A stretch of DNA of 62,033 bases, from positions 1 to 62,033 of the IMG/VR virus record IMGVR_UViG_3300025133_000103; one strand, 5' to 3'. The position numbers and the translations under genes are program-made. Under the pieces are notes generated by a model, which did not search any database, was not told the DNA's origin, and saw only the letters and a program-made list of their open reading frames with translations. This DNA comes from a virus (Duplodnaviria > Caudoviricetes). Positions 1 to 62,033 of this stretch are shown piece by piece (the first letter of the stretch is position 1; the number at the start of each line of letters is the position of its first letter).

Positions 1-1
1 G

Positions 2-79
2 ATACACGCTAAGACGAAGACGTCTAAGAACAAGAACAGCAAAAACTACAAGAAAGCGTATAGGGGTCAGGGCCGCTAG
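2..79 (+). CDS. 3' end of small basic phage protein (YRGQGR C-terminus), partial
   Basis: Frame 2 reads IHAKTKTSKNKNSKNYKKAYRGQGR*. The KxYRGQG(R/K) end is typical of small basic proteins of marine phages. Truncated by the window edge. Confidence 0.65.
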   Translation: MHAKTKTSKNKNSKNYKKAYRGQGR

Positions 80-492
80 AGCGTGTTGTAAAAACGCTGC
101 ACGGCTATCCTTCCTCGCTGCGAGAGTGCATACCTTACTCGGTAGTTAAACTTCGTCTCTTCTCTAAAGAAGTGGTCTTCTCGCGTATTAGAAGGCGTGA
201 GCTTATCAAAGTGCTTATATAGGTATCCTTCGTTCACCATAGGGTAGATAAGCCTCTCCCCTATATTGTTTTTATTCATGCCGTACTCTTCGCTGGCGAA
301 TTTTATAGTAAAGAACTCTAGATCGTAACACCATAGCATAAAGTCTAGCCAGCTCCCTGGTATCTCGCTGTTATATATAAAGTTATTTCTTGCGTTACGC
401 AGGTTCTTTAAGTGGTTTTGCTTTACGTACTTATCGGGTAGTCTTGAAAACTCCCTGAACAACCTTGCTTTCTTCACTCTAGATCGCGGCAT
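76..492 (-). CDS. hypothetical protein, possible winged-helix DNA-binding protein
   Basis: 138-aa ORF whose C-terminal YALSQRGRIAVQRF resembles a MarR-like wing end. Confidence 0.55.
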   Translation of the reverse strand: MPRSRVKKARLFREFSRLPDKYVKQNHLKNLRNARNNFIYNSEIPGSWLDFMLWCYDLEFFTIKFASEEYGMNKNNIGERLIYPMVNEGYLYKHFDKLTPSNTREDHFFREETKFNYRVRYALSQRGRIAVQRFYNTL

Positions 493-532
493 AATTTAAT
501 CCTTATCTTTGATTGCATAACAAATTTATATC

Positions 533-829
533 ATGACAGCTAAAGACACACACTTCTTGGCCGAGATGTACTCCTTGGTAAAGAAAATGGAGGAAACCAT
601 AGAAGAGTTTGATATGAGGGAAAGGATCTTAGCTTCTATTGTTGTTGGGGTTCTTGACTCCGACGCCCTAGAGGATGAAGCCGAGACCGCTGAATTAAAA
701 ACGATGTATAGCTTCAGCCTTGAGAGCAGGGAGGAGCTAGAGACAATTAAATCTTTAATGGACGATATGTACACTGACGAGGAGCCGCTAGACGACTTGT
801 TAAACGGTTTAGGCATATCGCTAAACTAA
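533..829 (+). CDS. hypothetical acidic protein
   Basis: 98-aa ORF preceded by a TATCTTTG promoter-like element near 504-511. First gene of the + strand block. Confidence 0.7.
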   Translation: MTAKDTHFLAEMYSLVKKMEETIEEFDMRERILASIVVGVLDSDALEDEAETAELKTMYSFSLESREELETIKSLMDDMYTDEEPLDDLLNGLGISLN

Positions 830-834
830 ATATA

Positions 835-1071
835 ATGGAAGGTCTTATTAGAAAAATTATTGTGGGCAAGGAGCCCAAAAACGGCATGGCCTATTATATA
901 GGTATGCGGGCTGGCGATGGGAACGTGTCAGCTATAGTAGAGGATGAGAGATATCTTCATAAGTTCGCTAAAAAAAGATACCTTGTATACATAGAAAACG
1001 AAGAAGGCAACGTACTTTGGAAGGCCATAGACGATATGCCGTGTATGCTGGAATTTGATTTGAACTTTTAA
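835..1071 (+). CDS. hypothetical phage protein
   Basis: 78-aa ORF tightly packed in the operon. Confidence 0.7.
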   Translation: MEGLIRKIIVGKEPKNGMAYYIGMRAGDGNVSAIVEDERYLHKFAKKRYLVYIENEEGNVLWKAIDDMPCMLEFDLNF

Positions 1072-1074
1072 TTT

Positions 1075-1659
1075 ATGAGGACATTTAACTTGTTTGTCGT
1101 GGAGCTAGAGAAACAGCTCAAAGACACCGTAACCACCGCTGGGGGGTTAGAGCTTTATATAGATAATAAATATGATGAATTTAAAAACAGGGTTACAGAG
1201 GGGCCTGTCGTGGCTGCTCCATTTAAGTATGAAACTGGCGTCCAGCCTGGAGATACTCTTTACTTCCACCATCTCGTGGTGCTTAACGAAGGTCAAGTAC
1301 TTACTGGTGAAGACAATCACTATATTGTACGATTTGATCCAGACAATACTATTAACAATCAAGCTATTGCTTATAAAGATCAGCATACTGGTCTTGTCGC
1401 TCCTCTTGCGGGCTGGAGCCTTCTTGAGCCTGTCGAAGAAGAGGAAGTTCCCGAATCGGAGACTATCGAAGTGGTCAAACTCGATGAGAAGCTACCAACA
1501 AAGGGTCGCGTCGCGTTTATGGCACCTTGGATTCAAGCGTTAGGCGTTGAGGTAGGCGATGTAGTAGGGTTTAAAGAGAACCGCGACTACAGGATTACTA
1601 TTGACGAGAAAGAGTATTACAGAACTCGCGCAGAAGACCTACTCTATGTCGAAAACTAA
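1075..1659 (+). CDS. GroES-like co-chaperonin with two tandem GroES-like domains
   Basis: TTAGGLELYI...GPVVAAP...GVQPGDTLYF and PLAGWSLLEP...GRVAF...GVEVGDVVGF...IDEKEYY..AEDLL both match the Cpn10 pattern. Confidence 0.75.
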   Translation: MRTFNLFVVELEKQLKDTVTTAGGLELYIDNKYDEFKNRVTEGPVVAAPFKYETGVQPGDTLYFHHLVVLNEGQVLTGEDNHYIVRFDPDNTINNQAIAYKDQHTGLVAPLAGWSLLEPVEEEEVPESETIEVVKLDEKLPTKGRVAFMAPWIQALGVEVGDVVGFKENRDYRITIDEKEYYRTRAEDLLYVEN

Positions 1660-1936
1660 ATTCACTACAATTAGTGCTTCTCAGCGCCTCATGAAGAGTA
1701 TGGAGGTGGCTATAGACAATATGATCGAAGAGATTAAAAAGCCTGTCGACCCAGACGCGGGTGGGTCTGCTAGAAAGGCTGAGCTTCAGTCTATTAAACA
1801 GACGGCTGTGGACTGCAAGGAGCTACTGGTAGAGCGCCAGAAGTTAGAACAGATGGTAAAAGAACTAAAACAACATGGGCAAATCGAAGAAGAAAAAGAC
1901 TACTCAGGAGGATTCGCTGAGAGGTTTTCAAAGTAA
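1646..1936 (+). CDS. helical protein, possible terminase small subunit
   Basis: Likely start ATG at 1646 (MSKTKF). Coiled-coil with C-terminal GGFAERFSK, located upstream of TerL. Confidence 0.5.
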   Translation: MSKTKFTTISASQRLMKSMEVAIDNMIEEIKKPVDPDAGGSARKAELQSIKQTAVDCKELLVERQKLEQMVKELKQHGQIEEEKDYSGGFAERFSK

Positions 1937-2048
1937 CCACACTGGTTTAATCTACTGGGGCGATTATATTGATAACCAGACAGTTAGCAGCGATTACTTA
2001 AACAAAAACTTTAACATACGATATAACAAGTATTAAGTTGGAATTCGC

Positions 2049-2405
2049 ATGAGCTACAAGAACAAAGAAGACCAAGCTAGAGCCAGCGCTAAACACTATT
2101 CTGAAAACAAAGAAAAGGTAAAAGAAAGAAGCAAAAAAAGGAATAGACTTCAAAGGGAAAGAAACTCTAACTTTGTATCTAGGGTTAAGAGGAGGTTTAA
2201 TTGCGTGGACTGCGGCGAGTCAGATGTAGTGGTCCTTGATTTTGATCATGTAGAGGGCGAAAAGGCAGGGAACGTATCTGATATGTCTAGACAGGGCTAC
2301 TCTATAGAGGCTATAAAGAAAGAAATAAGAAAGTGCGAGGTAAGGTGTTCAAATTGCCACCGTAGGATAACCCACCAAAGAAGAACCATAAACAAGCACT
2401 CGTAG
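2049..2405 (+). CDS. HNH endonuclease
   Basis: CVDCGE...LDFDHV...CEVRCSNCHR zinc/HNH signature. Confidence 0.85.
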   Translation: MSYKNKEDQARASAKHYSENKEKVKERSKKRNRLQRERNSNFVSRVKRRFNCVDCGESDVVVLDFDHVEGEKAGNVSDMSRQGYSIEAIKKEIRKCEVRCSNCHRRITHQRRTINKHS

Positions 2406-2469
2406 CTCAACAGGATAGAGCATCGCACTTCTAATGCGAAGGTTCGGGGTTCGAATCCCTGCGGGTGTA
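2396..2469 (+). tRNA. tRNA-Arg (anticodon TCT)
   Basis: GCACTCG-TA-GCTC-AACAGGATA-GAGC-A-TCGCA-CT[TCT]AA-TGCGA-AGGTT-CGGGG-TTCGAAT-CCCTG-CGGGTGT-A forms a canonical cloverleaf. Confidence 0.93.
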
Positions 2470-2486
2470 CAATTAAACTAAACAAC

Positions 2487-2675
2487 ATGCCAGACTTACA
2501 TTGCCCCGATTGCGGGAAGGAGCGTTTCGAAAAATCTTTAACCATGCGTGTCCGCGATGGCGACACATATTACGTTGAGGGAGAATGTGAATGCGGATCT
2601 CAGATGAAGCTAACGAATCCTAGAAAGGGCGTGGCAAATTTAGGGCGGATGGGTAGAAACGGCAGTAGTTATTGA
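2487..2675 (+). CDS. small zinc-ribbon protein
   Basis: CPDCG ... CECG motifs in a 62-aa ORF. Confidence 0.7.
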   Translation: MPDLHCPDCGKERFEKSLTMRVRDGDTYYVEGECECGSQMKLTNPRKGVANLGRMGRNGSSY

Positions 2676-4789
2676 TGTCTGTACTTATTGACATAGAAGG
2701 ATATGAAGATCAAGGGATTAAGATCGACCCTAACGGTACGGCTGGAGAGGCACTCGAAATCAATGGCATTCTTGTTGTACTGCCAAAAAAACCACCCAAA
2801 TCGAAAATCCTCTTCCATGATAAGCCAAGAGCGATGCAGCTGTGGGAGAGGCAGCCTATGCCTGTGGAGCTGCAAAGGATTAGAAGTATGGATGAGTGGT
2901 TCGAGAAACCTTCCGAGTTTCGAAAAAGGTTTTCTGTTTACATCGAACAAGAGTTTCAGCGGCGGCGCGACGGCCTTTGGTTTTACAATGATGGGATCCC
3001 TACGTATATTACAGGGCGGCACTATATGTTTTTACAATGGACTCAAATTGATATCGGACACCCACAATTCCTTAGTTTCCAAAAAGAAGTCTTTATCCAC
3101 ATGGCTGCGTGTGAAGCTGATCCTCGTTGTCTCGGCCAGCTTTATACTAAGTGTCGCCGCTCTGGGTATACTAATATCTGTTCCGCTGTACTTGTTGACG
3201 AGGCTACTCAAGTTAAAGACAAGCTTCTTGGTATTCAGTCGAAAACTGGTAAAGATGCCCAGGAGAATATTTTCATGAAAAAAGTAGTAGCTATGTTCCG
3301 TGGCTACCCTTTCTTCTTCAAGCCTATTCAAGATGGTACTACTAACCCGCGTATGGAGCTGGCTTTTAGAGAGCCCTCAAAGAGGATAACAAAAAACAAC
3401 AAAACATCTTATCGGGGTGATGCCTTAAATACTTTGGTTAATTGGAAAAACACAACCAATAACGCATATGACGGAGAGAAGCTTCATATGATGTACCTCG
3501 ATGAGGCAGGTAAGTGGGAGAAGCCGTCCGATATACGCGAAGCGTGGAGGGTGGAAAGGACATGTCTTATCGTAGGAAGGAAAGTGGTAGGCAAGGCTAT
3601 GGTAGGGAGTACGGTTAATCCTATGAGCAAAGGGGGCGAGGAGTATAAAGATCTATGGAATGACTCCGATCCGTCTAACAGGAACGAGAACGGACGAACC
3701 CGAACGGGCCTATATAGGCTCTTTATGCCAGCCGATGAGTCATTGGAAGGTTTTTTCGATAAACACGGGAGGCCTGTAAAAGAGACACCCGAAGAACCTG
3801 TAGAGGGTATTGATGGGGAAACGATAGAAATTGGGGCTCGTAGGTATTTAAAAAACGAAAGGCAGTCGCTTAAAGACGATCCTTCTGAGCTGAACGAAGT
3901 GGTAAGGCAGTTTCCTTTCACCGAGGACGAAGCCTTTAGGGACAGCATAGAGGGAAGCCTCTTTAATATAGGTAAGATATACCAGCAGATAGAACATAAC
4001 GACGAGCTCTACCCAAATCCCGTTGTTATAGGCAACTTTATATGGATAGAAAAAGACAAAGAAGTGGCCTTCTCCCCTACCCCCAACGGTAGGTTTAGGG
4101 TTGCGTGGATGCCTGACCCCGAAGACCGTAATGTCGCTGCTACAGAAAGAGGCAAGAGGATTCCTCCTTTTAAAGATCACGGGTGTGGGGGTGTTGACTC
4201 TTATGATTTAGACGCTACGGTAGACGGCAGGGGATCGAAAGGAGCGTTACATATGTACAATAAATTTTCTATAAACAGACCATCTAATATGTTTGTTGTA
4301 GAGTATGCTTCTCGTCCCGACCTAGCTAAGATATTCTACGAAGACGTCCTTATGTGTGCCTTTTTCTATGGGTATCCCTTGTTAGTGGAGAACAACAAGT
4401 ACGGTATTGTAAGGTACTTTGAGTCAAGGGGTTACGACGGTTACTTAATGGATCGCCCTAAGCACTTAGCGGCTGTTAGTTCCAATATGAATGTAAGAAC
4501 CAAGGGTATACCTTCTAACTCTCAGGATGTTATACAGTCTCACGCGCAGGCTATAGAGACATATATACACCATCATGTTGGCGTTAATTACGATTCTGGA
4601 GAGACAGGAAGTATGTATTTCAATAAAACCCTAGAAGACTGGATAGGTTTTAAGATAGACAAAAGAACCAAGTTTGACTTGACTATAAGCTCTGGGTTGG
4701 CTTTGTTAGGCGCTCAAAAGGCCAAAGAAAAACCTGTTGCCGATTTTACAGAAACCAAGTTTTTTAGACGATACAAGGTCTACGGATGA
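2675..4789 (+). CDS. terL: terminase large subunit (crAss-like type)
   Basis: Walker A-like KCRRSGYT, Walker B MMYLDEAGK, motif III GST, and nuclease GGVDSYD...VENN...FDLTIS. Confidence 0.92.
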   Translation: MSVLIDIEGYEDQGIKIDPNGTAGEALEINGILVVLPKKPPKSKILFHDKPRAMQLWERQPMPVELQRIRSMDEWFEKPSEFRKRFSVYIEQEFQRRRDGLWFYNDGIPTYITGRHYMFLQWTQIDIGHPQFLSFQKEVFIHMAACEADPRCLGQLYTKCRRSGYTNICSAVLVDEATQVKDKLLGIQSKTGKDAQENIFMKKVVAMFRGYPFFFKPIQDGTTNPRMELAFREPSKRITKNNKTSYRGDALNTLVNWKNTTNNAYDGEKLHMMYLDEAGKWEKPSDIREAWRVERTCLIVGRKVVGKAMVGSTVNPMSKGGEEYKDLWNDSDPSNRNENGRTRTGLYRLFMPADESLEGFFDKHGRPVKETPEEPVEGIDGETIEIGARRYLKNERQSLKDDPSELNEVVRQFPFTEDEAFRDSIEGSLFNIGKIYQQIEHNDELYPNPVVIGNFIWIEKDKEVAFSPTPNGRFRVAWMPDPEDRNVAATERGKRIPPFKDHGCGGVDSYDLDATVDGRGSKGALHMYNKFSINRPSNMFVVEYASRPDLAKIFYEDVLMCAFFYGYPLLVENNKYGIVRYFESRGYDGYLMDRPKHLAAVSSNMNVRTKGIPSNSQDVIQSHAQAIETYIHHHVGVNYDSGETGSMYFNKTLEDWIGFKIDKRTKFDLTISSGLALLGAQKAKEKPVADFTETKFFRRYKVYG

Positions 4790-4794
4790 TTTGC

Positions 4795-4802
4795 TATATT
4801 TG
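4795..4802 (+). promoter_or_regulatory. Bacteroidota sigma-A -7 element (TATATTTG) upstream of portal
   Basis: Matches the TAnnTTTG consensus in the intergenic gap. Confidence 0.6.
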
Positions 4803-4831
4803 CAGAATATGCCTAGCTCTTCACTATCATC

Positions 4832-7279
4832 ATGACTGACTACAACAACAACAAAAAAGGCACTTTTCCAGACCCATTAGCGGAAACAGAAGTTAAGGAG
4901 AGCAAAGCCTATGGGTTGGAGTATGCTAAAGCTGTTGAATCTCAGTGGGGTAAGATGAACGAGTCGAGCTCTCTTTACGGTAAAAGAAATAACGTATTTG
5001 AGAGAAGCAGGGATTATGCTAACGGCACCCAGGATACAAACATATACAAGAAGCTTCTTAGTTCTTTAGAGCCCAATTCGGGCGATGGTAGTTTATTGAA
5101 CATGGATTACACTCCTGTTCCCATCTTACCTAAGTTTGTTCGTGTTGTCGTAAATAAAATCCTTTCTAGAAATCCATACCCTAACCTAGAGGCTATTGAT
5201 CCGTTGTCTTCTTCAGAGAAGAACAATAAAAAGCGCAGGGTTGAGATTCAAGTGGAAGCAAAAAAGCAATTACAACAGCTTAAACAACAAACAGGTATGG
5301 TTGTCGGGGATGACCCTGACACACTTCCAGATACCTTAGAGGAGGCGGAGATTCTTCTTGGCACTAATGTTAAGACCGATGCAGAGATAGCCGCGCAGAT
5401 AGGGACAAATATGACGCTCTCTTGGAATAACTTCAATGACGGGGTTTTTAGAAGGTGTGTAAACGATCTGGTTGCTTTAGGGATGTCTGTTGTTAAGAGG
5501 AGTAACGACCCCAACGAAGGCATAAAGACGGAATATGTCGATCCTGCTTGCTTCGTTCATAGCTACACAGAGGACCCTAGCTTTGAGGATCTTATCTATG
5601 CAGGGCATGTAAAGAGAATGTCTATAGCTGAGCTAAAGAGAATTGCTGGTCATGAGCTAGATGAAGAGGATTTTAAAAAGATAGCGTCGGGGGTAAAGAA
5701 TAAGTCAGGTAATGACGCTTCTGCCTTTAACAAGACCAGCTACAACAAAAACCTTCAGCGCAACGAGAACGGCTACGATCAGTATATGGTCGATATTTTA
5801 GACTTTGAGTTTCTTTCTGTCGATTGTATCCATTTCGAAGAAAAAGAAAATCGTTTTGGGAATGTAAATTTCTTCTTAAAAGGGTTTTCTTACGAAGAGA
5901 AGCAGGGTAGTGTCTTCCAGCGCACACCAAGCAAAATGGAGATATCTACTGTCTATGGCGGTAGCTACGTTATGGGTGGCGCTGATATATTGTTTAATTA
6001 CGGAAGGACGAAGAACGTACCGAAGAATATCCACGATATATCAAAGGTCACTCTCTCTTATTCTCCTATTGCGACGAACCTCCGCAATATGATGCCTAAG
6101 TCTATGGTGGACTCCTGTACGGGGTTTGCTGATATGTTGCAGCTTACGCACTTAAAGATTCAGCAGGCTATTGCCAAAGCCAAACCCGATGGACTTATTA
6201 TTGATATCGAGGGGCTGGAGAACGTACAGCTTGGAAAAGGCGGCGACTTGCAGCCATTAGAGCTTCACGATATATACGAGCAGACAGGTGTCTTCTACTA
6301 CAGGAGCAAGAACCCAGAGGGGGGCTTCCAAAACCCGCCTGTTAGGGAGATAGGAAATTCTATTCGAAATATCAACGAGCTTGTCGGGTTGTACAACCAT
6401 TACCTAAAAATGATTAGGGATGCTACGGGGGTTAACGAGATGATGGATGCCTCTACACCTAAAGGGGACACGCTTGTCGGTGTGCAGCAGAATGCTATTG
6501 CGGCAGGGAATAACGCTATATACGACATCACAAACGCTTCTATGATCTTGTTTAAAAAGGTCTGCGAGGATATAGTGAAGTGCTTGCAGATCCTACCGCC
6601 TGAGTCTGTTATCTTTAAAGTGTACGAGAACGCGGTAGGAAAAGAAAACATGTCTGTCCTCTCTTCGTTTAACGATCTACCTATGTATAACTTTGGTGTA
6701 CAGGTGGTTAAGGAGATGGAGGATCAAGATAGGGCCTACCTGGAACAGAACATACAGATGTCTCTTCAACAGAAAGAGTTGGATATAGAAGATGCTATTG
6801 CTATACGCAATATGAAAGACGTAAACCAGGCGGAACGTTTGCTTGTGGTCCGCAGAAAGAAGCGGATTGCTCAGCAGCAACAGATGGCTATGCAGAACTC
6901 TCAGCAACAAGCCGAGATACAACAAGCTTCGGCGCAGGCTACCTCGCAAGCTAAGATGCAAGAGTTGCAGATGGAGGCGCAATTGGATTCGCAGAAGATG
7001 CAATTGCAGTCTCAGTTAGAGGCTCAGCTAGAACAGGTTAAGCACCAGTTTAGAAAAGAAATTGAGATAATTAAGGCTCAGGCTACGCTAGGGTTTAAAG
7101 AGGATGATAAAAATTTCAAAGAAAAGCTTGAGGTTCTTAAAGAGGATAGAAAAGACGAGAGGGTAAAGAAGCAGTCTTCAGAACAAAGCAAGCTGTTGTC
7201 TCAACGTCAGGGCAAGCGCGGGGAGCTACCAGAAGCTTCTGAAAACGTAGACGATATTGTAAACTCATTATTAGGCTAA
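4832..7279 (+). CDS. portal protein
   Basis: 815 aa directly after TerL, with YANGTQD and PVPILPKFV motifs and a Gln-rich C-terminal coiled coil typical of P22/crAss-like portals. Confidence 0.85.
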   Translation: MTDYNNNKKGTFPDPLAETEVKESKAYGLEYAKAVESQWGKMNESSSLYGKRNNVFERSRDYANGTQDTNIYKKLLSSLEPNSGDGSLLNMDYTPVPILPKFVRVVVNKILSRNPYPNLEAIDPLSSSEKNNKKRRVEIQVEAKKQLQQLKQQTGMVVGDDPDTLPDTLEEAEILLGTNVKTDAEIAAQIGTNMTLSWNNFNDGVFRRCVNDLVALGMSVVKRSNDPNEGIKTEYVDPACFVHSYTEDPSFEDLIYAGHVKRMSIAELKRIAGHELDEEDFKKIASGVKNKSGNDASAFNKTSYNKNLQRNENGYDQYMVDILDFEFLSVDCIHFEEKENRFGNVNFFLKGFSYEEKQGSVFQRTPSKMEISTVYGGSYVMGGADILFNYGRTKNVPKNIHDISKVTLSYSPIATNLRNMMPKSMVDSCTGFADMLQLTHLKIQQAIAKAKPDGLIIDIEGLENVQLGKGGDLQPLELHDIYEQTGVFYYRSKNPEGGFQNPPVREIGNSIRNINELVGLYNHYLKMIRDATGVNEMMDASTPKGDTLVGVQQNAIAAGNNAIYDITNASMILFKKVCEDIVKCLQILPPESVIFKVYENAVGKENMSVLSSFNDLPMYNFGVQVVKEMEDQDRAYLEQNIQMSLQQKELDIEDAIAIRNMKDVNQAERLLVVRRKKRIAQQQQMAMQNSQQQAEIQQASAQATSQAKMQELQMEAQLDSQKMQLQSQLEAQLEQVKHQFRKEIEIIKAQATLGFKEDDKNFKEKLEVLKEDRKDERVKKQSSEQSKLLSQRQGKRGELPEASENVDDIVNSLLG

Positions 7280-7280
7280 T

Positions 7281-7733
7281 ATGGCAAGTAAAGTAAATTT
7301 AGATGTAGCCGAGAAGCTAGACATTACGTGCAGACGAGGCGATTCCTTTTCGCTTTCTCTGACGCTAAAAGATTCCGCAGGTGATGCGCTAACCCTAGCC
7401 ACCTCAAACTACGAATTCCTGATGGATGTTAAAGGAGCCAAAACAACCCAGACTGATGGATCTGTTTCCAGGTCGGTGGTGGCTTCGAGCTCTAAGTCTT
7501 CTTCTACAACCGATCTAAAGGATGCTGACGGAAACCCTCTTGATGCTTTATCAAATGGATTTGTTTTTAGCGCTGGGACAGATGCTGGGTTGGTAACGGT
7601 AACGGCCACAGCGGAAGTTATGAAGCAGCTTCCTCCAGGGAGGTATGTTTATGATATTCAGCAAAAAGTAAGCGAGACGGTTACTACTATCCTAAGAGGT
7701 AGCTTTAAGGTAAACGAAGATATCTCAGACTAA
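7281..7733 (+). CDS. BppU-like tail/baseplate adaptor protein
   Basis: [11 protein letters not shown]...GRYVYDIQ...ILRGSFKV pattern, located before the fibre gene. Confidence 0.6.
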
Positions 7734-7734
7734 T

Positions 7735-9564
7735 ATGGCTATAACAGTAACTTCTAGTGGTGGTAATACTGTCACGGCTACTGTGAATGGTGGTACTTCT
7801 GTTACTTTGGGTTCTACAACGACGAACTCGGTATCTATAACAGAAGCGGCCTCTACCTCTCTAAGTGTCACCCAGGTAAACAAAGGTGAGACGGGAGCTA
7901 CAGGGGCTACTGGCGCTACTGGCGCTACTGGCCCAACTGGACCTACGGGGTCTACGGGGGCAAAAGGGGATACAGGAGCTACGGGGGCAGCAGGAGCTAC
8001 AGGAGCTACAGGAGCTACAGGGGCAGCAGGTGCTGACGGATCTGACGGGTCTGACGGGTCTGACGGAGTTACAACATTTCAGCTTGAAGACGATAGCGGA
8101 GACGAGGTAACCATATCGAACGGCAAGGAAGTTAAGTTTATTGGTGCTGGCGGGCTGGGTATTAACTGGACCGATACATCTCACGGTACGGACGGAGATC
8201 CTTACGACCTTACGTTTACCGTAGGTACACTTAACCAGGACACTACTGGTAGTGCCGCCACGTTGACTACGCCTCGTGCTATTAATGGGGTAAACTTTGA
8301 TGGGAGCGCGGGTATTACGGTTACAGCAGCGGGCTCTACCCTTTCAGATACTGTTACGGTTGCGAAGGGAGGAACAGGGGCCACTTCTCTTACTGACGGG
8401 TATGTACTTCTTGGAAGCGGTACAGGCGCTGTTACAGCCCTTGATGTAACGGCTAAAGGATCTATACTTGTTGGCGATGGGACTACAGACCCAGTTGCTT
8501 TAGCTGTTGGTGATGATGATCAGGTATTAACCGCAGACAGCAGTGAGGCTTCAGGGCTTAAATGGGCAGCCGCTAGCGGAGGAGGTTCGGGTGATATAAC
8601 ATCCGTTGTGGCTGGATCAGGCATGACTGGCGGAGCCACAAGCGGAGATGCTACATTGAATGTTATTGGCGGCGACGGTATAACGGCTAACGCTAATGAC
8701 GTAGCTATTACGGCCGCTCAGACGACAATCACCTCTGTACTAAATGCTAGTTTAGTTATTGGTAGAGACGCTGATAACGATATTGATTTTACTACTGACA
8801 ATAACATTAGGTTTAGAGCGGGAGGGGAAGATCAGCTTACTCTTGTGGACGGTGCTCTTACACCAACCACAAACGCTATTGTAGATTTAGGTACAGACGA
8901 TTTAGAGTTTAAAGATGGGTATTTCGATGGTACTCTAGAGGCTGACGCTATAACAATCGGTGGTACAGCTATCGCCTCTGTGTTAAGTCCTGTCGCTGGT
9001 CACGCAAGTATTGCTACAGTAGGAACTATTGGAACTGGAGTTTGGCAAGGTACGGCTGTAGCTAGCGCTTATCTAGATGCTGATACAGCTCATTTATCGG
9101 GTACTCAAACCTTCTCAGGCGCTAAAACCTTCTCAGAGCTAATAGCTCCAACGAAAGGACACTTATACGCTAAAGGAAGCGATACGCATTTTGAAGCTCA
9201 AGGAGATATTATAAAAATTGGAACAGGTAGCACAACGGCTGGGGAGCTTTGCTATCTTAAGGCAGACGGCACTTGGGCAGCTACAGATGCTGACGCAGTA
9301 GCCACTTCTGGAGGAGTGCTTTTAGCTATGGCTTTAGGTACCGACCCAGATGTCGATGGCATGTTGTTACGCGGTATGTTTACTTTAGACCATGACCCTG
9401 GAACTATAGCTGATGAGCTTTATATCTCTACTACAGCAGGGGATATTACAAGCACAGCCCCTTCCGCCACAGGAGATATAGTAAGAGTAGTTGGATACTG
9501 CTTAGACAGCAGCGACGGCCAAATTTGGTTCAACCCATCTAACGACTTTATCGTTCTTGCATAA
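7735..9564 (+). CDS. tail fibre protein with collagen-like G-X-Y repeats
   Basis: GATGATGAT collagen stretch, fibre motifs [13 protein letters not shown] and VAKGGTGAT, and a C-terminal [16 protein letters not shown] domain. Confidence 0.8.
7882..8067 (+). repeat. 9-bp codon tandem repeats (GGAGCTACA, TCTGACGGG) encoding collagen-like triplets
   Basis: Directly visible repeats that translate as GAT and GSD units. Confidence 0.9.
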
Positions 9565-10931
9565 TGCCAGACATATCATCATATAACGGAATAGACGTGG
9601 GAAACATAGCATCAATAAACGGACAGGATATCGCTGCTGGAGGAGCATATAATCCTGTAGCCGACTCAGGGACATACACAGAAACGGTACCTACAACGGG
9701 ATTAATTCATTATGGTACCGCTAAGAACGCAGGTGAACCTTTATCTGGATTATATAGTTGGCATGCGGAGGTGGTTGTAAATTATTCTAGCGATAAAGAC
9801 GGGCAGTTCGCTATAGATCAAGTAAGCGCAAAAAACTGGAGCAAGCTAGATGCTAGTAAATACGTATTCGCGGGTATCGATACCGATGGGAAGCTGTGGA
9901 TGTACAGTTATAGCACAAACTATGTGCACCAATCATCGAGTGCCGCCACGTTAACGCAAGCAACTTCTGTCACAGGGGTTAGTGATGACACAGCGTGGAC
10001 GGATGTATCCTGTGGTAGTGACTTTATTTTAGCTATTAACGCGGGCAAGCTCTTTGTCGTTGGAGAGAACGGTGACGGTCAGCTAGGAACGGGGAATACC
10101 ACCGATGTAACAACGCTAACGCAGATAGGGAGCGATACCGATTGGTTTGCTGTTTCTGCGGGGGATAACCACAGCGCCGCTATTAAAGGCGCTTCGGGGG
10201 ATAGATCGCTGCTAACGACAGGAGAAAATAGGGACGGTAAGTGCGGTTCGGGGGATACGTCTGGCGACGATACCTCGTGGACAGAAAGGGTGGCGGCTGA
10301 CGCTGGTGAAGACTGGACTTTTGTTGAAGCGGGGTATAACCACACTATAGCTATTTTAGCGGGGAAGCTGTATGTAACGGGCGATGGCGGCGACGAGCGG
10401 TTTGGAAATAACTCAACCTCTGATGTAACTTCTTTTACTCAGTCAGGGAAGATAGATGGTAGCGGAACGTTTGGGACGAGCTGGGTGAGCGGGTCTTGCT
10501 CGGATGACAAAACTATGTTAATAAACACTAGCGGCGAGGTGTGGTTTGCGGGGGAGGCTACTTGGGGTACAGGGAGCGGCACAACTGTTGATGCTAAGTC
10601 TGGCTACCATGTAAAAACTAGCGGTACTGCGTCGGCGGGAACTCTCGGTTCTTTTGGAGGTAGCGATCAGTTTACTGCTATTAAATGCGCTAGGCATGCG
10701 ACTAGCCAATCAGATTATGTATGGGCCGCGATAAACAACAATAAGCTATACGTTTTTGGAGTCCAAAACTATGGAACCACCGTCAATACAGCGGCATCTT
10801 TTATTACAGGAAGCACCGATGTATACAATCGGCAGGGTATAGTACAAAACTCTGGACAGACATGTAATGCTATAGCCCCTTGGCTTGGCACTACAGCAAT
10901 ATCTGGCGTATATGCTGCTTTTAATTCATAA
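9564..10931 (+). CDS. RCC1/BLIP-II repeat beta-propeller protein, likely tail/receptor-binding
   Basis: Repeats WTDVSCGSDF...GENGDGQLGTG, WFAVSAGDNHS and WTFVEAGYNHT. Confidence 0.8.
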   Translation: MPDISSYNGIDVGNIASINGQDIAAGGAYNPVADSGTYTETVPTTGLIHYGTAKNAGEPLSGLYSWHAEVVVNYSSDKDGQFAIDQVSAKNWSKLDASKYVFAGIDTDGKLWMYSYSTNYVHQSSSAATLTQATSVTGVSDDTAWTDVSCGSDFILAINAGKLFVVGENGDGQLGTGNTTDVTTLTQIGSDTDWFAVSAGDNHSAAIKGASGDRSLLTTGENRDGKCGSGDTSGDDTSWTERVAADAGEDWTFVEAGYNHTIAILAGKLYVTGDGGDERFGNNSTSDVTSFTQSGKIDGSGTFGTSWVSGSCSDDKTMLINTSGEVWFAGEATWGTGSGTTVDAKSGYHVKTSGTASAGTLGSFGGSDQFTAIKCARHATSQSDYVWAAINNNKLYVFGVQNYGTTVNTAASFITGSTDVYNRQGIVQNSGQTCNAIAPWLGTTAISGVYAAFNS

Positions 10932-10935
10932 TACA

Positions 10936-11214
10936 ATGGCTTTATACACAGTAGAAATATCTTCTGAAGATGACCTGTCCACTCGGTGGACCGACGACAA
11001 CCTCCCTATAGCTTCTTTTAAGTTTAACGAAGACAAGCTAGAGGAGTGTCCTTTGCTAGGAAACGGCAAATACCAAGCTACGTACAACACAAGGGTGTAT
11101 GCCTCTGATACTACTATTAAGTACATCTTAAACGATGCTGACGAGATAGCGGCTAACGGGGGCGGAACAAAAACTATTGTCGTACCTGCGGGTGAGTACG
11201 GGATAAGACCATAA
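10936..11214 (+). CDS. hypothetical protein
   Basis: Likely start ATG at 10936 (MALYTVE), following the RCC1 gene. Confidence 0.65.
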   Translation: MALYTVEISSEDDLSTRWTDDNLPIASFKFNEDKLEECPLLGNGKYQATYNTRVYASDTTIKYILNDADEIAANGGGTKTIVVPAGEYGIRP

Positions 11215-11225
11215 TTTGTTTTTAT

Positions 11226-11233
11226 TACCTTTG
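11226..11233 (+). promoter_or_regulatory. -7 promoter element TACCTTTG of the envelope operon
   Basis: Matches TAnnTTTG, with a 4-nt spacer before ATG 11238. Confidence 0.65.
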
Positions 11234-11237
11234 CAGT

Positions 11238-13265
11238 ATGGGAATAACAAAGTCATGCCTGCTGCTCCTTTTTTCTTTTATCCCATGTCTCGTTCTTGGA
11301 CAGAGCGGGTGGGTGAACGTCTCGGTGCAAACCGATCAGTACGCAGGCGAGACAAGCTGGAAGATTTTCTCTTCTATCAGCGGAGAAATTATAGAGACTT
11401 CAGACCCGTTTACTAGCAATTCTTTAACAGAGACTGTAGTCACCTTAAGTGTGGGCAGTTATCTTTTTGCTATGTACGACTCGTATGGGGATGGAATATG
11501 CTGCAATTTCGGGGAAGGGTGGTTTAGTCTAACCAATACGTGTGGGCTGGATGAATACGTAGGTGATTTCGATTCGCCCCTACTTACCATTCCCTTTGTA
11601 GTTGACCCGTGTGAGATACCTATATACGGGTGCATGGATGAATTGGCTTTGAATTACAACCCTTGGGCGATGTATCCCGATGTATGTGATACGCCGCCTG
11701 TCGCTTGCCCAGAGGGACAGACAAACATAATTGCCCTCCTTGCCGCTGATACGTACTTCGAGGAGATTAGTTGGGATATATCCGTATACGGGACAGAGGA
11801 GGTTTTAAATTGGGGTGGGAATTACACGGGGGCTCAGTATACTAATATGTCTAGCGTGTGCGCTACTGAAGGGGATAGCCTTGTAGCTACTATATATGAC
11901 ACTTACGGGGACGGTATGTGTGGCTCGTGTTGGGGAGGTGTTGACGGTTTTTTTGTTGTTTTGTCTTTATGCGATCACGGCTTTTTCTACGTTGGAGGGG
12001 AAACGCAGTACGATACGCTTTCCTCCCCCGCTTTTGTTGTCCCACACTGTGACCCACCTGTTTCTACTGGGTGTACTGACGAGGGTTATTTAGAGTATAA
12101 TTCTTTTGCTATTGAAGATGATGGTAGTTGCCTCACCCCTGTTGTTTTAGGCTGTACAGATACCGAGGCTTTTAACTACGACGAGAACTGCAACACGATG
12201 GCGCTGGAGGATTCTTGTGATTATACGCTAACCCTTATCGACGGGGGTTGGGATGGATGGTTTGGAAGCTGGTTAGGTGTGGCACAAGGGGATAGCTTGT
12301 ATGGTCCGTATGAGATGCAGCCTATTGATGGGAACCAAATAGACATACCTCTCCAACTGAATAGCAATGAAGAGGTAAGCGTGTACTTCTTTACTGGAGG
12401 TAACGCAGAGTCTACGGCTGGTCAGTGTGGGTTTTCTCTATCTGGACCTCAAGGAGTGCTTTTAGACGGGGGTACAAACCCTTGGACAGATGCTTTGTTG
12501 AAGTTTCCTTATAGGTATGTGGCTACACCTACTTGCGATAACTTCTGTGAGCCGTACGTTTATGGGTGTATGGATACTGACGCACAGAACTATGATCCTG
12601 CCGTAAACTCAGAAGACGGAAGCTGTTATTATAATGCAGGGTGCATGCAGGCGGGGTATTTAGAGTACTACGAGCAGGGCTATGTCGCTGATTTTGATGA
12701 CGGTAGCTGCGAGACGGTGGCTATGTTCGGCTGTACGGACCCCGATGCTCTTAACTACGACGCTGAAGCCAATGTAGATATTGACTCTTGCATCGAGGTG
12801 CTAGTAGGGTGCGTTGACGTTAACGCTTTTAACTATGACGAGGAGGCCAACACGGCGGACAACAGCCTATGCCTATATGACGCGGGGTGCGTAGGCGAGC
12901 CTGGAGACCCTTACTGGGCTAATGATGTCTGTTACTCGTGGGTTATCGAGGTGGACCCTAACTGCTGCGGATCCGAATGGGACGATATTTGCGGCGAGAT
13001 ATACAGCTACTGCCAAGAAGGCATGCCCGCTGACATCCCTTATTACATGGGTAGGGTACAGATCTACCCCAACCCCGTAGAAAACACATTAACCATAAGA
13101 TGTCCGTATAAGGTCATTACAGCCGTATACAACAACTTTGGTCAACGAGTAGTGTCTAGTACCACAGAAAAGGTTTTAGACCTCTCAGGGCTCTCTAAAG
13201 GGCTCTATCAAGTTATCGTTGAGTACAACGGTATATCTATTAACAAAAAAATTATGAAATTATGA
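11238..13265 (+). CDS. Cys-rich secreted protein with T9SS type-A C-terminal sorting domain
   Basis: Signal peptide ending VLG-Q, seven GCxDxxAxNY/DDGSC-type repeats, and a C-terminal IYPNP...VYNNFGQ...DLSGLSKGLY...KKIMK (Por_Secre_tail pattern). Confidence 0.88.
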   Translation: MGITKSCLLLLFSFIPCLVLGQSGWVNVSVQTDQYAGETSWKIFSSISGEIIETSDPFTSNSLTETVVTLSVGSYLFAMYDSYGDGICCNFGEGWFSLTNTCGLDEYVGDFDSPLLTIPFVVDPCEIPIYGCMDELALNYNPWAMYPDVCDTPPVACPEGQTNIIALLAADTYFEEISWDISVYGTEEVLNWGGNYTGAQYTNMSSVCATEGDSLVATIYDTYGDGMCGSCWGGVDGFFVVLSLCDHGFFYVGGETQYDTLSSPAFVVPHCDPPVSTGCTDEGYLEYNSFAIEDDGSCLTPVVLGCTDTEAFNYDENCNTMALEDSCDYTLTLIDGGWDGWFGSWLGVAQGDSLYGPYEMQPIDGNQIDIPLQLNSNEEVSVYFFTGGNAESTAGQCGFSLSGPQGVLLDGGTNPWTDALLKFPYRYVATPTCDNFCEPYVYGCMDTDAQNYDPAVNSEDGSCYYNAGCMQAGYLEYYEQGYVADFDDGSCETVAMFGCTDPDALNYDAEANVDIDSCIEVLVGCVDVNAFNYDEEANTADNSLCLYDAGCVGEPGDPYWANDVCYSWVIEVDPNCCGSEWDDICGEIYSYCQEGMPADIPYYMGRVQIYPNPVENTLTIRCPYKVITAVYNNFGQRVVSSTTEKVLDLSGLSKGLYQVIVEYNGISINKKIMKL

Positions 13266-13432
13266 ATTGGATTAACAGCTGGGGAAAAGGAAACAAGAAG
13301 GCAAAATATGAAGTGTCTCTTAGGTTGGGTCGGTTAACCGTCCTCGAACTTCGTCTATGCCTTTTTTGTTCTAAAGACGAGAAGTGCAAGAGAGTTAGAT
13401 TTATGATCCTCAATTTCGGGTTCGAGGTATGA
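13262..13432 (+). CDS. small 56-aa protein missing from the ORF track
   Basis: MNWINSWGKGNKKAKYEVSLRLGRLTVLELRLCLFCSKDEKCKRVRFMILNFGFEV*, with ATGA overlaps to both neighbours. Confidence 0.75.
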   Translation: MNWINSWGKGNKKAKYEVSLRLGRLTVLELRLCLFCSKDEKCKRVRFMILNFGFEV

Positions 13433-14469
13433 GGGTTGCGTTAGCCATTTTATTCTCTTTTCTTTGCTTGAGCTCTAACGCTCAGCTACTGAAGAAGACG
13501 CTTAAGTTCGCTACTTTTTACAGCTCTTTAGGGGGCAGTAACTCTGTGGCTGATGAGAGCGCGTTCTCTGTTTATACAGGACAACTTCAGTCTGACATCG
13601 TGTCAACACCAATGGACTTTTCTTTTACCGCTGGTGTACGCAAGATTGCTCGGTTTGGATATGAGAACAGGGCTAACGTATTTTATAGCGGCGAAGAGAA
13701 AACATATAGCGATGCCGCTACAGTAGGTAAAGTGAAGGGGTTTGAGTTCCTGTTCGAAGGGGCGTATATGCGTCAAAGAGGGCAGGAGTTTTTAAATCAG
13801 AACCACTTTTTAAGGTATGTAGGTAAGAACTTTATAGCCAAGGTGGAGTACCTGCAAGACGGGTTCGCTGACGTAGAGTACTTCGAAGCCTCTCAAAGGG
13901 CTCGTATAAACTTAGGTAAGAAGTTTTCTTTTAATGTCGGGACGGTTCAGCGGGCCTCTATGCCCTATGGGTATGATCCGCTATCTGACTGGTTGTTAGC
14001 TAATAACAACATTCACTATACTTATCTGGCTCTTCAAGAGGGGTACAATGTGGACTTTGAAACCAACGAGTTTTTATCCCCTGAAGGGGAGGTTGTTGCT
14101 AACAGCGTAGAGGTATGGGAGGAGGTGGTTATCCCGCAGGTCTTAGGTGATTACGTAGACAGGAAGATCAGTGAGCTCCCTCAGAAGATAGAATACTCTG
14201 TGGTTGCTGGGTTTGATTTTTATCACTACGAAAAAACCTTTTGGCTTCACAGTTGGGGGAACGTAATGCCCTATCATTTAAACCTAGAGGATGAGTTCTC
14301 CTATCACAACTTCAATAACGGAGAGCAATGGATGGACTACTCAGGAGGGCTTATCTTTGGGGTTAAAGTAAACAAAAGTTTAGGGTTATTCCTGGAAGGA
14401 AAATACAATAAGTATTGGAACAGGACATGGCATGACTTTTCACTTGGTATAAATTACGTAATTATCTAA
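13429..14469 (+). CDS. putative outer-membrane beta-barrel protein
   Basis: Signal peptide ending SNA-Q, alternating aromatic strands (YSGGLIFGVKV, LGLFLEGKY), and a C-terminal beta-signal-like FSLGINYVII. Confidence 0.7.
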   Translation: MRVALAILFSFLCLSSNAQLLKKTLKFATFYSSLGGSNSVADESAFSVYTGQLQSDIVSTPMDFSFTAGVRKIARFGYENRANVFYSGEEKTYSDAATVGKVKGFEFLFEGAYMRQRGQEFLNQNHFLRYVGKNFIAKVEYLQDGFADVEYFEASQRARINLGKKFSFNVGTVQRASMPYGYDPLSDWLLANNNIHYTYLALQEGYNVDFETNEFLSPEGEVVANSVEVWEEVVIPQVLGDYVDRKISELPQKIEYSVVAGFDFYHYEKTFWLHSWGNVMPYHLNLEDEFSYHNFNNGEQWMDYSGGLIFGVKVNKSLGLFLEGKYNKYWNRTWHDFSLGINYVII

Positions 14470-14470
14470 T

Positions 14471-14755
14471 ATGGGCAAGGAGTTGAATGAAAACTTAGGT
14501 TTTAATGTAAGCATTAAGACTTTAGCGGGGATAGGGGCGGCTATGGCTACTATTATTAGTATGTGGTTTGTCCTTCAGGCTGATATAGCGGAAGCAAAGG
14601 CTCTCCCTATCGCACCAGACCCAGAGATAACGAGGATGGAGTTCGACATGAAAGATCAGCTTATCAGACAAACGATTATGTCTACACAAGAAGATGTCTC
14701 TGAAATAAAAGACGACATGAAAAGAATTGAAGATAAGATCGATAAATTAAATTAA
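14471..14755 (+). CDS. single-TM membrane protein with coiled coil
   Basis: Hydrophobic LAGIGAAMATIISMWFVL followed by heptads EDVSEIKDDMKRIEDKIDKL. Confidence 0.7.
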   Translation: MGKELNENLGFNVSIKTLAGIGAAMATIISMWFVLQADIAEAKALPIAPDPEITRMEFDMKDQLIRQTIMSTQEDVSEIKDDMKRIEDKIDKLN

Positions 14756-14762
14756 CCCTGCC

Positions 14763-15122
14763 ATGAAAACCCTCATTACCCTCTGTCTTTTTGCTCTATA
14801 CTCTACTGTTGTTTTTGTTTCTTTCGAGAACAAGGATGTTTGCTCAAGCGATATATGTGTAATAGAGTTCAATGCAGCCTTTAACGCTCAGAACAGCGTG
14901 GACTGGATAGACACGTTAAGCGACTGTGAGGTTTCTAGGATTGACATCATGGTGAGGCCAGATATGCAGAAAGAGCACAAGATTGTTGTGGTCCCTACTA
15001 TCGTGGTTTTTAACGACGGGGAGGAAGAAGAGAGGTTCCAGGCGAATATCATGATGGCTATAGAAGCAACGCAAAGCGATGTTCAGGACGTTGTAGATGA
15101 AATACTAATGAGCTCTTTCTGA
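14763..15122 (+). CDS. exported thioredoxin-fold protein lacking CxxC
   Basis: N-terminal hydrophobic segment. VIEFNAAFNAQN sits at the WCxxC position, followed by IVVVPTIVVFNDGEE (cis-Pro loop). Confidence 0.7.
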   Translation: MKTLITLCLFALYSTVVFVSFENKDVCSSDICVIEFNAAFNAQNSVDWIDTLSDCEVSRIDIMVRPDMQKEHKIVVVPTIVVFNDGEEEERFQANIMMAIEATQSDVQDVVDEILMSSF

Positions 15123-15322
15123 TGAACGCAGTAAAGAAAAATAAAGGGGGTAAGCTGAATATAAGCCAAGCGACAAAAGCTGTCGCTGCTCCTGATGGGT
15201 TTCATTGGATGACGGATCGGGGTAGATACTTCCTTATGAAAGGGGAGTACGCACCTCACGCTGGGGCTATAGAAGAGGCTAAATTTAAGCTTGTCAGCCA
15301 CAAAAAACCCACCAAGAAATAA
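15122..15322 (+). CDS. hypothetical small basic protein
   Basis: 66-aa ORF with APDGFHWM motif, overlapping the upstream stop. Confidence 0.65.
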   Translation: MNAVKKNKGGKLNISQATKAVAAPDGFHWMTDRGRYFLMKGEYAPHAGAIEEAKFKLVSHKKPTKK

Positions 15323-15353
15323 TTACTATATTTGCAGAAGATAACAGGCAATA

Positions 15354-15767
15354 ATGGCAACTACAACAGCAACTATAACACTTAACAGCCCTGACATTAC
15401 AGGGGACCCTCTGAACCTTACCAAAACTGCTACTTTGACAAAGGCGGCAAGCGAGACTGGTCTGGATCAGTTTACAGGGGTTACGACTGTAGTGTATGCT
15501 GCCGCTCAAACAGCAACCAATATTGTCCCTAACGGAACCTATGTAGATACCACAACTTCTCATAAGGTTTATATTAAAAACTCTTCGACTGGAACAAGCG
15601 ACTTTGTTACCGTTGAGCTTGGAGGGAGTAACGTGCTTATGGGTAGGCTTTACCCTGGGGACTGGTGCTTCTTCCCTTATGACGGAACTCTAGACGTAGA
15701 CATAGACACTAGCGCTGTTGGAATGAAAGTAGAGTACGCCGTTTTCTCTCAATCTGTAGCATCGTAA
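15354..15767 (+). CDS. putative virion structural protein, paralog A1
   Basis: Thr-rich, with HKVYIKN...GRLYPGDW..FP...EY motif. Upstream TATATTTG. Confidence 0.7.
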   Translation: MATTTATITLNSPDITGDPLNLTKTATLTKAASETGLDQFTGVTTVVYAAAQTATNIVPNGTYVDTTTSHKVYIKNSSTGTSDFVTVELGGSNVLMGRLYPGDWCFFPYDGTLDVDIDTSAVGMKVEYAVFSQSVAS

Positions 15768-15778
15768 TTTTATAGAAC

Positions 15779-16189
15779 ATGGCAACGACAACAGCAACAC
15801 TCACTCTTAATAGCGGGGACATCACAGGTCATCCTTTTAGCATGACCCAAACGGCCACCTTAACAAAGGCTGGGGCATCTACTGGCTTGGATGAGTTTAC
15901 AGGGATCACCAGTAGGACGTATGCTGCTGCACAAACCGATACGGTTGTTGTAGCGGATTCTATCTATGCTGATACTACGGTAGCCCATAAGGTTTACATT
16001 AGAAACACAAGCTCTGGAACAAGCGACTACATCCTTGTTGAGCTTGAGGGTAATGTAATTATAGGAAGGCTTTACCCTGGGGATTGGATGTTTATTCCGT
16101 ATGGAGGAACTCTTGATGTTCAGGTGACTACCATTGCTACTGGCGTTACTATCGAGTATGGTGTTTTCTCTCAATCAGCAGCCTCCTAA
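15779..16189 (+). CDS. putative virion structural protein, paralog A2
   Basis: Aligns end to end with 15354..15767. Confidence 0.7.
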   Translation: MATTTATLTLNSGDITGHPFSMTQTATLTKAGASTGLDEFTGITSRTYAAAQTDTVVVADSIYADTTVAHKVYIRNTSSGTSDYILVELEGNVIIGRLYPGDWMFIPYGGTLDVQVTTIATGVTIEYGVFSQSAAS

Positions 16190-16198
16190 TAGCCTCTT

Positions 16199-16945
16199 AT
16201 GCCAACTACTACAGCATCACTAACTATATCAAGCGCTGATCTTACGAGCAGCCCTATCAACATATCTGCCACTACCAACCTTACAGAGGCTGGTACAGGT
16301 ATCGGGTTGCAATCAACGTCTGGGTTAGCGAGAAGAGAAACGGAATCTGTAACCCCTTACGTCTTGTATCGTTCTGACGATTACGCAGACGATAAGTCTC
16401 ATAAGGTTTATCTAAAAAACTTATCTGTTGTAAGCTCTGAGTACTTTACTGTATATCTAACTGGAGACCGAGCCACAGGCGCTCACGATGCTACTGACCA
16501 GTCTATTACTGGACTGACAGAGGTAGGGAGATTATATGCAGGTGACTTTGCTTTTATTCCTTGGAACTCAGCTTCGGGAACTAAAGAGGCATTTACTGTA
16601 ACTGTTGCCAATACATGGGCTGCTGGAGACACATTTGCTTTCGATGGTGTAACCGTTGTCGCAGCTAATTCAACAGTAGCTAACGTAGCGTCACAAATTA
16701 ATAATGCTTACTACCCGAACTGGACCACATCGGTAGATACTGCGGTAGTAACCTTTACATCGAGAACCTCAAGGGCTGACCTAGAGATTGATACAACCGA
16801 AGCGGTTACTACGACGGCAGGTGACGGAACGGGAGCGGTGGCAACAACTGTTACGGGAACGAAGTCTCTTTCAGACATCTATATAAAGCCTAGCGTAGCG
16901 ACATCTATGACTTTAGAATCAATGTTAATCTATCAAGCAGTATAA
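16199..16945 (+). CDS. putative virion structural protein, paralog A3 with inserted domain
   Basis: HKVYLKN...GRLYAGDFAFIP plus an insertion of roughly 85-100 aa. Confidence 0.7.
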   Translation: MPTTTASLTISSADLTSSPINISATTNLTEAGTGIGLQSTSGLARRETESVTPYVLYRSDDYADDKSHKVYLKNLSVVSSEYFTVYLTGDRATGAHDATDQSITGLTEVGRLYAGDFAFIPWNSASGTKEAFTVTVANTWAAGDTFAFDGVTVVAANSTVANVASQINNAYYPNWTTSVDTAVVTFTSRTSRADLEIDTTEAVTTTAGDGTGAVATTVTGTKSLSDIYIKPSVATSMTLESMLIYQAV

Positions 16946-17364
16946 TGGCTACAGTACGGGCATCACTATCATTAAACAGCGCGGATGTACTTACGTCTCC
17001 GCTCACGCTTTCTGTTGTAGCCAACCTTACTTGTGATTCTGGTAGCCTTATCAGAGCTAAAGTAAAAGGTACGGCTGTCGATACAAACGACATGATCGTT
17101 TACTTGGCTAACGACAAGAATGACAGGGCTTACTTATACATTAAGAATATAGAGCCTGAGCTGGAGAACTACGTATACTTACGTAACGAAACCGAAAGCG
17201 ACACGGCTTTCTCTGCTAAAATTGGGGGTGGCGAATTTGCTTTTATCCCTTTAGCGCCAGACAAGACATACGCTGTTCACGCTACGAAAGCGGACTCACT
17301 GATTGAGTACGGTGTATTTGGAAACGACAACTCTGCTGTAATCTTCGGAGGCTCAGGAACATAA
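16945..17364 (+). CDS. putative virion structural protein, paralog A4
   Basis: YLYIKN...AKIGGGEFAFIP...IEYGVF. Confidence 0.7.
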   Translation: MATVRASLSLNSADVLTSPLTLSVVANLTCDSGSLIRAKVKGTAVDTNDMIVYLANDKNDRAYLYIKNIEPELENYVYLRNETESDTAFSAKIGGGEFAFIPLAPDKTYAVHATKADSLIEYGVFGNDNSAVIFGGSGT

Positions 17365-17376
17365 TAAAATAAAGAC

Positions 17377-17907
17377 ATGGCATTTAAGACGGTAAAAATA
17401 ACACCAACATTAAGCACAGACGCATATGCAGACGGAGATGTATTATTTGTTAATACAGAGTTTTCCTTGCCTCACAGATCTTGCAAGCTAATTGGTGGAT
17501 TAGTTATAGACTACGAAAAAGACCTTGTAGCAGACGCTGTTGTGCTGTACTTTATGCAGAGAAATAAAGCTGATTTAGGCACAATCAACGAAACCGCAAA
17601 TATTAGCAACGCTAATCTTAAGTTAAATCAACTTATAGGGGCTTGTCAAATTGGAACGGGAGATCCAGTAGGAGAAATTGATAGCGCCGTTTTTAAGCCT
17701 TTATCTACTTATGGTGATGTAGATGGAAGTGAAGAAGGAGGAATGCAGCCTATTGTCTTAACAAGTGTAGGTCCAGACGAAGAATATCAAAGTGATCCTA
17801 AGTCGTCTACTCCAATGTATGTAAGCGGGGTTATACAGTCTGTTAGTACGGCTCCAAATTTTAGCGCAACTGATGCGATTGATATAATTCTATACTTCGA
17901 GTATTGA
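17377..17907 (+). CDS. putative structural protein
   Basis: 176-aa beta-rich ORF (TPTLSTDAYADGDVLF) within the structural block. Confidence 0.6.
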   Translation: MAFKTVKITPTLSTDAYADGDVLFVNTEFSLPHRSCKLIGGLVIDYEKDLVADAVVLYFMQRNKADLGTINETANISNANLKLNQLIGACQIGTGDPVGEIDSAVFKPLSTYGDVDGSEEGGMQPIVLTSVGPDEEYQSDPKSSTPMYVSGVIQSVSTAPNFSATDAIDIILYFEY

Positions 17908-17932
17908 ATAAAACACAACTTAATTTAATTTA

Positions 17933-19090
17933 ATGGATAATAATCAAAACGAAACTTTTGAGAAAGCAGAGATCTTCAGTAGCCCTGAGGATCTTGCTGC
18001 TTCTATACAGGCCGATGCGCCTCAACAAGAGTCAGCAGGTGAACAGCCTTCAAACGAAACGATCATGGGTGGTCAAGCACCCCCAACAGGATCGGTTGTA
18101 GAAGGTCTCCCCGCTGAAGAAGCTCCCGCGCAAGAAGCGCCAGGGGAGCCACAACAACAAGGTACTAACGAGGTTCAGCGAGAGACTGCCGAACCCGAAA
18201 CAAATACACAACAAGGGTATTCAGACGACGAGGTCGAGACGGCGGTTATGAGCTTCCTGAGCGAAAAGCTCGGACGGGAGGTTACATCGCTTGATGATCT
18301 GTCTGCTACCCAGCAAGCTGAGGCAAACGCTTTAGATGAAAGAGTCCAAGCCATAGCGCAGTTCGTAGAGGATACGGGCCGTGCGCCAGAGGATTGGTTT
18401 AGGTATCAGTCGTTAAATCCAGAGAGTATGGATGATATGACTGCGGTTAGAGTTCAAATGGCTAACGAGTACCCAAACCTGTCTTATGAGGAGTTGGACC
18501 TTTTAACGAAAAGCAAATACAAGCTAGACGCCGACCTCCACGATGAGGCCGAGCTAAAGCTTTCTCAATTGCAACTTAAGATTGACGGACAAAAAGCCCG
18601 TGAAGGTGTGGAGCAGATTAGACAAAAGTACTCCGCCCCCGACACCGAGCAAGCTGCCCCTGGATCTGTTTTTGATGACAAATGGGTGTCAGATATGTCG
18701 AGAGAAGTCGATTCCATTGAAGGTCTAGAGTTTGACCTGGGTGGAGAGAAGACTTTTGAATTCGGCTTAGACGACAACTACAAGTCGCAATTAAAAACAA
18801 AAAACGCTCGTCTTAACGAGTACTTCGACTCCTATGTAAGGGATGACGGGAGCTGGGATTATGAATCCCTGTCTACGCATGTGGCTTTAGTTGACAACAT
18901 CGACAAGATTATCAAGTCGGTATACACTCAAGGCTTGGGTGATGGTCAGAAGACGCTTGTAAATACAGCGGCTAATATCTCTACTCAGTCCCCTCAACAG
19001 GGAAGTCAAAATAATCAAACGTCTCCACTTGCAGACCAAGTGAGACAGCTCATCTCGAAAAATAACAAGATGAGTTTTAATAACTTTTAA
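17933..19090 (+). CDS. putative capsid scaffolding protein
   Basis: Acidic disordered N-terminus and helical core, directly upstream of the MCP. Confidence 0.6.
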   Translation: MDNNQNETFEKAEIFSSPEDLAASIQADAPQQESAGEQPSNETIMGGQAPPTGSVVEGLPAEEAPAQEAPGEPQQQGTNEVQRETAEPETNTQQGYSDDEVETAVMSFLSEKLGREVTSLDDLSATQQAEANALDERVQAIAQFVEDTGRAPEDWFRYQSLNPESMDDMTAVRVQMANEYPNLSYEELDLLTKSKYKLDADLHDEAELKLSQLQLKIDGQKAREGVEQIRQKYSAPDTEQAAPGSVFDDKWVSDMSREVDSIEGLEFDLGGEKTFEFGLDDNYKSQLKTKNARLNEYFDSYVRDDGSWDYESLSTHVALVDNIDKIIKSVYTQGLGDGQKTLVNTAANISTQSPQQGSQNNQTSPLADQVRQLISKNNKMSFNNF

Positions 19091-19104
19091 AAAAAATATA
19101 AATT

Positions 19105-20520
19105 ATGGCTACTTTAGGTTCTACTAGGGGTACTGATATCCCTAATCTAGACACGGCGGGTTCTAACTATAGAATCACGCCCGAATCCTATACTACCGTT
19201 GATACACTGATTAAGGCAACAAAAGATGAGGTTATGCCTGATCTCGTTGAAACTTATGGCGATCAAGGTATTACTGGATTTTTAAAATTAACTGGCGCTA
19301 TTAACGCTGGTGGTGCCTCTGATCAGATCGACTGGTACGAAACAGGAAGACGGCACAAAACCCTCGCCTACACTGGCGGAAACACTACTATCGACGCCTC
19401 AGGCTCTGACTTCGTGACTATTACCGATGCTGCTGTAACAGCAGGATGTCAAGCAAATGATGTTCTTATGGACGCTACTAGCGGGGTCCGATTTATTGTT
19501 AAGTCTGGTGGATTTGGCACGGGATCTAGTGTTAATGTTGTCTTGCTAAAGCTTGACGGAACAGATGTTGCGGCTGCTGATATTGATGCTACGAGTGGAG
19601 GCACTTTGGTTGTTTTGGGTAATATGTATGCTCAAGGAACGAACCAACCAACTGCTTTCCGCGAGACCGATATCGAGCGCTACAAGAATCCATTTATGAT
19701 TGTTAAGGGCCGTCACGAAGTGAACGGTTCACAAGCAACAAACATCGGATGGGTGAACGTAGGTGGCGGTGAATACCGCTGGTTCATGTATGCTGAGCAA
19801 GAGGCGCGTAAGCGTTTTGAAGACCAGCGTGAGATGATGATGCTCTTCGGCGAGAAGATGGCTACGAGCGGTTCTGATACCGCTCTGGATAACGTAATTG
19901 CTGGTTCTGAAGGTTACTTCTCGGCTATCGAGGATCGCGGAATTCAAGTGAGCAACGCTAACGCTAACCCGCTCGATTCATTCGCAGAGTTTGACGACAT
20001 CATTATCGAGCTTGATAAGCAAGGAGCGCCATCTGAGTACGCTATGTACGTAAACAGAAAGCAAGACTTGGCTATCGACGACATGCTCGCTTCTGGTATC
20101 TCTACTGGCGTTACTGCTGGTTTGCCAGGACAGTTCGGTGCTTTCAACAACGATTCTGACATGGCTGTTAAGCTTGGCTTTAAGTCGTTTACTCGTGGAG
20201 GGTATACTTTCCACAAGCACGATTGGAAGCTGTTGAACGATCCTACTTTGTTGGGGGCATCTAACTACGTACAAGGGGCTATGGTTCCTATGTCGCAGGT
20301 TACTGACGCACGTTCAGGCATGAAGGCTCCGTCTTTGGCTATGTACTACAAAGAGGCTAACGGCTACTCTCGCGAGATGGATCACTGGGTAACTGGTGGT
20401 GGCGTTTTAGGACACACTAACAACGGTGATGTAGGAACTGACCAAGCGGTCTTCCACTACAGATCAGAAGTTGCTTTGTGTGTTAGAGCTGCGAATCAAC
20501 ACGTAATGATTAAGGGTTAA
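19105..20520 (+). CDS. major capsid protein (crAss-like HK97 fold)
   Basis: 471 aa with YGDQGITGFL, GSEGYFSAIEDRG and LGFKSFTRGGYTFHKHDW motifs, downstream of the scaffold gene. Confidence 0.85.
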   Translation: MATLGSTRGTDIPNLDTAGSNYRITPESYTTVDTLIKATKDEVMPDLVETYGDQGITGFLKLTGAINAGGASDQIDWYETGRRHKTLAYTGGNTTIDASGSDFVTITDAAVTAGCQANDVLMDATSGVRFIVKSGGFGTGSSVNVVLLKLDGTDVAAADIDATSGGTLVVLGNMYAQGTNQPTAFRETDIERYKNPFMIVKGRHEVNGSQATNIGWVNVGGGEYRWFMYAEQEARKRFEDQREMMMLFGEKMATSGSDTALDNVIAGSEGYFSAIEDRGIQVSNANANPLDSFAEFDDIIIELDKQGAPSEYAMYVNRKQDLAIDDMLASGISTGVTAGLPGQFGAFNNDSDMAVKLGFKSFTRGGYTFHKHDWKLLNDPTLLGASNYVQGAMVPMSQVTDARSGMKAPSLAMYYKEANGYSREMDHWVTGGGVLGHTNNGDVGTDQAVFHYRSEVALCVRAANQHVMIKG

Positions 20521-20565
20521 TCGTTGGTTAATCATTGATTACTAACTTTTAAAACTTAAGAAATT

Positions 20566-20907
20566 ATGAGACGATTTTTATATTTTGAAGCTGACGGTGA
20601 TGGCACAGCTGCCTTAGCCGTTCCAGTAGACCGAGTAGCTGGTATTGACGTAACTAGCGCTACTGCGTTTTCTATCTATTTTGATAGCATTGGCGCAGGT
20701 GGCGGTGGTGCCGATGATCATAGCGGTGATGTTGCTATTTCAAACGTAACGAGTGGAGATTGTAAAGTTGTTGTTGAGGCTATAGCCGACGCAATGCTTA
20801 ATTCTGCGGATCCATTTATTGTGGTTCTGGACGCTCAAAACGCTGAAGCAATTCACTCATCTATGACGGCTACTTCTGGCTCTTGTGCAATAACCTTAGA
20901 CGACTAA
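20566..20907 (+). CDS. hypothetical protein, paralog B1
   Basis: MRRFLYF...AVPVDRV...AIADA...CAITLD, resembling 21721..22038. Confidence 0.7.
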   Translation: MRRFLYFEADGDGTAALAVPVDRVAGIDVTSATAFSIYFDSIGAGGGGADDHSGDVAISNVTSGDCKVVVEAIADAMLNSADPFIVVLDAQNAEAIHSSMTATSGSCAITLDD

Positions 20908-20912
20908 TAATT

Positions 20913-21215
20913 ATGGAAAATAAACTACTTTTTTGCAGAGTCTCTGCATCCGATATGCTGGCACTTCCAGCTAGAGAGGTTATTGCTATAAGCAAAGCTC
21001 ACGCTACCGAACTTAAAATCTTTTTTGCAGGTTTGGATGTGACTGACAACGCTGGTGAGATATTGGTTGTAACTACTAATGCAAACACAAAAGCCGCTAT
21101 TAAGGCTATAGTTCATGAGATCAACTACGGGAAAACACCTATGTCTACCGTAGCGGATGGAGTTGACGGCGTGTATTTAAACGGTATTACAGCTGCGACA
21201 TCTAACACTAACTAA
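20913..21215 (+). CDS. hypothetical protein, paralog B2
   Basis: Likely start ATG at 20913 (MENKLLFC), with the same motif pattern as B1 and B3. Confidence 0.65.
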   Translation: MENKLLFCRVSASDMLALPAREVIAISKAHATELKIFFAGLDVTDNAGEILVVTTNANTKAAIKAIVHEINYGKTPMSTVADGVDGVYLNGITAATSNTN

Positions 21216-21221
21216 AACGTG

Positions 21222-21247
21222 AAAGGGGGCTTCGGCCCTACTTTTAC
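21222..21247 (+). terminator. probable intrinsic terminator
   Basis: GGGC-TTCG-GCCC hairpin followed by a T-rich run. Confidence 0.55.
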
Positions 21248-21282
21248 ACTTTAACTTTTAAAAAAAACAAAAATTAGAAAAT

Positions 21283-21654
21283 ATGAATGAATTAATTCTT
21301 TCAAAATTAAATGTGGCAACATGTAATGTGACTAAGCATTTAGTTTCTAACGGAGGTAGCGCTTCTCTTGCTGCAACAACAGCTGGAGATGGGTCTGCTA
21401 CTTTAGTTGGAGATGATGTTGCTGGAACCATTACGTTTGCAGACACATGGGCTGATGGTGACACTGTTGTTGTCACTTATGCTAATGCTTATGACAACGC
21501 ACCAATAGTATTGCTTACTGGCGCTCAAAATGTAAACGCTTCAGGTGCTGTTTTAGTAGAGGTAGATGCTCTTGCTAGTGCAACTACTGCTTTTACTATT
21601 ACTGCTAGTGGTACTTGTGTGGGATCTCTAGGCTACTTAGTTATTGGACAGTAA
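21283..21654 (+). CDS. putative structural protein
   Basis: 123-aa Thr/Ala/Gly-rich beta protein. Confidence 0.6.
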   Translation: MNELILSKLNVATCNVTKHLVSNGGSASLAATTAGDGSATLVGDDVAGTITFADTWADGDTVVVTYANAYDNAPIVLLTGAQNVNASGAVLVEVDALASATTAFTITASGTCVGSLGYLVIGQ

Positions 21655-21676
21655 TAACTAAGAACACTACTACGAG

Positions 21677-21706
21677 AAAGGCTCCTTCGGGGGCCTTTTT
21701 CTTTTT
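21677..21706 (+). terminator. intrinsic terminator
   Basis: AAAGGCTCC-TTCG-GGGGCCTTT followed by TTCTTTTT. Confidence 0.85.
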
Positions 21707-21708
21707 AG

Positions 21709-21716
21709 TATATTTG
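21709..21716 (+). promoter_or_regulatory. -7 promoter element TATATTTG
   Basis: Matches TAnnTTTG, with a 4-nt spacer before ATG 21721. Confidence 0.65.
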
Positions 21717-21720
21717 CATC

Positions 21721-22038
21721 ATGGCTAAATTCCTACAGTTTATAGACGATGCTGACGACGCAGCCACCTATCCCGTAGACAAGCTCATAGCAATTACTTG
21801 CGCGTCTAACGCGGCCCTAGTACTGAAGTTCTCGCCAGGTTCGCTAGGTACAGGACAATCAGCGTCTTTGGACTTCGTTACGTTGACTATAACGGCTGAT
21901 ACGGAGAAGTCGGTTATGACTAATATAGCCGATGCTATAACCCACAACGAAGACAATGTTGTTATTGTCGCAGACGACGTGAACAGCATATACCTAGATC
22001 CAGACATTACCGCTTGTGCCATCACGCTAGATGCTTAA
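21721..22038 (+). CDS. hypothetical protein, paralog B3
   Basis: MAKFLQF...TYPVDKL...NIADAI...CAITLDA. Confidence 0.7.
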   Translation: MAKFLQFIDDADDAATYPVDKLIAITCASNAALVLKFSPGSLGTGQSASLDFVTLTITADTEKSVMTNIADAITHNEDNVVIVADDVNSIYLDPDITACAITLDA

Positions 22039-22071
22039 TATTTTGAGTATATTTGTAGATAATTCAATTCA

Positions 22072-23694
22072 ATGAACGGGAAGTTTTTCTTATTCAAAAG
22101 AGACAGTCCTAATAAGGATTCAGAGGTTTTTTCCGACAATGGGAAAGGGCTTAGCCTTGTAGCTATTCCCGCTTCTAGCGTTTCTTATATGGCTGGTATA
22201 GAAGGTTCTATTAGTATCTTCTTTAACGACACCTCTCTGTTCGAAGAGAACAGCCTGCGAGAAGGGGAGTCGTTTGAAAAAACAAAGGTGTCTGTAGCGT
22301 GTGCCGTTGGTGAAGAGGACGAGCTTATGGAAGCTGTCATCAACTTCATTAATAGAGATACTCCGAATAACTTTATGCGCTTCGATGCTACGGGGGAGCG
22401 TAATACATTTAGGCAGACGGAAGTAGAGGCATCTGTCGATGCCTTTATAAGGTCACGTCCTGTGAGAAGAGGGGTAACGGGTAACGCCGCTATTCAGAAA
22501 ACCAACAACCTGACAATTCTTGACGGATTGGATTTCTTGTCATTAGCTAACTTGCCAATTATAGACTTCTCTCATACGGCATTAGGAGTCGCTAGATCGG
22601 ATATAGCTTCTATGGCTAATCACTCTAAAGCTACTGGTGGTTCTACTAAGAACGCTTCTATAACTTCAGGTAGTACAAAGATTTCCCCTATAGTAGCTGC
22701 TCCTGATGCTGCTTGTTCAACAAAAACCATAGACCTGGCAGCGGGTAAGCTTATAGAAAACACTAATGTTTCGGCAGGGACAGCTGGAACCTTTAATACG
22801 GATGAGGGGGGGTCTTCAGGTGGGACGTCTGACGCGGCTACGATGCGCCTAATAAGGCAGGGTGTTTATTATTCTGTTGCTAGAACATTAGAGCTTATAC
22901 AGCTGCCTTCTTTTGATGATATAACTACAAATGCTAGCCATGTTGTAACTCAGATGCTTGTGAATGATGAAGGAGGGGGGCTTCGTCCTAACGATATAAT
23001 TAGTTTTGAGCTCACTGGAAACTCTCTAGTGGGGTATCTGCGTCTTAATGATTTCCTTGGCAACTCTGATGGGAGCGGAGGGTTTAGGCCAGCTAAATTG
23101 GAGTTTGAAGATATTAATATTGATAACGACTACACTATATACGCTACTGTTGTTATCCCTCCTAACGCCCTAACCCAGCCCATATATGATGGCGATTCAG
23201 CTTCTTCTACAGAAGCAAAGGGTCTATTCCCTAGAGACTCCTTAGGGGATGAATTTGAGATCAGCCATCAAAACTCATCTACTTTCCCTTCTACTAAATT
23301 TAAAGCGATAAGATCTACTTTTCCTTTTAAGCAAGAGAGATTCCCAATGACGCCTGTCAGTTTGGGCGATGCGTTAACCGCTGGTTATACTGAGGCAGAT
23401 GTAAAAGAACCTCTTCTGACCTCCGAAGATAACCTTCATTGTTTTGTCATAAGGAGAACAAAAGACAGAGAAATTGTGGTTTACGACAGAAAGGGTGAGG
23501 TGGTCGCCACAAAGGCCCCAGGGCTAGATACAGACGGGAAGCTGAATATAGATAATTTCGGCATGGTTATAGGGCAAGATCAAGACCCTTGGCAGCAGAT
23601 GCGAATTGCTAGATTTGGAGTTGTAGCTAAAGATATAGGCGACACCCTTTCAAGGGATATAGCCGTACAGATGTTTGAGACGTACAGAGTTTAA
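22072..23694 (+). CDS. hypothetical multi-domain structural protein with B-family-like N-terminus
   Basis: 540 aa. N-terminus MNGKFFLF...AIPASSV, and a C-terminal beta-sandwich-like region. Confidence 0.65.
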   Translation: MNGKFFLFKRDSPNKDSEVFSDNGKGLSLVAIPASSVSYMAGIEGSISIFFNDTSLFEENSLREGESFEKTKVSVACAVGEEDELMEAVINFINRDTPNNFMRFDATGERNTFRQTEVEASVDAFIRSRPVRRGVTGNAAIQKTNNLTILDGLDFLSLANLPIIDFSHTALGVARSDIASMANHSKATGGSTKNASITSGSTKISPIVAAPDAACSTKTIDLAAGKLIENTNVSAGTAGTFNTDEGGSSGGTSDAATMRLIRQGVYYSVARTLELIQLPSFDDITTNASHVVTQMLVNDEGGGLRPNDIISFELTGNSLVGYLRLNDFLGNSDGSGGFRPAKLEFEDINIDNDYTIYATVVIPPNALTQPIYDGDSASSTEAKGLFPRDSLGDEFEISHQNSSTFPSTKFKAIRSTFPFKQERFPMTPVSLGDALTAGYTEADVKEPLLTSEDNLHCFVIRRTKDREIVVYDRKGEVVATKAPGLDTDGKLNIDNFGMVIGQDQDPWQQMRIARFGVVAKDIGDTLSRDIAVQMFETYRV

Positions 23695-23712
23695 TTTTAA
23701 TTTATATTTAAC

Positions 23713-24537
23713 ATGACACAAAAAGTCAAAAGAGCCCCAGGGCGGCCCAAGGCCGTGGCTCCAGCTCCAGTAGCTGCCGCCCCAGTTAGAAAGAGACCAG
23801 CTATCAAGCGTAAAGAGTCTCCAGACGAACACAAAGAGTACGAGATCCCTAAAGCGGCGGGCGTAGTCTTTATGCTCCCTCAGAAGGGCGTCACTGTCTA
23901 CGACAAGGAGAAAGATACGGTTCGTGAGATCCGCTATTGTCCTAACGAGCCGTCCGTATGGTCGGATGAGCAGGGAGATAAAGCTACACGGCAGTCCGTA
24001 GCCTTTAGAGAGGGTAAGCTGTTTGTTCCTAAGGATAAGCCTAACCTAAGACGGTTTATGGAGTTGCATCCGCAGAATATGGCTAACGGAGGTAGTGTCT
24101 TCCGCGAGGTCAATAAGAAGAGAGACGCTGAAAAAGAGCTTGAAAGAGAGTTCTTGGTCACTGACGCCATCTCTTTGGTGCGCGACAGCGACGTACAGGC
24201 ACTCTTGCCTATCGCTATGTACTTCAATATCAATATTAATACCCCTGTATCAGAGATACGGTTTAACCTCCTTAGAATCGCTAAGAACAAGCCTAAGGAC
24301 TTTATTGAGTCTTTTGACTCCCCACAGGTTAAATCCCGCTCTCTTATTCAGCAAGCTTCTGATTATCAGATTATTAATCTCAGAAATGACGGAGCGTATT
24401 GGTTTGACTCGAACAGCCTTATCGTCTCTACCCCTGTAGGACAGGATTCTATGGACGTTATGGTTCGGTTCTGCCTTACAGAGAAGGGCGCTTCTGTGCT
24501 TACAGCGCTAGAGGAACGCCTAATGAAACTAGGATAG
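23713..24537 (+). CDS. conserved crAss-related hypothetical protein
   Basis: VREIRYCPNEPSVW.DEQ and FMELHPQN motifs, positioned between capsid and tail-ring genes. Confidence 0.65.
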   Translation: MTQKVKRAPGRPKAVAPAPVAAAPVRKRPAIKRKESPDEHKEYEIPKAAGVVFMLPQKGVTVYDKEKDTVREIRYCPNEPSVWSDEQGDKATRQSVAFREGKLFVPKDKPNLRRFMELHPQNMANGGSVFREVNKKRDAEKELEREFLVTDAISLVRDSDVQALLPIAMYFNININTPVSEIRFNLLRIAKNKPKDFIESFDSPQVKSRSLIQQASDYQIINLRNDGAYWFDSNSLIVSTPVGQDSMDVMVRFCLTEKGASVLTALEERLMKLG

Positions 24538-24557
24538 CAGGTACATCATATCGTTAG

Positions 24558-24589
24558 AAAAGGCCGCTCTTTAGCGGCTTTTTCTTTTT
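24558..24589 (+). terminator. intrinsic terminator
   Basis: GCCGCT-CTTT-AGCGGC followed by TTTTTCTTTTT. Confidence 0.85.
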
Positions 24590-24591
24590 CG

Positions 24592-24599
24592 TATATTTG
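24592..24599 (+). promoter_or_regulatory. -7 promoter element TATATTTG
   Basis: Matches TAnnTTTG, with a 4-nt spacer before ATG 24604. Confidence 0.65.
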
Positions 24600-24603
24600 C
24601 GAT

Positions 24604-25359
24604 ATGGTAAGCGTATTACAGGTATACAATGCCTTAAAAGATCTGACGAATAAAGAGCAGAAAGGATTTGTCACCCCACAGGTGTTTAACTCTTTCGCGG
24701 CTTTAGCTCAGATGAATATATACAACGAGCTTTTTACGGAGCTTGTAGGCGCTAAGAAGTTAGGTCGGCAGAGCTTTGACCCAGGTCGAGATAAGTCGGT
24801 TCGTAAGCAGCGCTTAGAGGATCTTGCTTTTTTTATCAGAAAGAAGGAGTTGTTTAATAGCGGGTCTTTGTTTGCAAAGCCCACGAATTTATCTAAGATA
24901 ATTTCCCTTACAGTAGACAGCTTTGTCGATCCCACCGAAGGCGGGGTGGTAGAAGATCGAGTGACCTGCGAACTGGTTTATGATCCAGAGAAGATGGACA
25001 GGATTGTGGGTAGTAATCTGTCTGCCCCTACCTCTAACTTCCCTGTTGCTTTGGTGTCCACAAAAGACATAGAGATATTTCCAGACGAAGTTGAAATTGC
25101 AATTCTTACGTACTACGCCAAACCATCATCGTTTGATTCTGACGGGAATATTTCTCTCGGATCCCCATTCTACGACTTTGAAGTCGTGGGCTTTAACGGG
25201 GACGACCTGATTGAGTTACCTACTAGCAATTGCAGGGACTTTATGCTTCCGCCGCATTACTTAACAGAGGTTGTTATGGAGATGGCTAAACTTCTCGGTG
25301 TTAGACTGCGAGACCCGAACATCCAGACCTTTGCATCACAAGAAGAAGCATCTGAATAA
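24604..25359 (+). CDS. tail ring / head-tail adaptor protein
   Basis: NKEQKGFVTPQVFN..A..AQ N-terminus and ILTYYAKP motif, as in crAss-like ring proteins. Confidence 0.7.
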   Translation: MVSVLQVYNALKDLTNKEQKGFVTPQVFNSFAALAQMNIYNELFTELVGAKKLGRQSFDPGRDKSVRKQRLEDLAFFIRKKELFNSGSLFAKPTNLSKIISLTVDSFVDPTEGGVVEDRVTCELVYDPEKMDRIVGSNLSAPTSNFPVALVSTKDIEIFPDEVEIAILTYYAKPSSFDSDGNISLGSPFYDFEVVGFNGDDLIELPTSNCRDFMLPPHYLTEVVMEMAKLLGVRLRDPNIQTFASQEEASE

Positions 25360-26219
25360 TGAGCCAAGTAAAAGTAAAACTTAACCAGATCATTAAGGAC
25401 TTCATCATCACGCTTGATGGGGACGACTACGCGGGTAACGTATCCGATTCGGCTATACGTAACTTTGCGCTACGAGGTATACGTGAGATAGGGTTTGACC
25501 TTGGTAAGAAAATCAAGTCGCTAAAGCTGGATGTTCAGTCCAACGATACTGTCACTTTGCCAGACGATTTTGTTGATCTGCTTAAAGTAGGTATCGTTGA
25601 TGCCGATGGTATTATTAGGGTTTTTGGTAACAACAAGAACATCAACTATTCTAGACGAATATTACAAGATACTACGGCAGACGGCTCGACAACGGACGAC
25701 ACCGTTTATACGACTGATAGTTCGACGGGTCCAATGAATATTAATGCCAACTTAATTCTTGATAGGGAGGACTCTAAGACAGCTACTTCTGGTTCTGGTA
25801 ATTCAAGTCCCGATGCTGGTTCATACGTCTTTGACAATTACATGGCCCAAGGGGGTCCAGGTCGCCTATACGGTGTAGGAGGGGGTCATCTAGCGGGGGA
25901 GTACAGACTGAACCTGGATCAGAACAGAATTGAGATAGAGGCCAATAGCGGGTACTCAGAGGTTGTTATGGAGTACGTCGCTGATGAGGCTAGGTCTACA
26001 GACCCAGAAGTACACGTATATGCCGAGGAGGCCCTTAGGACGTATATGTACTACAAAATTATTGAGAGAAAATCTACAGTGCCTGCTAACGAGAAGGCTC
26101 GTGCCAGGTCTGAGTACTATAACGAGAGACGCAAAGCGAACGCTCGACTAAGCAACTTCTCTAAAGAAGAAGCCCTGAAGACCATTCGCAAGAACTTCCA
26201 ACAGGCACCTAAGTATTAA
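25359..26219 (+). CDS. tail ring / tubular protein
   Basis: VTLPDDFVDLLKVG, VVMEYVAD and VHVYAEEALRTY motifs. Confidence 0.7.
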   Translation: MSQVKVKLNQIIKDFIITLDGDDYAGNVSDSAIRNFALRGIREIGFDLGKKIKSLKLDVQSNDTVTLPDDFVDLLKVGIVDADGIIRVFGNNKNINYSRRILQDTTADGSTTDDTVYTTDSSTGPMNINANLILDREDSKTATSGSGNSSPDAGSYVFDNYMAQGGPGRLYGVGGGHLAGEYRLNLDQNRIEIEANSGYSEVVMEYVADEARSTDPEVHVYAEEALRTYMYYKIIERKSTVPANEKARARSEYYNERRKANARLSNFSKEEALKTIRKNFQQAPKY

Positions 26220-29200
26220 TGCCTATAGATAAACTTACACCTAGGCAGCTAGATGCTGACTCGGATAGCAAGCTCGTCAAGAAGACGGCTATGCTCGACG
26301 CGCTGAACCTCTACTCTGGAGACACAGGGGGTAGCGGTGGTGATGGGGATATGGGGGTCCTTAAGAATATCAAGGGGAACCGCAAGGTTACAGAAGCAGA
26401 AGCTCTACCTAACGACGCTAGGGTTATAGGTAAAGTTGAGGACAAGAAGACCAGTTTGGTTTATCTGTTTGTTTACAGCGAAACAGCTGCTGAGCAGGGT
26501 GTCTGGGCTTACGATCCTCTAGGTCGGCTCCCAAATTCCGAAACGAACAGCCTACGCCTTATATACAAGAGCGCACAGTTTAACTTTCCGCAGGATGGCT
26601 TTGTGAAGGGTGATATTGTTTATAGCAATGCCAGAACGGAAGGGGTGGCGGCGGCCTTCGGCGAGCTGGGTGTTGACTTTGATAAAGACACTCTTATTTA
26701 TTTTACAGATAATACAAACGAGCCCCGTAAGATAAACGCATACAGAGCTCTTTTGGCTAATGGGTCAGCAATACACGGCGAAGAGGATATATATGCCGAG
26801 GCAGATTTTATTACAGCTTGTCCTAAGACACCTATCAAGCCTATTTCTTTTTTCTTCAGGGCCGATACGTCTAAACCAACAAATAACTTTTTGGGTGTTC
26901 CAGGGTTCCAGTTTGCTTATCAGAACATATATAAAGACGGTATAGAGTCGGCTATCTCATGCTATTCAGATATAGCCTTCCCTCCCTCTGTAATTAATCA
27001 AGGGGCTTCACCAAATCCAAACCATGAAGCGGTAAACGAATGTGTTCTAACCATCCCCTCTCAAGGACCAGAAATTGAATCTGTTCGTATTGTTGCTAGG
27101 CAGGGCAACACAGGGAGTTTTTTGGTTGTCGATGAAATAGACAACACTCCAGGCGATTTAGAGTATAGCTTTTACAATGACAGAATTGTAACGGGAGTAA
27201 GTACGGACGAAGTAAATAAGCAGTTCGATTCTGTACCTAGAAAGGCCCAAGGCCAAACAACCTCATCCAATAGGATGATGTACGGGAACTATTTAGATGG
27301 GTTTGATAACGTACAAACCTCCTGTACAGCCACCCTTACGTACTCCGAAAGGCCCCAAGATTTTGTGGACTTCAATATAAAGGTTCGTCCTAGTATTGGG
27401 GTTCATCAAGATCAAGTGCAAAGCACGGCAACCACACGTAAGTCTGCTGGTTTCTTTCTAGACTGTAGGCACCTCCCCTCTTCTATTTCGGCAGGAGGAA
27501 ATTTCGAGGTTAAGCTCTCTTTTTCCCCAGACAGAAACTGGCACCTATACAACTGTGACGGATCTTATCATCAGTCGCATCAAGTAGGGTTTCTAAAGCA
27601 GGTAAATCCAAATGTTCTATTTGATTCGGTAAACGAAGAGGATCTTTATAGGATAACCTCTCCTGAGGAGGCGGGATCAGTACATCTGATTGATAATGAT
27701 TTTTCCTGCTGGGGGGCAGTGCTCGTGAACGAAGATTCAAGTGGTGTTGACTCAGCATCAAACATGTGGGCTCCCCAGTTTACACCTGCTCTAAATTCGC
27801 AAAATTTTTCTTCGGTTCAATCGGACCCATTCGCCGTAAAAATAGGATCTAGCGCGGGGTCCCCTCTAATACTTGCGGGCGGTGCTATTACGTTTTCCGT
27901 GAAGTTTACTGTTAACCAAGATATAGACGATAATTTTCCTATAGCGGTGGGTAGTTTTCTTGAGAGCGCTTTTAGCGGGGGAGACGGAGGGAATGCGGCT
28001 TTTAGTATAACCGAAAGTAAGTTAGAGAGCTCTTATGATATAAACCTCGGACTTGGGGACGGAGACAAGATAAAGCAGGATTACGTAGGAAAATCTAATA
28101 GCGACTCTAAGTCCAGGCTAATAATGCCTGTTGGCGGCAAATCCCAACTCTCTGGTGCGCCTCATGGTCATGTTATAATAAACAAAGCCACCCCTGTCTT
28201 TGGTTTAGAGGTCGCCAAGAACGAGCAGATAGGTCCTGGTGACGAATTTAATTCTAGACCATTTGGTACGGCGTCTTTTGTCTTTAAGTTAAAGAGCATA
28301 GGGGATGACCCTGAGGTTCATACGTGTCTTAGAAGCGCTTTTAACTTTGTGCCTGACGGGGAGTCTCCGTTACCAAGCTATATTGGAGGCCCGTCACAAT
28401 CTTCTCTAGAGGGATATCCTTTGGATTGGCTTGTGATCACTAAAGCAACCCTATCAGATCCTGATTTTGACGATATTTCCTCCTTTTTTGCGGATAACGG
28501 ATACCCCGCTGTTGTCAATCCCGATAATAACGAAATCGCCTATTCTCCAGAGGAGGTATTCGGAGTGTGGGCATTTTCGCCTCAGGTTGACGTTACCACT
28601 GTAGGAGGAACCGTGCTAGATCCTATTGTTACTATTGAGCCCTCCGAGTATAATATCCCTGTATTTCAGCAGTATTGGGTAAATCAAATAGGGTATATCG
28701 CTGATCCGAACTCTATTTTTGACCCAGAGGTACCTGGAATATGCTTGATGGACGGCGAAGGTGGACCTGGAGGAGGGGTGTCTAGAGGTGGGGGCGGCAA
28801 CCCTTACGACGACATAAAGCTTTTCGATCAAGGTTCTGTATTGTGTACTCCTCTTTTAGTTCCAGATAACGAAGGAGAAGGGGACGGGTTACCCAATGTG
28901 GCATACGGAACGCAAGATCAAACTACGTTTTTTAGAGGAAGGATTGATTTTAAAACAACTATGCTAAGCAATGGTGTAGATAACCAGACGGCACTTCCTT
29001 TGATTGTTAAAGAGATAAATGAAAATGAAGGGTACGACTCCACAATGCCATACCCTGTTCCTTTTAAAGAGGATGACGGGGATGCGCTAGACGCAAGTTC
29101 TGTGAACTTCAAGCCCCTTCAGTCCTTTGTGGAGGTTTTGAGTAGCGCATTTAACTTCGATATTGAAACCGATTTTAGCAGGACCTTTAAGTCAAATGCT

Positions 29201-31294
29201 AATCACGACTTTGGCGTGGTATATTACGACGAGAGAGGTAGACATGGATTTGTAAATCACTTGAAAACAGTGTTTGTTCCTGACTATTCGTCTCAAGGGA
29301 GGGCTGAGCACACGGATGAGGATGTTCTAGAGGGAGGCCGCGTATCGGTTAAACTTCGGCTCGATCACGCTCCGCCAGAGTGGGCTCATTACTATAAGAT
29401 AGTGTACGCTAAAAATACTAGCGTAAAGGATTTTGTTCAGTACACTTCTGGGGGTGCTTTTGCTTCGGAGATACAACAAGAGGTGGTTCCAGAGCACGGG
29501 AATATATACGTCTCTTTAAATTACTTACAGGGTCATTCCTTGTCATACGTTAGTTCATTTGGAGCAAGAACCCCAGAAGGAGGGTTAAACTTCTATAAGT
29601 TTGAAGAGGGAGATAAACTTATCGTTATCTCTGCTTTTAACGGAGAAGAGAGGGAGTTTTATAATAAATATGAATTAGAGGTTGTCGGGCAAGTAAAGCT
29701 TGGGGAAGATGATAATCCTCTGTCTAATGACCCTGAAGAAAACCAGATGGGCGACTTTGTTATTGTTAGAAACAACCCAGACGCGGTTGGGTTTACATAC
29801 ACAGAGGTTCTTTCGGGGAGCGATAGATGGGGGGATAATTGCATCATAGAGCTTAGAAGCCCTTTTAAGGAAATAGATCTCGATAAGAGGCTTTATTATG
29901 AGATAGGAGACACGTATGACGTGGTTATTGGTAACGAATCTTCGGACTTTCCTGGTCAGAGGCTTCACGGATCGAACCCTATAACTCTAAATAAAGGGGA
30001 TGTATGGTTTAGAAGGATCCCTCTTAACGTGAGAGACCAGCCTGATTTCAATGACCTTATAACACAAAATGACGGAGAGGATACCGACCCTACACCTAAC
30101 TTTAAAAGCTATTACTTAGAGTCTAATACGGCTACTGATTTGTTTAGAGCTGATAGCTCTTTGATAGGAAGGCCCAACGCTATTCTCGAAGACGCTTTAG
30201 AGACGATTAGAGAAGCAACGATAACGTACTCAGACCCTAGTAACCCAGAGTCTAAAAAAGTTAACTACTCTTCTTTTAACAACTCCTTGGCTAACTTTAA
30301 AGACCTATCAGAAAAGCACGGGAGCATTAACTATATATCAGACCAGTCCGACTCTATCCTTGCTATACAAGAAAACAAAGTGAGTAGAATTCCCGTAAAC
30401 AGAAGCTTATTGGCTGACGTGAAGGGGTCCTCTAGTATTATAGCCTCTAGAAATATTCTTGGGGAGGTGATACATTATCCTGGGGAGAGCGGCTGCGATA
30501 ACGATCCGTCGTCTGTGGCGGATATCGAGGATGCGGTATTTTTCGCCAATAAGTCCTTGGGTAAGATATATAGATTTGATATAAATGGGGGCGTTAAGGC
30601 TGTTTCCGATCTTCAGGTGGCGTCGCTATTTAGAAATATGTTTAAGGACGCACTCGCCGATGTGCCTGATAATCAGCACGTTAGGGTGATTGGAGGCTAC
30701 GACCCTGTAAAAGAGGAGTACTTGATTACAGTGGTTAGCCTTGAAGATAAAACAACAACAGGCGTAGAAGTAACCGAACAACCTAGTGGGACTGTCGCCC
30801 CTACAGGTACGGAGGATACGGATGAAGGCGGTGGAGGAGGTCCAGCACCTGATGAAGAAGATGGTGACGGCGGTGGTGGGGAAGACGACGATGGCGACGC
30901 AGTTGCTTTAACTGCCATTCCTATTTTAGATTTAGTTCAAGAGTTTTTAGCTAGACCAGATAATACTAAATTCGCGGCTCTTGCCGAACAAATGACGCTA
31001 GCCCAGTTCAATGAACTAAGGAGTCAGGCAAGCAATAGTGTTGTTTTGGCAGACGTAAATTCTGACGGTGCTGTCGCTGTGACGGACCTGTTAGACCTCT
31101 TAGCTGCTTATGAATTGGATTATGATGAGGGCGATAAACTAAAAGACCCCGCAGCTGGTACGCTACAGAGCGTGTATTGTGAAGGAACCAGTCAATGGGG
31201 TGTATACGCCGACGGATCGGGAGGCACGTACAATCAAATAATAGAAGAAAATAGCCTCCAGTGTGGTTATACTCCTCCGCAGTCTTTTGAATAA
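26219..31294 (+). CDS. tail stabilization (muzzle; P22 gp10-like) protein, N-terminal part, with extra C-terminal dockerin-like domain
   Basis: DALN...GVLKNIKGN, LIYFTDNTNEPRKIN, SNRMMYGNY, HDFGVVYYDERGR, PPEWAHYYK and VIGGYDP motifs. Confidence 0.75.
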   Translation: MPIDKLTPRQLDADSDSKLVKKTAMLDALNLYSGDTGGSGGDGDMGVLKNIKGNRKVTEAEALPNDARVIGKVEDKKTSLVYLFVYSETAAEQGVWAYDPLGRLPNSETNSLRLIYKSAQFNFPQDGFVKGDIVYSNARTEGVAAAFGELGVDFDKDTLIYFTDNTNEPRKINAYRALLANGSAIHGEEDIYAEADFITACPKTPIKPISFFFRADTSKPTNNFLGVPGFQFAYQNIYKDGIESAISCYSDIAFPPSVINQGASPNPNHEAVNECVLTIPSQGPEIESVRIVARQGNTGSFLVVDEIDNTPGDLEYSFYNDRIVTGVSTDEVNKQFDSVPRKAQGQTTSSNRMMYGNYLDGFDNVQTSCTATLTYSERPQDFVDFNIKVRPSIGVHQDQVQSTATTRKSAGFFLDCRHLPSSISAGGNFEVKLSFSPDRNWHLYNCDGSYHQSHQVGFLKQVNPNVLFDSVNEEDLYRITSPEEAGSVHLIDNDFSCWGAVLVNEDSSGVDSASNMWAPQFTPALNSQNFSSVQSDPFAVKIGSSAGSPLILAGGAITFSVKFTVNQDIDDNFPIAVGSFLESAFSGGDGGNAAFSITESKLESSYDINLGLGDGDKIKQDYVGKSNSDSKSRLIMPVGGKSQLSGAPHGHVIINKATPVFGLEVAKNEQIGPGDEFNSRPFGTASFVFKLKSIGDDPEVHTCLRSAFNFVPDGESPLPSYIGGPSQSSLEGYPLDWLVITKATLSDPDFDDISSFFADNGYPAVVNPDNNEIAYSPEEVFGVWAFSPQVDVTTVGGTVLDPIVTIEPSEYNIPVFQQYWVNQIGYIADPNSIFDPEVPGICLMDGEGGPGGGVSRGGGGNPYDDIKLFDQGSVLCTPLLVPDNEGEGDGLPNVAYGTQDQTTFFRGRIDFKTTMLSNGVDNQTALPLIVKEINENEGYDSTMPYPVPFKEDDGDALDASSVNFKPLQSFVEVLSSAFNFDIETDFSRTFKSNANHDFGVVYYDERGRHGFVNHLKTVFVPDYSSQGRAEHTDEDVLEGGRVSVKLRLDHAPPEWAHYYKIVYAKNTSVKDFVQYTSGGAFASEIQQEVVPEHGNIYVSLNYLQGHSLSYVSSFGARTPEGGLNFYKFEEGDKLIVISAFNGEEREFYNKYELEVVGQVKLGEDDNPLSNDPEENQMGDFVIVRNNPDAVGFTYTEVLSGSDRWGDNCIIELRSPFKEIDLDKRLYYEIGDTYDVVIGNESSDFPGQRLHGSNPITLNKGDVWFRRIPLNVRDQPDFNDLITQNDGEDTDPTPNFKSYYLESNTATDLFRADSSLIGRPNAILEDALETIREATITYSDPSNPESKKVNYSSFNNSLANFKDLSEKHGSINYISDQSDSILAIQENKVSRIPVNRSLLADVKGSSSIIASRNILGEVIHYPGESGCDNDPSSVADIEDAVFFANKSLGKIYRFDINGGVKAVSDLQVASLFRNMFKDALADVPDNQHVRVIGGYDPVKEEYLITVVSLEDKTTTGVEVTEQPSGTVAPTGTEDTDEGGGGGPAPDEEDGDGGGGEDDDGDAVALTAIPILDLVQEFLARPDNTKFAALAEQMTLAQFNELRSQASNSVVLADVNSDGAVAVTDLLDLLAAYELDYDEGDKLKDPAAGTLQSVYCEGTSQWGVYADGSGGTYNQIIEENSLQCGYTPPQSFE

Positions 31295-31306
31295 CCGAAA
31301 CCTATA

Positions 31307-32200
31307 ATGACGATAGCATACTCAAATAGATACAACGCATGGAGCACGAGGTACAGCTTCGAGCCTACTTGTTATGCGAGTACAGACAACTTCTTTATCT
31401 CTTCTAAGGACGGGGAGGGGGTGTGGGAGCACGACGTAAACCCCAAGCGTTGCACGTTTTATGGTGAAGGGTCTGGAGCCTCTATAGAAGTGGCTGCCAA
31501 TCAGGATCCTTCGGCTGTAAAGATTTTTAAATCTATCTCTATAGAGACCAATGAGAACGAATGGACAGCAGAGGTGTTTACGAACGACGAGTATACAGGC
31601 AACGAAAGGCAAGAAGGATCTATCGACTCTTTTATCTCTAAAGAGGGGTATAAGTACGCTGACACACCGCGCTCTTCTATCAACTCTTCTTCTAATATAG
31701 TTCCTTATATAGGAGACATGACTCTTCCTAATAACGAACAGTCTGTGAATCTTTTAGAGGGGTTAACCGCAGCCCTTGAGGATCATGTTTACGCTATGTT
31801 TTATTTTGATTCGCCGATTAGCTTGCCTGTAAGTGAATCTCTTAATGTTAGAATATATTCAAGTCAAGACGGAGAACTTCAAGACCCTTCGGTGCCTGGT
31901 GTTCCCGTTAGTCTTAAGATGTACGCGCACTCGATATTAGAAGGGAACGTACTTGTTGTTCTGGTTGATGTATCTGACTCTACTTTCGATCAGAATAATA
32001 TCTATGATTTTGCTGAGGGAGCTCTCAATGGTTCTAGTTTAGCTTTCGTCTCCCCTGCCAGCGTAAACGGGGATTCGATGCGAGGGCCGTACTTAAGAAC
32101 TAAAATAACAACAACGACCACCGAACCTTTAGAGCTTCACGCAATCAACGTAGATTACGAGTTTTCTAAGCTTGACGCTCGTTTAACTCAAAATACTTAA
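31307..32200 (+). CDS. C-terminal part of tail stabilization protein, encoded as a separate gene
   Basis: Starts TIAYSNRYNAWSTRYSF and contains VKIFKSISIE, KEG and NGDSMRGPY..ELHAIN, which are normally the C-terminus of this family. Confidence 0.7.
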   Translation: MTIAYSNRYNAWSTRYSFEPTCYASTDNFFISSKDGEGVWEHDVNPKRCTFYGEGSGASIEVAANQDPSAVKIFKSISIETNENEWTAEVFTNDEYTGNERQEGSIDSFISKEGYKYADTPRSSINSSSNIVPYIGDMTLPNNEQSVNLLEGLTAALEDHVYAMFYFDSPISLPVSESLNVRIYSSQDGELQDPSVPGVPVSLKMYAHSILEGNVLVVLVDVSDSTFDQNNIYDFAEGALNGSSLAFVSPASVNGDSMRGPYLRTKITTTTTEPLELHAINVDYEFSKLDARLTQNT

Positions 32201-32212
32201 ATTTGCTAGATC

Positions 32213-33523
32213 ATGGGTAAAGTAAAGAAATACAATAGCGGAGGGACGTTTGATTGGAGTAGTTTCCTCAGCGGTGTTAACCCATCAGGAGGTGGCACGG
32301 ATCGGTTTGGAAAACCCATCCCTGGAATGATACCTGGAGGCGGTGGTATTGCGGGTGCTGCGGGTATAGTGGGCGGCGTTGCGGATCTTTTTGGGTCGAA
32401 GAACGAGATAAAAAGACAAGAAGGTTTTCGTGATGACGCTATCGCTGGTGCGGCTAAAGCACGTAAGTCGCTCGAAGACGAACAGATGACTATCTCGCAA
32501 GCCCAGAGAGATTTGGCTACTGCGGGGATCCGCCCTACGGACCTTTCTCCTATGCAGGCTATTCAAGCTACGGAGATAGGCGCTTTGGCCTCTGACCCTA
32601 GAGCTTTAATGGGGGGTATAGGGGCTAGCTCGCAACGCGCTCAACAAAACACTATGATGGCTCAGCAAGCAGACCTTGGTCGGGAGCTGGGGGCTATGGG
32701 CAAGCTGGCTGATTTAGAGCAGGGAGCTTTGGATGCGAACACGATCAACCAACGCGCTTTATTTCAAGGTGATTATGACAGGAACTTATCGGACAAAGCT
32801 ACAGCGCTTTCTAATATAGAGACAGCTAGGCAGCAGAAGAGAGATGCTTGGGGGAATATTATAGGAGGTGTAGCTAATGTCGGTATAGCGGCTGCAACGG
32901 GTGGATTTGGCGGAGGCGGCGGGGGTGATGCATTAAAAAACCTAACAGGAAAGAGTTCAGGAGGAAGTTACGAAATGGGTGTTCCGTCGATGACAGACAA
33001 CCAAACCCCTTACTCTACTCAGACTGGGCTTCAGGGCGGTTTTGGGCTTCAGGCCCACGAAGGAGAGAACTATCAATCCCTGCAAGAACAAATGGCGGGT
33101 GGATTTGGCCTCAATCCTATTCAAAGGAGGCTGCTTAGAGGATTTCAGGAGGGAGGCAAAGTTAAATACCAAGAAGGCGGGCAGATACCTGAAGAGCTGT
33201 TGCAGCAGATAATGGCAGAGAACCAAGGGCGAGAAGAACAGCCTATGGAAGAGGAGCAACCCATAGTACAAAAGACAGAAGGGGAGTTCGATCATGATAC
33301 CAACAAGAAGGCTATCGTAGACGAAGAGACAGGAGAGAAAGAAGGGGAAGCAACAGGGGGTGAATATATCCTTAACCCCGAACAGGGCGATGCTATTAAA
33401 AGTCAGTACGAAACGATTGTACAGATGATAGACAACGGTGACGAACCAACGCTAGAAGAGCTTCAGAATTTGTTTGATGCTGTTCACGAGGTGTTCGGTC
33501 AACCACAATTCAACGAAGCATAA
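32213..33523 (+). CDS. putative ejection/cargo protein
   Basis: Gly/Ala-rich hydrophobic segments, coiled coil and TEGEFDHDTN..GEATGGEYILNPEQ motif, located after the tail genes. Confidence 0.55.
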   Translation: MGKVKKYNSGGTFDWSSFLSGVNPSGGGTDRFGKPIPGMIPGGGGIAGAAGIVGGVADLFGSKNEIKRQEGFRDDAIAGAAKARKSLEDEQMTISQAQRDLATAGIRPTDLSPMQAIQATEIGALASDPRALMGGIGASSQRAQQNTMMAQQADLGRELGAMGKLADLEQGALDANTINQRALFQGDYDRNLSDKATALSNIETARQQKRDAWGNIIGGVANVGIAAATGGFGGGGGGDALKNLTGKSSGGSYEMGVPSMTDNQTPYSTQTGLQGGFGLQAHEGENYQSLQEQMAGGFGLNPIQRRLLRGFQEGGKVKYQEGGQIPEELLQQIMAENQGREEQPMEEEQPIVQKTEGEFDHDTNKKAIVDEETGEKEGEATGGEYILNPEQGDAIKSQYETIVQMIDNGDEPTLEELQNLFDAVHEVFGQPQFNEA

Positions 33524-35097
33524 TGGCGAATGGAAACGTAGCCCCTTTAGTTCAGGGTGACAGCTACTCCGATATGGTGGCTAAGCAGGTGGCGCTTATC
33601 AATCGTCAAAGGGAAACGAATTTAGCTCAGAGGTTAGCTCAGGACGAGAAAAATCGTGAGTTTAAAACGGAACAGCTTCAGAATATATATGATTTCGATG
33701 TTTCGGGACTAGCGGCAGGGGATGCGGCTATTTTTGCTGAGCTTCAAAAAACACTTTCAAACTCTTTAGATCCAGATTCTACGGACTCTTATTCTAGTTC
33801 TCAAGAACTAATTGCTGACATCTCCTATGCCAATAACTTATATAACAACATGAAGCACTGGGGCGCCGTTGGCCGTCAAGGGCAGCAGGCGTACCAAGGT
33901 TATATGTTAGAAGGGATGGGGAGCGAGGATTATATTTTCGACGGGAACGAAGACTCATACAATGAGCTTAATCAGTATTGGGATACAGGGGGGTTCCAAT
34001 GGGATGGTCAGATCGGCGGAACAGCTGGCAACAGGACTATCACAGGGAGGTCCGTTGGTCGAGACGGAACCGTTGGGCAAGACGTTATAAACTTTTCTGA
34101 CAACGTAATTAGAAGCAGGCCAGAGGAGTGGTATAGACCAGAGATTAGAGAAGCTAGGATGTTTTCTGGTTTTGATTGGTATGTAGATAAGGCGCCTAAG
34201 AACCTTAACGCAGGCGAGGCTAGACAATGGATGGAGATGGAATGGGAAAAAGACGAAGGGATACGGAGAAGGGCTGCTCGTGCGGTTATAAGAGAGGAGA
34301 GGTTGCAAACTACTGTCGATGAGTACCTAAGCAATGAGATGAATGTAACAAATCTTAGGGGTGCAGTGATAAATGAAGCGGTTCGGGCGCAGAGGATGAC
34401 TGCCGAGGAAGTTAAAGCTGTTGGTGTGTTTGGAAATCAAACTGTTGAAACGTCCCCGATATTAGACGATGACAATAACGTCCTTATTGGTAGAGGGGTT
34501 GGGTATCAAATAAACCCAGAAAGACCTCTTGAGCTTGTAGGTGGTGGCCTGCAAGGTGTTGACGTTTTAGCAGTAGCTCTTAATTGGGACGGATCCTTTA
34601 CGGTGACTCATGCGGGCGACGAGGAGGCTTTGGAAACGAATATACCTGCTGGTGTACAGAACCAGAACCACAGAAACGTGCTTGAGCATATCAAAAAGGA
34701 AGGGTTAATCGCATTGGAAAACGCTAGAGCTCTGACATCGAAGCCAAGCGTCGATAAAAGTTCTGATGATGACGCTGTAAAGGGCTATACTTTTAACGAA
34801 AGAACGGATGAAAAGGAAAGGCTTATAGAGCTGTTTGCTGAAACATTTAAGGAAGAAACGGGAAAGGACATAGCCGACTATATCAATACAGACGAAGAGC
34901 CTTTAGATAACAAGTTAAACGTCGTTACTTCTTTAAACAACTTAGAAGACACAGAAAGTCTGTATGAGCTCTTTATAAAGGAGTACAGAGAGAAAGAAAG
35001 AAAAGAAGGATATACGCTCAAGCTTCCTACGACGAAATCGGGGGGGTATGAGAAGGGAGGTATTATCCCAAGGATTAGAAAGTTTTTCGGTCAGTAA
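33523..35097 (+). CDS. putative ejection/cargo protein
   Basis: 524-aa ORF between the cargo gene and the giant gene. Confidence 0.5.
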   Translation: MANGNVAPLVQGDSYSDMVAKQVALINRQRETNLAQRLAQDEKNREFKTEQLQNIYDFDVSGLAAGDAAIFAELQKTLSNSLDPDSTDSYSSSQELIADISYANNLYNNMKHWGAVGRQGQQAYQGYMLEGMGSEDYIFDGNEDSYNELNQYWDTGGFQWDGQIGGTAGNRTITGRSVGRDGTVGQDVINFSDNVIRSRPEEWYRPEIREARMFSGFDWYVDKAPKNLNAGEARQWMEMEWEKDEGIRRRAARAVIREERLQTTVDEYLSNEMNVTNLRGAVINEAVRAQRMTAEEVKAVGVFGNQTVETSPILDDDNNVLIGRGVGYQINPERPLELVGGGLQGVDVLAVALNWDGSFTVTHAGDEEALETNIPAGVQNQNHRNVLEHIKKEGLIALENARALTSKPSVDKSSDDDAVKGYTFNERTDEKERLIELFAETFKEETGKDIADYINTDEEPLDNKLNVVTSLNNLEDTESLYELFIKEYREKERKEGYTLKLPTTKSGGYEKGGIIPRIRKFFGQ

Positions 35098-35108
35098 AAT
35101 AGCGAGTC

Positions 35109-38100
35109 ATGGACGAAGAAGAATACTTCCAACAGTTTGATATGTCTGGAATGATATGTCTGGAATGACTCCAGAGCAGCAGCTACAATTTAAAGAGTCT
35201 GTCCGTGCGGCGTTTAGCGGTAGGCCGTCGTTCCACCCTACGACGGGTGCCGTAGATGACGAAGGGAGAAGCCTTTCTAGCTACTCGTCAGACGTTCAAA
35301 ACTTAAGAAATAACCCTCAGCTAAAAGGTATTTTTCAAGATGTAACACGCGATGCTTATTCCACGATATTAAGAGATAACGGGGTTTCTTCTGAAGAGTG
35401 GTTATTCAATCACCCAGAAGCAACGACTATTGATGTTATAAGAGCCGCTAACCTTGGTAATTTTAACGACTCTGAATCCTTTTATTTAGATCCAGAGTCT
35501 ACGGACGCGGAAACTTTTGATAGAGAAAAAGCTTTATCTAGATTAGAACAGGAGGCTCAGATGGGCTTTGAAAAAAACTACGTCTTTCCTAAACTCGGAG
35601 GAGCGTTAAACGAGCTCATACCAGAGAACATAAGAAACAACCCTGAAAAACTAGCGCAGTTTGAGTCTATGTTTTTACACGAAACGGGACTTAAGCTAGA
35701 TTTTGATGAAAGCGGGAGGGTTGGAGACATCAACACAGATAGCTTTATAGGGAACAGCTTTAGAGAGGTGGGCAGGGTGTTAAATGATTTGGCGGTAAAC
35801 ATATCTGATTGGGCGATAAGCACCCCTGCGCTAATAACAGAGCTGACCTCGGACCTTTCCCCTTCTGCGCGTGATTTACGATTTAAAATTTCTCAGCAAG
35901 AAGGTGAAACCCAAACTCTTTTAGAAAGAGCTGAAGGTCCTTTTTGGAAAGACGATATATTTTGGGCTTCGTTTGTATCTCCAGAGGCAAGAAGGCAGTT
36001 ATTATTAGGGTCAAAGTCTGCTCCAAGAACTAAAGACCTTGAGGCTCTTTTCGAAAATGGTGATGATGCAAGTATTGGAGATTACCTGGGCGCCTCTGTT
36101 GATCTCCTCGTGGAGTCTGCTCCTCTTCTTTTAGATATAGCAACAGCTAAGGGCTTAGCAACGGGCGCTCTTAAAACAGCAACCAAAGGCGTAACCAAAC
36201 GAGCGGCCACAAAAGCAGCTAAAAAGACGGCTTACGATCCAGTAAGGATTGCCAAAACAGGAAAGCTTAATGCGGCTGACGCGGCAAGAAAAATAGAGAA
36301 CAAAGCCATCCTGATTAATAAAGCTATTAACGGAGGTGGTGCTTTTGTCTTGTCAGATGTATTGGTGTCGGGACATATGCATGCCGATAATGTAGGGCAA
36401 GAGTGGTACGATAATCTTTCTGCCAGCGAAAGAGCCGTTTATCTGGCCGAGCAGTCTAGTGCGGAAGTGCTTAGCGGTATGGTGCTTGGCGGGTTGCTAA
36501 GAGGTAAGGGTGTTTTAAAGGGGTTGACTCGCAAGATGTTTGAAGGCCAGAAAAGTGCGGTTCTAAAGTGGGGGTCACAAATAGCCAGAGGAACCTTTTT
36601 TGGTGTTGCAGAAGAGTCTATTGCTGAAGGAGCAACAGCTGGATGGCAGTATGCAAGTGAGATAAGAGCAAGACAAGCAGGGGGAGACGCTACGGCTATA
36701 TTCAGTCCAGTAGAGTTTCGGAAAAGAGTGTTTGATGCCGTTGCCGCGGGAGCTCTTATGGGAGGTACAGGTGGTTTTGCAGGAGGCACAATTAGCGGGG
36801 GAGCTCAGGCGTTTGTGGCGAAACACGACGAAAGGATAGTTAAAAAGCGAGAAAAGCTTAAAGATCTTGCTCGTGCCGCTGACGAAGCAATAACCACAAG
36901 CGATAAAGACAGAGCAATAGAAAGGTTAGAGTCAGAGACCAAAAAACATTCTGGCGCTCAGTCGGCTATAACTAGAGCTTATGACAGGCTTAGAAAAAAG
37001 AACCCAAAGGCTTTTGATAATATAGCTAGGGTTCAAGGAGAGGTGAATGCTCTTGTTCAGGTGTATAAAGAACTTGCTGAGGGCAGCGATGATGCCTGGA
37101 AAAAAGACGCTAAGAACGAGATAAAAGCCCTTCTTGAAAAGAAACAACAATTAGAAAGCGAAGCCTTCGAAGGGGATCAGACGCTAGATGATGTCATCAA
37201 AGAGGAGTTGGAGGCTGTCTCTGAAGAAAGAAAAGGTAAAGTAGAGGCTTGGGAACAGAGTCAAAGAGAGTCTCCAGAAGCACAAGCAGAGAAACTTCTA
37301 AAAGAAGAATTCGAAGCTCAGAATGCTTCTTTAGAAGCGGCTATAGCTGTCAATTCCGCTGAGCAGACGGCAGACGATGACGTACAGGATGCGACAGAGG
37401 AACAGCCTATGCCCGAACGGGATCCTGATGCAGAGGTAGACGGCGTTACAGCAACGGCTGACAATCTCGCCAAAGAAGGAGCCTCTACTCATGAGAAATT
37501 TAAAGACCTAAGAACGAAAGTTAATATGCTTCTGAAGGCTTTTAAGGCTGAGGGCATGGAGGTTGTTTTTCACAATACAGCAGAGAGCTATTATAACCGT
37601 ACAGGATCGGACCCTAAAAGGTCTAAGGGTGCGATTGACGGTAAAACAATACATATAAACCTCTCGCACGAAAGGACAACTGCTAAAACGGTTAGGCATG
37701 AGTTTTTACATGCCGCCTTTAGGTCTGTAAAAAAAGAGGATAAGGAAAAGTTTTTCAATACCCTTAAGGCATTATATCCAAATATTAAGATAGAGGGCTA
37801 CCCGACGTTCGAGGCTTTCGAAGAGGCAGTAGCAGAGGCGTATGAAGGGAAATCTGCTGACGTTATTTTAGAGGAAAAGATTGTAATCCTCCTTGAGCAT
37901 GCTCTTGACGAAAAGGTTTTAAGCAAAACCGATAAGTCCGTTTTGCGTAAATTAATTGATGGGTTTTTAAAGCTTTTTGGTTTATCTCGAACAACGGAGC
38001 TGGACGCATCCGATTTAAAAGGTTTTGTAGAGGCATTTAGAGCGGCAGAAAGAGAAGGGACAGCTTTTGAAACAGATAAAGCTGTTGATGGCGATACTAC

Positions 38101-41100
38101 AATGGAGTCTAGAGATTTAGGCCCATCCAAAGCCTACCCCGATCTTATTGATAAAGAGGTTCGGTATGTAGAGAAGCAGTTTGATGATTCAGGAGGGGCG
38201 AAGAAGGTTCCTGTGTCTAAAGTGTTTAAAGACTATTGGCACTTTAGAAACTGGTGGCTGCAAGAAACGGATAACGGGCGTAGCTCAGATACAGTAGAGG
38301 GGTTTGAGTATACTCGCTCCGACGGAACGATACGGAACATCAATCCTCCAAGACCTAAAGTAGATCCAAAGACAGGCCGTCCAGTCTCCTCTACCTCGCA
38401 AGGGATAAATCCTGCTCGGCTTCCAGAAGATACGCCTTTTGAAGTGTATTACTGGAAGGCAGGGAGAGATGGGATTTCTAGAATTCGTTCTATGAACTTT
38501 AACGGTAAGTGGCACTTTATTAACTGGTGGGTACAGGCCACGCGCAAAGGAGAAAGCGAAACCTTCTCTAACTTTAAGTTGCTAGAGTCTACCAATCCAC
38601 TAAAAACCACATCTATAAACACCGACTCTTTAAAGAGCTGGAAAGGGCTTGAATGGAAGCCTAAAAAATTAGTAAAAGATACGCCTCGGTCTAGGGGGTT
38701 AAGAGAACAGATTAACGCCCACAAAGAGTTTGGCGGATCGACCTTTACTTTGGATGGTAAAAACCAGACAGGACAGCCTGTTAGCTCTGTATCTATCTTT
38801 CCTGAAAGGTCCGAAACAATCAAGGGTCCTGGTTTATGGGTAGGTGCTCTTGAGCGACATGCCGAAGCCAACGCCGATATATTAGAAGGTAACGAGGATG
38901 TTCTTGCTGTAGGTACGTGGTTTGATAGCGAGAGCAACCAGACCTACCTGGATATTGTTGCTGTTGTATCTCACGAGCAGGCTGCAACTTTAGGCAGGCA
39001 ATACAATCAAAAGGCTGTCTTCAACCTCGAAACGATGGAGGAGGTAGACACAGGGGGTACAGGGGAGGCCGTGGAAGGGCTGAAACCTGAAGCCGAGCGA
39101 GTAAATGATATAAGGGCTTTAAGCGATGCAGATACCGATCTAGATGACGTTGCGTCTTCTGATGCAGAAGAAGTCTTTGAGTCTGTCGTGTTAGGGAAAG
39201 CCTCTAAAAGCTTCTTTAAGCGCCTGGTCAAAGCTGCAACAGAGACAGGCAAGAAATTAATTGCCTTTACAGCTTTCTATGACCCAACAAATATAAAAGG
39301 TTCATCAGGGATTCATTGGGATTGGGACCCCGCCAGCGGGGCTTATGGGATCTACTCTTTTTCTAAAAAGGACAGCGCAAAAGAGGTTAAAGATAAGATG
39401 GAAGCCAAAGCTAGCGCTAACCATAACAAACCAACAAAAGATGCAATAGTAAAAGGGTTTTTTCTAATTAATACTGGTTTAATGGGTAGGTCTTCGGCTT
39501 ACTCGAATAGAGAAATTGTAGCGGATGTTATTGCCGAAATAGAAGAAATACTAAAAGGCAAAACAGATTTTCAAGCGAAGACCATTATTAAAGGCTGGCT
39601 TAAAGATATATTTAAGAGCGGGTCTGATAATCAGAAGGATCTTATACGAGGGGTTTTTGCAGAGTTAAATGATAAATTTGAAGATAAAGTTGGTTTTGGT
39701 ACCGAAACTCTGCTTGATGCGGAAAAAACTCATCAAATACCAATAACAAAAGAAGCTTTAATCGAATGGCTTACTGCCTTTAATAAATTAGAGCCAACTG
39801 AATATGGTATTAGAAGAAAAAATAAATTTGTAAGACATAACCTATTTGGAGGAGGATCAGACGTTTCGGTAAAGGGGATTTTACCTAGATTGGGTTATAA
39901 GGTGTCCAGCGATGCGTTTTTGGAGACCCAACGAGTTGGTGATAAAATAAATCCATTCAAGGAAGGAGATTCTAATTCGCTTAAGTTGATGAAGCGTGTT
40001 CCATACACGTTAAAAGCCACTACGAGCATAATGGGGGGATTGCAGTGGGAGTTGCAGGGCTTTGAGATTACCAAAAAAGAGGGGGATAGTCAGTTCCCTT
40101 GGAGTATATCTTTAAAAGAAGGTTATAGAGAAGGGGTAGAGCTTCATGAGCCAAGCGAAAAGATTGAGCTTGACGATATCTTTGCAGAAGAAGCTGACGA
40201 AAAAGCAAAATCAGAAAAGGATCTAGCTAAAAAGAAAAAGACTTACGAAGCAAAGAAAAAATCACTGACAAAAAAGCGTATAGAAGAAATAGATGCGTTA
40301 GCGAAGCAGGCCACAGATCCACGAGCGCGGAAACAAACTAAAGGTGTGGCGGGAGCTATCGCAGCAGAAGAGGCAGGGGATTTAAAGGGGAAAGAAAAAG
40401 AATTTTATAAAGCCGCCGCCGCTTTTAAAGAAGCTAGCGCAGCAGAAGCTAAAAGAACAGAAAGGACAAGGGGGCAGCAAAATATTGGGAAAACAGGCGC
40501 AGCGGCTGATATGATCGCTGCCTCTAAAAAAGCTGAAGCTGAAGCTAAACGTAAAGCTAATCCAGAAGACACCACACGTCATTCCTTCGATCTTGACCTG
40601 TCAGGTACAGGCGATATAGTCAAGAAAGCAGCTAAAGCAGCAGGCAAAAAAGGTATAGCTATAAGCGTCCTCGAAGCGATGAAAGCTAAAGCTTCTAAAG
40701 TGGAGCAAGCGATTATCAACGATGTTATCGCGGCGGTAAATAAGGATGTACCAGAGAGCAGGTATGTCACCGAAGAACAGCTTGAAAAAGCTATCTCTCA
40801 ACGTATGCTGTCCCCTTTAGAGGATGAATCTACGTATGGAGACTATGGGATCGATAGGATAGGCAGAAGTAAAGACGCTGTTGATCCTTCTCTGACCCCT
40901 CTTGTAGGGGATACTGATCATTGGGGGGAGGCGTTTGTGGATCACACTAAAGAAAAAGCACACGCTCATATGAGAACTTCTGGCATGAAGAGCGACCCTC
41001 AGTCTTTGTATGTGCTTGAGATGCAGTCCGACGCGGTTCAAAAAAGCCCTAAAAAACGTAGTGAACCTAGAGTATTTATAGAAGACGAGGTAGAAGTATT

Positions 41101-44100
41101 TTTCGGTACTAACACGAAGAACGAAGCTTTTATAGAAGACATAGGTAGAAACCCTGATAAGTATATAAGCGAGGTAGATAATTTAAAACCTGATAATGAA
41201 GGTAACACCTCGGATACTGATGCTTACTGGCGGAATATAAGGAGACTGTTAGTGAGCTCTGGCGGACTAACTACAACCACCGCAGACAAAATGATAGAAT
41301 TGGCTTTGGCTGAAGATCCTACGTTCCCTGTAGACGGACTGAACCTTATGATTAAGCACTATGCTATGTCTGAGGGGGGTGCGCCGATAGACGTAACTAC
41401 TGAGCAGGCTAAAAAAATATTTGAAGATCGGTGGAGTTCGGCTTATGGATACGGACACATAATCGCAGATGCGGCTGAAGATCTAATGGAGATGTACAAA
41501 ACCCTTAAGGGGGAACCTCCACGCGTTTTTGGTGCCAGGCTGGAAGAGTATTATAAAGTAAAAGAATCTTTAAAGCCAAAACCAGAGGCAGAGAAGAAAG
41601 ATCTCCCCGTCAGAAAGTTATGGGAGAGACACGTTATTAATTCGGCTCTTCAAAGAGCACGGGAAAAAGGGAAGAAAAAGATTAAAATCCCTACAGGCAG
41701 AACCGCTACCGCGATCCAGAACTGGGCATATCCTTTTAAAGTAGAAGACACGAAGGATATGGTCTCGTACAAGAACCAGCTGTCAGCAGGTGTCTCTGTG
41801 ATTCATGACCGATACTCTAAAGCTGGAAGCACCATGCAGAAGATGGGGCTAAAAGGGGTTAAGCTTGTTAAAGACTCGCAGGGGTTTGAATGGCATGAAG
41901 CGTTAGTTCCAGCTGAGGGGGATGCGCCTGTGCTGTTTAGCATGGATCTTGATTTCGAGGGAACAGACACGAACCTACCGTTTGAGCCCAACAGACTTAA
42001 CTACTTCCAAGCGATGATGGCTCGTATGGATCAGCTGTTCGCTAACAAGTATGCTAATGTGATGCGCTTGCAAAAAGACATCCAAAAAGGTATCGGAAAG
42101 GCCGTAGAGCTGGGACAAGACTTTATCAACGCAGAGACGTTGCTTTATGGCAGAACAGCCAATGACCTAGAGAAGCTAGAAGAAAAAGTAAAGGAGATTT
42201 CTAAAGACATGAAGGCCAAGGGGTTAACGTCTGAGGAGGTGACGGAATACTTGATCGCTAGACACGCTAAAGAGCGTAACGCAGTGATTAAAAAGCGCAA
42301 CAAGAAAAAGGATGGTAGCGGACTATCTGACGCCGATGCCGACAGCTTCCTCAGTGGGCTCTCTGCTGACAAGAAAGCTAAGTTTGAAAGCCTAGCGAAG
42401 AAGATCGATGCTATACAAAAAGATACGCGGGATACTATGCGTAAGTATGGGTTGGAGTCAAACGAAAGGATCGATGCGTTTGAAGCTATGTTCGAGAACT
42501 ATGTTCCTTTAGGGGGTAAGGCTGTTGACGATATGAATGTGGAAACGACGTCATATCCAACAGGTGGCGCGGGGATTGCTGTATACGGGGACACAACAAA
42601 AAGAGCAAAGGGTCGTAAGAGCCTGGCTGTCAATGTATTGGCTCAGGTCATAGCACAGAACGCAGCGGTACATACAAAGGCTCGTAAGAATGAAGCACTA
42701 TCATCACTCTACAACCTGGTCAAAGCCAATCCCAATGAGCGTGTATGGTTAATTAAAGACGTAGTAACTGTAGATTCACAGAATGCTGTTGGGGTTCGGA
42801 TTGACGGAGAGCAGAAGTATATCGTGTTTAACGATCCTAGCTACGCTAAATCCCTAAGGAATATGGGGGTAGAAAAGCTCGACGTTATAAGCAAGATTAT
42901 TCGGGTTCCAGCCGCCTGGCTGAGGCGCTCCTTTACTACAGCGAACCCAGAATTTATCATCTCTAACTTTGCTCGTGATATTCAATCGGCTCTATTCAAC
43001 GGGTTAGCCGAAGCGGATATTCCAGGAGGACAGATTCAAGGGAGACATATAGCGGCTAACATAATCGCTGGAGTTAAGAGCACCCTACCAGCTCTTATCA
43101 AGGGTACGTTTGGGAAAGATATGGGCGCGGAGATGGAGGCTTATTTTGAAGAATTTAAAGAAGACGGGGGGCAAACGGGATGGGGGTTTGTAAAACCTCT
43201 AAATCAAATCGCTGCTGAAATCGAAGCCGAATCTACCGAACCAGGTAAAGTAAAGAAGGCTGTTCGTTGGATGGGAAAACATAGTATCGATGTTATCGAA
43301 AATGTTAACGACGCCTTTGAGAACTCTATAAGATTATCAGCTTATATCGAGTCTAGAAAAGCAGGGGTCTCAAGAGCTAAAGCAGCGGAGCTAGCCAAAA
43401 ATATTACAGTAAACTTCAACCGATCAGGAGAGCTGGGACCTGTAGCTAACGCTTGGTATCTCTTCTTCAATGCTTCGGTTCAGGGTACTGTACGTCTAGC
43501 GAGGTCTTTAGGTACTCTTAAGGATGTACGTAAGCCTGATGGGGAGTTAGAGGCTTGGCATAAGCGTCTTAACGCAGCGCAAAAGCTGGCTTTCGGCTTG
43601 TCGCTTACGAGCGGTATGCTTGCTGCTGTGAATATGGCTATGAGCGACGAAGACGAAGACGGGGTGCTGTTCTACAGCAAGATACCTGACTACGTTAAAG
43701 AGAGGAATCTTATCATTATGTATGATGGTAAGAACCATCTAAAGATACCGCTCCCTTACGGGTTTAACATATTCTCTAATTTTGGCACCGCTATGGCTGA
43801 GGTTGCGGCAGGAGAGCGCGAGATGACAGAGGCAACTATGTTTATGGCAAACTCCGCGTTTAGCTCGTTCTCCCCTATTAGCTTCGGGCAGTCGGAAACT
43901 ATGGCTAAGTATATAACGAAAGGGTTTACGCCTACCGTTCTCAAACCTTTTGTAGAAATATCCACTAACGAAACATATTTCGGCAGCTCTGTGTTCAGAG
44001 AGCAGTTTCCAGTAGGCGCCCCTAAGCCAGAGTCTGAGCTTGCTTTCCGCTCGCCAGAGATGATCCAGAAGATTTTTAGCTGGATGAACAAAGCTACAGG

Positions 44101-44605
44101 AGGTAGCGAACAAGTGCCTGGAGGCTTAGACTTCAATCCCGATAAATTCTGGTATGGACTTGAATACTATATCGGAGGGGCTGGACAGTTTGTGACCCGA
44201 TCCCTAGGCACAGGAAGGGATATGTTTGAGATGATGAAAGAGGGCAAGAAGGTTAAGATGTCTGCTAACGATTTCCCGTTCTTAAGAAAGGTGTACGGAG
44301 AGTCCTCAAAGTACTATGACTCAGACTCTTACACGGAAAACTCCAACCTTATCTCTCAGCTATATAAAGAGCGCAAGGAGTCAGACGACAAAAGATCCGA
44401 TAGGTATGCAGGCGTTACCAAGCTAGAGTCTAAGCGTAAATCAACAGAGAAGAAGCTTAAGGTGCTACGCAAGAAAAGGAAGGAGGCTAGAGATATAAAG
44501 AACTACGTAGAGAAGCAAAATAGAATACACGAGCTGTACGAAAAGGAGCGCAGCCTACTGATGGAGTTTAACAAAGCATTCGAGAAGTATTATGGAAAAA
44601 AATAA
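35109..44605 (+). CDS. giant polyvalent (likely virion-injected) protein with zincin HExxH and C-terminal LPD38-like domain; true start probably 35109 with a frameshift at 35138-35165
   Basis: RHEFLH motif, HMR...EMQSD motif, NPEFIISNFARD, AKNITVNFNRSG, and KIPLPYGF...LKPFVEISTNETYFGS (LPD38-like). The open frame runs from 35156. Confidence 0.75.
35138..35165 (+). repeat. 14-bp exact tandem duplication TGATATGTCTGGAA x2
   Basis: Directly visible; it breaks the frame starting at ATG 35109. Confidence 0.92.
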
Positions 44606-45032
44606 GAAGAAGATCAAAGACACTAAGCTTGGTATGTGGCTTAAAGAAAAAGCGCCCAATGTGCTGGGTATGGTTGGGGATTTACTCCCAGACAGCGGCG
44701 CCTTAGGCGTTGTAAAAAACCTATTGGACAAAGAGCCAGATGTTGATCCAGCGGAAGCTAAAGCCGTTATAGACGCTGAGGTTAGATTCCAAGAGAACGT
44801 AACAGAGCGCTGGAAAGCAGATATGAGTAGCGATGTTAAGCTAGCCAAATTGATACGCCCAGTGACCCTTATATGCCTTATGGCTATGTTCATGCTTACG
44901 ATGATAGCTGATAGCATAGACAGCTGGCCTTTCAACGTGAAGGACTCCTACGTAGATCTGTTGCAGATACTAATGCTGACAGCCTTTGGAGCTTACTTCG
45001 CTGGCCGAACTATAGAAAAGTCTAAGAAGTAA
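44592..45032 (+). CDS. holin (3TM-family-like)
   Basis: RWKADMSSD..LAKLIRP followed by two TM helices and GAYFAGRTIEK. Confidence 0.75.
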   Translation: MEKNKKKIKDTKLGMWLKEKAPNVLGMVGDLLPDSGALGVVKNLLDKEPDVDPAEAKAVIDAEVRFQENVTERWKADMSSDVKLAKLIRPVTLICLMAMFMLTMIADSIDSWPFNVKDSYVDLLQILMLTAFGAYFAGRTIEKSKK

Positions 45033-45063
45033 AGCTGGCAAACCCAGCACTGATTAAATCTTT

Positions 45064-47072
45064 TCATCGGACAGGGCATGCTCCTGAGTCGCAATCAGCG
45101 ATCTCTATATCGTCCATACTAAGCTGTTCTAGGCTGGTAATAGGAGTTACACTTGACTTCATGTCTAAGTAAGTGCCTTCGTCTATCTCTTCGAGAGGAG
45201 CCTGTTTAAACCCATGATCGTTATGTAAGAGAAAGGAAACAGACTTTACATTGAAGTAGTTGTTTTCTAACCACCCTTTAATGCTCTCTAGTTCTTCTTT
45301 TCGGTAATAGATAGTTACAGAGACAGCATTGTCGGACCACTCTGTCTGTAGCCTTTTACAGACCTCTAGCTGATCTATTGCCGTTAGATCCTGAGCAAAC
45401 GTGGTTCCAGAAGGGAACTTACAAGGGAAGCTGACGACGATTGTTGATTTGTCTTCTGTCCCATCAAAATTTAGCACATATTCCACAGGGTACCCATGCT
45501 CCCTGGAGGTAAGTGCCAAGCTACTATCAGCTGCCATTCGGATTCGTCTAATGTAATACTCGCTGTATCCAGGGTGTGCTCCTGGTGTAACACCAGCAAG
45601 TAGACTAAGCGTTCCAGAGGGTTTAACCGTTGTAAGTTTAATGGATGCTGGGTATCCCGCCAGTTGAGAATATTCTTTGTCATATGACCTAAGGTAGATA
45701 TAGCAATCGGTCAACCAGTTACGTTGCTCCTCGGTAGCCTGTAAGTATCCAGTAACGCCAATCCCCATACGCATATTTTTGTGTACGATGTCTTCGGTTT
45801 CCTTTACTTCGCACTTAATAGCGAGGCTGTGTTTGTTTATCCTGTAAAGGTAACGCGCAACTTTCTTTAGCTCTTCGTAGCTGTTTATGTTGGGTAGATA
45901 TATCTCGGCCAAGCAACACGTCTCATAGTTAGCTAAGGATTGCTCAGCACACGGATTAAAGCCCTGCACGTCTGGATCTGGATACTCTTCTTCTCCTGTC
46001 CGTCCCATACGACGTGAAGCGTCGAGGTTAATTAGCCCATATGGTTCACCGTTCCCGTTATACCCTTCCCAAAACTCATCGGGAAGCTGTGAAACGTCAG
46101 AACAAACTACGGAGTTGTTGGACATAGCTCTCCAATTAGGTATACCTCCTAAATCCCATCGTTTTGCTCGTAGGTACTCAACATCGTCGCAGTCTCCTAT
46201 AGCTATCTGAGCCGATCTACGGACGTTTCCTGCTACTACAATCTTTGCTATGATGTTCATTAAGTCTAAGCAGTCTATAGGTCTTAGGCGGCGACCTGAG
46301 TGCTTATTTAAAATAGCATTTACCTCGCCCATCCCCCACACTAAATCTTCTGGGCCTGAAGCTGTCCCTCCAAACCCCTTGATAGGGGATCCTTTAGATC
46401 GGATGAGGTGAGCAGCGTACGTAAAGCTTTTGCCTGTAACAAACGAAGCCTCTAGGGTCCTACGTAAAAGCTCCACCCATCCAACCCCTTGATAGGGGAT
46501 CCTTTAGATCGGATGAGGTGAGTAGCGTACGTAAAGCTCTTGCCTGTAACAAACGAAGCCTCTAGGGTCCTACGTAAAAGCTCCACCCATCCCTCACGGG
46601 TGTCTGGTACTATAAAATCCGCGTCGTTTACGTCCTTTCGAACCACATCTACTTTGCTTTTTACCTTCGGTAGTTGATATACGTTTTCGCGTTGGATATT
46701 GTAACCCACCCCGCTACCAAGCATAAGCATCTCGAAGGCCCAGGTAAAAGGGCGTATAGGATCGTCCACTACAACGAACGCGCAGTTCTGCAATGAAGGT
46801 AAGCCCAACCGATCAACGGTAGAGGTACCTAGCTGCCAAAGGAAGCGCCCTGCGACGGTTCCTTTTAGCTCCATCATAATCTTCTTTAACTCTCCTTCTT
46901 CGAATTGTGTAAACCCGCAATTAAGCTGCTCTCTACACGCATCAACCACGCGGTCAACGGTGTCTTCCCATTCTTCTGTTTTTCCGTTTTCATCTGTTCT
47001 CGAATAGGTACGCTTATAGACAGCATACCCCACCTCGCCCCAAGGGACAAGTGAAGGATCGTAAGTTTTCAT
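45064..47072 (-). CDS. nrdJ: class II (adenosylcobalamin-dependent) ribonucleotide reductase, frameshifted by a 110-bp duplication
   Basis: VYKRTYSR, AGRFLW..G, NCAF, GNVRRSA, FNPCAEQ, KPSGTLSLL and C-terminal CDSGACPVR. The two ORFs join if one duplicate copy is removed. Confidence 0.88.
46373..46592. repeat. 110-bp tandem duplication with 2 mismatches inside nrdJ
   Basis: 46373-46482 vs 46483-46592, differing at 46413/46523 and 46429/46539. Confidence 0.92.
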
Positions 47073-47109
47073 TGATTATTTTTTTTAAAAAAGCGAACTA
47101 CGAAGGTAG

Positions 47110-47610
47110 TCAATACTCCTTAAAGTAGTCCCACACTCTGTACGTTTTCAATCTCTTGAGGTCTAGTAATTTAAGCTTCGTGATGAGGTCTAGCCTGTCC
47201 TTTCTCTGGTATTTCTTAAGGTGTGCGTCGGCTTTATTCGTCACCATGACATCCTCTACGTTCTCTTCACAAAAAAGTCTTAAGTCTTCCCGATCCACAA
47301 CGCTAAAACCACCCTCTTCTGGCATATCGAAGGCTATGATTTTTGATCCCCCGTACATCCACCCAGGGTTCCCCCTTACATTTTTAAACTCACACCAAAT
47401 CTCATCGGGCAGGTTGTTTCCTTTCACGTCAACCCCCCATCTCCCTTCCTTCCCATCATAGGTCATCCAATAGTCAACGTGCAGATGCATATCATCTTTG
47501 CGGTTGGCTTTGGTTACTTGAAGGTTAAGGGCTGTAGCAGCACGAGCAAATCGTACTTCAGCTACCCTTCCTGTTGAACCCGAATAGGCTCTCCTGCTTT
47601 GGCTTATCAT
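47110..47610 (-). CDS. PD-(D/E)XK-like nuclease
   Basis: G..AE..F...D...HVD...GVDVKG motif. Likely start at 47610 (MISQ). Confidence 0.6.
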   Translation of the reverse strand: MISQSRRAYSGSTGRVAEVRFARAATALNLQVTKANRKDDMHLHVDYWMTYDGKEGRWGVDVKGNNLPDEIWCEFKNVRGNPGWMYGGSKIIAFDMPEEGGFSVVDREDLRLFCEENVEDVMVTNKADAHLKKYQRKDRLDLITKLKLLDLKRLKTYRVWDYFKEY

Positions 47611-47842
47611 TTGAGTTGGCTTCAAGGTGTTCATATGAAGCCTCCTTAATAAGGTCTAGCTCTAAATTTATCGAAATGCGGATCGCAGATATCATGTTAG
47701 CCACGTTACCTGGGTCCGTCCTCGGATCTCCTTTGATGTCGAACAGGTCCTCATAGAACTCTGTTACTATATCATGCAGCCGTACTGTCGCCACGCGATA
47801 CGTGGTTCCTAGCTGCTCTTTTGTTAACTCCTTTTCTACCAT
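47558..47842 (-). CDS. hypothetical protein
   Basis: 94-aa ORF in the replication operon. Confidence 0.6.
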   Translation of the reverse strand: MVEKELTKEQLGTTYRVATVRLHDIVTEFYEDLFDIKGDPRTDPGNVANMISAIRISINLELDLIKEASYEHLEANSNDKPKQESLFGFNRKGS

Positions 47843-48290
47843 ATCCTAGTTGTTTAATTTTTTCAATTGCTTGTTCAATCTGACTTTTATTTTTACAGAT
47901 GAATAAAGCTGGGACTGGTTCTCCTGAGTCTATCAAGTGTTTAAGGAACAGCTTCCACCTCATCGGGAAATCATGATGAGAAGGAACGTACCCTTTGGTT
48001 TCGATAATCCACACCGCGTCTGGTCCTACGAAGTCTGGAGTATATTTTATAGGAAGTACAACGGCGTTTGTTCTGTCTGTTAGCTCTTTCTTCTTGGCTG
48101 TTGACTTAAGATACGTGCCAGGGTATCTAAATTTATCTACGAGCATATACTGATGTGTCTCGTAGGTAAAACTTATGCCTGACTCAGCTAGAAGATCGGC
48201 GCAGGTTTTCTCTAATCCGCTTTTGTACTTACCTAAATTTCTTTTTTTGGATGATTTCTTTTTGGGGGTTCCTTTTGTCTTTCGCTTCAC
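47772..48290 (-). CDS. T7 endonuclease I-like Holliday junction resolvase
   Basis: YKSGLE...FTYE...YTPDF...IIETKG signature. Confidence 0.85.
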   Translation of the reverse strand: MKRKTKGTPKKKSSKKRNLGKYKSGLEKTCADLLAESGISFTYETHQYMLVDKFRYPGTYLKSTAKKKELTDRTNAVVLPIKYTPDFVGPDAVWIIETKGYVPSHHDFPMRWKLFLKHLIDSGEPVPALFICKNKSQIEQAIEKIKQLGYGRKGVNKRAARNHVSRGDSTAA

Positions 48291-48306
48291 ATAGCGAAGC
48301 TACGGT

Positions 48307-50094
48307 TTAATTGGGATTAAAAACATTATAGTTATCAAATTGCGACCCAATAGATTGAAACAATTCCTTTTGAGTATGGTTCAATCTAAAAGCTGTTCTT
48401 GATGTGTTGATTGTAAAGCGAATAGGCTCGTCCAGTGAGGTCGGCTCACCGCCCGTCTCTACGTCACGAACCTTACGCATGTGCCATTCTGTTACTTTAC
48501 GTTCGTTGAAGTCAGGATGCTGGACTTTTCTATGTACTGTAATAAAACAGTCTGATCGGTTTACGAATTTACCACCACCCTCCGTATCCTCGGCGTAAGG
48601 GGCTATAGGTAACCCATCGTCTCCTTTGCGTCTCTGCGCCTCTGTTACGGCATGCATGTTAAGCCAAACAGCTACATTGTGTGCAGTAGAAAACGTAAGG
48701 AACTCAGACGCGGCTTCGTAGTGGTAGTCGTGTACCCCTATACCGCTGTTCTTCATGTCCAGCTTTAGGCTATTGTATGGGTCTACAAAGACAGCATCAA
48801 CAGGCTGCTGCTTTAGGATCTTTTCGAGGAACACGATGATATCGGCGTAGCTGTATACCTGCTTGTTACTGATGACTGTAAAGTGCTCATTCACCCACCT
48901 GTACGCTTCTTTACGTTGATCATATGTCATGGCGTCAATCGGGCGATTAACCGCGAATTGCATAAGGGTCATCTTCAACGAGGCTGTTCGGTTCTCGGAT
49001 GAGTATACCACCCACTTCCACTTGTGGCGTATAGCGGAGTTAACCATCATATATAGAGCCATAGTGGTCTTACCTACATTAGAATGCCCATTGATGATAG
49101 TGAATTCTTTTTTATAGCGGAAGTACTTGTCCAGCGTTTCGTCTCCAGTATCTAGCCCCACCTCGATGCGGCCATTAGCGTAATCGTCTATCCATCGGAA
49201 GTCTTCATCGTCGGACGAAATGAACGACATGTCTCCATCGTTGATTAGAAGCTCTCTCTTGGCCTCTTTCTCGTCTGCCAGGGTGGCCCTTATAGGGTCC
49301 TGCTTGCCCTTCTCTATGCCCTCTCTTATGGTCTTATATGCGTGATCCTCAGAATCTATGTCTCTTTTCTTAATCTCCCGCATCAGTACACGGACAGCCT
49401 CGTCATCCTCGATTCTTCCTGCCGCTATATACCCGCCTACAAGTCGAGCCGCCTTAAGAAGGACGGCGTGTTTCTCTCCGTCATCACACTGGCGGATCAT
49501 TCGGGAGGCTAGATTTAGCTTTAAGTAATCGGTGTAACTCCCTGATTTAGAAACAGCTACCTGTGATTCGCCCTGCTCTGTAGCAAAAGCCCCAAAGCTA
49601 GCCGCTTCTTCATTTAGAGAGAGCTCAGGGTCATACGATTCAAAGCATGCGCGGGACTCGTTGATGCCCGACTCATCTACTTCTAGTCCGTACTGCTTAT
49701 GGAAGTACGTTCGAAGAGCGCGGAAGTGATCCCGATGGCGCTCAGGGTTTGTTATGTGTACTAGAGCCTTGAGCCCGTCACCAGACGGTGAAACCCAGCA
49801 GCTATAGACATAAGGATCCGAACCGAGCAGCTTCTTGGATGAACCAACATCGATGTGATCGAAATCCAAAACAACGTATCCGCTATGACTAATACACGCT
49901 TCGTCAGCCCTGGTGCTAAATTCTCCGCTAAAGAGGACAACGGGGAGCTTCTTCTTCTTTTCTTTATTGCCATCACGTACAAGCTTAATCGTTGGCGCAG
50001 AAGTCCCCTGCTGGATTCTCTTTAAGGCTGTCGCCATGTTTATGTGATGGGGCTTGTCCTTCTGGAACACGTCCTTGAATATCGTTACTTTCAT
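48307..50094 (-). CDS. primase-helicase (BT4734/VirE-N-like PrimPol fused to DnaB-like helicase)
   Basis: KKKLP..LFSG...VLDFDH...WVSPSGDGLK...RACFESYDP, followed by GHSNVGKT, VFVDPYN and GGGKF..RSD. Confidence 0.85.
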   Translation of the reverse strand: MKVTIFKDVFQKDKPHHINMATALKRIQQGTSAPTIKLVRDGNKEKKKKLPVVLFSGEFSTRADEACISHSGYVVLDFDHIDVGSSKKLLGSDPYVYSCWVSPSGDGLKALVHITNPERHRDHFRALRTYFHKQYGLEVDESGINESRACFESYDPELSLNEEAASFGAFATEQGESQVAVSKSGSYTDYLKLNLASRMIRQCDDGEKHAVLLKAARLVGGYIAAGRIEDDEAVRVLMREIKKRDIDSEDHAYKTIREGIEKGKQDPIRATLADEKEAKRELLINDGDMSFISSDDEDFRWIDDYANGRIEVGLDTGDETLDKYFRYKKEFTIINGHSNVGKTTMALYMMVNSAIRHKWKWVVYSSENRTASLKMTLMQFAVNRPIDAMTYDQRKEAYRWVNEHFTVISNKQVYSYADIIVFLEKILKQQPVDAVFVDPYNSLKLDMKNSGIGVHDYHYEAASEFLTFSTAHNVAVWLNMHAVTEAQRRKGDDGLPIAPYAEDTEGGGKFVNRSDCFITVHRKVQHPDFNERKVTEWHMRKVRDVETGGEPTSLDEPIRFTINTSRTAFRLNHTQKELFQSIGSQFDNYNVFNPN

Positions 50095-50314
50095 TTTTTA
50101 ATTCCATTGCTTTTAGTTCATACCAATTGGCTTTTTCCAGCTCGCGTTCAAACGGCTGGTTAGGCTTTAGTCCTGCTCGCATCCTGTACTTGAAAGCATT
50201 CATCTCGCAGAAAGCGATGTACTTCTCTTTCCCCCATATGTCGACCATCATTTCCCATGTCTCTTTACATGATCGCCTATAGTGATTTGGGTTTATGTAG
50301 CTATCGTGCTTCAT
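49985..50314 (-). CDS. DUF3310 / T7 gp1.7-like nucleotide kinase family protein
   Basis: INPNHY...FCEMNAFKYRMRAGLK...ELEKANWY. Confidence 0.8.
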   Translation of the reverse strand: MKHDSYINPNHYRRSCKETWEMMVDIWGKEKYIAFCEMNAFKYRMRAGLKPNQPFERELEKANWYELKAMELKNESNDIQGRVPEGQAPSHKHGDSLKENPAGDFCAND

Positions 50315-50564
50315 ACATTGCGGATTTGTTCTCCTTCCCTAGGGAGAGCTTAGTTAATATTTTATCAATAACCACCTTCTTTACAGTACGTGAGCCCTTC
50401 TTGTAAACCAGGTCTTCTAGCATCTTCATGGTTCTTTTATCTTTCTCCATTATGTCCGCAAGCGTTGCTTGCTTGCTTACAATCCAAGTCTGTTTCTTGT
50501 AGGAGGTTTTGTTTTTAACATAAGATATTTCAACGGTCATATAGTATATAGTTCTACGTTCCAC
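50301..50564 (-). CDS. hypothetical protein (paralog of 50579..50815)
   Basis: YYMTVEISYVKN...WIVS...DIMEKD..TM..L. Confidence 0.7.
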   Translation of the reverse strand: MERRTIYYMTVEISYVKNKTSYKKQTWIVSKQATLADIMEKDKRTMKMLEDLVYKKGSRTVKKVVIDKILTKLSLGKENKSAMYEAR

Positions 50565-50578
50565 GTATGATTGTCTAG

Positions 50579-50815
50579 TTAGCTAATTTCCTTTTTAGAG
50601 CGGATCTTAGTGATTACTATTTTTTTTGTGTTCTCATAGCCCTTGCCGTAAATCTCTAGATCAAGGCGCGACATGGTACTCTCATCGCGCTCCATTATAT
50701 CTTCAGGCAGGTCATACCCGCTAACAATCCACACTACGGTATCGTTAAGCTTCCTGTTCTTCAGGTAGGTCACGTCGGCTGTCATGGAATACGTTGTCAG
50801 TGTGGTGGAGTTCAT
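50579..50815 (-). CDS. hypothetical protein (paralog of 50301..50564)
   Basis: YSMTADVTYLKN...WIVS...DIMERD..TM..L. Confidence 0.7.
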   Translation of the reverse strand: MNSTTLTTYSMTADVTYLKNRKLNDTVVWIVSGYDLPEDIMERDESTMSRLDLEIYGKGYENTKKIVITKIRSKKEIS

Positions 50816-51140
50816 TGATTCTGAATTTTCTTTTTAAGAAAACGGCTATCCATTTGAAGTTAATCGTAAGCTGTCCGAGGCAATCTTTGCCGTCTATAAC
50901 CACGCAGTTATCTCCTTCCTTGTTAGGGATGTACAAAATTAAGTAATCCTCGCTAAACAGCGGAAGAGATACCTCATGTTTATCTGTGTGGTCTTGTACG
51001 TGTACAAAGAATGTAATCTCTCTGCCTTCTTTGCTAGCGGAGAAAGAAAAGGGGGAGAGGAACTTTACATTCCTCAACCCCCATTCCCAACAAGCATAAA
51101 AACCGAATGGTTTAGAAGGGCAGGTCGTCAGCCTTTGCAT
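50745..51140 (-). CDS. hypothetical protein (start uncertain)
   Basis: Fills the gap in the - strand operon; the 5' end overlaps the SSB gene. Confidence 0.4.
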   Translation of the reverse strand: MQRLTTCPSKPFGFYACWEWGLRNVKFLSPFSFSASKEGREITFFVHVQDHTDKHEVSLPLFSEDYLILYIPNKEGDNCVVIDGKDCLGQLTINFKWIAVFLKRKFRINELHHTDNVFHDSRRDLPEEQEA

Positions 51141-51423
51141 CTGGAGCTTTAGCTTGAGTGTTCTGGCGTTCCTGTGCAGCTGCGCTGTTAGGATCCCATA
51201 CGCTCAGGCAAGCTTTGCCATTCTTAGACATAAAGAGTTTGAACCGTGCGTTGCCGCCCCGCCCCTCTTCGTCACGTCTTGTTAGATACTGATCAAGGAT
51301 GTCCTTGAGTTCATTATCCTTTAGGCGGAATGTCCAAGACAGTAGCTCGCCGTTGTCATTAAAGCTAGGCTCATCGGCCCAACCGCATAGTACGCTTTCG
51401 TACTTCTTTGTTTGTTCGCTCAT
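51112..51423 (-). CDS. single-stranded DNA-binding protein
   Basis: C-terminal acidic DDLPF tail, next to recombination genes. Confidence 0.7.
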   Translation of the reverse strand: MSEQTKKYESVLCGWADEPSFNDNGELLSWTFRLKDNELKDILDQYLTRRDEEGRGGNARFKLFMSKNGKACLSVWDPNSAAAQERQNTQAKAPDAKADDLPF

Positions 51424-51498
51424 GTGTAGAGAAAATTGGTGAATAAAAGATGAAATAAAATGAATGCTCCTATAAGCATTAGGTTTGTTGTTAGTCGT

Positions 51499-52281
51499 TT
51501 AAACTTCATATTGCAAATAATCTGTCATGGGGTTATAGTCTTCGTTAAGGAATTTTTCTATCCTACCTAGGGCGTCTGTGAATTTCATTTCACCTACGAA
51601 TAGGGTTTCGTCTGTACACTTTACGAGGGCAGGAAGGTACGGATAAGTTTTCTCTTGTACAACCCAATAGAAGGTTTTTATTCCAAAAACTTTTGTGTAT
51701 ATGTATGCTTGTATGTCGTAAGAGAAGTCCCTCACGCTATACCGAAACTTCTCTGAGCTGCGGGCTGACTTGCTGTCACTGATAAATCCATCGCCTAAGC
51801 AATCGAGAAACCCTTTCACTTGCACACCGTTTACCTCCTCAAGGAAACCGACCTGGTAGTCGCCCTTGAGGTATGTGTTTATCAAACCGCAAGAATCTAA
51901 GCGGTCAATCATGTCGTTGGCTGTCTTCCAGTCTTCTTGAGAGACTAGTGTGTTGCCTTTCTCTTTAGCTGCTTCCTCCATCTGGGATTTGATTCCCTTG
52001 TACTCTGATGTTAGGTGAGGGGATTTAGAGTTCTTTGTTTTCTCACTGCACTCAGAAAGGATTTGCCCTTTGTTCATCACAGTGTACTTCTCCATAGCCT
52101 TGTCTCGTTCAAACAGCAGCATATCGTATAGCGTACCAAAGTCAAGGGCGTCAGATTTAAATTTAAGTTCTCCTTTCATATAGCGATCAAATTGCGCCAT
52201 ATCACCAAGAGCATTCTTTAGCGAGGAGTACGACAAGTGTGACTTGCCATACCTCTCCATTAGTTTTTCGGATATATTCAT
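51499..52281 (-). CDS. RecE/Exo VIII-like PD-(D/E)XK exonuclease (DUF3799-like)
   Basis: HLSYSSLK, ALDFGT, KGFLD...SDSKS and YDIQAYIY...QEK..PY. Confidence 0.8.
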   Translation of the reverse strand: MNISEKLMERYGKSHLSYSSLKNALGDMAQFDRYMKGELKFKSDALDFGTLYDMLLFERDKAMEKYTVMNKGQILSECSEKTKNSKSPHLTSEYKGIKSQMEEAAKEKGNTLVSQEDWKTANDMIDRLDSCGLINTYLKGDYQVGFLEEVNGVQVKGFLDCLGDGFISDSKSARSSEKFRYSVRDFSYDIQAYIYTKVFGIKTFYWVVQEKTYPYLPALVKCTDETLFVGEMKFTDALGRIEKFLNEDYNPMTDYLQYEV

Positions 52282-52286
52282 GTTAA

Positions 52287-52559
52287 TTATTCTTCTGACG
52301 ACACCCCCCAGTAGTCGGGTTTAAAGGATGTAGACCAATAGGGGATTCCTTTCCGAAGCTCATATGAGGTAAGCTCTACTTCGCCTCTAAGCTCATTGTT
52401 TTTAGTAAAGTACAAGCCATCACAGGGCGGAGGAATCGAGACGTCAGTCCACACAATTTTCTTTGCGCTTCTGCTAATACGATTACGCTCCATCTTGTGC
52501 TTCCTCATGTATGCTTCTGAGGTGTACGTTACTGTTTTTTTAGTTCCAGCCGCTGTCAT
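52287..52559 (-). CDS. hypothetical protein
   Basis: 90-aa ORF with W..VS.PP...Y motif (DUF551-like). Confidence 0.55.
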   Translation of the reverse strand: MTAAGTKKTVTYTSEAYMRKHKMERNRISRSAKKIVWTDVSIPPPCDGLYFTKNNELRGEVELTSYELRKGIPYWSTSFKPDYWGVSSEE

Positions 52560-53083
52560 CGAACAAACTTGCTAAGCCCTGCTTTCTGCTTCTCTGTAAG
52601 CTGTTCCCCGTACTTCGACGTGATAGACTCAAAAGCTTTCTTCTTGTCTGTCTGCGACTTGAGGTAAGCAACAGCCTTGTCCATTATGTTGGCCTCTTCA
52701 GCAACGGTAGCCTCCTTCGGAGTGTCTTGTTTAGCGATAGCATCTGACACCTCGTTAGCCGAAGCGATAGACGTGTCGATCCCTATGCCCAACATAGCTA
52801 ATGCCCTGCCGATAGCCGATGTCTCGCAGTTCTCTACGTAGCTAGTTTTGTTGATGTTGCTACTGCCTTGCACTTCGTGAGCATGACCCGTAGATATAAT
52901 ACGGTTAGAGGCGTCTACGATAGAGGCTTTGCACACACATTGTTCCGAGTCTAACATCGTGAACTCTGTTATAAGGCTCCAGTTTTTGTACTGCTCTTCC
53001 TGGCGGAAGAACTTGATGCGTTCGTTGACTTCAACGTACTGCTTGCCACGTATGTTCGTGGTCTTGAATTTGTAATTACTCAT
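52556..53083 (-). CDS. Sak/Rad52-like single-strand annealing protein
   Basis: IRGKQYVEVNERI...TGHAHE...INKTSYVENCETSAIGRALAMLGIG. Confidence 0.75.
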   Translation of the reverse strand: MSNYKFKTTNIRGKQYVEVNERIKFFRQEEQYKNWSLITEFTMLDSEQCVCKASIVDASNRIISTGHAHEVQGSSNINKTSYVENCETSAIGRALAMLGIGIDTSIASANEVSDAIAKQDTPKEATVAEEANIMDKAVAYLKSQTDKKKAFESITSKYGEQLTEKQKAGLSKFVR

Positions 53084-53480
53084 TTAATTGATTGGATTTA
53101 ATTTCAATGTTTCTGTGGATTGATCTGATATGGCTCTCGATAAATTGCTTTCGCACAGCCAAGTACGCCAGTCGCGTTTCTTCTACGTGCTTAAATGTTA
53201 GCGAATCGACTATCTCTTTAGCTAATAGGTATCGGTCTTTGTACCCCTCCCAATAGCTCATGTTGTCTTCGTGCTTTTTTACCATATGAGAAAGCGTAGA
53301 CCTGTCTCTGCTGAGGTGAGCGGCAACTTGCTTAGAGTTAAAGTGACCAAGGAGAGCGACGGCAATTGCGTTACGCGCCTTAACCTGCTCCTTGTGTCTT
53401 CGCTTGGTATCTGCCATACGCAATGCATCATAGAACTGGCTTATGCAAGCACTGATTATCTCGTCATCGGATTGTATCAT
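53076..53480 (-). CDS. DnaA C-terminal-like HTH protein
   Basis: R..EQVKAR...VAAHLSRDRSTLSH matches the DnaA domain IV RDHTTV pattern. Confidence 0.65.
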   Translation of the reverse strand: MIQSDDEIISACISQFYDALRMADTKRRHKEQVKARNAIAVALLGHFNSKQVAAHLSRDRSTLSHMVKKHEDNMSYWEGYKDRYLLAKEIVDSLTFKHVEETRLAYLAVRKQFIESHIRSIHRNIEIKSNQLNE

Positions 53481-53626
53481 GTGTAAATTTAATTAATGGT
53501 TTGTTCAAAGTCAAGGAAAAGGGTGGATTTGTTTCTCAAGGTTCTCAATTAGGTAATAATCATCAAGATGTACGTACCAAAACCTCGTTACAGGATCTCC
53601 CTGCACACCATGCTCCACCCTAAGCG

Positions 53627-54046
53627 TCAGCGTTCTGACTGCTCCTTAACTGCTGAATGAATACGTGAGTATTCGATAGCGGAATCTAATAATTCCATGT
53701 TCCTGTTGTGCAATTCGAACATCTCTTCTTTGAATCGAAGATGACCATTGTTCCTTTCGGCTTCGTCTATGTACCCTGACACAGCTTCAACAGCATACCC
53801 TTTGAACTGATGTAATAGTTCGTGTGTAGGTATAAGCACCCAGTTGTCTACATCGTGTTCGATGATGTCTTCCTTAGCGAAGATGCTTGCCACGACAGAA
53901 GGTTTGGACTCTCTGTCGGACATAGAGCTTACTTGGTTAATGGCTTCAATATTAGTTAATCTCTTTTTCATATACGAGGTTTGCGTTAGGATCTTGTTGG
54001 TAAGCAAATGCACCTGATGGTGTGTAGAAGGTTTGTCCGTTGACAA
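53627..54046 (-). CDS. hypothetical protein (start uncertain, possibly MKKRL)
   Basis: ORF in the early/middle block. Confidence 0.55.
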   Translation of the reverse strand: MSTDKPSTHHQVHLLTNKILTQTSYMKKRLTNIEAINQVSSMSDRESKPSVVASIFAKEDIIEHDVDNWVLIPTHELLHQFKGYAVEAVSGYIDEAERNNGHLRFKEEMFELHNRNMELLDSAIEYSRIHSAVKEQSER

Positions 54047-54082
54047 CGTACTCCCATAGCTGTGATGTTTCGGTCATAGTAA

Positions 54083-54277
54083 TTAAAATCCATAGTTTTC
54101 GCCGTCTTTAAAAAGAGATTCGAATCGTTTTTCGTGGTACGTCCTCGGTGTATCGGAGTCGCCATGACGATTTCGCATGCGATGTATTTCCATGAATCTA
54201 GTAAATAGTTTTTCAGCGTCCTCCATCCTTACTATAGCATCATGCTGTTCGGGGAAGGCTTCTTGTAGTGTAATCAT
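54083..54277 (-). CDS. hypothetical protein
   Basis: 64-aa ORF with ATGA overlap. Confidence 0.55.
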   Translation of the reverse strand: MITLQEAFPEQHDAIVRMEDAEKLFTRFMEIHRMRNRHGDSDTPRTYHEKRFESLFKDGENYGF

Positions 54278-54537
54278 TTGTAAAAGTTTTTCTCGTACTG
54301 CTTAAATATATTCCTATAGCTCTGCTTCCAATTCTCCACCTCCTCATCCATCACCTTATGCTCTTTTGCCTCTATTATCATGCACTCTATCTGTGTACAG
54401 AGCATGGAGACAAGCTTTAGGTCTTTGTGTTTCTGTCCGTTCGTAAAGAACCAACGGAAGTTCCAGTCGATCCAATTAGCTATGCGCTTGAGGTGATGGG
54501 TGAGTTGGTGCATGAGGGTTGATTTAAAACTGAGCAA
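54274..54537 (-). CDS. hypothetical protein
   Basis: Contains WFFTNG motif; part of the operon. Confidence 0.55.
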   Translation of the reverse strand: MLSFKSTLMHQLTHHLKRIANWIDWNFRWFFTNGQKHKDLKLVSMLCTQIECMIIEAKEHKVMDEEVENWKQSYRNIFKQYEKNFYK

Positions 54538-54973
54538 TAGCCTCGTTAAAAGTAGCTTCGTCTATTTTGTTTTCCGACAGTAGTCGGGACAGCTTAACCA
54601 CTGCTATGCTGATGCCGCTCCTATTTGGTGTAGGCGGGGCTTCAGGGGCTACCTCTACGGGGTTATCGGGATAAAGAAGTCCGCTTGTGTTTAAGCGAGC
54701 CTGCCTATACTTCTCTTTCTGAATGTTATTCTTCATCTTAGCCCACTCAGGGTTTCGCACTCTCTTGTACTTAGCAGCGACGGCGTTTGCAGACACGGAG
54801 GTTCCATGTAGTCGATTGAACCTCCGTACCATGTTTGCTGTCCGACTCATGAACTTCTTCCTCAAAGGTATAAACGTATGCCCCTCGTGATCAAGGATAG
54901 TTATGTTGTACTCTTCCGCAAGAGCTAAAAGGTCGGTTTCCATTAGCTTAGTCCAACTTTGTAGTTTTTTCAT
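54524..54973 (-). CDS. hypothetical protein, possibly DNA-binding
   Basis: 149-aa basic ORF. Confidence 0.6.
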   Translation of the reverse strand: MKKLQSWTKLMETDLLALAEEYNITILDHEGHTFIPLRKKFMSRTANMVRRFNRLHGTSVSANAVAAKYKRVRNPEWAKMKNNIQKEKYRQARLNTSGLLYPDNPVEVAPEAPPTPNRSGISIAVVKLSRLLSENKIDEATFNEAIAQF

Positions 54974-55100
54974 TTTGATTTAATTTTAGCGTTGTACTGC
55001 TGATTGATTTGTTTGTGTAGGTTCGCCGCCCACTCGTTAAAGTTTTTAGGTGGGTTGACGTGTACTGTTGATTGAATTTTAGGTTTGTATTTCATTGCCG

Positions 55101-55502
55101 TTAGTTTAAGTCACACTCATGTTCCCAACCTACAACCCATAGAGTTCTGTCGTTTGTAAAAAGTATTTCGTATTCGTGACCGCTTACAATGCTGTCGGTT
55201 TCGTCAGTCCAGTCGGGGTTGAGTCGTGGGTTAAACTTGATGCGGTAGTCACCTTCGTTAGGCTTGATTCTATTGACCGCCAAGACCTGGACAGCTTTGC
55301 ACTCTATCCATGCACAAACAGTCTTGTTTGCGCCGTCATGAATCTTCTGTGCCGCTGTTGGCTGTACACTTAGCTTACAACCTAGCAAAGCTAGCTGATT
55401 GTCTTGTGGGTGGATGTAGGAGACTTTGCCTGACTCCAAGTCTTTTAACTGCCAGTGCATGAAGTGTTCACCTCGTCCGAGGTGGAATCTAACTTTGTAC
55501 AT
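55101..55502 (-). CDS. hypothetical phage protein
   Basis: YKVRFHLGRG...KIHDGANKTVCAWI...IKFNP, preceded by the CAAAATCTC box. Confidence 0.7.
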   Translation of the reverse strand: MYKVRFHLGRGEHFMHWQLKDLESGKVSYIHPQDNQLALLGCKLSVQPTAAQKIHDGANKTVCAWIECKAVQVLAVNRIKPNEGDYRIKFNPRLNPDWTDETDSIVSGHEYEILFTNDRTLWVVGWEHECDLN

Positions 55503-55520
55503 GAGATTTTGTTTATGTGT

Positions 55521-55673
55521 TTATTTCATCTTATCGAACACCACCATGCTGTTCTCGTTGCTCGGTGTGTTCCGCACAATCTCTTGTGCTTGTTCTCGTG
55601 TGAGCCCATCCATAAGGGTTCTAGAGCGTTTGTTCCAGTCTTTGTAGACTCGGTATACTGCGTAGTTAGCCAT
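55521..55673 (-). CDS. small 50-aa early protein (GLTREQAQE motif), missing from the ORF track
   Basis: MANYAVYRVYKDWNKRSRTLMDGLTREQAQEIVRNTPSNENSMVVFDKMK*. Confidence 0.6.
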   Translation of the reverse strand: MANYAVYRVYKDWNKRSRTLMDGLTREQAQEIVRNTPSNENSMVVFDKMK

Positions 55674-55679
55674 TGTGTT

Positions 55680-56222
55680 TTATTTATTGTTTTTTAGTGT
55701 TTCTAATTTGGGGATTCGGAAGAAGTGGAGGCACAAGTCGTCACAGTCGAGCATCGATTGGCTGTTGTACCATAGGTCATTGAAAAAATCTTTGAATACA
55801 TCAAGATCAAACGTCCGCGCTCGGCCTCGTCCTGGGAGCGGGGCTTGAAATTCAATGGCTTCAAGGGCTGTCCTTATACACCCCATGTCCGATGGTAAGT
55901 AACCATCACAGTGCGGTTCGCTATCCATCTGGTCCCAAACAAACCATTCACGGAAGTATATCCCGCTAGTCGAGTCGTACATAGGATTTATTTCTACAAC
56001 CTTGAGTATCTCGTGTTCACTCTCGTCGTCATTGATAACGATGATATCTTCCAAGCCGTCCGCCTGACTGATTACTTCTTCGAAAGGGCTTTTCGTAATC
56101 CACTTGAGTAGCCTTGCCTTGTGTTCGAGCGCTTCGTCAAGTGTCTTAAAGAAGGCTGCTGTGGTATCGGAGTAGTTCTCGGCTAGTCCACATACTCCAT
56201 GTATGGATGCATATAATTTCAT
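55680..56222 (-). CDS. hypothetical early protein
   Basis: 180-aa ORF preceded by the CTAAATCTC box. Confidence 0.65.
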   Translation of the reverse strand: MKLYASIHGVCGLAENYSDTTAAFFKTLDEALEHKARLLKWITKSPFEEVISQADGLEDIIVINDDESEHEILKVVEINPMYDSTSGIYFREWFVWDQMDSEPHCDGYLPSDMGCIRTALEAIEFQAPLPGRGRARTFDLDVFKDFFNDLWYNSQSMLDCDDLCLHFFRIPKLETLKNNK

Positions 56223-56242
56223 TGTAATTGAGATTTAGTTTG

Positions 56243-56313
56243 CGGTCTATGAAGGTTACGCTCCTTCGACTTCTCCGTGACAGGGAGATATGATTCTATT
56301 TCACTAATAGACC
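56243..56313 (-). tRNA. non-canonical tRNA-Asp (anticodon GTC)
   Basis: GGTCTAT-TA-GTGA-AATAGAA-TCAT-A-TCTCC-CT[GTC]AC-GGAGA-AGTC-GAAGG-AGCGTAA-CCTTC-ATAGACC-G. All four stems pair and the discriminator is G73. Confidence 0.85.
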
Positions 56314-56317
56314 TCGA

Positions 56318-56349
56318 CAAAGATAAGGGATAGTTTTCGATTTTCCAAA
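56318..56349 (-). promoter_or_regulatory. Bacteroidota sigma-A promoter TTTG-N20-TATCTTTG
   Basis: -33 and -7 elements present; near-identical copy at 58691-58722. Confidence 0.8.
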
Positions 56350-56350
56350 T

Positions 56351-56576
56351 TTAATCTGTAACTGACTGAAACTCAACGTACTTGAAGAACAGTTCGCTTG
56401 CTTCTTTCAAGTGCTTTCGCAGTTCAGGTGAGTCACCTTCCAAGGCAACGGGACACCATGAGTCAAACTTAAGCCTCTCCGCTTGATGCATAAGTTCTTC
56501 TGTTGTGTGTGCGTCAATGTAATTGATCCACTCCTGAGGCAATTCATGCCCGATATATTTTTCAAAGTTTGTCATA
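56351..56576 (-). CDS. hypothetical early protein (likely start MTNFEK, coordinate approximate)
   Basis: C-terminal part of track ORF 56351..56716, after an A-rich initiation region. Confidence 0.5.
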
Positions 56577-56613
56577 GTGTTGTTGTTTCTTCTGTTTTTT
56601 AACTGACTCTGAA

Positions 56614-56823
56614 TCAGATGTTTAGTCCATCGAACACGTCTCTTCGTATGCTGTCCTTTAGCCCGATGGCTATGACCTGCTCTTCGGGTGTCAGCGTGTC
56701 CATCGCCTTGTCCCATTCGTCGCTAAATGCGCTGAAGCAGGCATCAGTCGCTTCGTATTCTATCCGTGAGATAGAGATTAAATTCTCTATCGTGTATGTG
56801 AGTTGGCTTTCGTCGTTAATCAT
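56614..56823 (-). CDS. hypothetical early protein
   Basis: 69-aa acidic ORF. Confidence 0.55.
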   Translation of the reverse strand: MINDESQLTYTIENLISISRIEYEATDACFSAFSDEWDKAMDTLTPEEQVIAIGLKDSIRRDVFDGLNI

Positions 56824-56991
56824 TTTTCGTTAGTTTTTCTGCTGTTTCAAATAAGTATTTATGGTATCGCTCTTTGGCGATGTCCATCAAGTCCATAAGC
56901 GTGTAGTTTATGGGATCGTCCTCGTGTGTCTTCTCGTACACAGTGACCAGTTCGTTGTATAGTCGCTCGTAATTAATCATTGTTGTATTGT

Positions 56992-57270
56992 TTAATTGTC
57001 TTTGGCTCGGTCATAAGCATCGTCTGCTAACTCTAGGAAGCCTTTAGGCGCATTGGATTGATACAAATCCCAATCCTCTATCTCTACCTCTGCTTCGTAG
57101 TTAGCGAAAACAGAGTGATGATTATTAAGGCATTCCTTTAGGGTTGACAGGGCTTGCGAAGAAACCTCGGCTTCGGAGTCAGCTTCCATGCCTTCTATCT
57201 GTACACAGACAGTGATGTATACCTCCCCTGTGTAGGTTGGTGTTGGGTCTTCGTGTTCGTCTGGATTCAT
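56992..57270 (-). CDS. hypothetical early protein
   Basis: 92-aa acidic ORF. Confidence 0.55.
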   Translation of the reverse strand: MNPDEHEDPTPTYTGEVYITVCVQIEGMEADSEAEVSSQALSTLKECLNNHHSVFANYEAEVEIEDWDLYQSNAPKGFLELADDAYDRAKDN

Positions 57271-57408
57271 AGTCGTGGTATAAAGTGTTCGTCGTCTCGT
57301 AGCATACCGAACACATCGTGTACGATATCCTGAGCATTAATAAGGCTGTTCTCTTGCGCCATCGTTTGGATGCGCTCTGCCCAATCAGCTACGGCAGTAA
57401 AGGTTTGT

Positions 57409-57744
57409 TCAGTCATTTTCAATTGTATCATCGTCTTGGTTTTCTATTCGTCCAATAAACTCGTCGTGGATTACGAAGATGGCATCCTTGATTTTACCCT
57501 TGCCACCCTTGAGTCCAAAGTACTTCTTTACGTCGCCTATCTTCCAGTGTCGGTTAGGTTTCATGTTGTGGTCTGCATACAGCCTGATGTCACGCTTGGT
57601 GAGCATGAGATTGTATAGGCATCGCGGTACGTCATTGCCGTTGATATTCATCGTCGGTCGGTCTTCGTCGTGCAACTCCACCCAAAATGGGGCGTTTGCA
57701 TCTACCTTCTGCATGAAGGCTAGGGCTTGTTTATCTGTCATCAT
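57409..57744 (-). CDS. hypothetical early protein
   Basis: 111-aa ORF with MKPNRHWK..DVKKYFGLKG motif. Confidence 0.6.
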   Translation of the reverse strand: MMTDKQALAFMQKVDANAPFWVELHDEDRPTMNINGNDVPRCLYNLMLTKRDIRLYADHNMKPNRHWKIGDVKKYFGLKGGKGKIKDAIFVIHDEFIGRIENQDDDTIEND

Positions 57745-57745
57745 T

Positions 57746-57985
57746 TTACTTCATTTTTACTCGTGAAATCACTTCGATTTCTTCAATTAATATCTTGATT
57801 TGCTCATCGTACTTGCCTTCGAAGTAGACGTGTGTCTCGCTCTGGCTATGCACCTTGGCGATCCCGTCATGGTACGAGGCTAACAAGTCATTGAATGCTT
57901 CCATTGCATCGCTTTTGTTAGCGTAGATTTCTGTTTCGCACTCGTCGAGTAACCAACTGAGTGCTTGGACTGCGTATACTTTCAT
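57746..57985 (-). CDS. hypothetical early protein
   Basis: 79-aa ORF preceded by the CAAAATCTC box. Confidence 0.6.
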   Translation of the reverse strand: MKVYAVQALSWLLDECETEIYANKSDAMEAFNDLLASYHDGIAKVHSQSETHVYFEGKYDEQIKILIEEIEVISRVKMK

Positions 57986-58014
57986 GTGTTAGAGATTTTG
58001 AATTAATAAAAAAA

Positions 58015-58108
58015 GACGATGTTTGGGTTTCTCTCCCATCGGTGCAAGCCTCGTCACCCATAGCTTACAACACAGGTAATGGTCTTCCTGGTGATTTGTA
58101 ACACCGTC
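58015..58108 (-). ncRNA. candidate structured RNA / complex terminator
   Basis: Closing stem GACGGTGTT/AACATCGTC, internal hairpins, then a T7 run. Confidence 0.45.
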
Positions 58109-58114
58109 CAATTG

Positions 58115-58244
58115 TAGCGATGGGTGGAATCGAACCACCATCAACCCTCATGTTCATTGCCATAATCCCGTGGTAACGGGTGGAAGGAACAGCTGTTGGG
58201 TTGACACATCCTCACCCTATCCTCACAGGGGACGTGTCATCGCT
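58115..58244 (-). ncRNA. tRNA-like RNA 1 (acceptor stem and T-arm with enlarged middle domains)
   Basis: AGCGATG/CATCGCT stem, GGTGG-TTCGATT-CCACC T-arm, and internal stems CACGTCC/GGATGTG and TCAACCC/GGGTTGA. Confidence 0.7.
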
Positions 58245-58251
58245 ATGTGTG

Positions 58252-58452
58252 TTAGTAGAACAGACTCAGTAGAGACTGATAGGTTTCTTCGTTACTCTCA
58301 CGGAGGAAGAAGCTGCTCGGTATCGGGTTGAGTGTTGCGCTGTGCTTGTACTCTTCGAGTGCCGCTTGAACTGCCTCCTCTTTAGAGGTAGCGTATACGC
58401 TATTCCATCCGCCCCCTTCGAAGGTGAAGATATATTGTTTCATTTCGCTCAT
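58252..58452 (-). CDS. hypothetical early protein
   Basis: 66-aa ORF with YIFTFEGGGWNSVYA...EEA motif. Confidence 0.6.
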   Translation of the reverse strand: MSEMKQYIFTFEGGGWNSVYATSKEEAVQAALEEYKHSATLNPIPSSFFLRESNEETYQSLLSLFY

Positions 58453-58655
58453 GTTTGTACGTGGTACATTCGTGCAGTTGGTAACTGCTCGGCTACTAGT
58501 CGGGTGATTTCACTTCTCAAGAAGTCATCATCTTCGGGGGTGGGATCACCATACGTCTGCTGTTGACGCTTGGCGAAGTAGTCGATCTTGGATTGGTCTT
58601 GAGTGACTACCATGTGGTAGGCAATCTTAGGTAGGTAACCGTTAGCATATTTCAT
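58449..58655 (-). CDS. hypothetical early protein (likely start MKYANG)
   Basis: Start reassigned because the promoter at 58691-58722 lies inside the longer track ORF. Confidence 0.6.
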   Translation of the reverse strand: MKYANGYLPKIAYHMVVTQDQSKIDYFAKRQQQTYGDPTPEDDDFLRSEITRLVAEQLPTARMYHVQT

Positions 58656-58690
58656 GAGAGAGAGATTTTGAGTTGGCAACATTGCCGATA

Positions 58691-58722
58691 CAAAGATAAG
58701 GCATAGTTTTCCTATTTCCAAA
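58691..58722 (-). promoter_or_regulatory. Bacteroidota sigma-A promoter TTTG-N20-TATCTTTG
   Basis: Near-identical to 56318-56349. Confidence 0.8.
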
Positions 58723-58730
58723 TTTATTTT

Positions 58731-58988
58731 CTAAGCTGCTGATTCTGAAGGGATTACCACTCCATCCACTTGGTCTGAGTAGCACCAGTGTCCGTTGTCT
58801 AGTGTGAGTACGTAGTTGTCACCCATGCTCACCTCATCTACCTCCGCCCCGTACTTCTCGCGGTAGTGCTTCGTCTGCTCGATGGCAATTACGCCTGCTA
58901 CGCTCTGAGAGTCCCGACCGAAGCCTCCTCTGTGTAACACCTGCGATCCTACGCGGATTACTCGTGTGTTGGTGAATTTCGTTTTCAT
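58731..58988 (-). CDS. hypothetical early protein
   Basis: 85-aa ORF with LDNGHWCY..Q motif. Confidence 0.6.
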   Translation of the reverse strand: MKTKFTNTRVIRVGSQVLHRGGFGRDSQSVAGVIAIEQTKHYREKYGAEVDEVSMGDNYVLTLDNGHWCYSDQVDGVVIPSESAA

Positions 58989-58989
58989 T

Positions 58990-59184
58990 TTACTTATTTT
59001 GAATGTTTTCGACTAGTTTACGCGCCGTCATCTTAGCGTATGTCTCGCCTTGTGTCATCGTCCCTGCCCTCTGTGGAGCAGGTAGGTTTTCAATGGTTAG
59101 CCCATCGCGGGAGTACCTACTAGCACCCATCATGATGCTCCGTGTAACTCGCTTTATGTGGGCTTCTTTCTGTTCGTGTGTCAT
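58990..59184 (-). CDS. hypothetical early protein
   Basis: 64-aa ORF in tandem array. Confidence 0.55.
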   Translation of the reverse strand: MTHEQKEAHIKRVTRSIMMGASRYSRDGLTIENLPAPQRAGTMTQGETYAKMTARKLVENIQNK

Positions 59185-59331
59185 TTAGCTTAGGGCTTGG
59201 GGGTTTAAGATTGTGCATGCAGCAAAGGCAGTACCAACTAGTTGGCATCCTTTGTAGTCGCGGATGTCATGGAAGTACTCATAGGCATCTATGATTTCTT
59301 CTATTGTGCAGTCGAGAAAAGGGTTTAACAT
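59185..59331 (-). CDS. small 48-aa early protein, missing from the ORF track
   Basis: MLNPFLDCTIEEIIDAYEYFHDIRDYKGCQLVGTAFAACTILNPQALS*, with the CAAAATCTC box upstream. Confidence 0.55.
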   Translation of the reverse strand: MLNPFLDCTIEEIIDAYEYFHDIRDYKGCQLVGTAFAACTILNPQALS

Positions 59332-59353
59332 CGTTTTGAGATTTTGAAAATTA

Positions 59354-59444
59354 GAGCCATAGACAGGATTCGAACCTGCTCCTCCATCGTAGATGTGTAC
59401 TACATCCTTAACGCGGGTGTGCTATCCAGTTACACTATACGGCT
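59354..59444 (-). ncRNA. tRNA-like RNA 2 (canonical D- and T-arms, aberrant extended anticodon arm)
   Basis: AGCCGTA-TA-GTGT-AACTGGATA-GCAC ... GCAGG-TTCGAAT-CCTGT-C-TATGGCT. Confidence 0.7.
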
Positions 59445-59499
59445 TGCGGGCTATGCCCCTCATGAGTAGCTTGCTCACGACACATCGTTTTTGATATTA

Positions 59500-59552
59500 G
59501 AGCGGTTCAGGGAGTCGAACCCTGCTATGGTAGCCCCCATCAGGCAACCGCT
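59500..59552 (-). ncRNA. tRNA-like RNA 3 (minimal acceptor + T-arm minihelix)
   Basis: AGCGGTT-GCCTG-ATGG-GGGCTA-CCAT-AG-CAGGG-TTCGACT-CCCTG-AACCGCT. Confidence 0.7.
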
Positions 59553-59631
59553 TGTAAAGGACACCTTGGGGCGGTCTTTTCTAAAGCCCCATTAAGCAGG
59601 GTGTTCCTGCATAGGTGTCACAGTCACACTC

Positions 59632-59790
59632 TTACAGAGTGTTCACTAGGTCTTCGAGCGTCATCTGCTCGTCGTTGGTGAGTGTGTCCCATTCGTGGGT
59701 GGCACGGACAGCATCGAAACCTATGGTTTGAATGTCGAGTTGTACGTCGTAGTACAGGCTATTTACAGCCGCTTGCTTGCATGATTGCAT
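59632..59790 (-). CDS. small 52-aa early protein, missing from the ORF track
   Basis: MQSCKQAAVNSLYYDVQLDIQTIGFDAVRATHEWDTLTNDEQMTLEDLVNTL*, with the CTAAATCTC box upstream. Confidence 0.55.
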   Translation of the reverse strand: MQSCKQAAVNSLYYDVQLDIQTIGFDAVRATHEWDTLTNDEQMTLEDLVNTL

Positions 59791-59835
59791 GACAGAGAGA
59801 TTTAGAATGCGATAGCTGAATTGCCATCGGCTTGG

Positions 59836-59867
59836 TAAAGGTACGGCATTGGTTCCGAAAAACCAAA
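59836..59867 (-). promoter_or_regulatory. promoter TTTG-N20-TACCTTTA
   Basis: Same 20-nt spacing as the two other early promoters. Confidence 0.7.
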
Positions 59868-59895
59868 TCTGATTTGTAACCCCTAAAGGGGTTGT

Positions 59896-60384
59896 TTAGA
59901 ATACTTCAGGGGCTCCGCTCATCAGCGCCTCCGCTTCAAGTGCGCACCGCTCCTGCTCAGCGAGTATACGCTGGCGGCGGATAGCTTCCTGAGGGGTTTC
60001 ACCGTCGAGAAGTGTAAACACTTCCTTCACAGCCGCTCGCTTGGCAGGTGAGGGAGTGACGACGACAGCCTTACGCGGCTCGAACGGTTGAGCATCACCT
60101 TCGGTGATGGCGTGAACAACTTTCGTCTTCGCAGGGGTGCCGATGCCTACACCGCCCCGTGCTTGTGCCTGCTCCAAGCCTGCATTCGAGCCCCGCTTGG
60201 GCTTCCGAATGGTCTTGGCTTTAAGCTTCGCTTTCGAAGCCTTCGGCTTACGCTTGGGCTTAGAAGCCTTCGGCTTCGCGGCCTGCTCTGCTGCATACTT
60301 CGCCTTGTTGGCGATTCGGCGCTCTGCCTTCGTGTACTTGCGGCCCGTCTCTGGGCAGTGTGTGGGAGTGTATGTGCTCATCAC
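59896..60384 (-). CDS. Lys/Arg-rich basic protein, first gene of the early block
   Basis: CPETGRKYTKAERRIANKAKY followed by KPKASK repeats, with its own promoter and leader at 60386-60430. Confidence 0.7.
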   Translation of the reverse strand: MMSTYTPTHCPETGRKYTKAERRIANKAKYAAEQAAKPKASKPKRKPKASKAKLKAKTIRKPKRGSNAGLEQAQARGGVGIGTPAKTKVVHAITEGDAQPFEPRKAVVVTPSPAKRAAVKEVFTLLDGETPQEAIRRQRILAEQERCALEAEALMSGAPEVF

Positions 60385-60538
60385 TAGAGATTTAGATAGT
60401 CAGCTGCGTTGCCAACTTTGGTAAAGGTACAAAAAACTTCTCCATATTTCGACAACAAAATTGAATCCCATTTGTAACTGGCTAACAACCAACGAGATAC
60501 AACCCTTGTTTATATTCATTCTAAATAAGGAAAGTCTT

Positions 60539-60736
60539 TACGCATGTGCGTGTATGTGTGTACATGTGCGCGTGTACGTGATCGCATGCCAGCACAGGCG
60601 CGGGTACATGTGCGGGTGTGTGCGTATGCCCGCCCAGATGCGTGTGTGCACAAGCGAGCGAGCGCGAGCATGTGTGCGTATGTGCGGGGATGCACGAGTA
60701 TGTGTGCGCTAGGTGTATGCGTACCCGTACGTGAGG
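60539..60736. repeat. alternating purine-pyrimidine low-complexity tract
   Basis: 60539-60580 is a perfect 42-nt YR alternation, and further imperfect runs follow. Confidence 0.85.
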
Positions 60737-61376
60737 TGTGGGCTTGACGTAGTAGGAGAGCCAAGGGACTGTCCTTACCTCAGTCTCAGCTAGTTACCTC
60801 TCAGCGTTTACACTGTCGATAGAATCAACGGTGGCTAAATCACTAATACTCAAAGGGTTAAGGCGGATTGAATAAAGCTGAAATCTATGCGCGAATCGTG
60901 CGCGTATTGCACCCACGGGGGTTCACGGATGCGTTTCGGTTGCGTGCGTGAGGCGTGTATACATCTATATTATCCCCGATCTCTGTATTGCTGACGTTTT
61001 TTTAAGGTTTCTAGCGGGCTTGATTTTTCAAAAACCAGCAAAACATCGTTTAGAAGGCTGTCTATTAAGTCTTTGCGGGTTACAATTTTTTTTCCACAGC
61101 CACTTGACTTTGTAGATTTTCTGTTGTACCTTGCCCAAGCAAATCGGGAGCGCAACTAAAGAACACAAAAGCACATAAGCATTTTTCTTACGTAAACGTA
61201 GAGAACAAAAAAGCTTATTGGTTGTGAGGGGCCGAGGACTACACTTATAGGAAGTAGCATAGTAAGCAGGGCGAGAGAGAACAGCATATCGAGTATATAG
61301 AGGCCCTGCGTGTTACTTCTTTGCATCCAGTCGGCTAAGATCTGTTTTATTACCTTTGTAATTAAGTACAGCCTAT

Positions 61377-61952
61377 ATGCTTAGAGCAAAGAAGAAAGCA
61401 CGAGTTAACGCACCCGCACATCCTCTCTATGGGATGGGGGGTTCGTTCAGGGCTATAAAGAAGTTTGCTGCTGGGGGTGTAGTAGGGGATCTTCCTCCAA
61501 CGGACCCTAAGAAGCTAAAGAAGGGTCTAGGGTACGTAGAGAGCAGAGATAACTATGAAGCTGTAAACCCCACCAGCTCAGCCACAGGCAGGTACCAGAT
61601 GCTATACAACCTGATTAAAGACCAAGAAGAGATGCAGGGGGTATCTAGGGATAGCTTATTGAGGAACCCTGATCTGCAAGAGCTACTTATGGACAGGAGG
61701 ATTAACGAGGGGATAGGCGGTCCTGGGTTAGATAGGACGGCCACAGACTTAGAAGAAGAATATAAAGGACAGCTAGGAGATAAGTGGGACTTCCGTCCAG
61801 ACGAGATAGCTGCGCTAGCACACTTTTTAGGTCGCCAAGGTACCAGGAAGTATCTAGCTTCTTTAAGAGATGGGACAAGCTTCCAGCCCCCAGGAATAAA
61901 CAAAACACCAGAAGACTATTTGCGTCTTTACAATGAAGGAGTAAACCGATGA
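61377..61952 (+). CDS. lysozyme-like / lytic transglycosylase domain protein
   Basis: VES.DNY.AVNP.SSATGRYQ...Q....AHFLG..G, a lysozyme-like catalytic Glu motif. Confidence 0.75.
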   Translation: MLRAKKKARVNAPAHPLYGMGGSFRAIKKFAAGGVVGDLPPTDPKKLKKGLGYVESRDNYEAVNPTSSATGRYQMLYNLIKDQEEMQGVSRDSLLRNPDLQELLMDRRINEGIGGPGLDRTATDLEEEYKGQLGDKWDFRPDEIAALAHFLGRQGTRKYLASLRDGTSFQPPGINKTPEDYLRLYNEGVNR

Positions 61953-62033
61953 GAGCCAAGAAGAAAAAAGTAACAAAAGGGGGGTTCGATATTGAGATCG
62001 ACGGGGTGACGTATACCGTAGAAGGTAAGGAGG
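61949..62033 (+). CDS. 5' end of hypothetical protein, partial
   Basis: ATGA overlap; MRAKKKKVTKGGFDIEIDG... runs off the window. Confidence 0.55.
   Translation, partial: MRAKKKKVTKGGFDIEIDGVTYTVEGKE

Follow-up and report, generated by a model that had tools for sequence, protein, structure and literature searches.

The closest known systems to the RNA elements analyzed here are rnaC and rnaD of phage T4. These RNAs (rnaC, species 1, 139 nt; rnaD, species 2, 119 nt) are encoded in the phage tRNA cluster. The tRNA-framed small stable RNAs of T4 have been known since the 1970s, and their role is described as still unexplained in the accessible text of PMC3014915; the same holds for the function of rnaC in the accessible text of PMC3014915 and PMC9697503. 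The rnaC sequence contains a canonical T arm directly followed by a 3' strand that pairs with the 5' end of the RNA, and in our reading of the sequence this terminal helix has two U.U mismatches. The interior of roughly 100 nt is not that of a tRNA and folds strongly (z = -4.57). No Rfam family exists for rnaC.

Several non-tRNA phage RNAs are cleaved by RNase P (accessible part of PMC11143913). In plant mitochondria, t-elements direct RNase P and RNase Z cuts at mRNA ends; according to the accessible text of PMC1920247, they are non-canonical tRNA-like structures with a GGTTCRANYCC T-arm motif beside the mRNA ends, and some of them receive C or CCA. The t-elements belong to organelles, not phages; most are relics of cloverleaf shape, and they have neither arrays nor conserved foreign interiors. 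The vertebrate nuclear RNAs mascRNA and menRNA are small, tRNA-like, devoid of a working anticodon, and excised by tRNA-processing enzymes. In the tRNA-like domain of tmRNA, an acceptor and a T arm are present and the anticodon arm is replaced by other RNA. The tRNA-miRNA units of murine gammaherpesvirus 68 and the laboratory "tRNA scaffold" use a tRNA frame that lets host enzymes excise and stabilize a passenger RNA. These systems are eukaryotic or synthetic, and the passenger either follows the tRNA or is built into the anticodon arm of a complete cloverleaf.

The DNA analyzed here (the window) is a stretch of 62,033 nt from a marine phage of Bacteroidota (IMGVR_UViG_3300025133_000103). Inspection of its sequence confirmed three minus-strand elements, el1 (58115-58244), el2 (59354-59444), and el3 (59500-59552), which had been proposed in a first-pass annotation. 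As far as the sequence goes, el1, el2, and el3 resemble the still unexplained small stable RNAs of T4. Like rnaC, the window elements have a T arm beside a helix formed by the RNA ends and a non-tRNA interior, and the likeness extends to a location among phage tRNA genes, since a true-tRNA homolog of el2 occurs in arrays with other modules (families C and D) in related phages. In contrast to rnaC and rnaD, the present system has several families, mini forms, and interior exchange; no sequence similarity to the T4 RNAs was seen, and both the host and the phage lineage are different. The accessible text of PMC9697503 assigns the T4 RNAs to the late class, whereas the present elements lie among small early-type ORFs.

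Detection of the tRNA-like frame

The frame scanner applied to the window asked for a TTCRANY loop on a 5-bp T stem and for a 7-bp acceptor whose 3' strand directly adjoins that stem. The search revealed exactly four matches, a tRNA-Arg (2396-2468), el1, el2, and el3. The same scan of 300 dinucleotide-preserving shuffles gave a mean of 0.09 matches, with at least one match in 26 shuffles and at least three in none. The exact sequence GGTTCGANTCC likewise occurs at four sites in the window, in the tRNA-Arg and the three elements. These results indicate that the tRNA-like frame is present beyond chance (4 versus 0.09 per shuffle).

The 7-bp acceptor helix adjoining a canonical 5-bp T stem with a UUCGAnU loop was borne out by the scanner for all three elements, in el2 with one mismatch or bulge. 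Shared acceptor ends AGC...GCT, another proposed feature, were recovered for el1 and el3 and not for el2: there, this register requires a bulged C between T stem and acceptor, and the standard register (G1 = 59443) has a U7.C66 mismatch and a U as discriminator. The claim that an encoded CCA is absent proved correct for all three elements; this is not distinctive, since the true tRNA-Arg and tRNA-Asp of the phage lack CCA, too. The 7+5 arrangement, with the T stem abutting the acceptor strand, is kept in every scanner-listed member of the families A1, A2, B, C, and D found in related phages, although for family B the search pattern fixed the stems, which accounts for part of the invariance of its frame.

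Gene finder and RNA family searches

ARAGORN did not call el1 and el3, and neither of them gave a tRNA match at E <= 10 with the Rfam model RF00005. For el2, ARAGORN made a weak tRNA-Leu(aag) call, and the RF00005 score of 24.1 bits was below the curated cutoff of 29; the true tRNAs of the window scored 68.2 and 49.8 bits. In the Rfam alignment of el2, 30 nt stand where the anticodon arm of the model has 13 positions. An anticodon arm made up of a 5-bp stem and a 7-nt loop is missing in all three elements: el1 contains two long arms, el3 one short hairpin, and el2 an apical loop of 5 nt. Scanner, folds, and Rfam alignment thus agree with the earlier statement that a usable anticodon arm is missing.

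Regarding tmRNA, ARAGORN made no call in the window, and the only similarity to a tmRNA model in Rfam (12.7 bits) is that of the 17-nt T arm of el1. The tmRNA-type G3.U70 pair is absent (the acceptor reads A1-U72, G2-C71, C3-G70), and there is no reading frame for a tag. Comparison of el3 with the mascRNA-menRNA model (RF01684) gave an end-to-end alignment with 24.1 bits and an E value of 0.13, below the cutoff of 42.5 bits; el3 resembles these vertebrate RNAs in shape only. YrlA or other bacterial Y RNAs gave no Rfam match. The ends of a Y RNA form an Ro-binding stem opposite the tRNA-like domain, whereas the present RNAs end at the acceptor, and no TROVE (Ro) match was found in the phage genome. 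Standard tRNA and RNA family finders miss these genes, and phage annotations probably omit many of them.

el1 and family A2

The el1 element, identified by scanner, fold, and homologs, is a 130-nt tRNA-framed RNA of family A2. Read on the minus strand, it consists of the acceptor 5' strand (58238-58244), arm I with an invariant GAGG loop (58207-58237), arm II (58140-58204), the T arm (58123-58139), the acceptor 3' strand (58116-58122), and a discriminator A (58115). Its fold has a z score of -4.16. The homolog set comprised 8 distinct sequences from 20 places. Across these, 92.2% of 384 cells were paired, compared to 39 to 47% with slid partners, and changes on both sides were found in 15 of the 48 pairs, compared to 8.1 +/- 1.6 in shuffles, none of 500 of which reached 15. 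Three of the seven acceptor pairs are compensatory. No variation occurs in the T stem or in the GAGG loop across the 8 homologs, the UACC loop and the internal loops of arm II are also counted among the invariant parts of el1, and the compensatory changes preserve the helices of the frame and of the interior alike. Comparison of the 8 sequences indicates that el1 is a member of a conserved structured RNA family.

Structural selection also acts on the interior of el1, so a separate role of the excised RNA is probable. No partner or target was identified for this conserved interior. Outside el1 itself, the window contains no perfect complement of el1 longer than 13 nt (54511-54523); about 0.2 such matches are expected, the stretch is paired and non-conserved, and the match was judged to be due to chance.

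Derived forms el2 and el3

Among the three elements, only el1 has the status of a full member; el3 is a reduced form, and in el2, a remodeled form, just the frame is kept. According to ARAGORN, Rfam, and a homolog, el2 (minus strand) derives from a tRNA gene present in relatives. This homolog, a true tRNA, passes Rfam with 35.6 bits and has an anticodon loop of 8 nt. Acceptor, D arm, and T arm are kept in el2, and none of the retained helices is broken relative to the homolog. The interior of the anticodon hairpin was replaced by a unique stretch of 30 nt (59386-59415), which gives a longer helix and a 5-nt loop. No other copy of these 30 nt was found, and a mobile hairpin was rejected as their source for this reason. 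The 53-nt mini form el3 (minus strand; scanner, alignment) consists of an acceptor, one short hairpin, and a T arm, and the alignment shows that it arose from the 81-nt family B by a deletion of 29 nt. Its acceptor pair 6 was changed from C-G to U-A, a double change that keeps the pairing. The folds of el2 (z = -0.94) and el3 (z = -1.34) are no better than those of shuffles.

The spacer between el3 and el2 (59445-59499, minus strand) forms two small hairpins (fold z = -2.14). It also precedes the tRNA homolog of el2 in relatives, and BLAST revealed 93 to 95% identity over 40 to 46 nt in 7 other loci. Directly upstream of el3 lies a structured 79-nt leader (59553-59631, minus strand; fold z = -3.63), in which a 7-bp closing stem surrounds two hairpins. 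For this leader, BLAST found no homolog outside near-identical contigs, i.e., it was seen only in this lineage.

Arrays and interior exchange in related phages

In related marine phage contigs, the modules form variable arrays that start a few bases past the stop codon of an ORF and sit upstream of a highly conserved module, termed down1. A recognized module was present upstream of down1 in 31 of 37 distinct contexts of this syntenic site. The arrays contain two to five modules without an ORF between them, and the true-tRNA homolog of el2 shares arrays with families C and D. Alignable sequence between families A1 and A2 is limited to 9 nt at the start and 25 nt at the end; the interiors are swapped between near-identical tRNA frames. 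The same was seen at the population level: a contig of one public run joins 58136 to 58242 across the interior of el1, which corresponds to the same frame with another interior. The alignment of A1 and A2, the contig joins, and the compensatory changes together substantiate the view, put forward in the first-pass annotation, of a family with a retained acceptor/T half and a swapped middle.

Contigs of three out of four runs join 58116 to 58447, which means that the ORF at 58252-58452 and el1 behave as one replaceable cassette. The ORF and el1 were missing or replaced in the contigs of three of the four runs, and el2 with its spacer was missing in those of two. A relative (L440) has down1 without a tRNA-like module. 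Based on L440 and on population contigs without modules, the elements are dispensable.

Mini forms are not limited to el3, as a 48-nt form of family C was found in L036, L429, L433, L435, and L438. In family B, an apical palindrome of 6 nt is maintained through changes. A coding role of family A1, which has a 25-codon frame after the acceptor, was rejected, since a 1-nt indel shifts this frame in relatives and substitutions are compensatory for the RNA helices. AGC...GCT ends occur in 24 of the 1,426 distinct tRNAs called by ARAGORN in the examined loci, in a locus set biased by patterns ending in GCT; 10 of the 24 are tRNA(CAU), and one of the 24 carries the exact acceptor of el1. This is only a hint that the frame might derive from a tRNA(CAU).

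Genomic setting

All three elements lie within leftward small-ORF operons. The stop codon of a 66-aa ORF (58252-58452, minus strand; ORF list and sequence) is located 7 nt before the first base of el1, and a conserved CACACAU leader precedes el1. There is consequently no room for a promoter of its own. In terms of position only, this setting fits the earlier proposal that the elements are processing signals.

The down1 module (57990-58114, minus strand), recognized from relatives and a consensus fold, directly follows el1. It has a 10-bp closing stem that encloses three hairpins, followed by a U tract near 58010, and is terminator-like; the A-rich leader of the next ORF comes after it. Its identity in relatives is 86 to 92%, the consensus fold of 14 sequences has 32 pairs, 2 of them compensatory, and no Rfam match was obtained.

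A Bacteroidota-type promoter-like site (TTTG ... TAnnTTTG) was found at 58691-58722 (minus strand) by pattern, as a consensus match only, and has a duplicate at 56318-56349, before the tRNA-Asp. The site at 58691-58722 would drive ORFs 58449-58655 and 58252-58452, el1, and down1. Upstream of ORF 59632-59790, which belongs to the unit carrying el3 and el2, a -7-like TACCTTTA box is located at 59836-59843 (minus strand), with a twin at 60422-60429. The match is considered weak because the number of such matches is no higher than in shuffles.

Proposed mechanism

In a tRNA, it is the acceptor/T-arm stack that RNase P, RNase Z, and the CCA-adding enzyme measure. The best explanation of the locus, which we regard as somewhat probable, is that the elements are tRNA-framed small RNAs excised by host tRNA enzymes. 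Each element keeps the 12-bp acceptor/T-arm stack and the T loop of a tRNA, with D and anticodon arms replaced by an interior of free design. Transcription would be shared with the small ORFs of the leftward operons, which are presumably early. The predicted cuts are by host RNase P at the first base of the element and by host RNase Z after the discriminator, followed by CCA addition. Excision would release a compact, stable RNA, and the same excision would cut the polycistronic transcript a few bases past the upstream stop codon. Structures, conservation, compensatory changes, modular exchange, and position were observed directly; from the sequences we infer transcription, cleavage, CCA addition, stability, and any downstream role. 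The phage lacks an enzyme set of its own, which was counted in favor of this explanation: CCA-enzyme head domain, RtcB, TROVE (Ro), reverse transcriptase, and integrase gave no match each in the phage genome, and Pfam scans of 20 of the ORFs revealed none with a tRNA-related domain. Against this explanation stand U.U mismatches in the acceptor of the el1 family (at pair 6 in five of the eight sequences and at pair 5 in three), the restriction of el2 and el3 to the present lineage, the dispensability of the elements, the lack of an identified partner or target for the conserved el1 interior, and the ORF-free tandem arrays, which exceed what punctuation of a transcript needs.

A further-reaching reading, which is possible but doubtful, is that of a natural "tRNA-chassis" cassette system. 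The conserved acceptor/T-arm frame would let host tRNA enzymes cut out and cap any enclosed RNA. Recombination at the frame would swap interiors between phages and might create a rapidly changing set of structured small RNAs. Produced when infection begins, they may serve in regulation or as decoys of host factors with affinity for tRNA ends, some of them possibly as pairs via palindromic loops. If this is true, T4 rnaC and rnaD would be single examples of a wider system.

Alternative explanations

The first-pass annotation had named ordinary decaying tRNA pseudogenes as a refuting finding. Under this rival account, the elements would be what is left, without function, of a tRNA cluster, and recent damage would be the only reason why their top halves are still there. 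The derivation of el2 from a tRNA by a unique 30-nt replacement and of el3 by deletion, their confinement to one lineage, their shuffle-like folds, and the population contigs that lack el2 are consistent with decay. The 15 compensatory pairs of el1, some of them in the interior, exclude it for this element. For el2 and el3 it is a partial reading, as both are derived and confined to one lineage; every helix retained in el2 is intact, the el3 acceptor was altered on both sides with its pairing kept, and mini forms recur and diversify in other families, such as the 48-nt form of family C. Overall, decay is an unlikely account. Pure transcript punctuation in the style of plant mitochondrial t-elements, in which the cuts matter and the excised RNA is waste, appears similarly unlikely. 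It has its precedent in the accessible text of PMC1920247 and agrees with the start of el1 7 nt past a stop codon, the free exchange of interiors, and the persistence of mini forms with almost no interior. Against it stand the conserved, covarying interior helices and conserved loops of el1, the maintained palindrome of family B, and arrays of two to five modules without intervening ORFs.

Toxins or defense enzymes that modify or cut tRNA 3' ends are candidate targets of RNA decoys. Elements acting as decoys or sponges for host factors at the acceptor/CCA end or the T arm would be compatible, as circumstantial evidence, with the location among small early-type ORFs, with dosage through several tandem modules, and with conservation of the tRNA half seen by such enzymes. 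The proposed decoy for anticodon nucleases is unlikely because an anticodon loop is absent, and decoys as a whole are improbable: the frames copy no known Bacteroidota tRNA 3' half, and close relatives can do without the elements. A search of 185,579 species genomes gave no exact match for the 24-nt 3' half of el1 and two unrelated ones for the el3 frame; these lie in a tRNA array of Gemmataceae and a contig of Akkermansia, both outside Bacteroidota. Host-tRNA mimicry and an att site were rejected on these grounds. A function at the DNA level, as attachment sites for integration into tRNA genes or as recombination linkers, is very improbable. Recombination does occur at shared 3' ends, and an 8-nt repeat marks the 59349/59496 joint, but both acceptor strands are present, compensatory changes preserve RNA pairing, a tyrosine integrase (PF00589) match is absent from the genome, and the el1 3' half matches no bacterial tRNA searched. 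Working tRNAs with introns or unusual decoding loops are hardly conceivable. The tRNA-Leu(aag) call for el2 and the 8-nt anticodon loop of its homolog would speak for them, but el1 and el3 have neither a D arm nor a 7-nt loop on a 5-bp stem, and no RtcB-type ligase was found in the genome. Of 15 element sequences, ARAGORN with its intron option called no more than two (el2 and a true tRNA-Arg), and the intron reading was rejected on this result.

The design known from T4 is found here in an abundant group of marine Bacteroidota phages. Their natural variation is large enough to separate selected parts from free ones: the 12-bp frame and the T loop are selected, along with some of the interior helices, and interior identity and copy number are free. 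The long-standing T4 puzzle is thereby turned into testable predictions, namely, exact cleavage sites, CCA addition, and exchangeable interiors.

Occurrence in other phages and databases

The literature searches listed no paper describing these families, which does not mean that there is none. A blastn search with 57900-59700 against 50,697 phage records gave no match at the DNA level, and no culturable carrier of these families was present among the cultured or deposited relatives examined. Flavobacterium phage elemoA, with a TerL 40% identical, has no such element. Pattern scans of IMG/VR with the 3' ends returned, among the matches listed, mostly ordinary tRNAs of unrelated phages. In the related crAss-like phage phi14:2, a tmRNA call at 4031-4500 is located in a highly transcribed early intergenic region. 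MW202828, with 46% TerL identity, contains one unrelated tRNA-Leu-framed element of 107 nt.

tRNA-framed elements in the window and in related phages

Scanning the window with a purpose-built scanner for acceptor/T geometry revealed four sites: the minus-strand elements el1 (58115-58244), el2 (59354-59444), and el3 (59500-59552), and a tRNA-Arg gene. The same scanner found a mean of 0.09 sites in 300 dinucleotide shuffles and three or more sites in none of them (0/300), which confirms the three elements of the first-pass annotation at these coordinates. Each carries a 7-bp terminal helix adjoining a 5-bp stem with a UUCGAnU loop. The register AGC...GCT assigned to all of them holds for el1 and el3 but not for el2, whose standard register starts one base later, with a U.C mismatch at pair 7. 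The elements indeed encode no CCA, but this is no distinguishing mark because the true tRNAs of the phage likewise lack it. The Rfam and ARAGORN searches that had been proposed gave no above-cutoff Rfam match for the elements: el2 scored 24.1 bits (cutoff, 29), el3 gave a sub-threshold mascRNA match, and el1 matched through its T arm only. Of the three, ARAGORN called el2 alone, as tRNA-Leu(aag).

Related IMG/VR contigs (160 loci, anchored on the terminase and a RecE-type exonuclease) were scanned in the same way, and ARAGORN tRNAs were subtracted. Several element families were found on the early-gene strand: A1 (161 to 163 nt), A2 (about 130 nt, including el1), B (81 nt), C (72 nt, with a short form of 48 nt), D (81 nt), and others.

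Conservation and remodeling of the individual elements

The A2 set, comprising 8 distinct sequences from 20 places, was assembled from BLAST hits, from matches to a pattern in the conserved core of the interior, and from a metagenome scan that used a neighboring element as its anchor. The alignment was tested against a four-helix structure consisting of the 7-bp acceptor, arm I (13 pairs, with a GAGG cap), a long arm II, and the T arm. Of 384 cells, 92.2% were paired, compared to 39 to 47% with slid partners, and 15 of 48 pairs had changed on both sides, compared to 8.1 ± 1.6 in shuffles (0/500). The acceptor contains three compensatory pairs, together with U.U mismatches at pair 6 (5/8 sequences) and pair 5 (3/8). 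The T stem, the GAGG loop, a UACC loop, and parts of arm II are invariant across all eight sequences. For two sequences, part of arm II was predetermined by the core pattern, and weight is therefore given to the covariation in the acceptor, in arm I, and at the base of arm II. The covariation in homologs that the first-pass annotation had named as a check was thus found, and the pairing and two-sided changes rule out a relic; they show el1 to be a maintained structured RNA. Its first base lies 7 nt beyond the stop codon of a 66-amino-acid (aa) open reading frame (ORF), and it is preceded by a conserved CACACAU leader.

In relatives, the spacer preceding el2 leads instead into a 73- to 74-nt tRNA gene. 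This tRNA homolog (L441:809-881, L443:9785-9858) passes the Rfam cutoff with 35.6 bits and has an 8-nt anticodon loop; ARAGORN called it tRNA-Ala(tgc) in four of five loci and assigned a four-base anticodon in the fifth. The four-base anticodon, read in one variant, is GCAA. The homolog lacks G3.U70 and has discriminator A, which makes its amino acid identity ambiguous. el2 retains the acceptor, the D arm, the T arm, and the two outer anticodon-stem pairs of this tRNA. Its interior is a 30-nt replacement, of which no other copy was found, that lengthens the helix and closes with a 5-nt loop.

el3 can be aligned with family B, from which it differs by the absence of 29 nt and by acceptor pair 6 (C-G in family B, U-A in el3). 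Little can be read from the invariance of family B, since the search pattern behind part of the set had the stems built in. Variants of family B (L357:631-712, L404:117-198, L403:9250-9331) differ in the 6-nt sequence of the apical loop, which is a palindrome in each (GTGCAC, TCGCGA, or CTGCAG); two copies may pair loop to loop, or the palindrome may serve as a site at the DNA level. The palindrome-capped hairpin has been lost from el3.

Exchange of modules at the conserved frame

el1 is directly followed by down1, a 125-nt noncoding module (57990-58114, minus strand) that is 86 to 92% identical among relatives whose proteins are about 75% identical. Its fold consists of a 10-bp closing stem enclosing three hairpins, followed by a U tract, and it has no match in Rfam. 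Possibly, down1 is a small RNA with a 5' end generated by cleavage after el1. A metagenome scan anchored on down1 yielded 42 loci, which, pooled with the earlier loci, represented 41 distinct contexts. A recognized module (A2, C, C+A2, the tRNA, D, or a further module, X) was present in 31 of the 37 contexts having 200 nt upstream of down1. The other six have none, and in one of them (L440) down1 lies immediately behind an ORF. Module X is a conserved noncoding stretch of about 75 nt (GGTACYCACC...GGTAGGTGRGC...) that many relatives carry as an insertion separating down1 from the tRNA-like element (L130:5072-5145, L116:4524-4600, and others).

A1 and A2 have only their first 9 nt and last 25 nt in common. 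Joins were read from contigs of four DNA runs: 58136 to 58242, across the el1 interior, in one run; 58116 to 58447, deleting el1 and its ORF, in three; and 59349 to 59496, deleting el2 together with its spacer, with a copy of an 8-nt repeat on either side, in two. The contexts, the shared ends, and the joins indicate that modules are exchanged, gained, and lost through recombination at the conserved frame, that is, the acceptor and T arm kept from tRNA. The A1/A2 ends and the join across el1 also support and extend the earlier description of a family that swaps its middle.

Predicted role of the frame

A 12-bp acceptor/T stack with its T loop is common to every member. This is the part recognized and measured by RNase P, RNase Z, and the CCA-adding enzyme. 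RNase P has been characterized as a molecular ruler (PMC4919913), and non-tRNA phage RNAs are also described as its substrates (PMC11143913). At plant mitochondrial mRNA ends, tRNA-like t-elements are reported to direct cuts by RNase P and RNase Z and to yield stable excised RNAs with C or CCA added (PMC1920247). Because the acceptor/T part is kept and such precedents exist, host enzymes probably excise and stabilize small RNAs by way of the frame, and the excision would simultaneously cut the operon transcript. Neither a CCA enzyme nor RtcB is encoded by the phage itself. That the el1 interior is conserved argues for an excised RNA that matters, and the existence of mini and remodeled forms argues that the frame alone is also kept.

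The predicted role in processing is the best supported of the readings; that of a decoy for anticodon nucleases, also put forward in the first-pass annotation, is unlikely. Several other identities were rejected. A tmRNA would have been expected to give a call in the window and to carry a G3.U70 pair, both of which are absent, and a Y RNA is opposed by the lack of an Rfam match and of a Ro gene in the genome. Against att sites, the genome encodes no integrase, and the 3' half of el1 occurs in no bacterial tRNA of 185,579 species genomes; against parts of a retron or DGR, it encodes no reverse transcriptase. Intron-bearing tRNAs were dismissed because ARAGORN with its intron option made only two calls among 15 element sequences, one for el2 and the other for a true tRNA-Arg.

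Comparison with known systems

T4 rnaC, a small stable RNA of phage T4, has the same build as the window elements, and rnaC and rnaD are sited within a tRNA cluster. Two reports state their roles as unknown (PMC3014915, PMC9697503), and Rfam holds no family for them. The window elements are a variant of the little-understood kind typified by these RNAs. A preprint on phi14:2, a crAss-like phage of Cellulophaga, describes two long early intergenic regions as transcribed above most genes and persistently through infection (10.1101/2020.03.07.982082). ARAGORN found a tmRNA (tag GSSVQKLAMVA) inside one of these highly transcribed regions, g004-g006 (L452:4031-4500, NC_021806), whose function is given as unknown in the same source. 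Such phages, it follows, can have tRNA-like RNAs among their major early products; nothing direct follows from this for the window.

Further tRNA-like genes were observed elsewhere. A very common element of unrelated IMG/VR phages and GenBank MW202828 (L195, L218, L261, L353, L363, L371, L377, L387, and L448:523-629) has an acceptor starting with AGTCAGG (AGTGCAG in L448), a tRNA-Leu-type D arm, a normal T arm, and 50 to 130 nt replacing the anticodon and variable region, and it goes uncalled by ARAGORN. A 76-nt element with the conserved interior TATCTCCTCAAGCTTATACCTTGTAGAAAGAGTAA adjoins tRNA-Arg (L048:7498-7573, L077:5931-6006, L173:4020-4095, L359:9890-9965, L390:6436-6511); its acceptor stems covary between contigs, and it is likewise not called. 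A Gemmataceae MAG packs 20 tRNA genes into a dense 3-kb array, and among them lies an uncalled tRNA-like element (L453:5440-5545) whose T arm and acceptor 3' strand follow the family B pattern. Two relatives with 75% TerL identity (L075:1216-1286, L076:8603-8673) have a tRNA whose anticodon, TTA, reads stop codon TAA; it has an A1-U72 acceptor and encoded CCA and belongs to a small group of tRNA genes upstream of the terminase.

Genomic context and host

The 62,033-bp IMG/VR virus record is rated complete. Its plus strand encodes the large terminase, portal, virion proteins, and a 3,149-aa ORF, and replication genes occupy its minus strand, together with many small ORFs, between about 60.4 and 45 kb. 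A Bacteroidota host and a relationship to crAss-like and Flavobacteriia podophages are indicated by three features: the presence of a crassvirus muzzle domain and a T9SS sorting domain among the proteins, TTTG...TAnnTTTG promoter-like sites, and 40 to 46% identity of TerL to Flavobacterium and Cellulophaga phages. The phage DNA is present in marine metagenome runs of 19 studies.

A 45-nt repeat (56317-56361 and 58690-58734, minus strand; 84% identical) contains the Bacteroidota-type promoter consensus. Since one copy stops 5 nt upstream of tRNA-Asp, this tRNA may begin nearly at the transcription start. A CA-rich low-complexity stretch with degenerate ACGCACAC-like repeats (60516-60770), within the noncoding region of about 900 nt that separates the early arm from the divergent structural arm, could mark an origin or a genome end. 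Two adjacent overlapping minus-strand ORFs of 470 and 206 aa (45064-47072) match one ribonucleotide reductase family, the first its C-terminal and the second its N-terminal part; this gene may be split or frameshifted.
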